Shown here: in pieces, positions 1 to 64,000 of the stretch
Position numbering within the stretch: position 1 is the stretch's first letter
How the letters are laid out: every line of letters starts with the position of its first letter
Assembly (NCBI GenBank): GCA_963707025.1
Contig: CAVPOM010000009.1
Span: 256,001-320,000 of the forward strand
Length of the DNA: 64,000 bases
Direction of reading: 5' to 3'
DNA from: an uncultured Verrucomicrobiae bacterium
GTDB taxonomy: Bacteria; Verrucomicrobiota; Verrucomicrobiia; Limisphaerales; Palsa-1400
Notes under the pieces: model-generated
The model's database searches: none
What the model saw: the letters and a program-made list of their open reading frames with translations, nothing else
What the model was told of the DNA's origin: nothing
Translations under genes and position numbers: made by a program

Positions 1-2
1 CG

Positions 3-800
3 CGCGCCGCCTTCCCGCTTTTTTTATTCAGCATGGGCGCGCCGCTGTTCTTGCTTTATCTGGCGCTGAGTTTGCACAGCCGCATTGAGCTGAACTGGAT
101 TGCGCCCTCGGTGGTGCCGCTGTTTTGTCTGATGGCCGTTTATTGGCAGGCGCGATGGGCGGGGGCGCGGCGCGTGCTCAAACCGCTGCTGGGAATCGGC
201 CTCGGCCTCGGGTTCATGGCGGCGGTGCTGGCGCTGGATGGGAATTTGCTGGCGAAAATTCTGCATCGCGCGCCGCCGCCCGGTTTCGACCCGTTGCGCC
301 GCGTTCTCGGCTGGAAGGAACTGGCGCAGATGGCCGGCGGGGAGCGGCGCGATTTGGAAAGGCGCACCGGCACACCGGTCTTCATCATCGGCGAGCATTA
401 CGGGTTTGTCTCGCAGATCACTTTCTATCTGCCGGAGGCCAAAAGCCGGGTGGGCGGCGCGCCGCTGGTCTTCTGCTACGCCAGCCGCGAGCCGCGCAAC
501 CAATTTTATTTCTGGCCGGATTATCTCGGGCGCACCGGGCAGGACGCCCTCTTCGTGCGCGAAGTGGCCCGCCGCCAATTGCGGCCCGGCTGGCTTTCGG
601 AATGGTGGCATGGCCGCAACGACCTCTACCTGCCCGACCCTTTGGCCAACGCCGCCTTGCCGCCTGAGTTGCGCGGGCAATTCGAATCCATCACCGATTT
701 GGGCGTCCGGGAGGTCGTCTATCCCGGCAAAGGCGTGTTGCGCCGCGCCCAATTCTTTGCCTGTCACAACTTGCTTTCCCCGGCCGCTTCGCCAAAATGA
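3..800 (+). CDS. C-terminal part of ArnT/GT39-like membrane glycosyltransferase (5' truncated by window edge)
   Basis: Frame open from nt 3; hydrophobic helices with 'SLHSRIELNWIAP' (NW motif) then a periplasmic tail 'GW..LA', 'YGFVSQITFY', 'NQFYFW', typical of ArnT/PMT-family proteins. Confidence 0.7.
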   Translation, partial: RAAFPLFLFSMGAPLFLLYLALSLHSRIELNWIAPSVVPLFCLMAVYWQARWAGARRVLKPLLGIGLGLGFMAAVLALDGNLLAKILHRAPPPGFDPLRRVLGWKELAQMAGGERRDLERRTGTPVFIIGEHYGFVSQITFYLPEAKSRVGGAPLVFCYASREPRNQFYFWPDYLGRTGQDALFVREVARRQLRPGWLSEWWHGRNDLYLPDPLANAALPPELRGQFESITDLGVREVVYPGKGVLRRAQFFACHNLLSPAASPK

Positions 801-812
801 GCCGCCAACGTT

Positions 813-1841
813 ATGAGAATCCAACTGCTGTCAATCTGTTCCTCCGCCATCCTTTGTCTCAGCGCCGCCTCTGGCTGCGGCACCACGCCCGCCATTCCTC
901 CGGCCGAAATCAAGCCGGGAGAAGTGTGGCCCGATGACCGGGGCCAGCATGTCCAGGCCCACGGCGGGGGCATCCTCAAGCTCGGCCGCACCTATTACTG
1001 GTTTGGCGAGGACCGGGGGCGGTCCAACCAGTTCAACCTGCGCTACGTCAGTTGCTATTCGTCGGAAGATTTGGGGCACTGGAAATTTCGCAACCAGGTT
1101 CTCAAGCTCTCCGACCCGGAGCATTTCGGGCGCACCGTGGTGCTGGAACGGCCCAAGGTTTTTTACAACGCCAAGACCAGGAAATTCGTCATGTACATGC
1201 ACATTGACGGCCCGCTGCCGGGAGGAGGGGGCGGCGGCTACGCCCTGGCCCGCGTCGGCGTGGCGGTGTGCGACACGGTGGATGGCGACTACCAATATCT
1301 CAAGAGCTTCCGCCCGCTGGATCACGAAAGCCGCGACATCGGCCAGTTTGTGGACGACGACGGGACGGCCTATTTGATTTTCGAGGACCGGCCCAATGGC
1401 TTTCACATCGCCAAACTTTCCGATGATTACTTGACAGTGGAAAAGGACGTGTGCCTGATTCCCATGCACATGGAAGGGGGCGCGCTGGTGCATTACCAGG
1501 GACTTTACTACGCCATCGGCTCGGCCCTGACCGGCTGGAACGCCAACCCCAACAAATACGCCACCGCCAAATCGCTGCAAGGCCCGTGGTCCGAGTTCAA
1601 GGACATCGCCCCGCCCGCCGCCAGAACCTACGGCGCCCAATCCACCATGATGCTCAAGGTCGTGGGCACAAAAACAACGACGGTGATTTACATGGGCGAC
1701 ATCTGGAAGCCGCGCACGCAATGGGATTCGCGCTACCTGTGGATGCCGGTGGAAATTGGCGGCGGCAAGCTCTGGCTGCCCGAACCCAAGCCCTGGACGC
1801 TGAACATCCGGACCGGCGAGGCGGTGATTGAAAAGCCGTGA
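813..1841 (+). CDS. Glycoside hydrolase family 43 (GH43_24-like beta-1,3-galactanase type), probable lipoprotein
   Basis: Motifs QAHGGG, YYWFGE, ERPKV, SRD..FVDDDG, EGGA, AQST; signal peptide ending 'ASGC'. Confidence 0.85.
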   Translation: MRIQLLSICSSAILCLSAASGCGTTPAIPPAEIKPGEVWPDDRGQHVQAHGGGILKLGRTYYWFGEDRGRSNQFNLRYVSCYSSEDLGHWKFRNQVLKLSDPEHFGRTVVLERPKVFYNAKTRKFVMYMHIDGPLPGGGGGGYALARVGVAVCDTVDGDYQYLKSFRPLDHESRDIGQFVDDDGTAYLIFEDRPNGFHIAKLSDDYLTVEKDVCLIPMHMEGGALVHYQGLYYAIGSALTGWNANPNKYATAKSLQGPWSEFKDIAPPAARTYGAQSTMMLKVVGTKTTTVIYMGDIWKPRTQWDSRYLWMPVEIGGGKLWLPEPKPWTLNIRTGEAVIEKP

Positions 1842-1932
1842 GCGCATCCGGCGGCAACCCGCCACGACTCAAAAACGGCACGCGTCCCGATCACCATCGG
1901 ATTGGCTCGACCGATCTTTTCAACCCTCGTCC

Positions 1933-2277
1933 TCATCTGAGAAAATCCATGCCGAGTGCCACCGCGCCGAACAAAGCCAGGATTGGTCCCCACCACATCA
2001 TCGGAATATAAAAAAATGAATGAGAATACCGCAAGACAACCTTTTCGCCGGTCTTCGGGTCTATCAGGAGACGAGCCTTTCTGGAGTCGAAATAGCGGCC
2101 GACAAACCAGCAAGCCGAAGCGGAAACGAATAGAGAAATTGCGAGCGGCCACTTGTGGCTGTTCCAATAGGCCCCGCTGCCAGTGATGGAATCGGAGAGG
2201 AAATTGGCGGCGAGCGAAAAACCAAACGCGAAGACCGCGACGAGAAAACCCTTACCATGCCAAACAATGTGGATCAT
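1933..2277 (-). CDS. Small hypothetical membrane protein
   Basis: 114-aa ORF with 3 hydrophobic segments, 'IDPKTGEKVVL..HSFFYIPM..WG'; lower GC than neighbours. Confidence 0.7.
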   Translation of the reverse strand: MIHIVWHGKGFLVAVFAFGFSLAANFLSDSITGSGAYWNSHKWPLAISLFVSASACWFVGRYFDSRKARLLIDPKTGEKVVLRYSHSFFYIPMMWWGPILALFGAVALGMDFLR

Positions 2278-2425
2278 AATCGTGTTGCTTGCGCCGCGGA
2301 GCCTTTAGTGGCATGGGGGTTTTCCCCGCCAATCAGCCCCACGCCTTGCCTCCCGCTTTTTCCGTCGTCCAGCCTCGTTTTGGCGGCGCCTCTTTGTGAA
2401 AAACATTCCGCCAACCGGATGGCCA

Positions 2426-3205
2426 TCACGACGTTGGTTTCTTAAGGAACGGGGTGATGAAGTCTATGGGCACGGGGAAGATGGTGGTGGTGTTGCGGTC
2501 GCCAGAGATTTCGTTGATGGTCTGGAGGTAGCGCAGTTGCAGGGCGATGGGCTGTTTGGCAATCATTTCGGCGGCCTGGCAGAGTTTTTCGGCGGCCTGG
2601 AATTCGCCTTCGGCGTTGATGACTTTGGCGCGGCGCTCGCGCTCGGTTTCGGCCTGGCGGGCCATGGCGCGTTTCATGGTGTCGGGCAGGACCACGTCGC
2701 GCACTTCCACGGCGGTGACTTTGACGCCCCACGGGCTGGTGTGGCGGTCAATGATTTCCTGGAGGGTGGCGTTGATCTTGTCCCGCTTGGCCAGCAACTC
2801 GTCCAGCTCGCTTTGGCCCAGGACGCTGCGCAGGGTGGTTTGGGCGATGAGCGAGGTGGCCTGGAGATAGTTCTCCACCTTGACCACCGCGGCCTCCGAG
2901 TCCATGATCATGAAATAAATCACCGCGTCCACCGTGACCGGCACATTGTCGCGCGTCATCACCTCCTGTTTGGCCACGTTGATGGTGATGACGCGCAAAT
3001 CCATCCGCACCATCTTGTCCACCAGCGGGATGAGCAAAACCAGCCCCGGCCCCTTGGCCCCGATGAGTTTGCCGAGCCGGAAAATAACGCCGCGCTCGTA
3101 CTCGCGCAGAATGCGCACGGCGTTGGGCAGGATGAAGATGGCGAGAATGACCACCGGCACGAGCCAGCTCAACAGGTTTGTGGGAATTTGGAATGAAGTG
3201 TCCAT
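2426..3205 (-). CDS. SPFH/band 7 (stomatin/slipin) family protein
   Basis: EYERGVIFRLG, GPGL, TRDNVPVTVDAV, AQTTLRSVLG, AEGEFQAA, ALQLRYLQT. Confidence 0.95.
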   Translation of the reverse strand: MDTSFQIPTNLLSWLVPVVILAIFILPNAVRILREYERGVIFRLGKLIGAKGPGLVLLIPLVDKMVRMDLRVITINVAKQEVMTRDNVPVTVDAVIYFMIMDSEAAVVKVENYLQATSLIAQTTLRSVLGQSELDELLAKRDKINATLQEIIDRHTSPWGVKVTAVEVRDVVLPDTMKRAMARQAETERERRAKVINAEGEFQAAEKLCQAAEMIAKQPIALQLRYLQTINEISGDRNTTTIFPVPIDFITPFLKKPTS

Positions 3206-3218
3206 AGCAGTTTATGTT

Positions 3219-4514
3219 TTAGGATTTAGGTTTGACATTCAAGGTGAGTCCGTTGCGTCCGACAATTTCCGCCCGCTCTCCCTGGGCGATGGGCGTCGGG
3301 CTGACCGCCCTCCATAAGGCGCCGTCCACGAAGACCTGCCCGCCGTGCTGATCAATCGCGGTCAAGGCCGCCATGGTCTGGCCGATCAGGGTTTCAGGCC
3401 CGGATTTAACGGGCAGGCCTTGGGCGCGCAAGCCCGCGCCAGCGACGAAGAGAAGAAACAGCCCGGTCAGGATGGTGGCCGGGACGATCAGCCCCAGCGA
3501 CAAGGAAAAAGCCGAGCCGCGATCAAACAGCATGAGCGAGCCAATAAAGAACGCCGCCAGGCCGCCCACCGTGAGCACGCCGTGGGTGGGGGCATAAACA
3601 TCGGTGATGAACAACCCCATCGCCACCAGGATCAGGACGACGCCGGCCACGTTGATCGGCAGCACGGCGGACATATAGAGGAAGAGCACCAGCGCGATGG
3701 CCGCGGCGATGCCGGGGAAAATCGCTCCCGGATGGCTCAGTTCGGCGATGATGCCATACATGGCGATGAGCATGAGCACGAACATGACTTCCTGGCTCCA
3801 GAGCAACTGAAAAACTTTTTCCCGCGCCGACATGGGCATTTCCACCACGCGCGCGCCCGCGGTGCGCAATATCTTTCCTGCCGCTTCGCGCCCGTCGAGT
3901 TGTTGGAGCAAGTCGGGAAGATCCGACGCGATGAGATCAATGACCTTGAGTTCCAGCGCGGCGGTGGCGTTGGTGCAGGCGCTTTGGCTGACGGCGCTTT
4001 CGGCCCACTCGATATTGCGGTGGCGCTTGCTGGCGACGTTGTTGATGAAACTGGAGCCGAAATTCTCCAGTTTCTCGCGCATGACGCCGTTGGTGGGTTC
4101 GTTCTCCCCCGCCCCGCCGGTCAGGGAAACCGGATGGGCGGCGCCGATGCTGGTGTCCGGGGCCATGGCCGCGATGTCCGCCGCCATGGTGATGAACGTG
4201 CCCGCGCTGGCCGCGCAAGCGCCGGAAGGGGCGACATAGACCACGGTGGGGACAACATCCAGGAACAATTTCTCGACGATCCGGTGGGTGGATTCGAGCA
4301 GGCCACCCGGGGTGTCCAGTTGGATGATGAGGCATTGATCGTGGTCGGCGGCGGCCTGGTCAATGGCGCGCGCAATATAAGTGGCCGTGGCCGGCCCGAT
4401 CGCCCCGTCTATTCTGATCAGGCCAACCTGTTCCGCCCCGAGCAGCGCGGGCGCGGCCAGCGCCAGGGCCGCCACCGCCGCCGCCCGGCGCCTGCAACAG
4501 ATTTTCAGTGACAT
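3219..4514 (-). CDS. nfeD: NfeD family membrane-bound serine protease (long form)
   Basis: LDTPGG, AASAG, MAP.TSIGAAHP ClpP-like domain, TM bundle, C-terminal OB 'GQVFVDGALWRA'; directly upstream of stomatin. Confidence 0.93.
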   Translation of the reverse strand: MSLKICCRRRAAAVAALALAAPALLGAEQVGLIRIDGAIGPATATYIARAIDQAAADHDQCLIIQLDTPGGLLESTHRIVEKLFLDVVPTVVYVAPSGACAASAGTFITMAADIAAMAPDTSIGAAHPVSLTGGAGENEPTNGVMREKLENFGSSFINNVASKRHRNIEWAESAVSQSACTNATAALELKVIDLIASDLPDLLQQLDGREAAGKILRTAGARVVEMPMSAREKVFQLLWSQEVMFVLMLIAMYGIIAELSHPGAIFPGIAAAIALVLFLYMSAVLPINVAGVVLILVAMGLFITDVYAPTHGVLTVGGLAAFFIGSLMLFDRGSAFSLSLGLIVPATILTGLFLLFVAGAGLRAQGLPVKSGPETLIGQTMAALTAIDQHGGQVFVDGALWRAVSPTPIAQGERAEIVGRNGLTLNVKPKS

Positions 4515-4635
4515 AATCCGTTGTCCGTTTGGGACCGGAGAAAGATACCACGCTGCGCCGTCTTGGGGAATAAAATAAATCCCTTAAAAAATTGTCCGGT
4601 CTTGGCTCCCGGCGGGTCTATAATAGGGAAAGCAG

Positions 4636-6030
4636 ATGACGGAGAGCCAAACATTGCTCGCGGATTATGCCGGGAACGGCTCGGAATCCGCCTTTCGCGA
4701 ACTTGTCGCGCGCTACATTGATTTCGTCTATTCGGCGGCGGCGCGGTTGGTGGACGGCGCGCCCCACCTGGCGGATGATGTCACGCAAATTGTCTTTGCC
4801 GATTTGGCGCGGCGGGCCTCTCTTGGGCGCGAGGTGATGCTAGGCGGCTGGCTGCACCGGCATACTTGTTTCGTGGCGGCCAACCTCATGCGAGGCGAGC
4901 GCCGCCGTCAATCCCGTGAAAGGCAGGCTGCTGAAATGAACGCCATTGAAGATCACTCCGCCGCCAACCTGGCCCAAATTGCGCCCATCCTGGACGAAGC
5001 GATCAACGGCCTCGGCGCCGCCGACCGCACCGCCGTCCTGCTGCGGTTCTTCGAGCAGCGCGACTTGCGCGCCATCGGGCAGGCCATGGGAGGCAACGAA
5101 GAGGCCGCGCGGAAGCGGGTGGCGCGCGCGCTGGAAAAATTGCACGCCATCCTGAAACGCCGCGGCGTGACTTATGCCGCGGCGGCCCTGGCAACGGCCC
5201 TGGCGGCCCGGACGGTCACGGCCGCGCCGGCCGGGCTGGCGGCCTCGGTTGCCGGATCGGCGCTGGCGGCGGCGGCGGCAGGGGGCGGGAGCGCTTTAAC
5301 CCTCATTAAAATTATGGCCATGACCAAATTTAAAATTGGAATCGTCAGCGGCATGGTCGCCGCCAGCCTGGTGACGACCCTGGTGATTCAACAGCAGGCA
5401 CAGGCCAGGCTGCGGAAGGACGATGAAACGGTGCAACAACAGGCCAATCAAATCGCCCAACTCCGGGCCGATAACGAGCGCCTTTCCCGGCCAGCCGCCC
5501 GATCCGGCAACCTGAACACACCCGATGAACTGGCGCGGCTTCGCGCCGAAGCAGCAGCGCTGCGACCACAAACCAATGATCTGGCCGCGCTGAGGGAAGA
5601 AAACCGCCAGCGCCAAAAAACACCGGCGGCGGATGCCGAACCAAAATCGTCTTTGCGATTGAAAGCGGAAGCCATCACAAAATTGAGTTACTCCAAGAAT
5701 TTGATCCTCGCCTTTTTCTTATATGCGGCCAAAAACCAAAGCCAGTTTCCGACCAGTTTTGAGCAAGCGGCTTCTTTTTTAGGTCCCGAGGCCACGAACC
5801 AGAGCACTGTCACCTCCGACCAGTTTGAAATTGTTTACCAGGGACCGATGAACGCGGTGACGAATCCGGGCAACGTGATCGTGCTCCGTGAAAAGCAGGC
5901 CTGGCAGAGCAATGGGAAGTGGTCGCGGATTTACGCTTTTGCAGACGGCCACTGCGAGATTCATGCCAGTCCCGACGGCAATTTTGACGAGTGGGAAAGC
6001 CAGCACCTTGCCACACCCTCCGGCCAATGA
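4636..6030 (+). CDS. ECF sigma-70 factor with TM helix and C-terminal extension
   Basis: sigma2 'ESAFRELVARY..VYSAA..ADDVTQIVF..GWL'; sigma4 'LDEAI..L...DR.AVLLRFFEQ...EEAARKRVARALEKL'; Ala-rich linker, TM, coiled coil, C-terminal 'YAFADGH'. Confidence 0.92.
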   Translation: MTESQTLLADYAGNGSESAFRELVARYIDFVYSAAARLVDGAPHLADDVTQIVFADLARRASLGREVMLGGWLHRHTCFVAANLMRGERRRQSRERQAAEMNAIEDHSAANLAQIAPILDEAINGLGAADRTAVLLRFFEQRDLRAIGQAMGGNEEAARKRVARALEKLHAILKRRGVTYAAAALATALAARTVTAAPAGLAASVAGSALAAAAAGGGSALTLIKIMAMTKFKIGIVSGMVAASLVTTLVIQQQAQARLRKDDETVQQQANQIAQLRADNERLSRPAARSGNLNTPDELARLRAEAAALRPQTNDLAALREENRQRQKTPAADAEPKSSLRLKAEAITKLSYSKNLILAFFLYAAKNQSQFPTSFEQAASFLGPEATNQSTVTSDQFEIVYQGPMNAVTNPGNVIVLREKQAWQSNGKWSRIYAFADGHCEIHASPDGNFDEWESQHLATPSGQ

Positions 6031-6764
6031 TCCCCAAGGCGCTCATCTTTTCCATCGTTCTTGCCGTGGCCGCCCTCTGCATCGCGGCACCCTTTTGGGT
6101 TCGGCATGGCGCGCGAGTCCAATTGAACGCGGCGGAAAACACCCTGCGCGAGCAGGCCGCGAACATCGCCCGCCTTAGTGTTGACAAATCACCCCCATTC
6201 CAAAACCCCGCTCCATCCCTCTCCACCGATCAACTCAAGGAACTCTTGCGGTTGCGGGATGAAGTGGGCCGTCTGCGCGACAGCGTGGCGGAAGCGAAGA
6301 ACCTGCGCGCCGCGTTGCAAAACGCCGGCCCGACCACGCCGGCGGAAGCCCCTTGCGGTCCCTATTATTGGCCCGTGGATCAATTGGCCAACGCCGGCCG
6401 CGCCACTCCGGAGTCAACTTTAAAAACTTGGCTTTGGGCTTTAAAAAGCGGCGACCTGAAGACCGTAATCTCATGCATGGGGCCCGAGATGCGGGCCGCG
6501 ATCGAGGATGAGGAACGGAATGACGCCAACTCGGCGCAGGACCTTGAAAAGAAGTTCAAGGAAAAGGAGGCTGAAATGTTCTCGCAAACCTCCGGGTTCC
6601 GCCTGGTGGACGAAAAGGCGGATTCCCCCGATGAAATGACCATCCTCCTGTCCTACGAGGGGCAAGGCGTGGCCCAGAAATTCCACTTAAAAAAAGCCGG
6701 ACCCGATTGGACGGTCCTTGATCCTGGCCAGCCGGAGATATACGAGGCGGGCCGGCACCTGTGA
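6027..6764 (+). CDS. Hypothetical membrane-anchored protein (coiled coil + possible NTF2-like C-terminus)
   Basis: ATGA overlap with sigma stop; N-terminal TM; 'ELLRLRDEVGRLR', 'AGRATPESTLKTWLWA'. Confidence 0.75.
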   Translation: MIPKALIFSIVLAVAALCIAAPFWVRHGARVQLNAAENTLREQAANIARLSVDKSPPFQNPAPSLSTDQLKELLRLRDEVGRLRDSVAEAKNLRAALQNAGPTTPAEAPCGPYYWPVDQLANAGRATPESTLKTWLWALKSGDLKTVISCMGPEMRAAIEDEERNDANSAQDLEKKFKEKEAEMFSQTSGFRLVDEKADSPDEMTILLSYEGQGVAQKFHLKKAGPDWTVLDPGQPEIYEAGRHL

Positions 6765-6843
6765 AGCCGCCCGGCTGGACCCGCACGGCGATGCCGAATG
6801 GAGGATGGAACGGGCCGAAGAGAAGTCAGAGCTGGCTTCCCTC

Positions 6844-7527
6844 TCATTCCGGCAGAAAGCGGTAGCCCACCCCGCGCACCGTGTCCAGATATTTGGCGGC
6901 CACGCCCAGCTTTTCGCGCAGGCGGCGCATGTGGGTGTCCACCGTGCGCGTGTCAATGTGGGTCTCGTATTCCCAAACGTCGCGGAGCAATTGCTCGCGG
7001 GACTGGACATGGCCGATGCGCTGGACCAGCACGGCCAGGAGTTTGAATTCGGTGGCGGTGAGTTCGATGCGCCTGGCTTTGACCGTCACGACATGCCGGG
7101 AGACGTCCAACTGGAGTGGGCCGAAGGAGAAGGCGTTGCGCGGGGCGGCCAGAGCCTGGCGCTCCTCCAGCCGCTTCTTGACACGCAGCACCAATTCGCG
7201 CGGGCTGAAGGGCTTGGGCACGTAATCGGTCGCGCCCAGTTCCAGGCCGACGATGCGGTCAATTTCCCCGGCGCGGGCGGTCAGCATGATGATGGGGATG
7301 CCGTTGGTTTTTGGGTCGCGCCGCAGCAGTTTGCAGACTTCCAACCCGTCCATTTCGGGCAGCATCAAATCCAGCAAAATCAAATCGGGGGAGGCGGAGC
7401 GGGCCTTGCGCAAGGCATCCGCGCCGTCCACCGCCGTCTCCACCAGGAAGCCGGCCTGGCCCAGGTTGTAACTGACCAGATCCAGGACATCCGGCTCGTC
7501 ATCCACCACCAGCACTTTGGCTTTCAC
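6844..7527 (-). CDS. OmpR/PhoB-family response regulator (PhoB-like)
   Basis: Receiver VVDDE, DLILLDLMLP, MLTA, KPF; winged helix LTATEF, RTVDTHMRRLREKL, TVRGVGY. Confidence 0.93.
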   Translation of the reverse strand: MKAKVLVVDDEPDVLDLVSYNLGQAGFLVETAVDGADALRKARSASPDLILLDLMLPEMDGLEVCKLLRRDPKTNGIPIIMLTARAGEIDRIVGLELGATDYVPKPFSPRELVLRVKKRLEERQALAAPRNAFSFGPLQLDVSRHVVTVKARRIELTATEFKLLAVLVQRIGHVQSREQLLRDVWEYETHIDTRTVDTHMRRLREKLGVAAKYLDTVRGVGYRFLPE

Positions 7528-7572
7528 TCCCCCATCATCCCTTAAAAGTCATGTCGCGCACAACGGCGGCCC

Positions 7573-7593
7573 GGTGACAAATCGGTTACAAAC
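7573..7593 (-). promoter_or_regulatory. Candidate Pho box (11-bp direct repeat)
   Basis: Minus strand TTGTAAC-CGAT-TTGTCAC, 7-4-7 layout as in Pho boxes, ~45 nt upstream of the PhoB-like gene. Confidence 0.55.
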
Positions 7594-7722
7594 GTGTGGC
7601 TTTGCCGGGCGCGATTCTCTGTTTTGCCATTGCCCGCTCCTGGAGGAGGACGTAACTTCGGGGCCATCCGCACATCTATGATTGACGGGCGAAAAGAGCG
7701 AAGGCCCGCCGTGCGGAATTCT

Positions 7723-8283
7723 ATGAACACGCCGCCGAAACTTTTCAAGGGATTTGGCCAAAAGGCCGCGGCCATCCTTCTGTTCGCCCTGGCGGCAGAA
7801 GCGGGGCCGGCGCCCGCCGGCGATTGGTCCCGCTGGGAACCCCTGGCCAAAGGCGGCGCGGTGGTGGAAATCGCCCGGGATGCCGCCGCGCCCCTGGATG
7901 GGCTGAAGACCAATTCATGGCGGCTGACAGTCAAGAAGACCGGCCATCGGGCCGGCATGGTCAGCGGCGAAACTGGAGAAGCAGCCGTGCGGGCCGGCCA
8001 ATGGTACGATCTGTCGTTTCATGCCTCCACCGAGGCCAACAAGCATTTCGCGCTGACGGTTTCGCTGGAAAGCGCCGACGGCAAAATCGTGGGCGCGCAG
8101 GCCACCCTCCCGGAGGTCGGCCAGATCGGGGGAGCGTGGGCCGAATACCATCTCTCGCTCCAGGCCCGCCAAGCCGTGCCGAAATGCCGGATGGCCATCA
8201 CGATGGCCGAGACCGGGACTATCCGGTTCAGCGGCATCCGGCTTGTTGCCCGCATAAAACCTCAAAGCCACGGCCATGATTAA
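7723..8283 (+). CDS. Secreted protein, carbohydrate-binding-like beta-sandwich (resembles GH51 N-terminal domain)
   Basis: Signal peptide; 'AVRAGQWYDLSF..LTVSLESADG..W.EY.L.L' pattern; overlaps start of GH43 gene. Confidence 0.5.
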   Translation: MNTPPKLFKGFGQKAAAILLFALAAEAGPAPAGDWSRWEPLAKGGAVVEIARDAAAPLDGLKTNSWRLTVKKTGHRAGMVSGETGEAAVRAGQWYDLSFHASTEANKHFALTVSLESADGKIVGAQATLPEVGQIGGAWAEYHLSLQARQAVPKCRMAITMAETGTIRFSGIRLVARIKPQSHGHD

Positions 8284-9334
8284 AAAATTCTCCGGTCGCG
8301 CGGGAATCGTTGTCATCGGGATAGTATTGACGTTGTGGCCGCCTCCGGCTGTTTTGCCAGCGCCGGCGCGAACGCCGCCGGCCGCCGCGCCCGGCACCAA
8401 TGCCGGGGTGGCGTCGCCGCTGGCGCCGTTCGTCATCCGGAATGTCACCGTGCATGACCCGTCCACCATCGTGAAATGCAAGGACGAGTTTTGGGTTTTT
8501 TATACCGGACGCGGCGTGCCCTCCTGGCATTCCAAAGACCTGGTGAACTGGGAGCGCGGGCCGGCTGTCTTCACCAATGCGCCGGGCTGGGTGGCGGAGA
8601 ATGTGCCGGCCAACCGCCGGCTGGATTATTGGGCGCCGGACGTGGCCCGGGTGGGGGACCGGTATTTTCTGTATTACTCGGCGTCCAGTTTCGGCAAGAA
8701 CACCTCCGGCATCGGGTTGGCGGCCAATCCCACCCTGGATCCCGCCGACCCGGCCTATCACTGGACCGATGAGGGCCTGGTCATCAAGTCCGGCCCGGAT
8801 GATGATTTCAACACGATTGACCCCGCCATCTTCCAGGATGCCAACGGCAGTCTCTGGCTGTCCTTCGGCTCGTTTTGGAGCGGCATCCGCATGATCGGGC
8901 TGGATCGGGACAGCGGCAAGCGCCTCACGCCGGATCTCCCGGTGCTTTCTCTGGCGCATTACGACTCGATTGAGGCGTCCTACCTTTACCAGCATGGCGG
9001 CTGGCATTATTTATTTGTGGATTGGGGGATGTGCTGCCGGGGGGCGAACAGCACCTACAACATCCGCCTCGGGCGGAGCAAGCAGGTCACCGGGCCCTAT
9101 CTGGACAAGCAGGGAGTGAACATGCTGTTTGGAGGGGGCAGCCTGTTTCTGGACACGACGGGACCGCTGATCGGGCCGGGGCATGCCGGGATAATAGTTG
9201 ACAACGGCACCAACTGGTTCAGTTGCCATTTTGAAGCCAACGGCACGGGGCGGCGCGGATCGGTGCTGGCCATCCTGCCGCTGCATTGGAACGCGGACGG
9301 CTGGCCGGAACTGGACATCAAGGCGGCGAAATAA
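8276..9334 (+). CDS. GH43 endo-1,5-alpha-L-arabinanase
   Basis: VHDPS, WAPD, YYSASSFG, NTIDP, FGSFWSGI, IEAS, GPGH motifs; signal peptide. Confidence 0.9.
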   Translation: MIKKFSGRAGIVVIGIVLTLWPPPAVLPAPARTPPAAAPGTNAGVASPLAPFVIRNVTVHDPSTIVKCKDEFWVFYTGRGVPSWHSKDLVNWERGPAVFTNAPGWVAENVPANRRLDYWAPDVARVGDRYFLYYSASSFGKNTSGIGLAANPTLDPADPAYHWTDEGLVIKSGPDDDFNTIDPAIFQDANGSLWLSFGSFWSGIRMIGLDRDSGKRLTPDLPVLSLAHYDSIEASYLYQHGGWHYLFVDWGMCCRGANSTYNIRLGRSKQVTGPYLDKQGVNMLFGGGSLFLDTTGPLIGPGHAGIIVDNGTNWFSCHFEANGTGRRGSVLAILPLHWNADGWPELDIKAAK

Positions 9335-9341
9335 TCCGGCC

Positions 9342-10805
9342 ATGAATCAGCCCATAGCCGGTTTCAGTTTTCAGCAGGCCGCCCGCAACGCCCTGCTGCG
9401 CGCCGGATTCAAGCCGGATTTTCCCGCGCCCGTCCTGGCGCAGGTGAAGGCCTTGCCCGATGCTCCCCCCGCCCCGTCCCGCCGCGATTTGCGCGATCTG
9501 CCCTGGTCGAGCATTGACAATGCCGACTCGCGCGATCTGGATCAGGTGGAATGGGCCGAACCGCTGCCCAATGGCAGCCTCCGCGTGCTGGTCGGCATCG
9601 CCGATGTGGATGCGCTGGTCCAGACCGGCTCGCCCGCCGATCTCTTTGCCCGGGACAATGCCACCTCGGTTTACACGGGCGGGCCGGTTTTTCCCATGCT
9701 CCCGGAAAGGCTTTCCACCGATCTAACCTCGCTGCGTCAAGATGAAGACCGGGCGGCGCTCATCCTGGAGTTTGTGATGGGGGGCGACGGCGAAGTCAAC
9801 TGCGCGGACGTCTGCACGGCGACGCTGCGCAACAAGGCGCGGTTGAATTACGACCAAGTGGGCCAGTGGTTGGACGGAAAGTCCGGCGCTCCCTGTCAAG
9901 GCGCCGCCCCGGCGGGCCTGTGCGAACAACTGCGCTTGCAGAAGGAGGCCAGCCAGCGCTTGAAACGGTTCCGCAAGGAACACGGCGCCCTCACGCTGGG
10001 CGACGTGGAAAGCGTGCCCATCGTGGTGGACGACCAGGTGCAGCGCTTCGCCATCTTGCAGGAGAATTCGGCCCGCGACATCATCGAAAGTTTTATGATC
10101 GCGGCCAACGTGGCCATGGCGCGGTTTCTGCGCAGTCGCCATTCCCCCTGCCTGCGGCGGGTCGTGCGGACGCCCAAACGCTGGGACCGCATCCAGCAAA
10201 TCGCCGCGCCACTGGGCTTTAGGTTGCCGGCGGAGCCGGACCCGAAGGCGCTGGGTGAATTTCTGGAGCAAAGGCGGCTGGCCGATGCGGTCCATTTTCC
10301 CGAATTGTCGCTGGCCGTTTTGAAATCCCTGGGGCCGGGCGTTTATGTGGTGGAACGGCCGGGCACGGAGCATGAAGGGCATTTCGGACTGGCGCTCAAC
10401 GATTACTCCCATGCCACGGCGCCCAACCGCCGCTACGCGGATTTGGTGATGCAACGGCTGTTGAAGGCCAGCCTCAGCGGAGGCCCGGCTCCATTTACCG
10501 AAGCCCAAATGTCCGCTCTGGCCGATCACTGCACGGACCGCGAATCCGCCGCGCGCAAGGTGGAAAGGTTCATGAAAAAAGTCGCGGCGGCGGCGATGCT
10601 CGCGGCGCAAATCGGCCAGGCCTTTGACGCGATTGTCACCGGCGCCTCGCCGAAGGGAACCTACGCGCGCTTGCTCAGCGTGCCGGCGGAAGGCCGGATC
10701 ATCCGGGGCGAACGCGGCCTGGATGTGGGCGAGAAAACCCGCGTGCGCCTGATCGGCGTCAACGCGGAGCGGGGATTCATTGATTTCGAGCGCATCGCGG
10801 TTTAG
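9342..10805 (+). CDS. RNB-domain exoribonuclease (RNase II/R family)
   Basis: SIDNADSRDLDQ, VGIADV, ATSVY, IESFMIAAN, HFGLA..YSHATAPNRRYADL, C-terminal S1-like. Confidence 0.92.
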   Translation: MNQPIAGFSFQQAARNALLRAGFKPDFPAPVLAQVKALPDAPPAPSRRDLRDLPWSSIDNADSRDLDQVEWAEPLPNGSLRVLVGIADVDALVQTGSPADLFARDNATSVYTGGPVFPMLPERLSTDLTSLRQDEDRAALILEFVMGGDGEVNCADVCTATLRNKARLNYDQVGQWLDGKSGAPCQGAAPAGLCEQLRLQKEASQRLKRFRKEHGALTLGDVESVPIVVDDQVQRFAILQENSARDIIESFMIAANVAMARFLRSRHSPCLRRVVRTPKRWDRIQQIAAPLGFRLPAEPDPKALGEFLEQRRLADAVHFPELSLAVLKSLGPGVYVVERPGTEHEGHFGLALNDYSHATAPNRRYADLVMQRLLKASLSGGPAPFTEAQMSALADHCTDRESAARKVERFMKKVAAAAMLAAQIGQAFDAIVTGASPKGTYARLLSVPAEGRIIRGERGLDVGEKTRVRLIGVNAERGFIDFERIAV

Positions 10806-10898
10806 AGCGCTTTAAATAAGGCCGCAGGCGCAGGAGGCAAACCGCTTGATCGCATCCCGGTCAGGCGACATGCCGGCAGTTTTATTGCAAATGCCCTA
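10803..10898. repeat. Degenerate TAGAGC...GCCCTA-ended MITE-like element
   Basis: Imperfect terminal inverted repeats TAGAGCGCTTTAAATAAG / TTATTGCAAATGCCCTA; begins at the RNB stop codon. Confidence 0.45.
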
Positions 10899-11030
10899 TG
10901 GCGTTTTCAAGAAAACTGTAGCCGCAGTACGCGGTAGGGTCCCGGTTTGCCGGGACTGCCCGCCGCGGCGCGCACGGAGTGCGCGCCCTGCCTCCCTCGT
11001 TTCGGCTGCATCATTTCTTAAACCGCTTTA
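10897..11030. repeat. ~135-bp MITE-like element carrying REP hairpins, copy A
   Basis: Aligns along its length to the reverse complement of 21078-21212; ends in AAACCGCTTTA, which supplies the TAA stop of the TonB receptor. Confidence 0.8.
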
Positions 11031-13142
11031 AAAGCGCGCGGTGAGGGCCACGCCCCAGGTTTCCGGATCGCCGGGCTGCAGTATCAAGGAACTGAAGCCG
11101 GAGGCCGCGCCGGAGCCTGCGCCAAAGTTTTGGGCGTTGCTGACGTAATGGCGGTCAAGAACGTTTCGCGCGAACAAGCAGGCTTCAAAATTTTTGGTCT
11201 CGAAGCCGGCCTGCACATTGACCAGTTCATACGAGTCTTGCACGGTTGGCCCGGTCAGAGGCGTGCCGGTGTCGTCCAAATGATAGCGCCCGACGCCGAC
11301 GAGGTCGCCGCGAACATAGGTGTGCCAGGGCAGGTGATAAGTGGCGGACAGGTCGGCCGTGAATTCAGGGACGAAGCTGACCGGCTGCCCGGCGAGTTGC
11401 ACGGGCGCGCCGCTGCTGGTGTCCAGAAAATTCTTGTAGGTGGCGCAGGTGTAGCCGGCCGCGGCGCTCAACTCCAGGGCTTCCATCGGTTTGGCGGTCA
11501 GTTCCAGCTCCGCCCCGTAGCTGACGGCGCGGTGGGCATTGAGCAGGCTGGCGATGAGCGGATCCAGCGGCGAGACCCGGATGACCTGATAGCCCCTGGT
11601 ATCCGTGTAAAACAACGCCGCATGGGTGGTGTATTTATTGTCGTCACACGAGTTCTTCAGGCCCAGTTCGTACTGCCAGGATCGGGCCGGCTGATAGGCA
11701 TTATTGTTGATGAAGGAATTGAACCCGCCGCTCTCATAACCCTGGGCGATGCTGGCGTAGATTTCGGTTTGGGGCGTGAAATGCCAGGCGGCGGCAAACT
11801 TGGGCTGCACGGCGGAGAAGTCCGCCGAAGCTTTGACGGGCGCCGGGCCGCCCAACGGGTTCACCACCGTGCCGCGGATGGAGCGGTCGTCAAAGGTGGC
11901 GCGGAGTCCGGCGGTCAAGTCCAGCTTTTCAATAAGCGTATAGGTGCCCTGGCCGAACCCGGCGTAAGTTTGCCCGTCGGATTCGGTCACGCTGGGCGTG
12001 GCGCCGACATAGCCCGAATCGGCGCGGAGGTCGTTGTCCAGGAAATAGAAGCCGGCCAGCCATTTGAAGGTCTCGGCGCTGTCGGGAGATTTGACATGGA
12101 ACTCCTCGCCCCATTGTTCAATCCGCGGCTGGTTGAAGCCTTCGGCAATGGGCAGGGCGGAAAAATCGAAGTCCTGCAAAAGGTTCTGCTTCCAATCCCG
12201 GTGGGTTGCGACTGAGGAGAAGACGGCGGGGCCGGCGTCGCAGGATATTTTCAGCGCCTGATTGTCGTCGGCGGTGTTGACGAAGCCGTCCACATTGCGA
12301 TTGACGGCGAAGGGGCTGGGGTCGGGCGGGACCGGCGGGACCGGCGGAGCGGCAAAGGTAAAAGCGCCGGGCCGGTAGGTGGGGACAAAGCCGTCATGGA
12401 ACCGTTCACCCGATGCGCTGAAGGCAATCTTCCACGGTTGGCTGGGCGTCCAGAGCAGTTCGGCCCGGCCGCTCAGCGTGTCTTGCCTGTCCGGGTAATC
12501 ATGGAGGAACAGGTTGTGAACGTAACCATCGCGAAAACCGTAAAGGCCGGACAGATTCAAATAGAGCTGGTCCTTGAGGAGCGCGCCCCCCGCGCCGATT
12601 TGATAACTCTCCGCGTTGTAATCGCCAAAACTCAGCGTGCCCGAGCCGTGCCAGTCATTGCCGGGCTGCCGGGTGGTGATGCTCATGACCCCGCCCATGC
12701 CGCTGGCGCCGTAAAGCGTTCCCTGCTCGCCGCGCGCGAACTCAATGCCGGCCACGTCGTAAAGCGGAATGTCGCGCGAATTGAGATCGAAATACGGCAC
12801 ATCGTCCACGTACATGCCCAGGACCGGTTCGCCCACCCCGAAACTGTTCTCGCGCAAGCCGCGGATGGAGAACTTGGGCGTGCGTGCGTCATTGGCGCCG
12901 AACACCGTCAGATTGGGCTGCCGGGCCGTCAGGTCCCGCACGGAGGTGATTTCGCCGGGGCGCACTTCATCGCCGGAAACCAGGGTGGTGGCGCTGCTGT
13001 CGGCCTGGGCAATGGGGGCCACCGAGACGCCTTCGACGGTGACGGGCGGCAATTGGCGGGTCTCGTTGCTGGGCTGGGCCGCGAGGGACCAGAGGCCGAG
13101 ATGAAGCGCGCCGGCCAGGGCGGCGGTCTTGAGATATTTCAT
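11028..13142 (-). CDS. TonB-dependent receptor
   Basis: Signal peptide MKYLKT.., TonB box-like 'LPPVTVEG', plug 'SIRGL..YVDDVP..RGEQGTLYG..GGV', barrel 'RNVLD', terminal F; the longer ORF-track start runs through repeats. Confidence 0.92.
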   Translation of the reverse strand: MKYLKTAALAGALHLGLWSLAAQPSNETRQLPPVTVEGVSVAPIAQADSSATTLVSGDEVRPGEITSVRDLTARQPNLTVFGANDARTPKFSIRGLRENSFGVGEPVLGMYVDDVPYFDLNSRDIPLYDVAGIEFARGEQGTLYGASGMGGVMSITTRQPGNDWHGSGTLSFGDYNAESYQIGAGGALLKDQLYLNLSGLYGFRDGYVHNLFLHDYPDRQDTLSGRAELLWTPSQPWKIAFSASGERFHDGFVPTYRPGAFTFAAPPVPPVPPDPSPFAVNRNVDGFVNTADDNQALKISCDAGPAVFSSVATHRDWKQNLLQDFDFSALPIAEGFNQPRIEQWGEEFHVKSPDSAETFKWLAGFYFLDNDLRADSGYVGATPSVTESDGQTYAGFGQGTYTLIEKLDLTAGLRATFDDRSIRGTVVNPLGGPAPVKASADFSAVQPKFAAAWHFTPQTEIYASIAQGYESGGFNSFINNNAYQPARSWQYELGLKNSCDDNKYTTHAALFYTDTRGYQVIRVSPLDPLIASLLNAHRAVSYGAELELTAKPMEALELSAAAGYTCATYKNFLDTSSGAPVQLAGQPVSFVPEFTADLSATYHLPWHTYVRGDLVGVGRYHLDDTGTPLTGPTVQDSYELVNVQAGFETKNFEACLFARNVLDRHYVSNAQNFGAGSGAASGFSSLILQPGDPETWGVALTARF

Positions 13143-13254
13143 GTTATTGACATGTCCTGCTTGAAACGCGCGCGGATAAAACCAGTCTGGCGCAGAAATT
13201 GCAATGAATTTTTGGCGGTCTGGCTTGCTTTGCCTTGGTTGGGTTTCAGCAAAA

Positions 13255-13314
13255 TGGAGTGGTGCAGTGCTGGAGTGGTGGAAGTGCAGAAGGCAGAATG
13301 CAAAATGCAAAATG
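13255..13314. repeat. TGGAGTGG-type 8-mer plus GCARAAT 7-mer short tandem repeats
   Basis: tggagtggtgcagtgctggagtggtgg followed by gcagaaggcagaatgcaaaatgcaaaat. Confidence 0.75.
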
Positions 13315-13372
13315 GGAGTCATCCGCGAATTTGACCGTTTTGACCAGAGGTGCGGTTGTGGGGTTGGAGCCC

Positions 13373-13450
13373 TCTGGGGCGGGAAGTCAAAACCGGTGAA
13401 TTACGTGAAACTGGCTGAAACCAGGTGAAGAAAGGTGAAAATTTGTGGTG
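13373..13450. repeat. 10-bp-phased TGAA(A) array, copy 1
   Basis: TGAA at 13397, 13406, 13416, 13426, 13436; shares 24/25 nt with 42915-42939. Confidence 0.8.
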
Positions 13451-13593
13451 GCGCTTCCTTCGCCAGGCGTGCGCCGCAGGCACAACGCTACACGCGGGGA
13501 CGGGCGCGCGCTCCCCGGAAGGATGGAAAATCGGCTGAGTGCTTTTTGATTTTTCGGCTTGCGCGGGGGGAGGGAGCGGGCCATTGATGCTGG

Positions 13594-15921
13594 ATGCAAA
13601 CGAATATCGGCCAGCGCCCACTCCTCCGGCCTCTTGCCGCGGCCCTGTTTCTCCTCCCGGCCTGCGCCACCGTTTGGGCCGGGGGCGGCCGGCCGGTGGA
13701 TTATGCCAACCCGCTGGTCGGGACCGCGCCCCTGGACGATCCGCGGTTGATCGGCAACGCGCCGCCGCCCGGCGAGGAAGTTTACACCGGCTTCACCTCG
13801 CCCGGCCCCTGCCTGCCGCACGGCAACGTCAATCTCAGCCCTGTCAACAAAGACCTGGACGCGGCGGCCGGCAACCACGGCATCATCTATCCCTACACCT
13901 GGCCGCGCCGGACGATGGTGGGGTTTTCCAGCATGGTGCCGGGCATGATGCTGATGCCGCTGGTGGGCAATTGGACGGTGCCGCCGGACCGCAGCTATGC
14001 GTCCGTTTACAGCAAAGCCGGCGAAAAAGCGTCGCCCGGCTATTACACGGTCTATTTTCCCGATCACAAGGTGAAGGTGGAGTTGACCACGACCAGCCGC
14101 ACGGCGCTTTACCGGTTCACGTTTCCAAAAACAGACCGGTCTGTCGTTCTTCTTGACCTTGGCCCTGGCGGAGGAAACGTGGAGATTGCGGGCGACCGCA
14201 CCGTGCGCGGCCGGGCCTCGGGCGGCGGCAGGCGCGGCGGGGGCGGCGGGCCGTTTTTCGTGGCGGAGTTTTCCAAACCGTTTGCCGCCTTTGGCACTTT
14301 CAAACAGAATGTTCCCTCGGTGGCCAACGGACGGGTCCGGCGGGACGACGTGACCACGCCGGATGCGCGCACGGAGTCGGGCAGCTACGCCGGCAGCTAT
14401 CTCAACTTCACCACGGCCGAAAACGAAGCGGTCCTGGTCAAAGTCGCCTCCGCCGCCAGTCTGGAGGACGCCCAGGCCCTGCTGGCGGCGGAAGATCCCG
14501 GCTGGGACTTCGCGGGCGTCAAGCAAAAGGCTGAACAGGCCTGGAGCGAAAAGCTAGGCACGATAGAAGTCAAGGGCGGCACGGAGCAGGAACGGATGCT
14601 CTTCTACTCCACGCTCTATCATTCCTTCGCCAGTCCGCGCCTGCTCGCGCAAAAGGGCCGGCCTTTCCGCGGGCTGGACGGCCAGACGCGCACGGGCGAC
14701 TATGACCGCTACAGCGTGGTCCCCTTTTGGGACACGGGCCGCGACCAGATCGTATTGTTGACGCTCATTGAACCGGATTTGAAGCCGGACATTCTGCGCT
14801 CCCATCTGGAGATGGCGCGGGAAACCGGGTATATGCAGACCTCGTTTCACGGCGACAACGCCGTCTGGATGTACCTGGGGGATTGGGAGCGGGGCATCCC
14901 GTTCGATTACGCCGCCGTCTATGAATATCTTCGCAAAAACGCCATGGACCCGGCCGGACCGCGCCGGAATCTGGCGGAGTATTTGCAGAAGGGATGGGTC
15001 CATGACATCGTGGTGGAGCACCCCAGCCCGCCCTACGCCGGCGGCAACGCGGGCGTGGCCAAGACCCTGGAATACAGTTGGGACGACTACGCCATGGCGC
15101 TCTACGCGCAGAAGCTGGGCAAGGATGACGACTACCGGATGTTCCTGGCCCGCGCCCACAACTATACCAATGTCTTCGATGCCTCCACCGGCTTCATGCG
15201 CGGGCGCAACGAGGACGGTTCGTGGATTTCGCCCTTTGATCCTTTCGAGCCTTACTACAATTTCATGATGAAAGAGGCGTCGGGCTGGCAGACCCTTTGG
15301 CTGGTGCCGCACGATGTGCAGGGATTGGCGGATCTGCTGGGCGGCCGCGACGCCTTTGTCAAGAAGCTGGACGATTTCTTTACCCTGCCCTATCACCCCG
15401 CCGGCATCGCCCGCGACGTGACGGGGATGATCGGGCAGTATTGCCAGGGCAACCAACCCGATCAGCAAAGCGCCTACTACTATGATTATGCCGGACAACC
15501 GTGGAAGACCCAGGAATTGGTCCGCCGAATTCTGCGCCTGATGTATGGCAGCGACAAAAGCGGCTACGCCTTTCCGGGCATGGACGACCAGGGCTCAACC
15601 TCGTCGTGGTACGTCCTGAGCGCGCTGGGTTTTTATACCGTCAATCCCGCGCGTCCGGAATACCTCATCGGCAGTCCGGTCTTCGACCAGGCCACCATTC
15701 ACCTGGGCGGCGGCAAGGATTTGGTGATCGTGGCCAGGAATAATTCCGCCAGGAACATCTACATCCAGTCGGCCACGCTCAACGGCCAGCCGTGGCCCAA
15801 ACCGTGGTTCAGCCATGCCGACATCGCCGGGGGCGGCCGGTTGGTTTTCAAGATGGGCTCTGCCCCCAACAAAACCTGGGGCAGCGCGCCCGCAGACGCC
15901 CCGCCCTCCATGTCCCGCTGA
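13594..15921 (+). CDS. GH92 alpha-mannosidase family glycoside hydrolase
   Basis: DYANPLVGT, EKASPGYY, VELTTT, FYSTLYH, WDT.R, KTLEYSWDD, GQYCQGNQP, GMDDQG.TSSWYV, YIQSATLNG. Confidence 0.93.
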   Translation: MQTNIGQRPLLRPLAAALFLLPACATVWAGGGRPVDYANPLVGTAPLDDPRLIGNAPPPGEEVYTGFTSPGPCLPHGNVNLSPVNKDLDAAAGNHGIIYPYTWPRRTMVGFSSMVPGMMLMPLVGNWTVPPDRSYASVYSKAGEKASPGYYTVYFPDHKVKVELTTTSRTALYRFTFPKTDRSVVLLDLGPGGGNVEIAGDRTVRGRASGGGRRGGGGGPFFVAEFSKPFAAFGTFKQNVPSVANGRVRRDDVTTPDARTESGSYAGSYLNFTTAENEAVLVKVASAASLEDAQALLAAEDPGWDFAGVKQKAEQAWSEKLGTIEVKGGTEQERMLFYSTLYHSFASPRLLAQKGRPFRGLDGQTRTGDYDRYSVVPFWDTGRDQIVLLTLIEPDLKPDILRSHLEMARETGYMQTSFHGDNAVWMYLGDWERGIPFDYAAVYEYLRKNAMDPAGPRRNLAEYLQKGWVHDIVVEHPSPPYAGGNAGVAKTLEYSWDDYAMALYAQKLGKDDDYRMFLARAHNYTNVFDASTGFMRGRNEDGSWISPFDPFEPYYNFMMKEASGWQTLWLVPHDVQGLADLLGGRDAFVKKLDDFFTLPYHPAGIARDVTGMIGQYCQGNQPDQQSAYYYDYAGQPWKTQELVRRILRLMYGSDKSGYAFPGMDDQGSTSSWYVLSALGFYTVNPARPEYLIGSPVFDQATIHLGGGKDLVIVARNNSARNIYIQSATLNGQPWPKPWFSHADIAGGGRLVFKMGSAPNKTWGSAPADAPPSMSR

Positions 15922-15929
15922 GCCAGGAA

Positions 15930-16583
15930 TTATGCCTGGCCGGGCTTTGGGGCTTTGTTCAAATGAGGCGCGACCGCGGCCCAAATCTCGCCGGCGACAA
16001 CTTCGGCGGGCGCGGTGGCGTCCAGACGGCGGATGCGCCCGGGTTGCGCGGCGGCGATGGCTTCATAACCCTTTTCCACACGCTCAAAAAAAGCGCGGCC
16101 CGCCTCCTCCATCCGGTCGCGTTCCGCCGGGCGGGCGCGGCGGCGGGCCTCGCTCACGGCCACGGGCACCATGAGCAGCAGGGTCAAGTCGGGCCGCGTG
16201 CGGCCGACGGCGAAGGCGAGGATGCGCTGGACCTGTTTGAAATCCAGCCCGCGGCCATGTGCCTGGTAGGCCAGGGTGGAATCGGAAAAACGGTCGCACA
16301 GCACGATCTCGCCCGCGGCCAGCGCGGGGCGGATGACTTCGCGCACCAGTTGGGCGCGGCTGGCGTTGAGCAGGAGCAACTCGGCTTCGGGCGTCATCCC
16401 GCGGTTGGCTTGGCTGTGCTGCAAGGTGTGGCGGATTTCTTCGCCGATGGGCGTGCCGCCGGGTTCGCGCAAGGTGCGCACGGTGTGGCCCAGGTCGCGC
16501 AAGCGCCGGGCCAAGGCGGTGATTTGCGTGGTTTTGCCGCTGCCCTCGGTTCCTTCAAACGTGATGAATAGACCTTTTTTCAT
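15930..16583 (-). CDS. tmk: Thymidylate kinase
   Basis: FITFEGTEGSGKTTQ, REPGGT, CDRFSDSTLAYQ. Confidence 0.97.
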   Translation of the reverse strand: MKKGLFITFEGTEGSGKTTQITALARRLRDLGHTVRTLREPGGTPIGEEIRHTLQHSQANRGMTPEAELLLLNASRAQLVREVIRPALAAGEIVLCDRFSDSTLAYQAHGRGLDFKQVQRILAFAVGRTRPDLTLLLMVPVAVSEARRRARPAERDRMEEAGRAFFERVEKGYEAIAAAQPGRIRRLDATAPAEVVAGEIWAAVAPHLNKAPKPGQA

Positions 16584-16584
16584 G

Positions 16585-18015
16585 CTACAATCGCTTCAAG
16601 CGGGGGCCTTTGGGAGTGTCCTCGATGGCCCAGCCTTTGGCTTTCAATTCGTCGCGGATGGCGTCGGAGCGTTTGAAATCCTTGGCCTTGCGGGCCGCCT
16701 CGCGATCGTCAAGGAACTTCTGTAACGCTTCGTCCAATGCTTTTCCCATCTCCCTTTCTTGTTTTGTATAAAGGCCCAGGACCTGGTTAATTTGACCCCA
16801 GACAACAAGAAGCGTGTTGGCCCGGGCCGCGCTGATGCGGTTTTCCGCCAGTTGTTTATTGGTTTCTCGTACCCACTCGAAGATGGCCCCCCAGGCCGCC
16901 GCCACATTAAGATCGTCGTCCATTGCCTCAACAAACTTTCGCAGCACCTCCGGTTCGGAGGGCGCTCTCTCCGAGCCTGATCCAATTTCAGCCAACTTGC
17001 CCAGGCATTCCTCAATCCGCCCCAGCGCGGCGCGCGCGCTCTGCAAGCCTTCCAGCGTGAAATTGAAGGACTCGCGATAGTGCGCTGTCAATAATAAGTA
17101 GCGGACTTCCCGCCCGGTGTACCCCTTGGCCAGCAGATCGCGCAGGGTGAAATAATTGCCGAGGGACTTGCTCATTTTTTTGCCTTCCACCAGCAGATGG
17201 GCGCCGTGCAGCCAATACTTGACAAATGGCTCCCCCGCCGCCTGCCCGCCCGCCCCTTCGCTCTGGGCGATTTCGTCCTCGTGATGGGGAAAGATGAGGT
17301 CTTCGCCGCCCAGGTGAAGATCGAAGCTGGGGCCGAGGGATTTCATGCTCATGGCGCTGCATTCGATGTGCCAGCCGGGCCGGCCTTCGCCCCACGGGCT
17401 GGGCCAGAAGACCGCCCCGTCCTCGGGCAGGCGCCCTTTCCACAGGGCGAAATCGGCCACCGCTTCCTTGGCGTATTCATCGCTGCTGACCCGCTGGCCG
17501 GGGCGCATTTCCTCGAAGTTCAACTTGAGCAGCCGGCCATAATGGCCGCCGCAGCCACGGTATTTTTCGATGCTGAAATAGACCGAGCCGTCCGCCGCCC
17601 GATAAGCCAGGCCGCGCCCCACCAGCTTTTCAATCAGGGCAATAATGTCGGCGATATGTTCGCTGGCGCGGGGGGTGTCGTGGGGAGGAAGGCAGTTGAG
17701 CGCCTGGAAATCCTCGAAGAAGGCCGCCTCGAATGGGGCGGTGTAGCCGCGCAAAGACGTGTTGTTTTCGCGGACGCGCCGGATGATTTTGTCCTCCACG
17801 TCGGTGATGTTCATGACGTGCCGGACTTTGTACCCCTTGAATTCCAGGCAGCGCCGCACCAGATCGGCAAAAACGAAGGTGCGGAAATTGCCGACGTGGG
17901 CGAAGTCATGCACCGTGGGGCCGCAGCAATAGAGGCCGGCGGACTGGCCGGAGGGATCACGCGGGACAAATTCCTGGACCGAGCGCGACAGCGTATTAAA
18001 GAATTTCAATGCCAT
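16585..18015 (-). CDS. cysS: Cysteine--tRNA ligase
   Basis: CGPTV, HVGN, NITDVEDKII, DFALWK, GRPGWHIECSAM, FPHHEDE, KMSKSLGN. Confidence 0.98.
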   Translation of the reverse strand: MALKFFNTLSRSVQEFVPRDPSGQSAGLYCCGPTVHDFAHVGNFRTFVFADLVRRCLEFKGYKVRHVMNITDVEDKIIRRVRENNTSLRGYTAPFEAAFFEDFQALNCLPPHDTPRASEHIADIIALIEKLVGRGLAYRAADGSVYFSIEKYRGCGGHYGRLLKLNFEEMRPGQRVSSDEYAKEAVADFALWKGRLPEDGAVFWPSPWGEGRPGWHIECSAMSMKSLGPSFDLHLGGEDLIFPHHEDEIAQSEGAGGQAAGEPFVKYWLHGAHLLVEGKKMSKSLGNYFTLRDLLAKGYTGREVRYLLLTAHYRESFNFTLEGLQSARAALGRIEECLGKLAEIGSGSERAPSEPEVLRKFVEAMDDDLNVAAAWGAIFEWVRETNKQLAENRISAARANTLLVVWGQINQVLGLYTKQEREMGKALDEALQKFLDDREAARKAKDFKRSDAIRDELKAKGWAIEDTPKGPRLKRL

Positions 18016-18270
18016 GCCGGGGCGAGTCTAGGGTTGGGAGGGGAAAAGGGGAAAGGGAAAATGGCGGGAAGGTGCATTTCGCTTTTTCTGGCAAGGACCG
18101 TCGGCCAAGTAAAGAGTTTAATCGTTTGAATCGCCTAAACCCTGCCCGGGTCAGAGAAGCGCCAGAACAAGTGAAATGCGCCCCCTCGGGGCCTGCAATT
18201 TCCTTGAAAGAAAAGCTGGACGAATTGGGAAAAATGGTGCAAATTCTGGCTGAGAAGAAATAAAGCCGTT

Positions 18271-18693
18271 ATGAAAAAACTGCTCCTTTTTTTTGCGCTG
18301 CTCGCGACAGCGGGCCTGGCCCAGCAATACACCATTGACTGGTATAAAATCTCCGGCGGCGGCGGCACCAGCACCGGCGGCCAGTATTCGGTCAGCGGCA
18401 CCATCGGCCAGCACGACGCCAGTCTGGCCATGACCGGCGGCAGCTACTCGTTGACCGGCGGCTTTTGGAGTCTGATCGCCGTGCAAACCCCCGGTGCGCC
18501 GCTGCTCAGCATCACGGCTTCGGGCAACCAGGTGATTGTCTCCTGGCCGGCGTCCTCGAGCGGCTTTAACCTGCAAACCAACAGCAATCTGAACCCGGCC
18601 AACTGGGGCAACTATAGCGGCACTGTCAATAACAACAGCGCGACGATTTCCCCGCCGAAAGGGAACCAGTTCTTCCGCCTCTATCATCCCTGA
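18271..18693 (+). CDS. Small secreted protein with Verrucomicrobia-type C-terminal domain
   Basis: Signal peptide MKKLLL..GLA; 'YTIDWYKISGGGGTSTGG.YSVSGTIGQ'; C-terminus 'VIVSWP..F.LQ..W..QFFRL'. Confidence 0.85.
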   Translation: MKKLLLFFALLATAGLAQQYTIDWYKISGGGGTSTGGQYSVSGTIGQHDASLAMTGGSYSLTGGFWSLIAVQTPGAPLLSITASGNQVIVSWPASSSGFNLQTNSNLNPANWGNYSGTVNNNSATISPPKGNQFFRLYHP

Positions 18694-18879
18694 GGAATTG
18701 GGACCCGGTTTTTTGCAGGCCACGGCGGGAACCAGCCGGCACGGGCGCAGGACCGGACAGGCGTGCGCTCCCCGGACCAACCTGGCGATTGACTATTTCA
18801 ACTTGCCGCGTAACCAGCGCGGCTTGTTTTCGTCCATCAGAGCGGAACTTATGTCGCGGAATGGAGTTAGAAGAAATTT

Positions 18880-20058
18880 GTGAACCTGCACGCACTCATT
18901 GGCCTCGCCAAAGACGAGGGGGCCAGCGACCTTCATTTGGAGCCGGGGTTGTCCGCCGTCATCCGCGTGCGGGGCAGTTTGCGTTCGGTGGGCGAACCGT
19001 GCGCCGCGGCGCTGCTCCTGGAATGCGCCCGCGAGCTGATCGGCCCGGAGGACTGGCCGCGCTTTCTCACCCAGCGCTCCTTCGACATGTCCCGGACCAT
19101 TGAAGGGCTGCGCTGCCGCATCAACATCCTGCAAACCTCGCGCGGGGTCGGTTTTGCCGTTCGTTTGCTGCCGGCGTTTCAGCCGACCATTGAATCGTTG
19201 AACCTGCATCCCGACCTGAAGCAACTGGTCAACCACGCCAACGGGCTGGTGCTGATCAGCGGCCCGACCGGCAGCGGCAAATCCACCACCCTGGCCGCGC
19301 TGGTGCAGACGATCAATCTGAGCGACGCCCGGCACATCGTGACGATTGAAAGCCCGATTGAATTCACCTTTCGTCCGCGCAAGTCGTTCATCCGCCAGCG
19401 GGAAGTGGGGCGGGACACGCCCAGTTTTGAACAGGCACTGCTGGACAGCCTGCGGGAGGACCCGGACGTTTTGATGGTGGGGGAAATGCGGGAACCGGAA
19501 ACCATGCGGCTGACCTTGAGCGCGGCGGAGACGGGACATTTGGTGCTGGCCACCGTCCATTCCGCCAACTGCGCCGAGGCGCTGCAGCGGGTGGTCAACG
19601 CCTTTCCGCCGGAGATTCAGGACAACATCGCCGCGCAACTGGCCGACTGCCTGATCGCGGTCGTTTCCCAGCGGCTGCAATTCCGCCCCAACCTGAACCT
19701 CTGCGTGCCCGAATGCGAAGTGCTCAAAACGACCATGCCGATCAAGAATTTCATTCGCAACCGCGATTTCTTCAAAATCATTTCCACCTTGGAAACCGGC
19801 CTGGCCGATGGCATGTGGACCTTTGCGCGCTATCGCGCCTGGCTGGAAAAGCGAACACACTTCCACATTCTCTCCCGCGAAGCGGAAGTGGAAGAGGAGG
19901 AACCGGTTGCGCCCGCGAAAATGCCGCCCCTTCCCGCTCCTCCCAAAACCAGCCACGGCAGCCGTGTGGCCTCCGCCGCGGCCAAGTCCGCCGAGGCCCC
20001 CCGCATCGAGATCGAGCCGGAGGAATCCTTCGACAAGATCCTCAAAGGGCCGTCCTGA
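18880..20058 (+). CDS. pilT: PilT/PilU family type IV pilus ATPase
   Basis: ASDLHL, Walker A GPTGSGKSTT, TIESPIE, QREVG, LREDPDVLMVGEMR, His box TGHLVLATVH. Confidence 0.9.
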   Translation: MNLHALIGLAKDEGASDLHLEPGLSAVIRVRGSLRSVGEPCAAALLLECARELIGPEDWPRFLTQRSFDMSRTIEGLRCRINILQTSRGVGFAVRLLPAFQPTIESLNLHPDLKQLVNHANGLVLISGPTGSGKSTTLAALVQTINLSDARHIVTIESPIEFTFRPRKSFIRQREVGRDTPSFEQALLDSLREDPDVLMVGEMREPETMRLTLSAAETGHLVLATVHSANCAEALQRVVNAFPPEIQDNIAAQLADCLIAVVSQRLQFRPNLNLCVPECEVLKTTMPIKNFIRNRDFFKIISTLETGLADGMWTFARYRAWLEKRTHFHILSREAEVEEEEPVAPAKMPPLPAPPKTSHGSRVASAAAKSAEAPRIEIEPEESFDKILKGPS

Positions 20059-20173
20059 AGGTTTTCAATTCCCTCTTGGGGACCTCTGCCAAACTCCAGC
20101 GCGAGAAGGTGGCGGCGATCCAGGAGCGTTGATCTTCGGGGTTTTTTTGATGGGTGGCGATTGCCGGCCGCCG

Positions 20174-20707
20174 CTACGACGCTTGTGCCTCCGCCCAGCG
20201 GGCCAGGAGCCACAAGGTGTCCGACAAGCGGTTGAGGAAAGTTATGATCTCGCCGTTGTGCAATTGGCTGCTCTCCTGCAAGGCGCACACCCGGCGCTCG
20301 GCGCGGCGGCAGATCGTCCGCGCCACGTCCAGCGTCGCCGCGCTCAGGTTGCCGCCGGGCGTGGCCCAGCCCTGGCCGGCGGCCTTTTGCGCTTCGATCT
20401 CCAACACCATGCGGTCCAGTTGCGCCGTCATTTGCGGGGAGATCAGGGTGAAGCCGTCCTTGGCGTAACGCGGCAAATCATCGGGCTGGGTGGCCAGTTC
20501 GCCCATCAAAGGGACCAGCGCCTTTTGCATTTGCAGCAGCCGGTCGCTGACAAAAGGATGCCGGGCCGAGGCGCGGGCCAGACCCAGGGCCGCGTTTAAT
20601 TCATCCACCGCCCCGCAGGCTTCCACCCGGGGATGACATTTGGAAACCCGCCGGCTGTACATCAATCCGGTGCTCCCCTTGTCTCCCTTTTTGGTCACGA
20701 TGCTCAT
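20174..20707 (-). CDS. PduO-type cob(I)alamin adenosyltransferase
   Basis: SIVTKKGDKGSTGL, RV.K..RVEACG.VDELNA, ARTICRRAER, LNRLSD. Confidence 0.93.
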   Translation of the reverse strand: MSIVTKKGDKGSTGLMYSRRVSKCHPRVEACGAVDELNAALGLARASARHPFVSDRLLQMQKALVPLMGELATQPDDLPRYAKDGFTLISPQMTAQLDRMVLEIEAQKAAGQGWATPGGNLSAATLDVARTICRRAERRVCALQESSQLHNGEIITFLNRLSDTLWLLARWAEAQAS

Positions 20708-20840
20708 CTGGGCTGCCGGCCAGTTTGGCGTTTCTGGCCGGGAGTTGAAAGTTCAAAGTAACGATTTTGCCTCATGGCCGGATTAGGATTGATTCGGTGG
20801 GCGCAGTTGTTTACGGTTTGGCCACGAACATAAAGGCGCC

Positions 20841-21080
20841 ATGAATCTCAAACTGCTCTGCAAAGCTGTTCTCATTATCGCCGTCCTGGCTCTTCTGGTC
20901 ATGATGGGGATGCACAATACCAAACCGGTCGAACTGGAACTTCCGCCGCTCCTGCCCCACACGCTGGATCTGCCGGCTTGCTACATGTACTATGGGTTCT
21001 TCGGCGTCGGCTTCGTGGTCGGCGCCCTTCTTATGACCGGCGGCAAAAGAGGCGCCAGCAAGGCGGGCAAGGAAAAATAG
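20841..21080 (+). CDS. Small membrane protein (LapA/DUF1049-like)
   Basis: Two TM helices separated by 'HNTKPVEL', basic tail. Confidence 0.65.
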   Translation: MNLKLLCKAVLIIAVLALLVMMGMHNTKPVELELPPLLPHTLDLPACYMYYGFFGVGFVVGALLMTGGKRGASKAGKEK

Positions 21081-21212
21081 GGCGGTTTAAGAAATTGTGT
21101 AGCCGTGAATGAGGATGGTAGGGCGCGCACTCCGTGCGCGCCGCGGCGGGCAATCCCGGCCTGCCGGGACCCTACCGGGTAATGCGGCTACAGTATTTGT
21201 GAAACCGCTCTA
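21078..21212. repeat. ~135-bp MITE-like element carrying REP hairpins, copy B
   Basis: Termini TAGGGCGGTTT / AAACCGCTCTA; starts at the TAG stop of the upstream gene; inverted copy of 10897-11030. Confidence 0.8.
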
Positions 21213-21311
21213 GCCGCAAGCCCGCGGGCCGTGCCCGTTAAATCTTTCCCAGGCGCCGCCCAGGGTTCAACCGGCGAATTAGCTTATACCTTTTCCGGTT
21301 TGCTTTTGCAC

Positions 21312-21335
21312 TGTAGCGGCGGTCTGCGACCGCCG
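21312..21335. repeat. GTAG-type REP hairpin (single)
   Basis: TGTAGCGGCGGTCTGCGACCGCCG; near-identical to 52724-52747. Confidence 0.7.
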
Positions 21336-21401
21336 CCAATCGCCTTGGCAATCGTGCAGTTACGAACTGGAAACGGTATTAAACTATCATATTGAGCGAA
21401 T

Positions 21402-23945
21402 CTACGTCTCCGCGCGCAGCAGGGCCAGGGGGGTGTGACGCAGGATGCCCCGGCTCATGAGCCAGCCCGTCCCCAGCGTCAGCGCGGGGACGGCCGCCCC
21501 ACCCGCCAGCAGCGGCCCCAAGCGCGGGGCAAATTGAACCTTGAAGACAAACGCCGCCAGCGCCCACACCGCCGCCAGGGCCAGCAGGATTCCCGTCACC
21601 GCCGCCAGCAAGCCCAAGGCGGCGTATTCCACCGCCAAAATGCGCCAGATCTGCGCCCGCGACGCCCCCAGCGTGCGCAACAGGATGCACTCCCGCACCC
21701 GCTGGAAGTGGCTGCCCACCAGCGCCCCCGCCATCACCAGGATCCCCGTCAGCACCGTAAACCACGCCATGAACCGGATGACGAAGGAAACTTTTCCCAC
21801 AATGGCGTCCACCGTTTCCAGAATCAGGGTCAAATCAATCACCGAAACGTTGGGAAAAGCTTGGACCACTTCGCGCTGTAGCCGGGCGGATTGCGCGCTC
21901 GAGTCCACCCGCGTCACCAGCACATTCAGGGAAGGGGCCTCCTCCAGAACGCCGCGCGGAAAGAGCATGAAAAAATTGGGCTGCGGGCGCCGCCAATTGA
22001 CCTCGCGCAGACTGGCGACCACCGTCCGCACCGGCACGCCCTGCACGTCGAAGAGCAGCTCGTCGCCCGGCTTCAGGCGCAGTTCCCCGGCGAGGCCGGT
22101 TTCCACCGAAATGGGGACAGGGGCGGCGTGATTGGTGACTTGGCCGATCCAATGGCCGGCGGTGATCTTTTCGGCATCGCGCAGATGATCGCTGTAGGTG
22201 CTGCGATATTCGCGGCGCAAGGTCCAGGCCTGGAAGGTGCTTTGAGGGTCGGCCAGGAGCGACTCGACCGAGCGGCCTTTGATGGAACTGAGGCGCATGG
22301 TGACAATCGGCGCTTCATCCAGCACCGGCCGGCCCAGCGACCGGACTAATCCGGCCACCGCCTCTTTTTGGTCCGGCTGAATGTCAAACAACACCGCGTT
22401 GGCCTGGCTTGCGCCGGGAACGATCAGGTCGGCCTGGAGGGTCTGCTGCACCAGGAAAATGCCGGCCAGCAAAAACGTCCCCAGTCCCAGGGAGAGCAGG
22501 AGCAGTTGCGTGCGGTTGTCAGGCCGGTGCAGATTGGCCAGCCCCTGGCGCACCACGAACGGCAGCTTCCGATGCGCCGCCCGGCGCGCCAGCGCCGCCA
22601 GTGCCCTGGCCGTGGCCGCCAGAAGCCCGAACACCACGCCCAACCCCAGGACGAATCCCAATCCCGCGCGCCAGTTGCGCCCCTGGCTCAGCCCGAAACC
22701 CAGCGTCAGCGCCGCCAGGCAGGCCAGCACGCCCCAGCGCAGCGGATCGGGCCGCGCCGCCGGCTCCAACGCCACCCGCAACGCCGCCCAGGGCGATACG
22801 CGCCGCACCGCCAGCAGCGGCAGCAACGCAAACAGCAGGCACACCACAAAACCCGCCCCCGCGGCCCGCCCGACCGCCAGCCAGGCGGTCTGGAAATGGA
22901 ACGTGAACGGAATAAAATCGGCCAGGACGCGCGGCAGGAAGGTTTGCACCGCCACGCCCAACCCCGCCCCGAACAACCCTCCCAGCGCCCCCAGCGCGAG
23001 CCCCTGGGCCAGATAGACCGCGAATACCTGCCCGACCGATCCGCCCAGGCAGCGGAGCACAGCCACCGCGGCCAATTTCTGTTTGACATGAACATGAATG
23101 GCGCCGGCCACGCCCAGGCCGCCCAACATCAGCGCCACCAGCCCGGTCAGATTGAGAAAATGGTAAAGATTGTCCATGGCGCGGCCGAGGTTCTGCTTTC
23201 GTTTTTCCACGGTGTCAAAGCTGAGCCGGAACTTTTCCAGTTGCGATTGGAGGCGGGCCGCCAATTGCGCCACGTCGGTCTGGGCCGGGAATTTGAAAAA
23301 AGTTTTGTATTGCGCCAAACTGCCCTGGCGCAGCAGGCCGGTGGCCGGCAAGTCCTCCATCGGCAGATAAACGCGCGGCGCCACCAGCGCGAGCGCGGCG
23401 CTTTCCCCGGGGACTTTCCTCAGTTCGCCCACGACCGGGAGGGTCAACTGGCCCAGCCGGATGTTATCGCCCACCCTGGCACCGAATTGCAGGAGCACAC
23501 TCTGCTCCACCAGCGCGCCGCGCCCCTGGCGAAATTGGGCCTCCGCCGCGGGCGGCTCCGTTTCCAGCCGGCCATAGAAGGGAAAGCCGCCGCTCAAGGC
23601 GCGGACCTGCACCAGGCGCGTTCCGCCCGAGGCCGGGAAATAAATCATGGAGGAAAAGGAGGTTTCGCGCGCTTGCTCTCCGCCGATCTCCTCCAGCCAG
23701 CTTTCCTCCTCCGCGCTGAAAGACCGCCGCGAAGAAATGGCCAGGTCTGCGCCCAGCAAAGTCCGGGCCTGCTCCTCCACGGCCCGCTCCAGGTTTTTGC
23801 CCAGCGACCCGATGGCCGCCAGCGCCGCCACCCCCATCACAATGGACGATGAAAACAACAGCAGCCGGCCCCGGCTGGTGCGGGTGTCGCGCCACGCCAT
23901 CCGCCACGTCCACGGCGAGAGGAGCCAATGCCAAACAGATTTCAT
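21402..23945 (-). CDS. ABC transporter permease, FtsX/YbbP-like
   Basis: MAWRD.R, LLGADL, FPFYG, two FtsX TM bundles, FDIQPDQ, LRTLGASR. Confidence 0.92.
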   Translation of the reverse strand: MKSVWHWLLSPWTWRMAWRDTRTSRGRLLLFSSSIVMGVAALAAIGSLGKNLERAVEEQARTLLGADLAISSRRSFSAEEESWLEEIGGEQARETSFSSMIYFPASGGTRLVQVRALSGGFPFYGRLETEPPAAEAQFRQGRGALVEQSVLLQFGARVGDNIRLGQLTLPVVGELRKVPGESAALALVAPRVYLPMEDLPATGLLRQGSLAQYKTFFKFPAQTDVAQLAARLQSQLEKFRLSFDTVEKRKQNLGRAMDNLYHFLNLTGLVALMLGGLGVAGAIHVHVKQKLAAVAVLRCLGGSVGQVFAVYLAQGLALGALGGLFGAGLGVAVQTFLPRVLADFIPFTFHFQTAWLAVGRAAGAGFVVCLLFALLPLLAVRRVSPWAALRVALEPAARPDPLRWGVLACLAALTLGFGLSQGRNWRAGLGFVLGLGVVFGLLAATARALAALARRAAHRKLPFVVRQGLANLHRPDNRTQLLLLSLGLGTFLLAGIFLVQQTLQADLIVPGASQANAVLFDIQPDQKEAVAGLVRSLGRPVLDEAPIVTMRLSSIKGRSVESLLADPQSTFQAWTLRREYRSTYSDHLRDAEKITAGHWIGQVTNHAAPVPISVETGLAGELRLKPGDELLFDVQGVPVRTVVASLREVNWRRPQPNFFMLFPRGVLEEAPSLNVLVTRVDSSAQSARLQREVVQAFPNVSVIDLTLILETVDAIVGKVSFVIRFMAWFTVLTGILVMAGALVGSHFQRVRECILLRTLGASRAQIWRILAVEYAALGLLAAVTGILLALAAVWALAAFVFKVQFAPRLGPLLAGGAAVPALTLGTGWLMSRGILRHTPLALLRAET

Positions 23946-24026
23946 TTATACAACGCCATTGAAATAGACCAGCCATGCGTCAGTCATGGGTGGTGGGCGG
24001 GCCCCGAAATATCGGGACCCGCCCTT

Positions 24027-24197
24027 CCTCAGTTAATGTTCTTCTCCCCGTACCCCAAAGGTAACTATTCAGGTAGGGACGCCTCGCCGAGGCGTCCGAA
24101 AGGCGGTCCGTTGCGCCGCTCGACGCGGCGCGGACAGCGCGGCGCGCTGTCCCTGCCTGAATAGTTACCCCCAAAGCAAGAAGAACATTAACTGAGG
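24027..24197. repeat. Outer 19-bp perfect inverted repeat enclosing a MITE
   Basis: CCTCAGTTAATGTTCTTCT (24027-24045) and its exact reverse complement (24179-24197). Confidence 0.85.
24061..24168. mobile_element. MITE with 8-bp target-site duplication and internal REP pair
   Basis: TIR GTAACTATTCAGG / CCTGAATAGTTAC; flanked by direct repeat CCCCAAAG (24053-24060, 24169-24176); internal GTAGGGACGCCTCGCCGAGGCGTCC hairpin. Confidence 0.8.
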
Positions 24198-24277
24198 CAG
24201 GATAAGGCTTGGGATTCGAGAAAAGGACTTCCGGAGTCGCGGGCATCAATGACAACACTGCTGTCAAACAGAATCAC
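24188..24277 (-). pseudogene. Truncated PIN-domain (VapC-like) toxin
   Basis: GTG overlapping the antitoxin stop; reads MILFDSSVVIDARDSGSPF.. (PIN N-terminal 'hhDSSV') and stops after 29 aa inside the inverted repeat. Confidence 0.65.
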
Positions 24278-24495
24278 CGGGTCTCCTTTTTGATTTCATC
24301 CCAGCTTTTCGTGAACCGCAGCGGACTGCTTTCGATTGCCGCGATGGCCTCTGCAAAAGTTGGCCTGCGGCGCGGCAACTCAACTTTCCGAAGCAAAACC
24401 TCGTTTTCGCCAAGGACTTCAGGTTCGTAATAGTCACCGGGGCGGAGCACGGAAACCTCAATTCTATGTGCCTCATCTACCTTTACAGCGTTCAT
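24274..24495 (-). CDS. Putative AbrB-like antitoxin
   Basis: 73 aa 'VKVDEAHRI..LRPGD..EVLLRK', coupled to the PIN fragment. Confidence 0.6.
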   Translation of the reverse strand: MNAVKVDEAHRIEVSVLRPGDYYEPEVLGENEVLLRKVELPRRRPTFAEAIAAIESSPLRFTKSWDEIKKETR

Positions 24496-24594
24496 GGGAA
24501 GAATGTTCCCCTAAACCGGGAAAGTTTGCAAGTCCGGCCTTTCCAAATCAACCCCGGCGCGCGAGCGGGGGCTGAATGCCAACCCGCGAACGCT

Positions 24595-24780
24595 TCCGCC
24601 TACGCTAAAGCTACGGCGGACAGGTCCTCCTTCGCCGAGCCTCCGGCGTGACAAGCCGCCCCGACAAGTGCTTGGTCGTGTCGTTTTTGCCTGTGCTCCG
24701 TCCTGTCCACAGTCCTGTCCACCGTAGGCCTGGCGAAGGTGGAAGCCTTGGCGAAGGTGGAAGCTTCCGAGCGGAGGAGG
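24595..24780. repeat. Cluster of short REP-like hairpins and tandem repeats
   Basis: TCCGCCTACGCTAAAGCTACGGCGGA hairpin; GTCCTGTCCAC x2; TGGCGAAGGTGGAAGC x2. Confidence 0.6.
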
Positions 24781-25063
24781 ACGCCCCTGTTTGCCCTTCG
24801 CAACATGGAATCCGCCGCCATCACCACCAGGGAGTTCAAAGCACGGAGAGAAGACCGCCTTTGTGGTGTCAATTTTGTTTTCCGCTGTCGCGGAGCGGGA
24901 ACAATCAGACTCTGCCATCACTCGCTCTCAGCCGCCGCGAGAGGCGGCAATCAGAGCATGGTAGTCGCTATGCTGCGCCGTACCGCAGGCGTTTTCCCCC
25001 TTTACGTGCCCACCAATTTTGTTTGCTGTGATAATTCTTGACCGTGTCCGCTTCCTCTGTTAA

Positions 25064-25441
25064 ATGCCATCGCTTATGACCAAATCAGGAAATTGGACTA
25101 TTACGATTCCCAGCGGGCGCGGGCACACCCCACCATCAAGCACCGCCGAAGTCACCCTCTCGTGCGATTACGATTTACAACTACCGCAGTCTAGGGTGGA
25201 GACCAGTTATCCGACGGGCGCAGGGCATGGGATACGCCATGAGTTTCCCGATATACCGGGAACTTTGATCCTCGGACCCTTTCTTCCGACTGAAATGGAG
25301 CGGTTGGGTCACTTTTCCGGCAAACGCTGCCGAGCGGCCGGCCCGGAGCAAGTAATACTAGATTGGGATGTCGCCATCTGCGACGCACCGCACTCGCAAG
25401 GCAAATTTTGCCTTACGGGCAATTTCTTGAAGCTTCAATGA
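25064..25441 (+). CDS. Hypothetical protein (island)
   Basis: 125-aa ORF co-oriented with and 12 nt upstream of the GIY-YIG gene; no recognisable motif. Confidence 0.45.
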   Translation: MPSLMTKSGNWTITIPSGRGHTPPSSTAEVTLSCDYDLQLPQSRVETSYPTGAGHGIRHEFPDIPGTLILGPFLPTEMERLGHFSGKRCRAAGPEQVILDWDVAICDAPHSQGKFCLTGNFLKLQ

Positions 25442-25453
25442 CAACGGACGTGT

Positions 25454-26482
25454 GTGATGAAGGAACCGGGATTCATTTACATTTTGGTTAATCCTTCCAT
25501 TGACGGTTTGGTCAAAATTGGCAAAACGACTCGCCAACCCGAAGAACGCGCCAAGGAGATTTCTCAGGCGACGGGTGTTGCAACCCCGTTCTATGTCGCC
25601 TTTGCAATCCAGGTCGCCAACTGCCACAGCGCTGAGGAGTATGTTTATACCGTTTTGGAGTATAACGGATTTCAGCGCACGCCCAATCGGGAGTTTTTCA
25701 GAATACCGTTGCGCAAAGCCATTGAAGTTTTGATGCTTGTTGAACAGCAACTCCAAAAGGATACCGATTCGTCGGGCGCAAGCAGTCAAGACAGCGCTTT
25801 TCTTCATGCCGACGAAATGGAAGGCAAATTTGGCTCGGAAGAACAACACCCTGGTCGGCCCATCTATTGCGAAGCAACGAAAGCCTTTCTCGGCCTCGGT
25901 GACACAATCGAAGACCGAGACGAGGCATTGAGGCTTCTCCATCAGGCCAAGACGTTGAATTTTCCCGCAGCATATACTGCACTGGCGTGGTACTACACGA
26001 AACGCACTCCATGTGTAACCGAGGAAGACTACGCCAAGCAGGACCGGAATGCGCTCGAGGTTCTTAAGGAAGGTGCGGCGAAAGGGCATGGTAGATGTTA
26101 CATAGCCATGGCATGGTTCTTCCATATGCGCAGGACTACCGAGTTGAGTGAGAATGCAGCGAAGTGTTGGAAGAAATATTTCTTCAGCGAAACTTTTGCA
26201 AAAGATGACGACGCAAGGTGGACCAAAGATCTCGACGAGTTTGAGTTTGCTGATGGTGACAGCGGCAGTTCAAGGGTTTCTCACTCAATTACGTACTTTC
26301 TTTTCCTCAATGGAGCACTTAAGCCCGACGAGGATGTCCGCGCTCTTTTGATTCCGTTACGTGAAGAAATCCTTTTCGAGATACAGGACAGCTTGGATTT
26401 CGCTCGAAATCATGGCGATCGAAAATCTATCGATCTGAACGAAAATCAGCAACGCTTCGTTCGAGAGTATCTCCGCACTTAA
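25454..26482 (+). CDS. T5orf172/GIY-YIG-domain protein with C-terminal Sel1-like helical repeats
   Basis: GFIYILVNPS..GLVKIGKT.R.PEERAKEIS.ATGVATPF..NREFF; then 'EALRLLHQAK..AAYTALAWYY..EGAAKGH'. Confidence 0.8.
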   Translation: MMKEPGFIYILVNPSIDGLVKIGKTTRQPEERAKEISQATGVATPFYVAFAIQVANCHSAEEYVYTVLEYNGFQRTPNREFFRIPLRKAIEVLMLVEQQLQKDTDSSGASSQDSAFLHADEMEGKFGSEEQHPGRPIYCEATKAFLGLGDTIEDRDEALRLLHQAKTLNFPAAYTALAWYYTKRTPCVTEEDYAKQDRNALEVLKEGAAKGHGRCYIAMAWFFHMRRTTELSENAAKCWKKYFFSETFAKDDDARWTKDLDEFEFADGDSGSSRVSHSITYFLFLNGALKPDEDVRALLIPLREEILFEIQDSLDFARNHGDRKSIDLNENQQRFVREYLRT

Positions 26483-26567
26483 TATCAAACGTGATCAAAT
26501 ATTCCAAATGTTTATGGAAACGGGTCATTGAAGTATATTTTTAACTCTAATTGGCTAGGAACTCAAA

Positions 26568-27422
26568 ATGGAAACAGTCTATAAGTTTTGCGGGAAGCAT
26601 GGGATCGAAATTCTCAGCAAGCTTGAATTAAAGGTTACGCCACCGAATCAATTCAACGATCCGTTTGAGTTCACACCAAGAATCAGCAATTCCGATTTCG
26701 TTAGTTATTGCAAGGGGAATCTTGATGATGAAACTCGCCTCAAAGAGATTTATCCCACCTACGGTTTTCCTGGCGATTTCCATGCGTTCCAAGAATGGGC
26801 GAAAAATAATCAATCAACACTGATTGGGCAATTGCACAAAGATTTCCCGAATGGTATTTATGAAGATGAGAAATCTTTTCTCGATGACATAAGTAAATTG
26901 ATCAGAGTTCTGTGTATGTCAGGAGAGCGGGATAAAATTCTAATGTGGGGCCATTATTGCGACACGCCTCTTGGTCTTGTCATTGGGTTTGACAGATCGT
27001 GCGCCGTTTTTCAGGAAGGAATTGCATTGAGGCCGGTGGAGTATGTTAAACAGAGGATTTGCCTTGATTTGTCATGGGAGGAAGGCTCCCCTGAAATGGA
27101 GCGTTTTCGGGATGAAATTGTTTTCCGCAAGAGCGAAGATTTGCTGTACGAAAAGGAGTTCAGGAAGACTTTCGTGCATTCATCCCCTTCATTGGTAACG
27201 AGAGCGATTGAAGACAAATGTACCGGCTACAAATCCACCGGCTATTTCTTTCCCTTCCCAGCGGAAGCCGTCGTCAGCGTGACTTTGGGACCAAGGGTGT
27301 CGGCAGAGTGCGAGAACGATGTTAGGGAGGTCCTTCAAACGCCCCACTTTTCAAAAGTTATCCTCGACCGAGCAATTCTAAACCAAAGCAATTGTGCCTT
27401 GGAATTCGAACCGGTCAAGTGA
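26568..27422 (+). CDS. DUF2971-domain protein
   Basis: VYKF, FNDPFE, LCMS, LMWGHY, GLVIGFD, V.Y, K...YEKEFR, VTLGPR. Confidence 0.85.
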   Translation: METVYKFCGKHGIEILSKLELKVTPPNQFNDPFEFTPRISNSDFVSYCKGNLDDETRLKEIYPTYGFPGDFHAFQEWAKNNQSTLIGQLHKDFPNGIYEDEKSFLDDISKLIRVLCMSGERDKILMWGHYCDTPLGLVIGFDRSCAVFQEGIALRPVEYVKQRICLDLSWEEGSPEMERFRDEIVFRKSEDLLYEKEFRKTFVHSSPSLVTRAIEDKCTGYKSTGYFFPFPAEAVVSVTLGPRVSAECENDVREVLQTPHFSKVILDRAILNQSNCALEFEPVK

Positions 27423-27830
27423 AATGAGGCAACGTGATTCGCGGATGGAATTTTGATTTTCATCTCACTCCCATCTCGCGAAATTCCGGTTATCGAGAGC
27501 TTCAAGCCGGGCGGCATATAATCGCAATTCCCGCGCTCGCGCCTCAACTTCACGCACAATTTCAGGACTCAATGGCGGTGAAGGCACCTGTTCATCCGCC
27601 TTCGCATGGCGGCGGACAGGCCCAGCGAAGCGGGAAGGCCAATTAAAACGGATCCCCCGACGCTTCCATCAAATCGCTCTGAAAATCCGTTTCTGTCGCT
27701 GGCCCCACATCCATGTCGTCCGCTTCCGCTGGCCGGGATTCCTCTTTTGTCCATCCGCGTGCATCTGCCTTATCTGCGGGCCAAGGTCTTTTCCCGTTCC
27801 CTGCCGCGCTTCGTTCTGCGCCAAAATTTC

Positions 27831-27926
27831 ACCACCGATTTCACGGATTCCACGGATAAGGATTTTGCATTCTGCATTCTGCATTCTGCATTCAGAACAT
27901 CCGTGTCATCAGTGCAATCCGTGGTT
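27831..27926. repeat. Composite hairpin: CACGGAT arm + (TGCATTC)n loop + ATCCGTG arm, copy 1
   Basis: accaccgatttcacggattccacggat..(tgcattc)4..atccgtgtcatcagtgcaatccgtggtt. Confidence 0.75.
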
Positions 27927-28528
27927 CAATCCTCTGCGGTTGCGGCTGTCCGCCTCCTTTGGCCGGGATTCCTGCCAACGCATTTCCGCCGACTCATCAA
28001 ACGCCAACTCCGTGAATTTCCGCAGCAAATCTCCAAGGGATTTTATCCTGTGAATCCTGTTCCTCCCGTCAAAATGTCTTTTCTGGTGAAAGCCGCGGCA
28101 TGATCCGCAAGAATTGAGCGGGACAAGACGAAGTTAGAAAGATGCAGTCAAAAAGATGTTTATGACTCCATTTTTTTGACAGAAAGAGAATCCAAACCAC
28201 CGATGGTCCAGCGCGGCAAAACCGCAACCAAAAATGAAATGGCCGCAAGAAAACCCAAGGATCGCAAAGACGGAACGACATAAGCTCTTCTCTTTGAGTT
28301 CTTTGCACTGCAATCCGTCAGAGTCGCTCATTTTTGCGAGAATGCTTCCACATCCGCGTTGATCCGTGTTCATCTGTGGTTCAATTCCTTTGGTTGCGGC
28401 TGGCCGCGCTGCGTTCCTTTGCGGCAAAAATCTCGTTGGAATTGCATGATCCATCACTTTTGTGGTACAGAGGACAGGAACCCGTTCATCAACCATCTCA
28501 CCGATTGGATGAGGCCGGGAAAGCTGGA

Positions 28529-28613
28529 TGTAACACAATGTAACGGGGTGTAACGGGTGCGGTTTTCGTAAACCGTTGATAATCAACAACTGTAACGGTG
28601 TAACGGGTGTAGC
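28529..28613. repeat. TGTAAC direct-repeat array flanking a palindrome
   Basis: TGTAAC at 28529, 28539, 28549, 28591, 28599 (TGTAGC 28608); GTTGATAATCAAC at 28575-28587. Confidence 0.75.
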
Positions 28614-28801
28614 GCACCTCACCCTGCCTGCATGAGTGGGTGTCGAACAAGTGCCCCCACACTGGCTGGCCAACCCAAAAACGAGTCGCAAGCCTTTCCC
28701 GGCCAACCCATGACTGACCCATTGCATAGACTACTCAAAACATCTCGCAATAAACAAGGCAGGTGTCTTTTCGCGCCGGAAGTGGTATGAAGAGGGGGAA
28801 A

Positions 28802-29527
28802 GTGAAGATTTCAGTTGTCATTCCGGCGTTCAACGAGGAAAAGCTGCTCGGCGCGACCTTGCGCAGCATCCAGGCGGCGGGCGCGGCCTTCGGCGACCTG
28901 GGCTGGGCGATGGAAATCGTCGTGTGCGACAATAATTCCACCGACGCCACCGCGGAGCTGGCGCGCGCGGCGGGGGCGCGGGTGGTCTTTGAACCTGTCA
29001 ATCAAATCGCCCGCGCGCGCAACACGGGCGCGGCGGCGGCGGATGGAGAGTGGCTGGTTTTTGTGGACGCCGATTCGCACCCGGCGCGGGAGCTTTTCGC
29101 GGAAGTGGCCGGGGAAATCCAGTCGGGGCGCTGCCTGGCGGGCGGCTGCACGGTGCGGATGGATGAGCGCCATTTCGCGGGCGACTGCGGCACCGGCCTG
29201 TGGAACCTGCTCAGCCGGATGCTGAAATGGACGGCCGGCTCGTTTATTTTTTGCGAGACGGCGGCGTTTCGGAAGATAGGCGGATTCAGCCTGGAACTGT
29301 TCGCCTCGGAGGAAATTGACCTGAGCAGGCGGCTGAAAAAACTGGCGCGCCAGGAGAGGAAAAAAGTGGTCATCCTCCATCGTCATCCCCTGCTGACCTC
29401 GGCGCGAAAATTGTCCCTCTATACGCACCGGGAGTATCTCCGCTTTTTCGTCAGGGCGATTTTGCAGCCCCGAAAAACCACGACCAGCCGGGAGGCGTGC
29501 CAGCCATGGTACGACGGGAGAAGGTGA
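28802..29527 (+). CDS. Glycosyltransferase family 2
   Basis: ISVVIPAFNEE, VVCDNNSTD, ARNTGA, FVDAD, GGF, SEE, TSARK; start could also be 28787. Confidence 0.92.
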   Translation: MKISVVIPAFNEEKLLGATLRSIQAAGAAFGDLGWAMEIVVCDNNSTDATAELARAAGARVVFEPVNQIARARNTGAAAADGEWLVFVDADSHPARELFAEVAGEIQSGRCLAGGCTVRMDERHFAGDCGTGLWNLLSRMLKWTAGSFIFCETAAFRKIGGFSLELFASEEIDLSRRLKKLARQERKKVVILHRHPLLTSARKLSLYTHREYLRFFVRAILQPRKTTTSREACQPWYDGRR

Positions 29528-29663
29528 TTGGAAAGAGAATTTCCAAACTTCCCTTCTGATCTTTCAAACCGCCGGCGGTTCCCCACCCCGCGCGGCAAAG
29601 CAAAGCCCCCGGAAAAGCAAATCCGCGGCGGCCATCAGATCAACCGCTATCGTGCCGCCCCGA

Positions 29664-30521
29664 TCATCCCCCTGGGGGCGGCACCACCGAGCCGTCGCAC
29701 ACCCAGTTGATGTCGGGCCTGCCGGGATCGGCCGCCTGGCCATTGATCGGGATGCAAATATAGGAGTATTTGAAATACCTGACGTGGGCATCGCTGAACA
29801 TGATGTTCGCCCCCGCGTCGTGCCGGGAGGATTCACGGGTGGTGTAGCACTGCGGGCTGCCCAGGATGTCCAAGTTGACGCTGGTGCTTCCGTAAAAGGG
29901 AGTTTCGTTCTCATGCGTGCGGTTGTCGGAAAACATCACGAAAGCAGAGGGATGCACCACGGCGGACTGCCTTAACCGCGTGCCATTGGGCTGACTCTCG
30001 GGAATGCCCTTGGAATTCATGCCATAGTTGAAAATGATCTGGCCATTGGGGATGGACGGGTCTATCGGCTGGAGATCCGAGGTGGGGCATTTGAAAATGG
30101 ATTTGCTGGTGTTGTAAACAGCCGAGGCGCCGGTAATGGCATATTCAAACAAAGGCTTGGACTGAATGTAGGGGGGAAGCGCGTTAAACCACGCGTCCGT
30201 TCCATAAGTGGTGCCTGTTTGCGCGTTCTCGAACTGGACATCAGTGAGGTCAACCCAGCTCGGAGTGTCCTCGTCGTAACCTGACGGGGTGTAGGGGGGG
30301 TCGGCGGGGATTTTGGTCAAGGGAAAGAATCCCCGGTAGTCGTCCAGGTACATGGTTTGGGCATATCCCCATTGTTTGAGGTTGCTGGAACAGGCGGCGC
30401 GATTGGCCTTTTCCTTGGCCTTGGCCAGGGCCGGAAGCAGCAGGGCCGCCAGAATCGCAATGATGGCGATCACCACCAACAGTTCGATCAGCGTGAAGGC
30501 CCGATTCTGTTTAGTGTTCAT
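29664..30521 (-). CDS. Prepilin-type N-terminal cleavage/methylation protein (DUF1559 / H-X9-DG type)
   Basis: [47 protein letters not shown]. Confidence 0.93.
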
Positions 30522-30671
30522 AAATCTTGCGCAATAATTCCTGGTTTCCAGGATTGCAACCGCCAGACAGATAACAGCGAACCCCCGCATCCTAATCCGG
30601 ACACATTACAATCAGGTGTCGGCATTGTGAAGATTGCGTCACAATTTATTCCCCGCGTGATGTTGGAAAAA

Positions 30672-30689
30672 AAGTCACAAAATCGTAAC
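30672..30689 (+). promoter_or_regulatory. Possible Pho-box-like direct repeat
   Basis: AAGTCAC-AAAA-TCGTAAC (GTCAC/GTAAC 11 bp apart) in the divergent intergenic region. Confidence 0.35.
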
Positions 30690-30802
30690 GCGCCCGCCGT
30701 TGCGATGCCATAAATCTTTGATTCATTCCTGTGCGCGCCGGGCTGGCTCGGTCGCAGTGTCAGACGGCGCGGAAGACCAAAGAACAAGCGCAGCATTTTG
30801 TT

Positions 30803-33800
30803 ATGCACATGAACATGCACAAATTGGCTCTCACGCTGGCCGTGGCCGGCCTGGCCGCCGCAACGGCCCGCGCCCAGTTTGCACCCCGCCATCTTGCGGT
30901 GCTCCGCGCGGGGGATAACGCGGGCAACGCCGCATCGGATATCAGTCCCAATGGCCCCCATCAGTCCCCGACCTTCGTTGACGAATTTGATCCGGCCAAC
31001 CCCATCGTGGTTCCCAGCACCGACTCGCGCACCAACGGGCCTGTCTTTTCGGTGGCGATTCCCACCAACGATCCGGTCAGCGTTCCGCCCTACTCGGCCA
31101 TGTGGTTTAACGGCCATGCCGGCAGCGAAGGCTATCTCGCCCTGTCCGCCGACAACAGCACCCTGGCCTTTTCCGGTTACGGAGGCAATATCCTGGCCGT
31201 TTCCGGGACGCCGTCGGGACTGAACATTCCCCGGGGCGTTTGCGTGATTGACGTCGCGGGCAACACTTATATTCCCTACGAAGGGTCAGATTGGTATGGC
31301 CTTGGGGTCGGCCCCCTGACCAATCCCAGGGGGGCGGTTTCGGACAACGGCACCAACAATTTCTTTGGCTCCGGCGGCGCCGACGGCAATATATGGTTTC
31401 AAGCCGGTGGCGGGCCGCCGGTGGTCAACGCCAATCTCAGCGGGACCCGGGCCGTGAAAGCCATCAATGGGTTTGTTTACACCAGCCTGGAGCATGGTGA
31501 CGGCGGGCTGCAATATCCGGCGGGGATTTATGATTTCTCGCCCATCAACACGAGCTTTCAGATTTTGCCGCCGGTGGCGCTGCCGGAAGGCGACTTTTTC
31601 GTGCTCAATCTGGCTGTCCCCGCTTCGCCGCCTTACCTCAATGTGGAAGGGTTTGATCTCAACCCGCAGGGAAATATCGCCTACATGGCCGACGCCACTT
31701 ATGGCATTGCCAAGTATGTTGAGGTGGCGGGCCAATGGTCCCTGGCCTGCGTTTTCGCCATCACCAACAACACCATCCCCGTCCAGACCAGCTACCCGGC
31801 CGATTACACCGGCACCTTTGGGTTGGTGGTGGATTGGACGGGAAACAATCCAATTGTCTATGCCACCACCCAGGAAGGGATCAACGGCTACGCCAACTCC
31901 AACCGCGTCGTCAGCATTAATGACAGTTACAACTTCAGCGACGGCCTGGTGCATAGCAACGACATCACCGTCACCACGGTGGTCGCCGCCTGGTCCACCA
32001 ACCTGACCTTCCACGGCCTCTCCTGGACCCCTGACCGCCGGCCCGTGATCACGACCAATCCCGCCAGCCAGTCCGTTTTGACCGGCGCGCCGGTCACATT
32101 CACGGTGGCGGCGACCACGAATTTCGCGAACACCTATTCGTGGTACACCAATGGCACGCTGGATCCGAGCCAGACCACGACCAACTCTACTCTGGCCTCC
32201 GCCACCGCCGGCGCCAGCTACTATGTCGTCGTTGCCAACCAGTTTGGCTCCGTCACGAGCACCACGGCGATTCTGACCGTGAACTCTGCTTTGACCGCAC
32301 CGGGCCTGACTTCGCCTGTGCCTGCGCTCAACGTGACCAATGCGGTTTACGATACGATCACCCTTCCCGTCACCGCCTCCGGCACCACGCCGATGACCTA
32401 CCAATGGCTTCAATACACCTCCGTGGGCGGCTTCGTCCCCTTGAGCGACGGCGGCGACTTTTCGGGCACCGCCACGGCGACGCTGACCATCCACACTACC
32501 TCGACCGCGGATAGCGGCAGCTACTATGTTGTTCTCAACAATGCCGCCGGAACGCCGTCGCAGAATCTGGTTGCCGGCGTCACCGTGGTGAACCCGCTGC
32601 CGGTCATTTTTACCGAGCCTGTGGGCACCTCCATGGCTTCCAATGGCATTGGCACTTTATCCGTCGGGGCCTATCCCCTGAACGCGACTTATCAATGGTA
32701 TTATGGAGCGACGCCGACTCCGGGCGGGGCGATCCAGAATGTGGCCGGCCATTGGAGCGGGGCCACCGGCCCGACACTGACGGATTTGGACGCCGTGGGA
32801 GCGGACGCGGGCAGTTACTCGGTTGTCGTTACTGACGCCGGTGGTTCTGTCACCAGCGCGGTGGTCACGGTAACCATCGTGCCGCTGTCGCCGTTCTCCT
32901 TCCTGCCTTATACGGCTCCGGGCTCGGTATATGCGCAGAACTTTGATTCACTGCCGGACCCCGGAGTCACCTCCACGAACTCTGGAACGGGCGCCGAGAC
33001 CACCATTGGCGGCACAAATTATTTTGTCGGCGAAACGTTTGACTTTGCGGCTCCTACCGTGGCCAACGGCACCCAGGAGGGAGGCGGTCTTAATTTGCCG
33101 GGCATGGCTGGCTGGTTCTCCTCCGACAGCGGCGCCAATGAAATCCAGGCTACGACGGGCGACAACACCACCGGGCTGATTGTCAGCTTCGGCTGCACCA
33201 ACGCGGCAACCAATGCCGGTTTTAACCCTCTCTATCCAACCAATAACCGCGCGCTGGGAATCATTTCCTCGCCAGCCACCTCCGGCAACACGGTTTTTGC
33301 CCTCCGGGTCCGCAACCTGACCGGGCAAAGCCTGACCAACCTCAACCTGAGCTATGTCAGCGAGCTGTGGCGCAACACCCTGACGACCAATGCCGTAACA
33401 AACTACTATTACGTGGATCCGTTCGGCAACGCCACCACCCCCACCAATAATTGGACCGGAGGCTTGACCAATTTGACATTCGGGACGAACCTCGGAAGAC
33501 CGGCCCCGGGGAACGCACTCAAGATCTTTGGCACCAACGCCCCCATCGCCATTACCAACGAGTCGTTCGTCAATGTGCCGCTGGCCACCCCTTGCCCGCA
33601 AGGCGGCATCTTGTGGATTGTCTGGGAAGAACCGGCTCCGGTGAGCGGAGGACAGGGCATTGGCATTGACAATCTGGTTTTCTCCTCGGGTCCGCCGGCC
33701 TTGACGATTCAGGCGGCCGGTTCCTCGGTGGCCATTTCCTGGCCGCAAATGTTCACAGCTTACACCCTGCAATACAACAACACCGACATTTCCAATCCGG

Positions 33801-33913
33801 GCGGCTGGCAGAATTATGCCCTGCAGATGCCGGCTGTGTTCGAGGGAATCAACACCGTCACCGTGCCCATCGCCGGCACACAGCAATACTACTTCCGGCT
33901 CAAAGGCAATTGA
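30803..33913 (+). CDS. Large secreted protein with three Ig-like domains and Verrucomicrobia-type C-terminal domain
   Basis: Signal peptide; repeated 'P.I...P.SQ..VTFTV..Y.W..G.Y.VVV.N..GSVTS'; C-terminus 'VAISWP..YTLQ..W..YYFRL'. Confidence 0.85.
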   Translation: MHMNMHKLALTLAVAGLAAATARAQFAPRHLAVLRAGDNAGNAASDISPNGPHQSPTFVDEFDPANPIVVPSTDSRTNGPVFSVAIPTNDPVSVPPYSAMWFNGHAGSEGYLALSADNSTLAFSGYGGNILAVSGTPSGLNIPRGVCVIDVAGNTYIPYEGSDWYGLGVGPLTNPRGAVSDNGTNNFFGSGGADGNIWFQAGGGPPVVNANLSGTRAVKAINGFVYTSLEHGDGGLQYPAGIYDFSPINTSFQILPPVALPEGDFFVLNLAVPASPPYLNVEGFDLNPQGNIAYMADATYGIAKYVEVAGQWSLACVFAITNNTIPVQTSYPADYTGTFGLVVDWTGNNPIVYATTQEGINGYANSNRVVSINDSYNFSDGLVHSNDITVTTVVAAWSTNLTFHGLSWTPDRRPVITTNPASQSVLTGAPVTFTVAATTNFANTYSWYTNGTLDPSQTTTNSTLASATAGASYYVVVANQFGSVTSTTAILTVNSALTAPGLTSPVPALNVTNAVYDTITLPVTASGTTPMTYQWLQYTSVGGFVPLSDGGDFSGTATATLTIHTTSTADSGSYYVVLNNAAGTPSQNLVAGVTVVNPLPVIFTEPVGTSMASNGIGTLSVGAYPLNATYQWYYGATPTPGGAIQNVAGHWSGATGPTLTDLDAVGADAGSYSVVVTDAGGSVTSAVVTVTIVPLSPFSFLPYTAPGSVYAQNFDSLPDPGVTSTNSGTGAETTIGGTNYFVGETFDFAAPTVANGTQEGGGLNLPGMAGWFSSDSGANEIQATTGDNTTGLIVSFGCTNAATNAGFNPLYPTNNRALGIISSPATSGNTVFALRVRNLTGQSLTNLNLSYVSELWRNTLTTNAVTNYYYVDPFGNATTPTNNWTGGLTNLTFGTNLGRPAPGNALKIFGTNAPIAITNESFVNVPLATPCPQGGILWIVWEEPAPVSGGQGIGIDNLVFSSGPPALTIQAAGSSVAISWPQMFTAYTLQYNNTDISNPGGWQNYALQMPAVFEGINTVTVPIAGTQQYYFRLKGN

Positions 33914-34217
33914 ACACCGGCCAACGGCCGCCTGCCATCAGCGCGGGCAGCCGATTTGGATGTCCGGGGCGGCGCGGTGGATGTGGCAATGGTGCCCGCC
34001 GGCTTCTTCCATTTGGGCGGAGGTTCGGTTCAACTCCGTCTGGCTCAACCCCACGATGGAACGGAGGCCAGGGCTGAACCGCGCCGGCGCCAGTGCCAGC
34101 GCCTGGTGGGCGTCTTGCCGCAGGCTCGGCGCCGGCAGGCACTCGCGGCGGAATAGCCGGGGTTGAGCTGGGAAATCTGCGGGTCGCACGCCATCCTAAT
34201 TCTGCTTGCTCAATCCC

Positions 34218-34817
34218 TCATTTGTCCCCGGGCATCAGGTTCTCATGGATGCACTTGGTTTCTCCGGGGATGAGGCGGCCCTCTGCATCGTAGCGCAATT
34301 GGATCACCCAGGAAAAAACATCATCCGGCCATTGGCCGCCGGGCAACAGCTTGGCGGGATCGCCGCCCAGGCCGGCAATGAGGGCGGGAATTTGGCCGTG
34401 GTGCCAGGCGATGAGGATTCCTTGGCCGTGCGGCCGCGCTTGCAGCTCGCCGGCCAGTTCTCCCGCTTGCTTGTCTGCGTACCGCAAGTCCAGCGGCAGG
34501 CCCAGCGACTGGCTCAACGGTTCCAGCGTCAGGCGGCTACGATGGCTGTTTTTAGAATCAGCGGCGGCGAAAAGGCAGTCCAAGTGCAGCGGTTTCGAGT
34601 CAATGGCAAATTTTCTGAAATAATTCGTGTAGGCCGCGGCCCGCTGGACGCCGGCGGGCGTCAAGTCCATGCCGCTCTCCGGTTTTTCCGCGTGGCGGAC
34701 GATCAAGATCACCGCATTGCGCAGGGCGTTGGGATTCCTGGCGCCGGGCGCATGGGTGGCCGGCGTCTGGGCCGGACAAGTCGTCAAGGCCAGAGCCAGC
34801 CACGCGCAGCAGGGCAA
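34218..34817 (-). CDS. Secreted histidine-phosphatase-like protein (start uncertain)
   Basis: ILIVRHAEKP, L...G..RA, R...T..P, LIAWHHG. Confidence 0.7.
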   Translation of the reverse strand: MPCCAWLALALTTCPAQTPATHAPGARNPNALRNAVILIVRHAEKPESGMDLTPAGVQRAAAYTNYFRKFAIDSKPLHLDCLFAAADSKNSHRSRLTLEPLSQSLGLPLDLRYADKQAGELAGELQARPHGQGILIAWHHGQIPALIAGLGGDPAKLLPGGQWPDDVFSWVIQLRYDAEGRLIPGETKCIHENLMPGDK

Positions 34818-34983
34818 AAATCGTTTCTTTGTATCGTTCGCGCGCTATTGCTACGGCACCCGGCGGCCCTGCGCAATAAAATTAGCTGCGCCGGGTTGGC
34901 GTTCATTTCAGCGTGCCACGATGCAAGGTCCAACTTTTATGACCCATATTTTTAGAGCGGTGTCAGACTTCATTTTGCATTCT

Positions 34984-36351
34984 TCATCTTGCATTTTGCA
35001 TTTCGGCCGAGCACGGGGCCAGGATGGCGGTGCTCATGCCGTGGATGATTTTTTTGTCCGCGGGACAGATGGTGGCCAGGACGCCGCCCAGGCTGGCGCG
35101 GGCGGCGTCGCCGTCGCCGCTGACAAAATAGTAGGGACAGAGGCGCGCGCGACCGGGCATGGCGACCCGTTCGTTCTTCTCGAAATCAAACCAGTGCGAC
35201 TCGACCAGGCGGGGCTTGTGGTAGCGTTGCAGGACACAGGGCGACCGGGGAAATGACTGGAGGGCGTCGTCCACGGCGGCGCTCCAGTCGGCGGTGGAAA
35301 GATCGCTGCCGAGATGAACGCCGCGCGCGCCCCAGGCTTTTTCGGAAAAGCCGGAGACTTTGAGAATCAATTCGCGGTCGCGCTGGGAAAGGGACTTGAG
35401 CTGGGTCCAGTCTGTCAAGTTCAATTCCGGGATGGCGCCCTGCGGCGGGAGCGGGGCCGGGTCAACCATCCAGGTGTAGGGGACCAGTTGCTGGAGGCGG
35501 TGCAAAAAGCCTTCGCCCAGTTCCTGGCGCCAAAAGGGGCGCAGGTTGCGGTTCCAAAGAAGGGCGAAGAGCATTTTTTCCTCGAAGAGCGGCCGGGGCG
35601 GCGGGGTGAGGCGGATTTTTTTGGCCAGGGCCATGTCCATGATAGCTTTTGCCGAGGGGACGTTGGGCAGGTCGAACAATTCAAAAAAGCGATAGACGGC
35701 GTCGCCGTCCTCCAACCCGGTGAAGCGGGCGTCGCGGACGTGGAATTTATCGCCCAGTTGGGCGGCCAGCCAGTTCATTTCCGGCCGGTAAGTTTGCGCT
35801 TCCTCGGAAATGACGATGTGGACGGATTTGGCGTCGCCGAAAATGCCGGCGAAACCGCGGATCATGCCGTCGGCGCCGCCGAGGAGTCCGGGCGCGGCCA
35901 GGAGCGGGGCGGAATAAGTTTGGTTGAGCCAGGCGGTCAGGCCGATGCCGCCGGGGACGCTGTCCAGTTCGGTAATGCGGGGGCCGGATTCGCTGAGGAT
36001 GATGTCCGGGCGGATGACGCGGGGGAGGTCGTTTTTGAAGGCGGCGGCGCGCTGGATTTCCAGGAGTTGGGGCGGCTTGCCCTGGTCCAGCCATTGGGCG
36101 ACCCAGGGCGGTTGTTGGCCAGCCAGGCTCTGGCGATAGAGCAAATTGACGGCGCGATTGAATTGGAGCAAAACGCGGCCCAGGCTTTCCAGGTCCGCCG
36201 CCAGCTCGCGGCCCAGCGGAAAAGGCGCCGGGGAAACGCGCCAGTCCTGCCCGGAAAACAAACCGCCGGCGGGCATGGCCTCGCGGACAAAACGGGCGTT
36301 CCTGGAGAATAGTGAATCGTCTGCCGGAGCCGTTGGAGTGGGATTTTGCAC
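34984..36351 (-). CDS. Conserved hypothetical protein, ATP-grasp-like (glutathionylspermidine-synthase/CP_ATPgrasp-like)
   Basis: IRPDIIL..RITELDSVPGG, FEEKM, LILK..AWGARGV, VLQRY, RLCPYYF; GTG start 5 nt after the proA stop. Confidence 0.65.
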   Translation of the reverse strand: MQNPTPTAPADDSLFSRNARFVREAMPAGGLFSGQDWRVSPAPFPLGRELAADLESLGRVLLQFNRAVNLLYRQSLAGQQPPWVAQWLDQGKPPQLLEIQRAAAFKNDLPRVIRPDIILSESGPRITELDSVPGGIGLTAWLNQTYSAPLLAAPGLLGGADGMIRGFAGIFGDAKSVHIVISEEAQTYRPEMNWLAAQLGDKFHVRDARFTGLEDGDAVYRFFELFDLPNVPSAKAIMDMALAKKIRLTPPPRPLFEEKMLFALLWNRNLRPFWRQELGEGFLHRLQQLVPYTWMVDPAPLPPQGAIPELNLTDWTQLKSLSQRDRELILKVSGFSEKAWGARGVHLGSDLSTADWSAAVDDALQSFPRSPCVLQRYHKPRLVESHWFDFEKNERVAMPGRARLCPYYFVSGDGDAARASLGGVLATICPADKKIIHGMSTAILAPCSAEMQNAR

Positions 36352-36356
36352 GCAGG

Positions 36357-37643
36357 CTAGGTTCGGACCTGCCCGTTGCCGAGGCCGATCCATTTGTAGC
36401 TGGTCAATTCCTCCAGGCCCATGGGGCCGCGCGCGCCGATTTTGTCGGTGCTGATGCCGATTTCGGCGCCCATGCCAAACTCGCCGCCATCGGTGAAACG
36501 GGTGGAGGCGTTCCAATAGACCGCGGCGGAATCCACTTCGGCCAAAAACTGCCGGGCGCGCCCCTCGTCGCGCGTGACGATGCTGTCGGAATGGGCCGAG
36601 CCATATTGGTTGATGTGGGCAATGGCCTGGGCGAGGCCGTCCACCACGCGGATGTTGACGATGTAATCGTTGTATTCGGTGTAAAAATCCTGGTCGGTGG
36701 CCGGCCGGATGGGGCGGGCGGCCTGCGGGAGGCTGGCTTCCAGGATTTGGCGGGCGGCATCATCGGCCCGCATTTCGACTTTTTTGGCGTCGAAACGGGC
36801 GCCCACGACAGGGAGAAACTTTGCCGCGACGGCGGAATCCACCAGCAAGGTTTCCATGGCGTTGCAGACGGCGGGGCGCTGGCATTTGGCGTTGAAGGCG
36901 ATTTCCCCGGCCATTTGCAAATCGGCGTCCGCGTCCACATAAACATGGCAGACGCCCTTGTAATGTTTGATGACGGGCACCTTGGAGCAGTCGGCCACGG
37001 CGCGAATGAGCCTCTCGCCGCCGCGCGGCATGCACAAATCCACGTATTGGGTGAGCGCGAGCAGTTCCCGGATGGCCTCGCGCTCGGGGGTGCGCACGAC
37101 CTGGACGGCGTGGGCGGGAAAAGCAGGCAGCGCCCGGGAGGCGGCCTGGGTGAGAACGTCGGCGATGGCTTGATTGGAATGAAGGGCCTCCTTGCCGCCG
37201 CGCAAAATGGCGGCGTTGCCGGACTTGAAGCAAAGGCTGGCGGCGTCGGCGGTGACGTTGGGACGCGATTCATAAATGATGACGACGACGCCGATGGGCG
37301 TGGAAATTTTTTGGAGGCGCAAACCGTTGGGGCGGGTGCGGTCGTCGAGAATTCTGCCGACGGGATCGGGCAGGGCGGCGACTTGGCGCAGGCCGTGGGA
37401 CATGGCGGCGAGGCGTTTGGCGTCGAGTTGGAGGCGGTCGAGCATGACGATGGAGAGGCCCATTTTGGCCGCGGCCGCCATGTCGCCGGCGTTGGCCTCC
37501 TGGATGGCGGGACGGTTTTGGTCGAGGGCATCGGCCATGGCGAGGAGGCAGGCGTTTTTCTGGGCGGTGGTCAACTGGGCCAGTTGACGGGAGGCCGTTT
37601 TGGCTTGCCGGGCCACCTGCGTCATCTCATCGGTCAAACTCAT
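36357..37643 (-). CDS. proA: Gamma-glutamyl phosphate reductase
   Basis: IYESRPNVT, KSGNA.ILRGGKEA, PRGG, VCH.YVD, VCNAMET, NASTRFTDG, GAEIGIST..ARGPMGL. Confidence 0.98.
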   Translation of the reverse strand: MSLTDEMTQVARQAKTASRQLAQLTTAQKNACLLAMADALDQNRPAIQEANAGDMAAAAKMGLSIVMLDRLQLDAKRLAAMSHGLRQVAALPDPVGRILDDRTRPNGLRLQKISTPIGVVVIIYESRPNVTADAASLCFKSGNAAILRGGKEALHSNQAIADVLTQAASRALPAFPAHAVQVVRTPEREAIRELLALTQYVDLCMPRGGERLIRAVADCSKVPVIKHYKGVCHVYVDADADLQMAGEIAFNAKCQRPAVCNAMETLLVDSAVAAKFLPVVGARFDAKKVEMRADDAARQILEASLPQAARPIRPATDQDFYTEYNDYIVNIRVVDGLAQAIAHINQYGSAHSDSIVTRDEGRARQFLAEVDSAAVYWNASTRFTDGGEFGMGAEIGISTDKIGARGPMGLEELTSYKWIGLGNGQVRT

Positions 37644-37861
37644 GGGGGCAAGTTAATTCAAAATGGGGTGGTGGAAAGGGGAAAGTTGCGCGGTGGTGGA
37701 GTGTTGGAGTGGTGGGGTGGGAATGCTGGCATATTTTTTGGACGGTAGTTTGAAACCAGATAAAGCCGCTGAAGCCAGCGCCGGTTGGCTGGCCCAGTTC
37801 CGTTTTCCGAAAAGAAAATCGTGCTCGACTCGGCGAGCGGCAAGGTTTATATTTTGAAGCA

Positions 37862-38067
37862 ATGACAAGGAAATTCCATGTGACTCTGCTTGAGCACGAT
37901 GAAGGTGTGTCGGTCAGTTGTCCAGAACTGCCGGGATGCCATTCGCAGGGCGCAACCATTGCGGAAGCCATGGAAAACATCCACGATGCGATCGAAGGCT
38001 ACCTGGAGTCTACGGGGAGCCGGCCGTGCGCTGCCAAGTCCGCGAAATGGAAGTGGCCACTCGTTAG
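37862..38067 (+). CDS. hicB: HicB-family antitoxin (one-base frameshift near 38008)
   Basis: VSCPELPGCHSQG.T..EA.ENI.DAI; alternate frame gives the typical end 'VREMEVATR*' at 38065-38067. Confidence 0.8.
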
Positions 38068-38070
38068 GTC

Positions 38071-38283
38071 ATGCCCAAGCTTCCCGGCGTAAACCATCTC
38101 CGGGCCGTCAAGGCCCTGCAAAAAGCCGGTTTCCAAATTGACCGGCAAAGCAAGCACATCTTCCTGTCGAAAGGCCCGGTGAAAGTCGTGGTGCCGCGCA
38201 ATAATCCGGTGGATGCCTACACCATGGCCGCCATTGTGCGAGACGCGGGATTGACCATCGAGGATTTCAAGGAACTGCTTTGA
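38071..38283 (+). CDS. hicA: HicA-family toxin
   Basis: MPKLPGV..AVKALQKAGF..RQSKH..VVVP..IVRDAGLT.EDF. Confidence 0.88.
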   Translation: MPKLPGVNHLRAVKALQKAGFQIDRQSKHIFLSKGPVKVVVPRNNPVDAYTMAAIVRDAGLTIEDFKELL

Positions 38284-38294
38284 ACCTGCGATGG

Positions 38295-39152
38295 TCAGGC
38301 CAGCGGGAGGCTGGAGCCTACGCGGGTGGTTTCGTCGTGGATGGCCAGGATGGGAGCGATGGCCGCGTCCACCTGGGTGTTGCCGAGGGTGGCCAACAGT
38401 TCGCAGGTGGCGTAGGCGCGGCTGGCGCCGAGATAGCGGGTCTCCCATTCTTTGAAGCGCTGCTCTTGCTTGGCGTCGGCCCAGGGCCAGGGACCGGGAG
38501 GCATCCCCGACTTGCAGCGCCAAGGCTTGGGGGTCAGGCGGGCGCGGAAGCATTTCTGGGCCTTGCAGAGCTTTTGATAAAGCGGGTCGGCGCCCAACTC
38601 GTCGAAGAGCGGATCGGAAGCCGTGTTGGCCGGATCAAACAATTGGTGCGTCGCCAGCAGGCGGAAACCAGCCCGCGTCCGGTAAACCCGCCAGCCCCAG
38701 CCCGGTTGTCTGGCGGCGAGCTTGCCGGCCTTGGCCAGCAACCCGATTTGCGCCGGGTCAGGCCCGGCGGCTGGGGGAGAGGGTTTGGCCCCGCCGAAGA
38801 GGCCTTTGAGCAGTTTGCCCAAGCCCGTGGACTTTTCTGGCTCCGGCAAATCCACATCCACGAACAGGATTTGCGCCGTGTTCAACACCTGGCAGCCATA
38901 CGCATTGCGGGTGATCACCGCCGTCACCTCTCCGTTGGGATCCTTGAGTTCGCGCAGGACCGGTTCGCGCAAGGGCCGGTCGCTGCCATATCCATAACGG
39001 CGCTTGACCATTTCCTTGGCGTCATAGCGCGCCATGGCCATTTCCGCGTTGGCGCGTCCGACCGCTTGCGCCTCGGCCAGACTGTGGTTCGACCAGCCCC
39101 AGCAGGAGAACTTCCGGAACTGGCCCTTGGCCCAAAACTGCGGGAAATTCAT
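38295..39152 (-). CDS. Conserved hypothetical protein
   Basis: 285 aa; ITRNAYG, LFVDVD, VYRTRAGFRL, DPLY..LC..Q..FRARLTPKPWR. Confidence 0.8.
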   Translation of the reverse strand: MNFPQFWAKGQFRKFSCWGWSNHSLAEAQAVGRANAEMAMARYDAKEMVKRRYGYGSDRPLREPVLRELKDPNGEVTAVITRNAYGCQVLNTAQILFVDVDLPEPEKSTGLGKLLKGLFGGAKPSPPAAGPDPAQIGLLAKAGKLAARQPGWGWRVYRTRAGFRLLATHQLFDPANTASDPLFDELGADPLYQKLCKAQKCFRARLTPKPWRCKSGMPPGPWPWADAKQEQRFKEWETRYLGASRAYATCELLATLGNTQVDAAIAPILAIHDETTRVGSSLPLA

Positions 39153-39197
39153 GGGCAATGAAGTGCCCCAGAATCCCGGGACAGTCAAGACTCCAAT

Positions 39198-40016
39198 TCA
39201 GGCGCTGGCGCTGGTGTAGTGTTTGAGGGAGAAGCGCCAGAAAATTTCCGAGAGGAGGAAACAAAGGGCGCTCATGGCGGCCAGCAGAACCATTTCCCAC
39301 GTCGAATCCAGCCGCGCGGTCAGCAGCTTGACGGGCACGTTGGCCACCAGCAGCATCGGGATGGCAAAGCGAAAGAAGGCCTTGAAGAAGCCGTGAAAGG
39401 CGGCGTCGGGCAGGCGCGCGATGTTGAAGAGGTTGTAATAACCCCAGACAATGTTCTGGGCGCGCACGGTCCAGAAAGCGACGCTGGCCAGCAGAAACAT
39501 CAGGGAGTAATGCACCACGATCCCGGCGGCGCAGAGGAAAAGAAAACCAATCATCTGCCCCGCCGAGGGGACCAGGTGCAGTTGCCGGGCGGCGTAGGCC
39601 ATGACGCCGAGGGCGGAAGCGGCGTTGACAAACCCGCCCAGGTCCACCTGGCGCAGGGAGATCAAAAAGCGGCTGTTGACCGGGAGCAAGAGCATGAAAT
39701 CCAGCCGGCCGGTGCGGACGAGTTCGGAAAGCTGGATGCAGTTGGTCAGGAAAAAGGCCTGGAACATCTGCTGGATGAACTGGCTCGCCCCCACCAGCAT
39801 CATCACCTGCCATTTTGTCCAGTCGCCGATGGTCTCGGTGTGCAGATAAATCACGCTGATGAAACTCAATTGCAGGCCGAACCAGAGGGATTCCACCACC
39901 AGCCATAAAAGAAAATTGCTTTTGAAGCTCATCTCGCGCGCGACGGAATTGCGCCAGAGCGCCTGGTAAATGCCCAGGTGCCGCCACAGTGGGTGGGGAG
40001 GTTTTGGGTTCACCAT
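39198..40016 (-). CDS. ABC-2 family (DUF990-like) transporter permease
   Basis: REMSFKSNF, VRTGRLDFMLLLP, multiple TMs, HYTSASA. Confidence 0.9.
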   Translation of the reverse strand: MVNPKPPHPLWRHLGIYQALWRNSVAREMSFKSNFLLWLVVESLWFGLQLSFISVIYLHTETIGDWTKWQVMMLVGASQFIQQMFQAFFLTNCIQLSELVRTGRLDFMLLLPVNSRFLISLRQVDLGGFVNAASALGVMAYAARQLHLVPSAGQMIGFLFLCAAGIVVHYSLMFLLASVAFWTVRAQNIVWGYYNLFNIARLPDAAFHGFFKAFFRFAIPMLLVANVPVKLLTARLDSTWEMVLLAAMSALCFLLSEIFWRFSLKHYTSASA

Positions 40017-40817
40017 CAACCTCCCACCGCCGTATAAGTGCGGATGCCCCGCCGCCAGACCCACCGCGCCACGAAGTAAAAGAGAACCACCCAGCCGGCC
40101 TGGATGGCCAGGCCGCGCCCGAGTTCCGCCCCGCCCGTCTGGCCCAGATAAACGCTCACGGGAAAATAAAGAAGGTAGGGAAACGGGGTGCATTGCAGCG
40201 CCATCTCCAAGCCGTGCGGCAGGATGTTCAGCGGAAACAAATGTCCGCCCGCGATGTATTCAAAGGCGAAGAGAATGAAAATGACCGTCGAAACTTCCAG
40301 CAGCCAAAAGGCCAGCAGGGCCATGGTGTAGGACATGAAGAATTGCAGCAGGCCCGTCAGCAGGACGGACAAGACAAAGCACCCGGTCATGGCCCAGCCC
40401 GGCGGCGCCACAAAATAATGGCGGAAGCAGAATATGAACAGGCCGACGGGCACGATCGAAACCGCGGTGAAAACCAATTTTCCAGAAAGAAAAAGGCAAA
40501 TCCGGTAGGTCAGGTAATCCATCGGTTTGAGCAGGAACTGGCTGATGTTGCCGTCCTTGATGTCGGCGGCAATCTGCCAGTCGTCCTCGTTGACGGCGGT
40601 CAGCGTGTCCACCATCGTGACCAGCAGATAGTAGGAGATCATGGCGGCCAGGGAGTAGCCGGCCACGTCGGTTTTTTGCCCGCGGTAAATAGTTTGCCAG
40701 AGATAAATGGTGGCCAGGAGCGGCAGGAGCGAGACGGCGGCGCGAAAGAAAAAATTGAAGCGGTAGACGAGCATGTTCTCGGTTCCGATCTTCATGACAT
40801 GCCAGGTACTTTTTCAT
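40016..40817 (-). CDS. ABC-2 family (DUF990-like) transporter permease (one extra base near the 5' end)
   Basis: LVYRFNF, IAADIKDG..FLLKP, FPL, YTAVGG; removing one C near 40805 gives MKKYWHVMKIG. Confidence 0.88.
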
Positions 40818-40822
40818 TTTCT

Positions 40823-40879
40823 TTCTTAATCCTAATCCTAATCTTAATCCCGTGCGAAAAAGATTAAGATTACGATTAG
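40823..40879. repeat. Inverted hexamer arrays (TAATCY)n / (GATTAR)n
   Basis: cttaatcctaatcctaatcttaatc ... gattaagattacgattagg. Confidence 0.75.
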
Positions 40880-40893
40880 GAGGCCTGCGCCCA

Positions 40894-42564
40894 TCACTCG
40901 GCCAATTTGGGATGTTGCAGATGAAAAGCGGTGGCGTCCTGGTAGGCCTTGGCCACGGCCAGGAGGCGGGCCTCGCCAAATAAAGGGCCGACGAAACTGA
41001 TGCTGGTGGGCAGGCCGCGGCTGAATCCGTCCGGCACCACCACCTGGGGATGGCCCGTCAGGTTTGTCAAACCTAAATCGTTGTCGTCCATGGTGGGGGC
41101 GACATAGACATCAATGTCCTTCAGGCACTGCGCCATCTGTTGGATGAGTTGCGCGCGCACCTGCTGGGCCCGGAGGTATTCCACCGCCGGGACAAAGCGC
41201 GCCTGGCGCATGGAGTTGGGCCAGGCCCAGGCCTGCTGGCTGGCCAGTTGCGCGTCCTGCCCGCTGCGCGTCAGATCGTCAAAGGCGGCGGCCGCCTCCA
41301 CCTCCAGCAGCAGCGCGTCAATCTCCTTGGGGTATTTGGGCAGCTCGACGGGAATGAGTTTGGCGCCGAGGGATTTCAATTTTTCCAGCGCGGCCATTTC
41401 GTTGCTGTTGCCGCGCGCGCGCTCAAAGGCGGATTTCAAATAGCCGATGCGCAGTTTGGACAAGTCCGCCCTGGCTTTGTAATTGAAGGGCAGATCATAC
41501 ACGGTCGGGTCAATGCCGTCCGGCCCTTGGATGGTGTTGAAGACCAGGGCGCAATCCTCCACCGTCCGGCAAATCGGCCCCAGCTTGTCCATCGTCCAGC
41601 TCAGGGCCATCGCCCCGGTGCGGCTGACCCGGCCGTAAGTGGGGCGCAAGCCGGTCACGCCGCAAACCGTGCAAGGCGAAACAATGGAGCCGCGCGTCTC
41701 CGAGCCAATGGCAAAGCCCACCAGTCCCGCCGCCGTCGCCGCGGCCGGCCCGGCCGAGGAACCGCTGGAGCCTTTGGTCGGATCCCACGGGTTGCGCGTC
41801 CGGCCGCCGAACCAAACATCGCCCATGGCCAGCTCGCCCAGGCTCAGCTTGGCCAGGAGCACCGCGCCGGCGGCATTGAGCCGTTTGACCACGGAGGCAT
41901 CGTCGTCAAACATTTGATTGGTGTAAGGCGCGCCGCCCCAGGTGGTGCGCGTGCCTTTGGTGGCCAGCAAATCTTTGACCCCGTAAGGAATGCCGTGGAG
42001 CGGGCCGCGATAATGGCCGGCGGCGATTTCCCGGTCGGCCCGGCCGGCCTGGGCCAGCGCGGAATCTTCCATCAATGTCACCACGCAGTTGAGTTTTGGC
42101 CCGTATTTTTTCAGCCGATCCAGATACATCCGGGTGAGTTGGGTGGAGGTGACCTGGCGCGACTTGATGAGCGCGGCCAGTTGCCCCACCGAATAAAAGG
42201 CCGCGTCCTCCAGATGGGCCGGGGCGGCCAGTTTGGGGGCGGGCGACCATTCCGGTTTGAGGCGTTTGGTCTCGAAGGTCATGCCGGTGGGGATGGGATT
42301 AAAGAGCACCGCCGGCAGGACGCTGTTGGAGACGCCCAGGTTGCGGATGACCGCGTAATCGCGCTGCTGGGCGCGCAGGCCCGGCAGCATCATGTTGAGT
42401 TTATCTTCCGGCAAATCCAGGCCGAAAAGCCTTTCCGCGGCCAGCACCTCGTTGGTGGTGATGGCGTTGGTGACGGGTGCGGGCTGAGCCTGGCCCGCCG
42501 CGGTAAACAGGGGCGACAGACACAAAAATTGCAGCACGCGAAAGGATGGAGGAGGATATTTCAT
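40894..42564 (-). CDS. Amidase (amidase-signature family), secreted
   Basis: GPLHGIPYGVKDL, GSSGSSAG, AIGSETRGSI; signal-peptide-like N-terminus from MKYPPP. Confidence 0.93.
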   Translation of the reverse strand: MKYPPPSFRVLQFLCLSPLFTAAGQAQPAPVTNAITTNEVLAAERLFGLDLPEDKLNMMLPGLRAQQRDYAVIRNLGVSNSVLPAVLFNPIPTGMTFETKRLKPEWSPAPKLAAPAHLEDAAFYSVGQLAALIKSRQVTSTQLTRMYLDRLKKYGPKLNCVVTLMEDSALAQAGRADREIAAGHYRGPLHGIPYGVKDLLATKGTRTTWGGAPYTNQMFDDDASVVKRLNAAGAVLLAKLSLGELAMGDVWFGGRTRNPWDPTKGSSGSSAGPAAATAAGLVGFAIGSETRGSIVSPCTVCGVTGLRPTYGRVSRTGAMALSWTMDKLGPICRTVEDCALVFNTIQGPDGIDPTVYDLPFNYKARADLSKLRIGYLKSAFERARGNSNEMAALEKLKSLGAKLIPVELPKYPKEIDALLLEVEAAAAFDDLTRSGQDAQLASQQAWAWPNSMRQARFVPAVEYLRAQQVRAQLIQQMAQCLKDIDVYVAPTMDDNDLGLTNLTGHPQVVVPDGFSRGLPTSISFVGPLFGEARLLAVAKAYQDATAFHLQHPKLAE

Positions 42565-42710
42565 ACGGCGGCGAAGGTAGATAGTTCCCGCGCGATTTGC
42601 CAGTTGAAAGAACCGCCGCCCTTCTCGCAGCAAAAGGCTCCAAACCTTCCAGGGATGCAGTGCGGAGAACATAAAAATAGCACGATTAGACATGATTGGG
42701 ACGGCACAGA

Positions 42711-42782
42711 ATGGAGTGATGGAGTGGTGGAGTGATGGAGTGGTGGAGTGGTGGAGTGATGGGGTGATGGAGTGATGGAGTG
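42711..42782. repeat. (RTGGAGTG)9 octamer tandem repeat
   Basis: Nine consecutive 8-mers. Confidence 0.9.
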
Positions 42783-42891
42783 ATGTGGAGGTTCTGGTCC
42801 GCGAAGTCCCGCCAAATGGCGCGAAGCTGGAAAACTTTCGTGGGAACCTGGACGATTTTGGCGGGAAATGCTGTTTGGGTGCCTGCCCCCC

Positions 42892-42972
42892 CTGGGGTCG
42901 GGAAGTGAAACTAGGTGAAACTAGCTGAAACCAGGTGAAATTAGGTGAAATTAACTGAAAACTCGGCGGTGG
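42892..42972. repeat. 10-bp-phased TGAAA array, copy 2
   Basis: TGAAA at 42906, 42916, 42926, 42936, 42946, 42956. Confidence 0.85.
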
Positions 42973-43045
42973 TTTTGAACCGGCAAAACCGGGCGCAGCC
43001 ATAAACAAGTTCAGCGCAGCCAGCCGGGAACAAAGGAATTGAAGC

Positions 43046-43130
43046 ACGGATTTCGCGGGTTTCACGGATTCAGAATTCTGCATTTTGCATTTTGCATTCT
43101 GCATTTTCATATCCGTGCCCTCCGCGCCCG
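43046..43130. repeat. Composite hairpin CACGGAT / (TGCATTY)n / ATCCGTG, copy 2
   Basis: cacggatttcgcgggtttcacggat..(tgcatty)4..atccgtg. Confidence 0.7.
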
Positions 43131-43413
43131 CGCTGGCGGGCTCCTCCCGGCTGCGGCCCGGGTCTGTGCCTACGTGTCTCACGCTGATGATTCAACCATA
43201 GGTTCTAATTTTTGTCAAGCCCCGGTTGGAAAAAAGTGAAGGCTGGGTCGGCTGGAGTGATGGAGTGGTGGAGTGGTGGAACCTGGAGGATGGAGGCGCA
43301 CGGATGAGAGTTTTGTGCAATTGCCTGATGGCGAGGCCTTTGCTGCGAAATGCCAGCAAGTGAACCGACCGCGCCAACGGCGGTTGGCTCCGGCGGCTGG
43401 TCAGGCGGGGCAA

Positions 43414-43632
43414 TCATTTGCTCCCATCATTTCGCCTGAGCTTTTCAGCGGCAAAAAGAAGTATCGCGCCAACAAAAAATGCGTTGCCGATTAAAAAGAA
43501 TCCAATCACGGTGAGCATGGGAGCCTCCCCACTTCCCGAGGGCGAGGAGATCGCTCCGATAAGAAGCACCATGCCACCAACGAAGGGGAATAGGAACGAC
43601 AGCACAGCAGCAATTTGGAGCAATGTTTTCAT
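43414..43632 (-). CDS. Small two-TM hypothetical protein
   Basis: 72-aa ORF with two clear hydrophobic helices, lower GC. Confidence 0.65.
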   Translation of the reverse strand: MKTLLQIAAVLSFLFPFVGGMVLLIGAISSPSGSGEAPMLTVIGFFLIGNAFFVGAILLFAAEKLRRNDGSK

Positions 43633-43915
43633 GATGGGCTTAGGTGTGCGAATCCGCCAAACGGGCGGGCCGGATTCTTGTCAAGGCGCGCCGCGCGGGC
43701 GCACGCAGAGTCAGTTCACTTTGCATTACAAAGTTAGAGTCTCTCGCTGTCCATTCGTTCATTTTTCCCTGGAAAAATTATTCTACAACAGGCTGTTCGT
43801 GCATCAAAAACGGCCAAATGAATACGCACCAAGCGGTGCGGCGGCTTTGAGCAAGGCGAGCATGTCGCGCTCAAAGCGCCTTGCCTCTTCATGCCAGTTT
43901 GGGTAGTTTGTCGCG

Positions 43916-44209
43916 GTGCAAACGAAGATCACAAAGATGGGTGATGGGTTCGCCGTGCTCCTGCCGAAGGCGTTATTGGAAGCATGCGGCTTTGGCGCCG
44001 AAGCCACCGTTACGGTTCAGAACAGCACGCTGATTGTCAGTCCAGGCCCGCGGAAGGCGCGTCAAGGTTGGGCGGAAGCGCTCCGGGCCATTCCACAGGC
44101 GGAGTTGGATCGGGACTTCGAGGAGTTGCAAAGTTTTCGAGAGGCACCGGACGAGTGGAGCGCAACAGGCTTCCGATGGCCGGGTGGCAGCGCCCATGAA
44201 GAGATTTGA
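43916..44209 (+). CDS. mazE: MazE/AbrB-family antitoxin
   Basis: KITKMGDGFAVLLPKALL..G....V...LIV.P...RQGWAEA. Confidence 0.85.
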   Translation: MQTKITKMGDGFAVLLPKALLEACGFGAEATVTVQNSTLIVSPGPRKARQGWAEALRAIPQAELDRDFEELQSFREAPDEWSATGFRWPGGSAHEEI

Positions 44210-44514
44210 AGTCTGGCTGACCCGGCTGGATCCTGCCGAGGGATCGGAGATGCGCAAAACGGGACCGGCGGTCATCATCTCGCCCGACAAAATGAACGAT
44301 CGTTTGCACACCGTGCTTGTCGCGCCGCTGACGACCGGCGGATTTGCAGCACCGTTCCGTGTGTCATGCCCGTTCGCTGGTGTTAAAGGGCAAATCGCGT
44401 TGGATCATCTTCGCAGTCTCGCGAAGAGCAGGTGCCTGCGGCGTTTGGATCGCTTGGACGCCAATGGTCGGCGCGGAACTTTTGCAGCAGTTGCGGGAGA
44501 TGTTCAGCTTCTGA
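44196..44514 (+). pseudogene. mazF: MazF/PemK-family toxin, frameshifted near 44465
   Basis: LDP..GSE.RKTGP.VIISP..N..L.TV.VAPLTT; alternate frame ends 'ELLQQLREMFSF*' at 44514. Confidence 0.8.
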
Positions 44515-44566
44515 TCCCAAATACAGTGGGTCGCCCGTACCACCCCTGCGGCAGGAAATGTCCGGG

Positions 44567-45232
44567 TTAAAGGGTGGCGCGCGGGAAGTGGCCGGAGGCG
44601 GACGCAGGCGGCGGCCGGAGCGGCGCGGCCGGGACGCGGCACGGACGCTGGGCGGCCAGGCCGGCCAGGAAAGCGTCCAACTCGGCGCGGAGTTTTTCCA
44701 GCGGCAGGCCGACGACGTTGGTGAAGGAACCGGAGATGGATTCCACCAGTTCCCCGCCCCTTTCCTGGATGGCATAAGCGCCGGCTTTGTCCAGCGGATT
44801 GACCTTCTGGTGATAGCGGCGGATTTGGGTCGGCGTCAGCGCGCGAAAGGTCACGTCGGTCTGCTCGCAAAAGACTTTTTGGCGGTGGCCGCGCAAATAA
44901 ATCAGGCAGACGGCCGTGGTCACCTGGTGCGTCCGGCCTTGCAGGAAGGCGAGCATGTCGCGCGCCTCGGCCCGCGTGCGGGGCTTGCCGAAAATGGCGG
45001 AATCGGCGGAGACCAGCGTGTCCACGCCGATGACGATGGCGTCGGGGAATTGTTTGGAGATGGCGCGGGCCTTGCGGCAGGCGTTGATCTGGGCCAGTTC
45101 GCCGGCACTCCAGTGTTCGCCGTGGGTTTCCGGGGCCTGGCTGGGAACGATTTGAAACCGCGGCCGCAGTTGGCGCAGCAATTCGGAGCGGCGCGGCGAA
45201 GCCGAAGCGAGGATGAGCAGTGGCGCTTCCAT
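44567..45232 (-). CDS. maf: Maf family nucleoside triphosphate pyrophosphatase
   Basis: LILASASPRR, KA, GVDTLV, GKP, DKAGAYAIQ, G..TNVVGLP. Confidence 0.95.
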   Translation of the reverse strand: MEAPLLILASASPRRSELLRQLRPRFQIVPSQAPETHGEHWSAGELAQINACRKARAISKQFPDAIVIGVDTLVSADSAIFGKPRTRAEARDMLAFLQGRTHQVTTAVCLIYLRGHRQKVFCEQTDVTFRALTPTQIRRYHQKVNPLDKAGAYAIQERGGELVESISGSFTNVVGLPLEKLRAELDAFLAGLAAQRPCRVPAAPLRPPPASASGHFPRATL

Positions 45233-45343
45233 GGCGGATGGGCGGGCCGGAACGGACCGGCCAACCGGGATGCAGCCTAAACCCAGGCAGGGGAATGAGC
45301 AAGGGGAAAGCAGGGCACTTTTGACATGGAACTGACAATTAAA

Positions 45344-45372
45344 TTGCGGGAAAAGGCCCGTTGGATTAGAAT
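45344..45372 (+). promoter_or_regulatory. Sigma-70-type promoter of addiction module
   Basis: TTGCGG-17 bp-TAGAAT ending 6 nt before ATG 45379. Confidence 0.55.
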
Positions 45373-45378
45373 GTGGGC

Positions 45379-45612
45379 ATGTCAATCGCGGAACTGCAAC
45401 ATGCGGCGGGCGAGTTGGCCGAGCAGGAACGGGCGGCCTTTGCCTTGTGGTTGCTTGATACCCTGCCCCCCCATGGTGGCGAAGACGGCTGCCGTGAGGG
45501 CATCGCAGAAGCGGCCCGGCGACGGGAGGAGTTGGATACGGGCCAGTCGCGCCCCCTGGCGGCGGAGGAATTTTGGGCTTCCATTGACCGCGAGCGTTTG
45601 GCGTGGAAATAG
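45379..45612 (+). CDS. Putative addiction-module antitoxin
   Basis: 'L...ERA..A.WLLDTL....I.EA.RR.EE...G' pattern; overlaps the RelE gene. Confidence 0.8.
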   Translation: MSIAELQHAAGELAEQERAAFALWLLDTLPPHGGEDGCREGIAEAARRREELDTGQSRPLAAEEFWASIDRERLAWK

Positions 45613-45893
45613 AATTCCATCAGTTGGTCCGCCGGGATGTGCTGGAGATTTTGCGTTACTACCGGGCGGTTTCCACCAGAATTGCCGATGAGTTTCGCAA
45701 CGAGTTGAACGCAAAGATAATTCAGGCGGCAGAGAACCCCTTTCGTTTTCCTGGCGTTGACTGTGGTTTCCGACGCGCCAACCTCACCCGGTTCCCGTAT
45801 CATATCCTCTACGAAGTCCGTGGCGAGCGGCTGCGGGTGATGATTGTGCGCCACCACAAACGCCACCCGAAGTTCGGACTGGAGCGGCAATAA
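45603..45893 (+). CDS. RelE/ParE-family toxin
   Basis: FH....D..E...YY, I....ENP, RRANL.RFPY.ILY, VRH.KR.P. Confidence 0.88.
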   Translation: MEIEFHQLVRRDVLEILRYYRAVSTRIADEFRNELNAKIIQAAENPFRFPGVDCGFRRANLTRFPYHILYEVRGERLRVMIVRHHKRHPKFGLERQ

Positions 45894-46122
45894 CCAGACG
45901 GACAGGCCGTTTTTCAGAAAGCAGGCCCGTCAACATTCCGAGCGCCTTGCGGCAACATCAATTTTGATCTTTGACAGCGGGGGATTGCGTTGTAGAGTCG
46001 CGGCGAACCATGAACAGGGCAATGAAGCTCCAACACCCGTGCCGGATGGCCCCGCGCCTTTTCCTTCAGGCCAATGGCCAACCCCTGGTATTTGGTTTCG
46101 CTATTAAACCCATCATCCACAC

Positions 46123-47595
46123 ATGAACAATTCAGAGACACCACCGACCGGCCAGCTTCCCTCTTACATTACCAGCGCGACGCCGAATCCGCCCGAAAAG
46201 CGCGCGCCCTGGTACGCCAACACGGCGCCGACCTACGCGGGCATCTTTCTCTGGTTCGTATTCTGGCAGGACGCGGTCAATGCCCCGAACGCGGGCGGGA
46301 TGCTCTCGCAAGGGGTGGGCTGGGCGCTGGTGAGCCTGGTGCTGGCCGCGCTGGTCTGTCACTTTCTGTTCTACTTGGTGCCAGGGCTGTTGGGCATGAA
46401 AACGGGGCTGCCGCTGTATATCGTGGGCACCTCGACTTTTGGCGCGCAGGGCGGTTTTCTCATGCCGGGTTTTCTGATGGGCGTGCTGCAATTCGGCTGG
46501 GTTGGGGTCAACGTCTTTTTTTCCGCGCAGGCGCTGGCGCTGGTCATCCCCATTGACCCACGGATCATCATGGTGGTGTGGGGTGTGCTGGCGGCGTTCG
46601 CCGGGCTAAAGGGCATCCAGTATGTTGCCCGGGTGGCGACCTACCTGCCGCTGATTCCTTTGGTTATCCTGCTGATCCTCCTGGCCAAGACGGCGGGGAG
46701 CATCAGCAGTTTCGACCCGCAGAAGTTCATTGATCTGCACAAAGGTCTGTCGCCGCAAACTCCGGCGGCGCTGGGCACCTTCGGCGTGCTGGCGTTCATG
46801 ATGACGTTCGTGGTCGGCTTTTTTGCCACGGCGGGGGCGGCCGGGGTGGATTTTGGCACCAACAGCCGGAGCAAGAAGGACGTGCAGATGGGGGGCTTGG
46901 TGGGCGTGGCCCTGGCCATCATTTTTACCGCGGGGATTTCAATCCTGGTGGCTGCCGGCACTTACGGTTCGCCCGAATTAAGCAAAGCGGCGGTGGCGGC
47001 GGCGACCGACGCAGCAGCCAAGGCCAATCCGCCTGGGACGCCGAGCTTGATTCTGCAGACGCCTGGTTTGATCCCGACGCTCATGGGCAAGAGCGCCGGG
47101 CTGATTTCGTTCCTGCTGGCGCTGGCCGCCTTTCCGGCGGCGTGTTTCTCCGCGTTTATTGCCGCCAACAGTTTCAAGACCACTTTGCCGAAGGTGAATC
47201 CGTTCATTTCCGTCGGCATCGGCACGGCGGTGAGCATTGTGCTGGCGATTACCGGCCTGGCCGGCAAAGCGATCGTCGTCTTCCAGATTATCGGCGCCTC
47301 CTTCGGTCCCATCTGCGGCGCGATGCTGGTGGACTACCTTCTGTCTGGCGGCACTTGGCCCGGACCGCGCGCGGGCTTCAATCCGGCGGGCTGGCTGGCC
47401 TGGCTGGCGGGCTTCGCGGTGGGCATTCTGCCTATCTTGAAGATCTATGATGTCCCGGCCGCGCCCGTCGCCGCGTTCCTGGTCGGCGTGGTCGTTTATT
47501 TCGTGTGTGCCAAGCTGGGCCTGCAATCGCGGGTCATTCCGCTGCCCGCCAGGCCGGCCGCGCCTGTCAATTCGGCGCCGCCCGCCGCCGGTTAA
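46123..47595 (+). CDS. Purine/cytosine permease (NCS1-like) family transporter
   Basis: ~12 TMs; GMKTGLP...STFG..G, QFGW, P..G..LVDY, GFN.AG..AW. Confidence 0.8.
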   Translation: MNNSETPPTGQLPSYITSATPNPPEKRAPWYANTAPTYAGIFLWFVFWQDAVNAPNAGGMLSQGVGWALVSLVLAALVCHFLFYLVPGLLGMKTGLPLYIVGTSTFGAQGGFLMPGFLMGVLQFGWVGVNVFFSAQALALVIPIDPRIIMVVWGVLAAFAGLKGIQYVARVATYLPLIPLVILLILLAKTAGSISSFDPQKFIDLHKGLSPQTPAALGTFGVLAFMMTFVVGFFATAGAAGVDFGTNSRSKKDVQMGGLVGVALAIIFTAGISILVAAGTYGSPELSKAAVAAATDAAAKANPPGTPSLILQTPGLIPTLMGKSAGLISFLLALAAFPAACFSAFIAANSFKTTLPKVNPFISVGIGTAVSIVLAITGLAGKAIVVFQIIGASFGPICGAMLVDYLLSGGTWPGPRAGFNPAGWLAWLAGFAVGILPILKIYDVPAAPVAAFLVGVVVYFVCAKLGLQSRVIPLPARPAAPVNSAPPAAG

Positions 47596-47673
47596 TGCAA
47601 AAGTGGTTGCAGGGAAGGCCGACTCACCGGAAGCTGAAAACGGGCGGGCTTTGCGACGGCTCCTTCTTGGGTA

Positions 47674-47770
47674 GGTAGGGCGGGCAGTCCTCTGCCCGCC
47701 GTCGGGCCGTGAATGGCGAACGGACGTCTCCTCTCCCTCCATCGGCGGGCAGGGGACTGCCCGCCCTACC
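47674..47770. repeat. Inverted GTAG-REP pair (REPIN-like)
   Basis: GGTAGGGCGGGCAGTCCTCTGCCCGCC ... GGCGGGCAGGGGACTGCCCGCCCTACC. Confidence 0.85.
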
Positions 47771-47933
47771 TTTGCCGATCCACCCAAAAATGACCGGTTA
47801 CAAACATGCTTTCTTTTCCGTCTAAGAAAGAGTGGCCCGCGGTGTCGTATGGAGTGAACATGGTGTCCACCCAAAACCAGGCGGACGCCGGGCCGGCCCG
47901 ATGGTCCGCACCCGATTGTCGGGAATCGCCAGC

Positions 47934-48488
47934 ATGGCTTTAATGCAACCAGATCAGGCCAGAGCAAGGCCCGGATGCGAAACGATTGAGGAGCTGTTTG
48001 CCTCCCTCGAATCGCCCCTGTTGAGCTATGCCTTGCGCCTGGCCGGCGGGGTCGGCACGGCGGAGGACCTGGTGCAGGAAGCGTTTATGAAATTGCAGGC
48101 CCAGTTTAACGAAGTGCGCGAGCCGCGGCGGTGGCTTTACCGCACCGTCCACAACCTGGCCCTCAACCAGCGGCGCCGGGCCGGCAAGATCATTTCCCTG
48201 GACGCCAGCACCGCCGACGGCCCGGGCCAAGGGTGCGATCCCGCCGATCCCAAACCGCTGCCCGACGAGCAACTGGTCCGCATGGAGGGCATCGGCCTGG
48301 TGCGGCTCACCTTGGAAACGCTGGACGCGCGCAGCCGCGAACTGATCCGGCTCAAATTCAACGAAAACCTTTCTTACAAGGAAATGAGCGCGCGCACCGG
48401 CCTGACGACCGGCAATGTCGGTTACATCCTGCATTGCGCGCTCAAAAGCATGGCCGAAGAACTAGCCAGGAACGGAGTCGTGCCATGA
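47934..48488 (+). CDS. ECF RNA polymerase sigma factor
   Basis: AEDLVQEAF, WLYRTVHNLA, L..L..R.RELI.LKF.E.LSYKE....G...GNVGY. Confidence 0.93.
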   Translation: MALMQPDQARARPGCETIEELFASLESPLLSYALRLAGGVGTAEDLVQEAFMKLQAQFNEVREPRRWLYRTVHNLALNQRRRAGKIISLDASTADGPGQGCDPADPKPLPDEQLVRMEGIGLVRLTLETLDARSRELIRLKFNENLSYKEMSARTGLTTGNVGYILHCALKSMAEELARNGVVP

Positions 48489-48506
48489 AGCGCGGTGTTT
48501 CCCAGG

Positions 48507-48538
48507 AGATTAAGATTAAGAGTAAGAGTAAGAGTAGG
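48507..48538. repeat. Hexamer tandem repeat (AAGAKT)n
   Basis: agattaagattaagagtaagagtaagagtagg between sigma and anti-sigma genes. Confidence 0.75.
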
Positions 48539-48552
48539 AATGGAGGTTTGAC

Positions 48553-51500
48553 ATGAACCCCGAATTGCCCCCCGATAACCGCGCCGAGCTGGAGGCCAAA
48601 GTGACGGCCTTGCTCCTGGGCGAACTTACCGCCGAGGAAGCCGCCGCCTTGCGCCAGATGATGTCCCAGGATGCCGCGCTGGCCCAATTGCAGGAGCGGC
48701 TCAAGGCGACGCTGGCCCTGGTGCGCGAGACCGCCGCCACTTCCGCCGGCGAACTTTCCAAGCAACCCGCCCCGCTCAAACTCAGTCCCGCCCGGCGCGA
48801 AGCGTTGCTGGCGCATTTCAAAACGATAGCGCCCAAGGAGTTTGCCAAGCCGCGCCCCCGGGTGATTTCAAGGGTTGTGGAGTGGGCGGCTGTCGCCGCT
48901 ATTCTGTTGATATTGGCAGGAATGGTCTTGCCAAGCATGAGCGGCAGCAAGGCTAGATCCAAGGGCATGAGCGCCAGGATGTCCCTTGTGAATGGACGAG
49001 AAACGACGAGGTTTCCGGATGAGCCTCGACCCCAAGTGCAATCGAAGGGCGATTTCGCGGCCAGGGCCGGCGCAAACCTGTCCCGCTCGGTGAGTAGTGA
49101 GGGGTGGGTCGCCGCTCCAACCACCGCGAACCCCGCCTCACCACCCGCCATTCCGCCAACAACCCCCATTTACATGGGGAAAAGCGAGGAGAGCGGCGCC
49201 ACCGGCGCGGCGGAGCAGGGCGTGAAGCTGAATTTGCGCGGCGTCACCGTTGACAAGGCCCTGGATTTCCTGAGCGAGTCAGCGGGCCTTAACATCAACC
49301 GCCAGGCCAGCACCCAGGTTGGTGGAACGGTGGATTTGGTGAGTGAGACGCCGCTGACCAAGGACGAACTCGTTCCCTTTTACAACAAGGCCCTCGCCGA
49401 TAACGGCTTAACGGCCATTCAAGATAACAACACTCTGAACATCACGCGTCTTGAGGAGGCCCAAAATAACGTGGGAACTCCAGTCATCGTCCTCAACAAT
49501 TCCTTCGGGGATATTCCGCGAGATTCCCAAGTGGTGACAGAGGTGATTCCGGTTCACAGCCTCAATCCAGCTCAAGGGCTCAAGGATCTCAGCACTCCCG
49601 GTGCAGACAACCCATTCGCCTTATTTTTTGGTCGGGGTCGTGGCGGCGGTGGTGGTGGGGGCGGTGGTGGCGCTGCCAGCGCGAGCAGTACCTACCCACA
49701 ACAAGGCCAGGTCGCGCCGGTGGTATTCAACATTGATCCGATTTCAGGCAGTGTCATCTACATCACACCGGACAGTAACAACGAAGCCGTGGTGCAAGCC
49801 CTTCGGAATTTAGATCGGCCCAAACCAGCCGCGACGGTTGCGGGAAATGCTGCCACTAATGGATGGCCGGCCGGTGCGCCAACGATGGGCTTCTATGATG
49901 ATGATTCTTTGAACGGTCGTCCGGCCGGTGGCGGCGTTTATAGCATCAACGGGGTTGATGTCGTTCCGACAAACAGGAATCAGATATACTTTAATGATGG
50001 CAACCTGGATTTAAAGGCTCGTCCCCTTCAGGAGCAAATCGCCCAAAATGGAAAATCCTCCAGCACATCCAGCCAGCAAAATGCCTTAGTGATGCGGATG
50101 CAATCAGGTTCGCAATCCATGTCCTCCGCCACGCCGTCCGCCAACGGGCTTGGCGGCACCAGTGGCCTCGGCGGTGGTGGGTTTGGAGGCGGTGGTATTG
50201 GCGGTGGTGGCATTGGTGGCGGCGGCGGGACTGACTTGGGAGTGCAGGCGCCTTCCGCTCAGCCTGCAGGCATCCCACCAGCCGGTCTCGTCATCGAGGG
50301 TGTTCAACAAGGGGCGGGCGCTGGTGCCGTGGCGTCCAGCGATGGCAACACTGCTGGACGTGCCCGTGCGACTCGCGGCGGCCGTGGTGGCGCTCGTGGC
50401 GGCGGCAGGCGCGGTGGCGGCGGAGGAGGCGGAGGCAGCGGAGGCGGCGGGGGTTTTGTTGCGGGCGTCCCCACTGCGGCCAGCGCTCCCCCTACAACCT
50501 CGACCCCGGAACCTTCGCTTGGCGCGACGGTGCTGGCACTACGCCAGGCGCGTCAGGCCGCCGAAAACGGAAATGTCGCTGCGCCGCCCGCCAACCAAAG
50601 TGGCTCAGATAAGGAGGCCCTGGGACGCAACAGCAGTCTTGACTCCTACGCCGTCACCAACTTTGGCACTATCACTGATACCAAAACCGCCCCGGCAACC
50701 GAAAACGACTCCAAGGCGTTAGGCTTTTATTGGCGTCTAGGAAACGAGACTGTCAACAACGGCGCCGTAGGCGCCCAGGCTGGCACGGCGCCGCTTTTCA
50801 AAGGCGAGTTCGCCCTGGCCAATCCGTCGGGCATCTTCCCGGGAGCCGGAACGGCTGGCTCCAATCCCGGTCAAATTGCGCCCGCCGCGTCAGACAGCGT
50901 TCTCACCGGCGGAGTGAGAAAGCCGGCTCAGGCTGAGACAAATTTTGGTCGCGAAGAGCAAGCGGTCGCCGGTTCCTCCGTCGGGGAACCTCTGACAAGG
51001 TCACTCACTTTCTCGGCCACCGTTCCGCAGGAGTCCATCCAGCAGGCCCGTGTCGCTCCGACCAAACCCGCCGCGGCCGCCCCCAGCGATGTTGCCGTCC
51101 TCGGCGACCTTCCCGTCCTCGGAAAGCTTTTCAAGAAAGAAGCCGAAGCCGCTCCCGCCGCCACTCCTGCACCGCCGACCGCTGCTTTCCGCATGTCCCT
51201 CCAGGAGGCCGATGCGGCTCCGCCCAAACCCGCCTTTCCGCCTCCGACGCCGCAACCGGAAGTACCGACCCGCGACAATGCGTTCTCCACCTTCTCGCTC
51301 AACGTCAGCGATGTTTCCTTCAAGCTGGCGGCGGCGAGCCTGCAAAACGGTTCATTGCCGGATGCGTCCACCGTGCGGAGCGAGGAGTTCATCAACGCCT
51401 TCGATTATCGCGATCCCGAACCCGCTCCCAGCGCCGCCATCGGCTTTGCCTGGGAACGCGCGGGCTGGCCCTTCGCCCACAATCGCGACCTGCTCCGTTT

Positions 51501-52584
51501 CTCCGTAAAAACCGCCGCGCAGGGACGCCAGGCCGGCCGCCCACTGAACCTGGTTTTGCTCCTGGACAAATCCGGCTCGATGGAACGCGCCGACCGGGTG
51601 GCGATCATCCGCGAGGCCCTGCGTGTGCTGGCGTCGCAATTGCAGCCGCAGGACAAGCTCAGCGTGGTCGTGTTCGCGCGCACCGCCCGGCTGTGGGCGG
51701 ACGGCGTGTCCGGCAGCCAGGCCGGCGAACTGTTCGATGCCCTGGAGGCGCTCACCCCGGAAGGCGGCACCAATCTGGAAGAGGCGATGCGGCTGGCCTA
51801 CGAAGCCGTCTTCCGCCATTACCTGGCCAACGGCGAAAATCGGGTCGTCCTCCTCACCGATGGCGCGGCCAACCTGGGCGACGTGGAGCCGGAGAATCTG
51901 AAGAAGAACGTCGAGGCCAGCCGCACGCAAGGCATCGCGCTGGATTGTTTCGGCGTGGGCTGGGAAGATTACAACGACAATTTGCTGGAAGTCCTTTCCC
52001 GCGCCGGCGGAGGCCGCTACGGATTTATCAATATGCCGGAGGAGGCCGCAACGGGGTTCGCCGGACAACTGGCCGGCGCGCTCCGTGTCGCGGCATCGGA
52101 CGTGAAGGTGCAGGTCGAGTTCAACCCGGCCCGGGTGGCCTCCTGGCGGCAGATCGGTTACGCCAAGGACCAGCTCAAGAAGGAACAATTCCGCGACAAC
52201 ACCGTCAAGGCGGCGCAGATCGGCGCGGCGGAATCGGGCAACGCCCTTTACACGGTGGAAATAAATCCGGCGGGGGACGGCCCGGTTTGCACGGTGTATG
52301 TGCGTTATCGCGCGCCCGGCACGGCCACCTACTACGAACACGCCTGGGCCGTGCCTTACGACGGCGCGGCGGTCCCGTTGGATCAGGCCAGCCCGGCGAT
52401 GCGCCTGGCGGCGACCGCGACGGCGTTTTCGGAATGGCTGGCCACGAGTCCTTACGCCGGCGGAGTCACGCTGGACCAGTTGCTGGGCTATATGCGCGGC
52501 GTGCCGGAAATCTACGGCGCCGATGCGCGCCCCAAGCTACTGGAAACCATGCTTCGCGAGGCCAAAAGCATCACCGGCAAGTGA
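48553..52584 (+). CDS. Anti-sigma-like / secretin-fragment / YfbK-type vWA fusion protein
   Basis: N-terminal 'TALLLGEL..EE' anti-sigma-like helix, TM, Gly-rich linkers; C-terminal STFSLNV..SF, VRSEEFINAF, MIDAS DKSGSM, GGTN, LLTDG, DVKVQVEFNP, RQIGY. Confidence 0.85.
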   Translation: MNPELPPDNRAELEAKVTALLLGELTAEEAAALRQMMSQDAALAQLQERLKATLALVRETAATSAGELSKQPAPLKLSPARREALLAHFKTIAPKEFAKPRPRVISRVVEWAAVAAILLILAGMVLPSMSGSKARSKGMSARMSLVNGRETTRFPDEPRPQVQSKGDFAARAGANLSRSVSSEGWVAAPTTANPASPPAIPPTTPIYMGKSEESGATGAAEQGVKLNLRGVTVDKALDFLSESAGLNINRQASTQVGGTVDLVSETPLTKDELVPFYNKALADNGLTAIQDNNTLNITRLEEAQNNVGTPVIVLNNSFGDIPRDSQVVTEVIPVHSLNPAQGLKDLSTPGADNPFALFFGRGRGGGGGGGGGGAASASSTYPQQGQVAPVVFNIDPISGSVIYITPDSNNEAVVQALRNLDRPKPAATVAGNAATNGWPAGAPTMGFYDDDSLNGRPAGGGVYSINGVDVVPTNRNQIYFNDGNLDLKARPLQEQIAQNGKSSSTSSQQNALVMRMQSGSQSMSSATPSANGLGGTSGLGGGGFGGGGIGGGGIGGGGGTDLGVQAPSAQPAGIPPAGLVIEGVQQGAGAGAVASSDGNTAGRARATRGGRGGARGGGRRGGGGGGGGSGGGGGFVAGVPTAASAPPTTSTPEPSLGATVLALRQARQAAENGNVAAPPANQSGSDKEALGRNSSLDSYAVTNFGTITDTKTAPATENDSKALGFYWRLGNETVNNGAVGAQAGTAPLFKGEFALANPSGIFPGAGTAGSNPGQIAPAASDSVLTGGVRKPAQAETNFGREEQAVAGSSVGEPLTRSLTFSATVPQESIQQARVAPTKPAAAAPSDVAVLGDLPVLGKLFKKEAEAAPAATPAPPTAAFRMSLQEADAAPPKPAFPPPTPQPEVPTRDNAFSTFSLNVSDVSFKLAAASLQNGSLPDASTVRSEEFINAFDYRDPEPAPSAAIGFAWERAGWPFAHNRDLLRFSVKTAAQGRQAGRPLNLVLLLDKSGSMERADRVAIIREALRVLASQLQPQDKLSVVVFARTARLWADGVSGSQAGELFDALEALTPEGGTNLEEAMRLAYEAVFRHYLANGENRVVLLTDGAANLGDVEPENLKKNVEASRTQGIALDCFGVGWEDYNDNLLEVLSRAGGGRYGFINMPEEAATGFAGQLAGALRVAASDVKVQVEFNPARVASWRQIGYAKDQLKKEQFRDNTVKAAQIGAAESGNALYTVEINPAGDGPVCTVYVRYRAPGTATYYEHAWAVPYDGAAVPLDQASPAMRLAATATAFSEWLATSPYAGGVTLDQLLGYMRGVPEIYGADARPKLLETMLREAKSITGK

Positions 52585-52609
52585 CCATGAAACTGCGATA
52601 CGCATTCTT

Positions 52610-52705
52610 CAATCCCAAAGGGATTGCATCATGCAGCCCAGGGTTGGCCCGATTCCCAGAGGGACTACCCTGGGTGGCGGCATTTAAGCCCGACAACCCT
52701 GAAAG
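52610..52705. repeat. REP-like element (CCCAGGGT..ACCCTGGG hairpin)
   Basis: caatcccaaagggattg..gcccagggttg..ctaccctggg..caaccctgaaag. Confidence 0.55.
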
Positions 52706-52723
52706 AGACCTCTGCAAAACGCC

Positions 52724-52796
52724 TGTAGCGGCGGTCTATGACCGCCGCCATGCCGTTATTTCCCCTGGTTTGCGGCGGTCACAGACCGCCGCTACA
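52724..52796. repeat. Inverted GTAG-REP pair
   Basis: TGTAGCGGCGGTCTATGACCGCCG ... CGGCGGTCACAGACCGCCGCTACA. Confidence 0.85.
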
Positions 52797-52815
52797 TGAC
52801 CAATCAGTCAAATAT

Positions 52816-55800
52816 ATGAAAACACCCCTCGTTGCGCTTTGCGCTCTTTTGCTCGCCGGTTGTGTTGCAGGCGCCGGCTCCAAACCGGCGGGTTCTCCCG
52901 CGACGCCGGTCACGCTGACGGATTTCAAACTGGTGGGCAATCTCAGCGGCGACCTGGCCGACTTCACCCTCACCGCCACCGCGCATGTCGAGGACGCCCG
53001 GGGCGGCTCGCTCGATTTGCTCTCCGGCCCGGTCGCGCTCACCGCCATGGACACCAATCGCAACGAACACATCCGCGCCGACCACAATCATTTCTACCTG
53101 GCCTTTGACCGGCGCGGCGTCTTTCCCGTCAAGGTGCGGTTCAGCGCCGCCGTGCGCCAGGTGGACGGCTGGAACGCGCTGGATTTTCATGTCGCGCCCA
53201 GCGTGCTGCAGCCGGTGGTGCTGCAGGGACTGGCGGCGGAAACGCAATTCCAGTTCCCCGGCGCCGCCCGGCCCGACCGCAGCGGCAGCGACTTTCTCAG
53301 TTTCCTGCCCGCCGGCGGCGCGGTCAAATTTTCGTGGAAGGAAGTCCCGCCGGAAACGGAAGGCAAACTCTTCTTTTCCGCCGAGATGTGGTCGCAAGTC
53401 AACGTCCTGCCCGGCCTGATGCGCCAGGCCGCGCTGCTCAATTTCAAGGTCATGCAAGGCGAGCTGAACCGCGTCACCCTGCTGCTGCGCGGCGAGGGCG
53501 AAGTCACCCGCGTGCAGGGCGATCAAGTGCTGGCCTGGAATCCGCCCGAACCGGTGCCCAATTCCGCCGACCGCCGTCTGGTCATCCAGCTCAATCAGCC
53601 GCAGAAGGACCAGTTCGTCATCCTGGTGCAGATGCAGACGCCGCTGGGGGCGTTTCCGCAGACGGCGGACGTGCTGCAATTGCGGCCGGAGAACGCCACG
53701 CGCTTTGCCGGCTACTTCCGCATCGTCAACGAAGGGGCGGTGCGGCTGGAGGTGGCCCAGGCCAGCGGCGCCTCGCAAATCTCCCCCGATCAATTTCCCG
53801 AAAGCGACGCGACCCGGGCCATCTTCCGCGCCGCAGGGAACCAGCGCTTTGCCTACCGTTTTTCCGGGGCGGACTTCGCGCTGCGAATTCAGGCGGACCA
53901 GATTCTGCCGGAGCTGGCCGTGTCGGAACGTGCTGGCTTATCACCTCGGCGAAAACGAACTGGTGATTGACGCCGAAATCGAGCTGGACATCCGCGAGGC
54001 GCCCTTGCGCGAACTGCTGCTGCAAGCGTCCCCAAAGGCTACGCCATCGCCCGCCTCAGCGCCTCGGGCTTGAGCGATTATTTCCTCACCGAGCCGCCCG
54101 GCGACACGAATGCCGCGCTGCGGCTGGTTTATGGCCAGCCGGTCTCCGGCCGGCAGCTGGTGCAACTGCGCCTGGAACACAACCAGGCGCTGGGCGAGGC
54201 GCAATGGACGCTGCCCCGCCTGGAGGTTCCCAAAGCCAAGTCCGTGCGCGGCTACGTCGGCGTGTCGGCGGACCGGGCTTTCGCCTCACCGCCGGAACGC
54301 ACGCAGGGGCTGACCGAAATCGCCACCGCCTTTTTCCCGGCAAGCTGGCCGGCATCCAGGCGGCCTTCCGCCTGACGAGCGTGAGCGACTCGGCCTGGCA
54401 GGCGACCGTGCGCGTCGAACGCCTGCCGCAGACCGTGCAGGCCGACGGGCTGCATCTGTTTTCCATCGGCGAAGGCATCGCCTACGGCAGCAGCGTGATC
54501 AATTATGTCGTGTCCGGCGCGCCGGTGGCGGCGTTCAAGGTGGAATTGTCCGACGAGTATTACAACGTCGAGTTCACGGGCAAGGACATCCGCAACTGGC
54601 AGAAGACCAACGGCGGTTACGTGGTGCAATTGCACACGCCCGGTGTCCGGCGCTTACACGTTGCTGGCCACTTACGAGCGGCCGTTCAAGGCGCAGGGCG
54701 AGACGCTGGCCTTCACCGGCGCGCGTCCCGCTGGACGCCCAATCCGAGCAGGGCTACACCCTCATCATCAGCGCCTATCAGTTCCAGGTGAAGCCCGACC
54801 GAGGTTTCGCCCGGCCTGCTGCCGCTGGAGCCGGGCGAGGTGCCGCCCGAATACCGCCTCTTTTTCGACGCGCCCATTCTCGCGGCCTATCGCTACGCCT
54901 CGCGCCCGTTCGATTTGAAACTCGCCCTCCAGCCCGCTGGCGCAGGGCGATTCGCTCAGCCAGGTCGTGGACCGGGCCTCGCTTACCAGACCCGCATTTC
55001 CAAGGAAGGCCAGGCGCTGACCGACGTGCGCTACTTCGTCAAGAACCGCGGCAACCCCAACTTCCGCCTGACGCTGCCCCAGGGAGCGCAGTTGTGGTCG
55101 GCGTCCGTCAACGGCGCGCCCGCCGTGCCCGTCTCCGACGGCCAGGCCAGTCTGATTCCCCTGCCGCAGAGCGCCGACCCCAATGCCGTGCTGGAATTGG
55201 ATTTGAAACTGGCCTCCAAATCCGCCAATGCTGAAAAGGTCACGGTCAACGCCCCCATCGCTGACGCCCCGGTCATGCTGGCGGAATGGACCCTCGCGCC
55301 GGACCCCGGCCAGCGCCTGGTCTATCAGAGCGGCGACCTCCGGCCGGCGCGCGCCGCGCCGGACGTGTCGGGTTTTGCGCAACTGGCCCGCCTGTGGGAA
55401 GGACGTGGCACGGGGACCTGTTTGACGCTGCTGTGCGCCGTCCTGGTCTTGTTGACACTGGCGCTGGCGCTCCGCCGGGCGGCGCGCGCCGGCGCCGGCA
55501 AATATGGCGCGTCGCATCTTTGCATTTTGAGTTTGGGACTGATCGCCTTCGCCATTGTTCTGGGCTGCGCGGCGCAACTGGCGCAACTGGCCGGGGCCGC
55601 GCGGGGTTCGGCGCCCGCCGGCCTGGCCTTTCTCGCGCCGGTGCAACAGCCGGGCAGCGCCTTGCAGATCGCCGTGTCGAACCTCGCCGACAAGACTGCT
55701 TTGGCGGCCGTCCTGGGCTGGGGCTGGCCCGCGCTGGCCGCCCTCCTGCTCTGGGCAGGCGGATGGATGGCCGGCACGCCGCTGCAAAAACTGGCCGCTG

Positions 55801-58800
55801 CCGTCGTCGGCTGGACCCTGCTCGCCTGGGCGGCGCTCAGATTCCCGAACGGCGCGCCCGCCTTTTTTTGGATACTGCCGGCGTTTCTGGTGTGCCACGT
55901 CCTGTTCCCCGCTCTGCGCCAATTCTCCCGTTGGCCGCGCAAACCGGCGGCGGCCCCCACGGTGCCCTCCAGCGGGGCCGCGCCCGCCACCCTGGCGTTG
56001 CTGACTGCCGGCCTGTATTGGATGAGTTGCGGCCACGGACTGGTGCTGGGCGCGGAGGCCCCATCGGCCAAGTCCGCCCCCATTGCGGCCCCGGCCATTC
56101 CTGACTCCGTCACCCAGACCATCCGCGTGGAAGACAAACTGGCCCTGGCCACGGCCAAAATCCGCTGGCAGGCTCTCAAGGGCCAGGCCCTGCCGCTCCT
56201 CTCCGAGCCGGCGGTCTTGACGCATGTCGTGTTTCCAGCCCGCTCGCTCAAGCTCCAGCCGGCGCCGGCGGGCTCAAAATTCTCGCAACAAGTTGTGGCT
56301 CAGGAAAACGGGGTATTTGATCTCGAGGTGCAATACGAGATTCGCGTTTCGCCGGACCAGAGCGGAGCGGGCTTCGCCCTGCCGTCGCCCTATGGGTTGA
56401 TCAACCGCCTCAGTCTCACGGTCGTCAATCTCGATGTGGATGTGCTCTCGCCGCAGGCCGTTTCCATTAAATGCGACCACGCCACCAGCAACACGGTGGC
56501 GACTCTGATCTTGTCGCCGGCGGACAGCACGATTAGTTGGAGGCCGCGCAGCCGCGACGTCAAACGGGAGAAGCCGGTGTTTTACGCGGAGATGGCGCAA
56601 CTTTATGTGCCCTCGGGCGGGGTGGTCGAAGGCGCGCACGCCGTGTCCATTCGTCCGGCCCAGGGCGAACTGGCGGAACTGACTTTCGACGTGCCGCCCG
56701 GCGCCACCGTCACCGATGTGATTGATCCGGCGCAACCTGGCAACGGAGCGGCCGCGCCCGCGCCCGCCTGGCGCTTCGATCCGGACACGCGCAAGCTGCG
56801 CGTGGCCTTGAACCCGGCCCTCTCGCGGCCCTTCGCCCTGCTCATCCGCTCCCAGGTCGCCACCGGCCCGCTGCCGTATGCGCAATCACTGGGTTTGGTC
56901 ACGGTGGATAACGCGGCGGGTCAGATTGTCGGCAGGCCGGCATCGCCACCAGCGATGAAGTCCAACTGGACACCGTCACCGCCAACTCCTTGTCGCCCAT
57001 CAACCTGGAGGATTTCCCCATGGATGCCGCCTCCGCCTTTCGGGGTCAAATTCCGGGACTGACTCTGCGCCGCGCCTTCCGTTACTCCGACGCGGGGGCC
57101 ACCGCTCAGCTTGAACGCTTCGGCGGTCGAACCGGATGTGCGCGTGGAAACCAGGGACACCTTGTCGCTGGGCGAGGACCACACCACGCTGGCGGACAGT
57201 TTCACCGTGGACATCACACGGGCGGGCATATTCCGCTTGAGTTTTCGTCATGCCGGCAGACTTTGACGTGGATTCCATCAGCGGCGCGGCCTTGAGCCAG
57301 TGGACGGAGTTAAAAACCGAGGCCGGGCGCGTCATCACCCTGCACCTTTCCGGCAAGACCCAGGGCCGCCAGGAATTTGCCATCAGCCTGGCCGGCCCGG
57401 GCGTGAAAACCGCCCAGGGCTGGAAGGTGCCCGCAAGTGGTCCTGCGCGAAGCCAACAAGCAGCGCGGCACCCTGCTGATTGTGCCCGAGCAAGGCATGC
57501 GCCTGCAGGCCGCCGCCCGCGAAGGCTACACCCAACTGGACCCGCAGAAATCCGGCATCCGCCAAAAAGGGGTGCTGGCCTTCAGCCTGTTGCAGACGCC
57601 CTCCAACCTCACGCTGGACATTGAGCAGGTGGACCCGTGGATCGAGGTCACCAGCCTGCAACACGCCGCCGTCAGCGAAGCCCAGGTCAAGATCGCCGCC
57701 AATCTGCAGTATCAGATCAAAAATGCCGGCCTGAGGAGCTTTCGCGTCTTCCTTCCCGTCAATGCCGAGAGCGTCCGCTTCCAGGGCGAGCAGGTTGCCG
57801 ATTTTCTCAAGACGACCAACGCCCCCGCCAATGGCTTGCAGGAATGGGAAGTCAAGCTGGACCGCCGCGTCATCGGGCAGTACTTGCTGCAAGCCACTTA
57901 TCAAACCCCCATCCCCGACCAGGCGGCGGAGGCGGTCCTGTGGGGCGTGCAGGCCGCCGAGGTCAATCTGCAGCGCGGTTTCGTTACCGTCCAATCCGAC
58001 CGCCGCCTGCAGGTGACGGTGGACCATCTGCCCGCCGCCTTGCAACTGGCCGAATGGCAGAGCATTCCGCGCCTGCTGGAAAAGGACCTCGGCTCCGTTT
58101 CCGCCAGCCTGACCTACCGGCTGCTGGAGCCGGGCTTCCAACTCCCCTTGAAACTCCAGCGCCATGAGGCCGCCAGGCTGCTCCCCGCCCACGTCAACAA
58201 TATCACCTTCAATTCCGTCATCTCCGACGACGGCGTCATGCTCACCCAGGCCCGCCTGGAAATCCTGCCCGGGGACAAGCGCCTCCTCAGCCTCACCCTG
58301 CCCAAGGACGCCGGCTTCTGGTTCGCGTTCGTCAACGACAACGGGGTCTGGCCGTGGCGCGAACAGACCAGCATCCTGATCCCCCTGGAGCAGCAGTCGC
58401 ATGGCGACAAGCCGATCAGCGTGGAAGTTTTCTACGAATGCCGCGCCGGCCTGGCGGGAGCGGACTCGCTGCATTTGGAATTGCTCGCGCCCAAATTCGA
58501 TTTGCCCCTGGAAAACATCACCTGGCGCGTTGCGCTGGGCGACAAATGGCAGGTCAAACATTGGAGCGGCTCACTCCAATTGCAGGCCCAGGAAGCTCAA
58601 ATCGCCCGCGGCGGCGCTGGACCCGCAAATCTATCTCCAGACGCAAAACAGCCTGCGCCTGGCGCGCACCGAGGAGGCGCGCGAGGTTTTCGACCTGGGC
58701 AACAGTTCCCTGGTCAAGGGCAATCCCCAGCAGGCCCGCCGCGCCTTCCAAGCCGCTTACGGCCTCTCCACCCACGACGCCGCCTTCAACGAGGACGCCC

Positions 58801-59279
58801 GCGTGCAACTGCACAACATCAAGCTGCAGCAGGCCCTCATCGGCCTGAACGTCCGCCAGTCCGCCGCGGCGGGCGACGCCGGCGCGCTGGGCGGCAAGCT
58901 GCGCGATCTGCGCAGCCGCCCGGAGCTGAATTACACCCAGCAGGACGCCAAAGACATCCTTGACAACAACAGCGCCGACGAAAACGCCGCCTTCACGCGC
59001 CTGGCCGAGAAACTCATCCAGCAGCAGGACGCCGCCGTCAGCCACCCGGCCGGCATCCGCGCGAGCATTCCCGAACAAGGCCGCGTGCTCACCTTCCAGC
59101 GCGCCGTGGCGGTGGAAGAGCGGGCCGATTTGAACCTCCGGCTCGACGCTTCCATTGTGCCCGCCGCCTCCGTGGGGATCCGGCTGCTCATCCTGGCCGG
59201 CACCCTCCTCGGCTTCGTCCTTTTCGCCCTGGCTCTGCTCTCCCTGCGCCCCGTCGGCGAGGAACCAACTGCTTCTTAA
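52816..59279 (+). CDS. Giant (~2150 aa) lipoprotein/integral membrane protein, split by multiple probable sequencing frameshifts
   Basis: Lipobox LLAGC; overlapping ORF fragments (52738, 53705, 54070, 53967, 54505, 54840, 56990, 57250, 57437, 58401) continue one protein-like sequence; central TM bundle ~55400-56050 and C-terminal TM. Confidence 0.75.
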
Positions 59280-59306
59280 TCTTAATCCTAATCTTGATCT
59301 TAATCT
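59275..59306. repeat. Hexamer tandem repeat (TAATCT)n
   Basis: cttaatcttaatcctaatcttgatcttaatctc at the giant gene stop. Confidence 0.75.
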
Positions 59307-59523
59307 CCCACGCAGCGCACCCCTGCCCTGCGGAATTGGGTCGCGCTGGCCGGGTTCCTCGTTCTCGCGCTGGCCGATCTTGGCCATTGCCCCGTTGGCG
59401 CCGGTCTGGAATCGCCACCGTTGCACTGCCAAGCGGCTTGCGCTTTGAGGTTGCCCGGCGGTGGCAATTGTGATTTACTAATAGCGTTCTATGCAACCGC
59501 GGCGACGACAATCCTTGGCGGAC

Positions 59524-59760
59524 ATGTTCCTAGTTTGGGGATTTGTGCTGTCGTTTTTCGCTTTATTCGGGGCGGCCTGTTTCGAGGCTTACAAGATTGT
59601 CGCGGTTATTCCGGCCGCGTTTGAATCATCCCATGCCTATTGGCGCGCTCCCATGACGGTCGCGGACGACGATTCCCCGCCGAATGCGTATGGCCGCCCG
59701 CGAACGACTGCCAGGCAACGCGCCCAAGACGAGAACCGCGCCCCCGGACAAGACCGATGA
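59524..59760 (+). CDS. Possible small membrane protein
   Basis: One hydrophobic N-terminal helix; no homology recognised. Confidence 0.3.
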   Translation: MFLVWGFVLSFFALFGAACFEAYKIVAVIPAAFESSHAYWRAPMTVADDDSPPNAYGRPRTTARQRAQDENRAPGQDR

Positions 59761-59961
59761 TGATAAAACGGTCAAACTTCAACAATGCCCATGACGCAAC
59801 CGGGGCAACTCTCCATCTTCCGCACAACAGCCGGTGAACAGTTATGGTTCCATCTTCAACCGCCTTGGCGTGCCAGCTTGTCCCACCGTTCAAAAGTTTC
59901 TCAATTCACTATTCCAAATTCACCATTCCCTGTTCCCCTCTCTTCATTTGGCATTTTGCAT

Positions 59962-60552
59962 TTATAATTTTGCATTCCCCGTCCCACCCGCCAGCAGCAG
60001 GCGCACGTCCACCGCTTCCATTCCGGCGGCGCGGATGGCGGCCAGGCCCAGATCGGTGTCCTCGTAGGCCCGGCAATTTTCCGGCGCGACTCCCAGGCGG
60101 CGCGCCGCTTCCAGATAAATGTCGGGCGCCGGTTTTTGGCGGGCCACGTCTTCGCTCACCACGACGGCCTGGAACAGATGCTCGATGCCCAAATGATGGA
60201 GCATTTGCGTGACGATGCGGCGGGTCCCGCCCGAGGCCACCGCCATGGGCAGTTGGCCGCTGTGGTCGCGCGCAATACTCGCGATCCGCTCCACGGCGCG
60301 GACTTGCGGGATCAGTTGTTCAAAAGTCAGTTCCTTCTCCTTGGCCACCGCCGCGTAGTCCATCGGCCGGCCCTGCTCGGCGCCGAGCATTTTCACAATG
60401 TCCCGGGCCGGCACCCCGCCCAGCGAGTAAAAGCGGCCCTCGGCGAATTGGAGGCCATGAGCCTCCGTCACCTGCTTCCAGGCGCGCCAGTGCAGAGGCA
60501 TGCTGTCGGCCAGCGTGCCGTCGCAGTCGAAGATCAGTGCTTGCAGGGGCAT
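59962..60552 (-). CDS. HAD-family phosphatase (beta-PGM/YqaB-like)
   Basis: IFDCDGTLADSM, VASGG, KPAPDIY, YEDT..G..A. Confidence 0.93.
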   Translation of the reverse strand: MPLQALIFDCDGTLADSMPLHWRAWKQVTEAHGLQFAEGRFYSLGGVPARDIVKMLGAEQGRPMDYAAVAKEKELTFEQLIPQVRAVERIASIARDHSGQLPMAVASGGTRRIVTQMLHHLGIEHLFQAVVVSEDVARQKPAPDIYLEAARRLGVAPENCRAYEDTDLGLAAIRAAGMEAVDVRLLLAGGTGNAKL

Positions 60553-60558
60553 GAGAGG

Positions 60559-61645
60559 CTAAAGGGCCAGGGCGGCCAGCCGTTGTTCCAGGTCATGGGC
60601 CATCAGCGGCTCGATCAGCGGGTCGAGGTCGCCTTCAATAAAAACCGATAAATTGTAGAGCGTCAGTTCGATGCGATGGTCGGTGACGCGGTTTTGCGGA
60701 AAATTGTAGGTGCGGATGCGCTCGTTGCGCTCGCCGGTGCCGACCTGGTCTTTGCGGTGGGCGGCGTATTTGGCGTTTTCCTCGGCCACTTTGCGCTCCA
60801 GCAGGCGCGAGCGCAGGACGGTCAGGGCCGTGGCCTTGTTCTTTTGCTGCGAGCGTTCGTCGGCGCAGCGCACGATCAGGCCGGTCGGCTTGTGGATGAT
60901 TTGCACCGCCGAATCGGTAGTATTGACGCCCTGGCCGCCCTTGCCGGAGGCGCGGCAGACGTTGATTTCCAAGTCCTCAGGCTTGATTTCCAGGTCCACC
61001 TCCTGCGCCTCCGGCAGCACGGCCACGGTGCCGTGCTGGTGTGGATGCGCCCCTGCGCCTCGGTCGCCGGCACGCGCTGGACGCGATGCACGCCGCTCTC
61101 GTATTTGAGCCGCTTGAAAACATCCTGTGCCGGTGATCTGGAAAATGATTTCCTTGAAGCCGCCGAGGTCGGACGGGCTGGAATCCAGTGTTCTCCACCT
61201 TCCAGCCGCGCGCTTCCGCATAGCGCGTGATACATGCGGTAGAGATCGGCCGCGAACAGGGCCGATTCCGATCCGCCCGCCCCGGCGCGGATTTCGATGA
61301 TGGTGTTGCGCGAATCCGCCGGGTCCGGCGGCGCCAGGCCCTGCATGGATTTTCCGCGCCAGGACTTTTTCCTCGGCCTCGAGCTGGGCGATTTCTTCCT
61401 TGGCCATCTGCGCCAGCTCGGACTTCGCCCGGCTCGGTTTGGAGCATGGCGCGCGTTCTCCGCCAAGTCGGCCAGCGTCTTGAGATAGCGCTGGCCGCCG
61501 CCGGTCAAATCCTTGAGCCGGGCGTATTCGCGGGCCAATTCCTGCGCGCGTTGCTGGATTGTCGAACAGCCTTGGGGTCGCTCAACGCGGTCTCCACCTC
61601 GGCCAAGCGGCGGGCGAATTTTTCGATGTGAGGGCGCAAATCCAT
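60559..61645 (-). CDS. prfA: Peptide chain release factor 1 (several frameshifts)
   Basis: [24 protein letters not shown] (PAT motif), [33 protein letters not shown] spread over three frames. Confidence 0.93.
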
Positions 61646-61763
61646 GGGCAAAAAAGATGGGGTTTCGCGTGAAGCCAGAGGGGCGCGGCCCGCAAAAGCA
61701 GCCGCCCGCAAAAGTTGCGGCTCCTGCGGGCGGTCGGGCGGAAAGGGGCTACTTTCTCTTTCG

Positions 61764-61996
61764 TTATTTGGCGGCGTGGGCGGCCTGGGCGGCCTGGGTC
61801 TTGGCCATGCGCTGCTGGAATTTGTCCACGCGGCCGGCGGTATCCACGAACTTCTGCTGGCCGGTGTAGAAGGGATGGCAGAGCGTTGCAGATGCCGACG
61901 ATAATCGTGCGGCTTGGTGGAACGCGTCTTGATCACGTTGCCGCACGCGCAACGGATTTCCGCTTCCACATATTTCGGATGAATCTCGGTCTTCAT
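61764..61996 (-). CDS. rpmE: 50S ribosomal protein L31 (frameshifted)
   Basis: [18 protein letters not shown] then [21 protein letters not shown] in another frame. Confidence 0.93.
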
Positions 61997-62126
61997 AAAT
62001 CAAGGCCCGACAAAATACCCGCCCCGGCCCGGTCTTCAAGCCCTATTTTCATCAATTTTTGCGCGCTCCTCCGCCCGCCGGCGGAAAAAATGTCTGCTTT
62101 TGCTTTCCGCGCACATAGATAGTCAA

Positions 62127-63665
62127 ATGGCGGAGATGGATGACTTTGATTTGCTGGCGGCATACAGCGGCAGCGGTTCGGAAGCCGAAGCCGCCTTCAC
62201 CACGCTGACCGAACGCTGCGTCCGGCTGGTCTATTCCGCCGCCTTGCGCCAGGTCCGTGATCCGCACCTGGCGGAGGAAGCCACGCAGGTGGTGTTTGTG
62301 CTGCTGGCCAGAAAGGCGCATTCCTTTGGCAAGGGCGTCATCCTGTCCGCCTGGCTGCTGCGCGCCACCCGCTTCACTTCCACCAACCTGCTGGTCAGCC
62401 AATACCGCCGCATCCGGCGCGAACACCAAGCCTTGCAAATGCAAACCACATCCACCGGCGATTCTTCCTGGGAACAAATCGCCCCGCTCCTGGACGAAGC
62501 CATGTCCCGTCTGGGCGAAAAAGACCGTAACGCGCTGGCGCTGCGTTTCTTCGAGCAAAAATCGCTCGAAGAAGTCGGAGTGGCGCTGGGCATCGGCACC
62601 GTCACGGCGCAAAAGCGCGTCTGGCGGGCGGTGGACAAGCTGCGTCAATACTTTGCAAATCACGGCGCGGCTTTTTCCGCCGCCACAATCACCACGGCGC
62701 TTTCCGCCCACGCCATTCACGGCGCGCCCTCCGGTCTGGCCGCCGCCGTGGCGGCCAGCGCCGCGCTCAAAGGCACCGCCGCCACCTCATCCACCGCAAC
62801 CCTGCTCAAAGGAACTTTAAAACTTATGGCCTGGACCAAATTAAAAATCGCCGCCGTCGCCGTGGGAGTTCTCCTCGCCGGCGGAACCACCACGATCATG
62901 GTGAAATATCTTTATCCGTTCGAACCAGAATATCAGGGCAAAACTCTAACTTATTGGTTGGCAAGTCTCGGGAACAACCAGTTGCAATTTCTCAACTTGA
63001 GGCCGCAGCCCGACCAGCCCGCCGCCGAGGCTTTTCAATCCATGGGCGTCAAAGCTGTGCCTTTCCTTCGTCGGGAATTGCGTTCCCTGAATTTATCTCG
63101 CCGGAAGCACGCTGCCGATGCGGCCCACGCCATCGGGCCAGCCGCAAAAGAGTTGGAGCCGGATTTGCTTGCGTCGGCCATTACAACCGCCAATTCAAGC
63201 CACGATCCCTACTCTGAAATCTGGTCCCTGGCCGCAATGGGACCGGAAAGCATCGGCCTACTGACCAATATGTTTACCAACCAAAATAGATGGGCGCGCA
63301 TGAGAACAGCCACCGCATTTCAAATGGCAGATTATGATGCTGAACCGGCTGTTCAGGCCCTCCTGCAGGCACTTGAGGATGCAGATCCTGGCGTCCGGTG
63401 TGAAGCGGGCCAGGCCTTGGGGCATGTTCATAAACAATTGGACGTGGTTCTTCCCGCGTTGCTCAAGAACCTTAAGGATCCAGACGCCGACGTGCGGCGG
63501 GCTACTGCGGATACCCTGGGAATGCTAGGGGCGGATGCAAAATCGGCGTTCCCGTTCCTTTTGGATGCCTCTCGCAATGATCCCGACCCAGCCTTCGGCC
63601 CCTGGTGCGCCGGCACCCTTAAAAGAATTGACCCCGAAGCCGCCGCCAAGGCCGGGGTGAAATAG
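62127..63665 (+). CDS. ECF sigma factor with TM and C-terminal HEAT repeats
   Basis: sigma2/sigma4 motifs (AEEATQVVF, LDEAM..L...DR..L.LRFFEQ), 'MAWTKLK' + TM, 'YQGKTL.YW', repeats 'ALL.AL.D.D..VR..A..ALG'. Confidence 0.92.
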   Translation: MAEMDDFDLLAAYSGSGSEAEAAFTTLTERCVRLVYSAALRQVRDPHLAEEATQVVFVLLARKAHSFGKGVILSAWLLRATRFTSTNLLVSQYRRIRREHQALQMQTTSTGDSSWEQIAPLLDEAMSRLGEKDRNALALRFFEQKSLEEVGVALGIGTVTAQKRVWRAVDKLRQYFANHGAAFSAATITTALSAHAIHGAPSGLAAAVAASAALKGTAATSSTATLLKGTLKLMAWTKLKIAAVAVGVLLAGGTTTIMVKYLYPFEPEYQGKTLTYWLASLGNNQLQFLNLRPQPDQPAAEAFQSMGVKAVPFLRRELRSLNLSRRKHAADAAHAIGPAAKELEPDLLASAITTANSSHDPYSEIWSLAAMGPESIGLLTNMFTNQNRWARMRTATAFQMADYDAEPAVQALLQALEDADPGVRCEAGQALGHVHKQLDVVLPALLKNLKDPDADVRRATADTLGMLGADAKSAFPFLLDASRNDPDPAFGPWCAGTLKRIDPEAAAKAGVK

Positions 63666-63729
63666 ACGGCTATGGCCCCCGCCTAAATCCCCTGTCGCCA
63701 AGCGCCGGTTTTTGGATAGACTCGGCGCG

Positions 63730-64000
63730 ATGCAACCAAACTTGGAAGTGCTGTTCACTCCGGCGGAGTTTGACGCGCTGCGAAACCGCGACCTCTCCGA
63801 GACCGTTTGCGTGGTCTTCGATGTCTTGCGCGCCACCACCTCCATGCTGACCGCGCTGCGCCAGGGCGCGACGCAAATTTTTCCTGTCAAGGAGATTGCC
63901 GAGGCGCTGGCCATGCAGCGCAGCCTTGGGCGGAAGGCCCTGCTCGCCGGCGAACGCGGCGGCCTGCGCATCCGCGCGGCCCAATCGGGGGGCGCCGATT
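63730..64000 (+). CDS. comB: 2-phosphosulfolactate phosphatase family protein (3' truncated by window edge)
   Basis: VCVVFDVLRATTSMLTAL..GA..I.P, LLAGERGG. Confidence 0.88.
   Translation, partial: MQPNLEVLFTPAEFDALRNRDLSETVCVVFDVLRATTSMLTALRQGATQIFPVKEIAEALAMQRSLGRKALLAGERGGLRIRAAQSGGAD

Follow-up and report, generated by a model that had tools for sequence, protein, structure and literature searches.

Why should a predicted anti-sigma factor carry fragments of secretins between its membrane helix and its vWA head, and where do such fragments come from? The question is raised by three co-oriented genes (47934-59279, forward strand) in the genome of an uncultured Verrucomicrobiae bacterium (GCA_963707025.1, contig CAVPOM010000009.1, positions 256,001 to 320,000), the window being the whole stretch of 64,000 nucleotides that was analysed. 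The first gene (47934..48488, +) encodes an ECF sigma factor of 184 aa, as had been claimed, with Sigma70_r2 and Sigma70_r4_2 (PF04542 and PF08281) and TIGR02937 all above cutoff, and its dN/dS between this genome (G000) and a sister genome (G003) is 0.18. The proposal of a conserved three-gene unit was borne out, as the genes stay together across Verrucomicrobiota with the giant third gene co-conserved, and the titles of the best 80 giant-gene loci are mostly from this phylum. Among the neighbours of these 80 loci there is no conserved fourth gene or recombinase, the commonest being an IS200-like (Y1_Tnp) transposase family (8/80). The cultured strain Chthoniobacter flavus has the three-gene system. 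A short genus-wide intergenic repeat separates sigma from anti-sigma (48489..48541, +), and the equivalent stretch of G004 is found in many copies in G000, G001, G003 and G004.

Upstream of the sigma gene lies a predicted autoregulatory ECF promoter (47822..47849, +), CTAAGAAA-N12-GTGTCRTA, a motif that precedes the sigma gene in 50 of 52 cases. The top site genome-wide scores 34.3 bits, and three sites in G000 exceed 20 bits vs none in two shuffles of 2.5 Mb. On this motif evidence the operon is likely to be self-regulated. A genome-wide scan of G000 placed no site near T2SS or T4P genes, so the proposed link of signalling to these systems finds no counterpart in the predicted regulon. Sites above 19 bits were likewise missing from the donor loci examined and from the vicinity of the donor genes in G000.

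The middle ORF (48553-52584, 1343 aa) ends in a YfbK-type head (51265..52584, +) with Pfam matches to vWF_A, VWA and DUF3520/YfbK_C, and its MIDAS (DKSGS, 51565-51579) is intact, as originally described. The MIDAS-type residues D, S, S, T, and D are invariant in 61 sequences and the head has a dN/dS of 0.10 between G000 and G003. At the other end, the cytoplasmic domain (48553..48837, +; dN/dS of 0.11 for the same pair) had been called anti-sigma-like. A weak zf-HC2 match (E 0.0013) speaks for this, but the match of the N-terminal family profile to RsiW (E 0.028) is level with one to bacterioferritin. Among family members, 47 of 61 show a weak zf-HC2 match that stays below cutoff, and of 10 distant homologues five have the full domain with a score above it. 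The HxxxCxxC zinc ligands of ZAS anti-sigmas are absent from this copy, which has no Cys in its N-terminal 95 aa, and we describe the domain as ZAS-like with the ligands lost. The protein has one hydrophobic helix (aa 108-127), forming a single TM segment (48874..48960, +) that the first-pass annotation had paralleled with a prepilin helix. The likeness to pilin alpha1 is by eye only: no N_methyl, GFxxxE or TIGR02532 match was found, and the true prepilin at 29664-30590 does have it. In relatives, a pilin domain or GspF piece comes after the TM helix. The other motif coordinates that we checked proved correct.

The third gene (52819..59279, +) encodes a giant envelope protein and is frameshifted in this assembly, with 20 one- or two-base indels at 53930-58594 relative to G003, which belongs to the same genus. 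The single ORF of ~2150 aa that had been reported is thus absent here, although intact in relatives, where giants of ~2100-2500 aa occupy long unbroken frames. We favor assembly error as the cause, since the release-factor gene at 60559-61538 is likewise frameshifted. Contigs of relatives are without several of the window indels (e.g., 54339, 54798, 57430), and none of the contigs shown spans an indel in an identical strain. The designation as a lipoprotein or membrane protein holds in part: hydropathy indicates several TM helices and an LxAGC lipobox-like motif occurs in the four giants of genus g1, but it is not seen in the N-termini shown for other genera. Structure models suggest that M1-aminopeptidase-N-like beta domains make up two lobes, accompanied by a TM bundle at the centre, an inserted helical segment and a TM helix at the C-terminus. 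In these models the repeats match the N-terminal domain of M1 aminopeptidases (Z 10.5-13.4, rmsd 3-4 A, ~135-165 aligned), an OST subunit (6s7o_E, presumably ribophorin I; Z 13.8-14.9) and ITIH1 (Z 8.4-9.0). Unlike M1 aminopeptidases, the giant would have ~5 such domains per lobe, twice, around the TM bundle. Fold matches are confined to the N-terminal beta domain, with no catalytic (HExxH) domain in the folded parts (~1360 of 2169 aa), and searches with pieces of the giant gave no peptidase match, nor did any family of Pfam or NCBIfam reach its cutoff. An Ig-like or integrin identity was rejected after Foldseek matches to an 823-aa model proved diffuse (TM <0.2), and the reading of one small domain as a vWA hybrid domain (Z 7.7) was dropped for an M1-N-like domain with an insert. 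An ESM Atlas search from the locus returned unnamed clusters only, with recognition below threshold. When the vWA head was modelled in complex with Mg and the final domain of the giant, the prediction gave a median of 0.08 against a mark of 0.32, and is counted neither way.

It is the periplasmic linker between the TM helix and the head of the anti-sigma that holds the borrowed material, and in this genome its pieces resemble the DNA of resident secretin genes. Piece 1 (49199..49626, +) comprises N0, the start of N1 and an N2 loop of the GspD N-half gene (G000 C6:475436-477244), at 75% DNA identity over 395 bp (E 2e-70) and 63.5% aa identity over 137 residues, and clusters with the G000 and G003 donors in a codon tree (support 98/96). 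The N0-like block noticed earlier is confirmed by Pfam type_II_gspD_N0 (27.1 bits, cutoff 27) and TIGR02517 (E 4e-11, aa 227-345). Piece 2 (49647..49827, +) matches the start of the GspD C-half gene (C6:474169-475476) at 69% DNA identity over 181 bp and 77% aa identity over 48 residues, and supplies the second half of an N domain. The Secretin_N-like block is therefore real but chimeric, as its first half comes from the N-half gene and its second from the separate C-half gene. Piece 3 (50005..50181, +) corresponds to the C-terminal tail of the GspD N-half gene (77% DNA over 95 bp, E 2e-12; E 1e-11 in a separate search). Piece 4 (50676..50928, +) is a segment of an Amuc_1098-type secretin (72% DNA over 176 bp), whose own copy (C14:148267-151311) ranks just sixth among donor loci, making piece 4 a miss in the own-genome test. 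Short Amuc_1098-like snippets follow (50959..51135, +; E 0.11 and E 0.008), including LGDLPVLGKLF, which we take to be like the amphipathic helical loop of secretins. The supposed secretin C-terminal motif, VLGDLPVLGKLFK, indeed matches this genome's Amuc_1098-type secretin (E 0.008; NF042912, E 0.005). The claim of secretin parts without a barrel also stands, as PF00263 is absent from the middle protein and just one motif of 13-20 aa matches. Misassembly as the origin of this mosaic was rejected because the pieces are in frame, have 69-77% DNA identity to their donors, are common to two sister genomes and are present in a cultured strain.

Across homologues the linker is hypervariable, with a length of 357-1265 aa, and its content differs by lineage. 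Matches to the G000 ORFome were found for 39 of 60 linkers, nearly all to envelope proteins, with 21 unmatched, and locally shuffled linkers gave none. Relatives carry pieces of pilin, GspF, Wzc, Wza, BamA POTRA, LysM, and autotransporter repeats, with Wzc the commonest donor (16 matches). For secretin pieces the own-genome donor is best in 10 of 18 cases and that of a sister genome in four more; the C. flavus piece is 69% identical to its own donor vs 62% to the next. Codon trees group the anti-sigmas of G004 (99/95, 99/97) and G002 (99/99) with their own GspD, and a single anti-sigma clade, as expected of one shared origin, is rejected for three secretin pieces (p-AU 0.0067, 0.0006, and 0.03). 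The Wzc cassette, which appears to be circularly permuted and would complete a fold without TMs, matches its own Wzc best in 11 of 16 genomes, and in all 16 the own Wzc is among the top three. Lineage-diagnostic residues match the own Wzc at 212 of 656 positions vs 72 expected, and lineage-specific indels are shared. The protein tree rejects one anti-sigma clade for this cassette (p-AU 0.015), whereas the DNA tree does not (0.067). At synonymous sites, which are near saturation, the cassette shows weak sharing with the own Wzc (0.48 vs 0.43), so this copying is either old or partly replaced by convergence. There are further misses, with the own donor second of five in G023 and leading on bits but not identity in G199, and the pilin piece is vertically shared among several genera. 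Secretin pieces also occur in M56/BlaR1-type proteins of the same genomes, which means that the capture habit is not specific to the three-gene operon. Taken together, we hold with high confidence, on sequence comparison, that the linker has repeatedly captured pieces of its own genome's genes. As the pieces vary by lineage and usually match own-genome donors best, the linker is best seen as a recurrent integration site for envelope genes and not as a T2SS-specific chimera. The idea of a sensor built from T2SS/T4P parts was right about the secretin parts and too narrow about the rest, there being no fixed design.

What these pieces do is less certain. The explanation that we lean toward, while granting it somewhat less than an even chance, is that they serve as self-mimicking bait or docking sites and are under selection, which would alert the cell when its envelope machines are attacked or fail. 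The ZAS-like N-terminus would keep the sigma at the membrane, and pieces of secretin, pilin, GspF, Wzc, Wza, and BamA would reach the linker by DNA copying, likely through repeated ectopic recombination that either brings in a complete cassette or updates a short part of one already resident. Through their resemblance to the cell's own subunits they could be bound or cut by whatever engages the donor machines, candidates being orphan subunits, quality-control or foreign proteases, and phage or predator proteins. Binding or cutting would pull or cleave the linker, leading to degradation of the anti-sigma and freeing the sigma, which may then transcribe the operon and one to three small exported proteins. 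The giant protein would be the main output or a partner of the vWA head. A bolder form, which we regard as rather doubtful, makes the anti-sigma an integrated-decoy receptor whose linker samples secretins, pili, Wzc/Wza, and BAM and is kept self-matched by recurrent gene conversion, with phage, predator, or protease action against these machines tripping an ECF response that builds the giant.

One competitor, about as doubtful, is that the linker needs just length and a periplasm-compatible sequence; pieces of exported proteins, seeded by recombination at shared TM helices and Gly-rich GGC repeats, would be tolerated and then decay while the vWA head alone senses. The secretin pieces have a dN/dS of 0.78 (177 codons) between G000 and G003, vs 0.25 for the donors and 0.10 for the head, and the first 200 linker residues reach 0.65 in another close pair. 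GC3 is lower in the linker than in the vWA region in 47 of 47, and both this and the secretin-piece value fit relaxed constraint. Linker length varies widely, Gly-rich runs occur in donors and linker alike, and the bias toward such donors is moderate, given that exported and membrane proteins account, by a crude estimate, for 52% of the coding residues of G000. A passive spacer sits poorly, however, with the purifying selection on the stretch with the Wzc cassette (dN/dS 0.15-0.34 in five pairs), where amino acids follow the own Wzc even with synonymous sites near saturation. Nor does it account for the same few trans-envelope machines recurring as donors across classes, or for the loop motif LGDLPVLGKLF in 22 of 47 full linkers vs 0.02 in shuffles. 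If that motif, N0, LysM, POTRA, and the Wzc base instead served to anchor the head, whether at the outer membrane, at the wall, or on machines of the cell itself, sensing could be mechanical (membrane distance) or through a vWA ligand. We consider this improbable, as one good anchor would suffice with no call for repeated replacement from many donors, and the motif is missing from 25 of the 47 linkers. The original proposal, in which the system is dedicated to sensing the assembly of pili or secretins, gains from the finding that all significant donors in G000 are secretins, and N0 with the chimeric N domain could fold. It appears very unlikely, given that Wzc is the commonest donor across homologues, that the T2SS/T4P genes of G000 are without a promoter site, and that the pieces here are near neutral.

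An ECF sigma paired with a vWA/DUF3520 anti-sigma has already been described in the literature (ECF226 and ECF289; Casas-Pastor et al., 2021, PMC7826278). In the sections of that article describing these groups, ECF226 is found in Acidobacteria, Planctomycetes, and Verrucomicrobia, with a putative anti-sigma at +1 that has one TM, DUF3520, and a von Willebrand domain. Compared by group description, both this phylum range and the +1 single-TM DUF3520/vWF anti-sigma agree with the present locus. The same description has context conservation ending at the anti-sigma and promoters not conserved, and mentions no captured envelope pieces, whereas here the giant third gene and the promoter (50/52) are conserved and such pieces are present. 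ECF289 resembles our system in its vWA-DUF3520 fusion, one TM, and predicted autoregulation, but is 100% proteobacterial with the promoter CCCAAGGA / CGTCTxA, compared to CTAAGAAA / GTGTCRTA in Verrucomicrobiota here. The main texts of the articles searched made no mention of ECF226, and a search on secretin-bearing anti-sigmas or BlaR1 proteins in Verrucomicrobia and on YfbK anti-sigmas returned nothing relevant by title. We found no precedent for own-gene capture in a bacterial anti-sigma in a largely open-access literature. Alpha-2-macroglobulins, bacterial ones included, have a bait region, a stretch of variable, low-complexity sequence flanked by conserved domains, through which proteases could be reported. 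Here no thioester or macroglobulin domains were identified, and it is genes of the cell itself that supply the variable stretch. A parallel in process is the major integration clade of plant NLRs (Bailey et al., 2018, PMC5819176), in which transposition or ectopic recombination has repeatedly and independently brought host-gene domains, described as baits, into one receptor locus. Repeated independent uptake of own genes at one receptor locus is common to both. The NLRs are unrelated, eukaryotic, and cytoplasmic, while in the present case the site is a bacterial periplasmic anti-sigma arm, resident cassettes are partly updated, and the bait role is putative.

The signal of vWA/DUF3520 anti-sigmas is given as untested in the ECF group descriptions (PMC7826278). 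If the captured pieces are functional, they would name candidate triggers and so make this signal directly testable, and the system would represent a new bacterial way of watching the cell's own envelope machines. Annotations of secretin, Wzz, or POTRA on such proteins are misleading in any case. Should the pieces prove neutral, the locus would still document, in a natural setting, how domains are shuffled within a genome while the process is under way.

Three co-oriented genes on the plus strand form the operon, namely an ECF sigma gene (47934-48488), a middle gene (48553-52584) whose 1343-aa ORF encodes the predicted anti-sigma, and a giant envelope-protein gene running as ORF pieces from 52819 to 59279. 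The first-pass annotation had read this trio correctly, except that the giant gene is broken here rather than a single intact ORF. Compared with its counterpart in G003, a relative of the same genus, it has 20 indels of one or two bases, and assembly error is the likelier cause of its frameshifts because a nearby gene 1.3 kb beyond it (60559-61538), which we take from its GGQ motif to encode a release factor, is likewise frameshifted. Frameshifts are dense across 53930-62000, and many consist of a G inserted after a C run, which suggests a systematic assembly error. An ECF sigma at 62100-63665 carries HEAT repeats and a TM-like segment as fused parts. In the middle protein, the proposed YfbK-type vWA domain was recovered as vWF_A, VWA and YfbK_C (DUF3520) at aa 905-1313, and the GspD-N0-like block as a GspD N0 match at the Pfam cutoff, with TIGR02517 over aa 227-345 (E 4e-11). 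As had been proposed, it lacks a full secretin, the barrel being absent from profile matches, but the suggested prepilin-like TM segment does not carry the prepilin motif.

The trio is kept together elsewhere. A piece of the giant gene matches 29 of 41 related genomes (the window's own genome, G000, counted), and in 20 loci chosen from the strongest matches the vWA gene always lies upstream of the giant; the sigma is there as well in 17, and the remaining three are cut off by a contig edge or by the end of the retrieved sequence. A one-genome-per-species scan found the giant gene in 483 relatives; among the best 80, about 10 of which are contigs of the 20-locus set, the vWA gene is upstream in 68 (the other 12 lie at contig edges) and the sigma is present as well in 53. 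Phylum-wide, 11 of 150 sampled genomes match the giant gene, and all three genes are present in each of the 10 loci fetched. One locus (G033) has a tandem pair of vWA anti-sigma genes between sigma and giant. In 50 of 52 loci the sigma has a promoter-like motif, CTAAGAAA-N12-GTGTCRTA, in front of it. Other copies in the genus stand mostly before small exported proteins, three of them CarboxypepD_reg, rather than before donor genes, the envelope genes matched by the anti-sigma. Such orphan copies, at contig C11:77484-78461 of G000 and in loci L290-L296, mark the small exported proteins as a candidate mini-regulon.

The intact G003 giant has an internal duplication, and its hydropathy profile indicates a signal peptide, a TM bundle in the middle and one further TM at the C-terminus. 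Its first lobe is predicted to be a string of beta domains (pLDDT 86.7, pTM 0.48). In fold searches these match N-terminal domains of M1 aminopeptidases (Z 10.5-12.1, rmsd 3.1-3.9) and, at Z 13.8, an OST subunit. The second lobe closes with a domain of this fold that also carries a conserved helical insert (pLDDT 77.6; Z 13.4, rmsd 3.2, 150 aligned). The family numbers 7646 representatives (E up to 0.001), and the fold by itself points to no function. A paralogue at G000 C7:445138-452700 (L033:10169-17714), also frameshifted, has a pilin domain inserted at the TM region; its neighbours are a further ECF sigma and a short gene resembling an anti-sigma.

The periplasmic linker of the anti-sigma is pieced together from genes of the same genome. 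The middle gene matches the N-half gspD gene of G000 (75% DNA identity over 395 bp and 77% over 95 bp), the adjacent GspD C-half gene (69% over 181 bp) and the Amuc_1098-type secretin (72% over 176 bp); sliding windows gave 21 matches below E 0.05, every one to one of these genes, and the reversed control gave 3. The split GspD lies at G000 C6:474169-477244, with N0 and Secretin_N repeats in one gene and the barrel in the next, and its N-half is a separate frame also in the relatives found. Within the linker, the first half of N1 is followed by an N2 loop and then by the closing half of an N domain taken from the GspD C-half gene, and the joined halves could fold as one chimeric domain. Unlike the conserved N-terminal and vWA parts, the linker is mostly unalignable between species and ranges from 357 to 1265 aa (47 full copies). 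Among the 60 linkers with 100 aa or more, 39 match the G000 ORFome (E<0.01) and shuffled linkers give 0 matches. The matches are to Wzc (16), Amuc_1098 (11), pilins (8) and a pilin-domain lipoprotein (4), GspD N-half (6), other GspD (3) and an M56 chimera (2), with single matches to GspD C-half, GspF, LysM, two large repeat proteins and one other; two are off-frame, to the operon itself. Pfam adds Secretin_N, STN, PATR, LysM, Poly_export, TPR and POTRA (30 proteins; 10 partial proteins). By a crude count, 52% of the coding residues of G000 belong to exported or membrane proteins, so the bias toward envelope donors is real but moderate. Three non-pilin proteins of G000 (C4:24909-28273, C6:458561-459886) end in a pilin-like domain.

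Secretin pieces largely track their own genome. In a comparison with secretin loci from 20 genomes, 18 pieces in 8 linkers scored. The best match came from the piece's own genome for 10 and from the sister genome for 4, all of them G000/G003 cases in which the own donor tied or came second; for 2 pieces the search did not recover the own donor, and the 2 misses were the Amuc_1098-type piece 4 of G000 (50676-50928) and a 25-bit match. A G004 piece shares 73% DNA identity with its own donor along some 870 bp, and the next long match has 66%; this linker contains most of its own GspD N-half, and the G004 anti-sigma gene (L013/L104) is in two frames, split near a copy of a genus-wide intergenic repeat. 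Own donors also came first for G002 and G015 (repeat tests of pieces already among the 18) and for C. flavus (first of 5), second of 5 for G023, and ahead on bits only for G199, while the G142 linker, compared with distant genomes, contains parts of the genome's own secretin (77%), Wzc and BamA. In codon trees, with clade groups named before tree building, each secretin piece groups with its own lineage's donor and a single anti-sigma clade is rejected (p-AU 0.0067 for N0, 0.0006 for the C-half start, 0.03 for N2-N3). A pilin piece common to several genera looks like one older, inherited capture.

In 16 genomes the Wzc cassette was ranked against 16-17 candidates; the genome's own Wzc took first place in 11 and was never below third. 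Eight cassettes group in a clade of their own that follows the shape of the Wzc tree; one clade holding every cassette is rejected on protein (p 0.015), though not on DNA (p 0.067). Of 656 sites with lineage-diagnostic residues, 212 agree with the own Wzc where 72 would be expected, and these cluster in a loop and the terminal helix; in a post hoc split, the own Wzc came first in 12/16 for the ends and 5/16 for the core. These results point to whole re-captures as well as partial updating of a cassette already in place. Cassettes share codons with the own Wzc barely more often than background (0.48 vs 0.43; higher in 12/16), and therefore amino acids were kept while synonymous sites drifted.

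Capture of own envelope genes into the linker is well supported. As to what the pieces do, donor choice, the kept self-matching residues and the analogy with plant NLR integrated domains (PMC5819176) suggest that they may serve as self-mimicking bait. Selection on the linker is mixed. The stretch with the Wzc cassette has a dN/dS of 0.15-0.34 in 5 pairs (vWA 0.05-0.14), and an LGDxPxxGxLF-type motif occurs in 22/47 linkers vs 0.02 in shuffles; the function of the secretin loop that it resembles is described in PMC6532946. Between G000 and G003, the captured secretin pieces have a dN/dS of 0.78, compared with 0.10 for vWA, 0.11 for the N-terminus, 0.18 for sigma and 0.25 for donors. Because the pieces in G000 are decaying, the alternative that the linker is an arm needing only suitable length and a sequence compatible with the periplasm, and so tolerating whatever pieces enter it, remains strong beside the bait reading.

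M56/BlaR1-type proteins of G000, G005, G016 and G023 carry secretin pieces too, often near-own; in those at G000 C18:182081-186409, L058, L229 and L230 the periplasmic part is put together from Amuc_1098-type secretin and GspD pieces, and these proteins, assigned to the M56/BlaR1 type by their sequence, would form a second sensor class with the same capture habit. An IS200-like (Y1_Tnp) transposase family, found near the operon in 8/80 loci (L113:7752-8498, L124 and six more), is a possible route of DNA capture. In L113 it lies between anti-sigma and giant, where the window has a repeated intergenic element (52590-52790).

The sigma and vWA/DUF3520 anti-sigma architecture is already known from ECF226 and ECF289 (PMC7826278). 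By the published group descriptions the phylum of ECF226 fits; however, that group is stated to lack context or promoter conservation and the operon here conserves both, so we describe it as working like an ECF226/289 pair and do not file it as a member. Among the papers searched, we found none that describes own-genome capture in a bacterial anti-sigma. The phenomenon is real, and it is the self-sampling linker, rather than the trio, that constitutes the finding.
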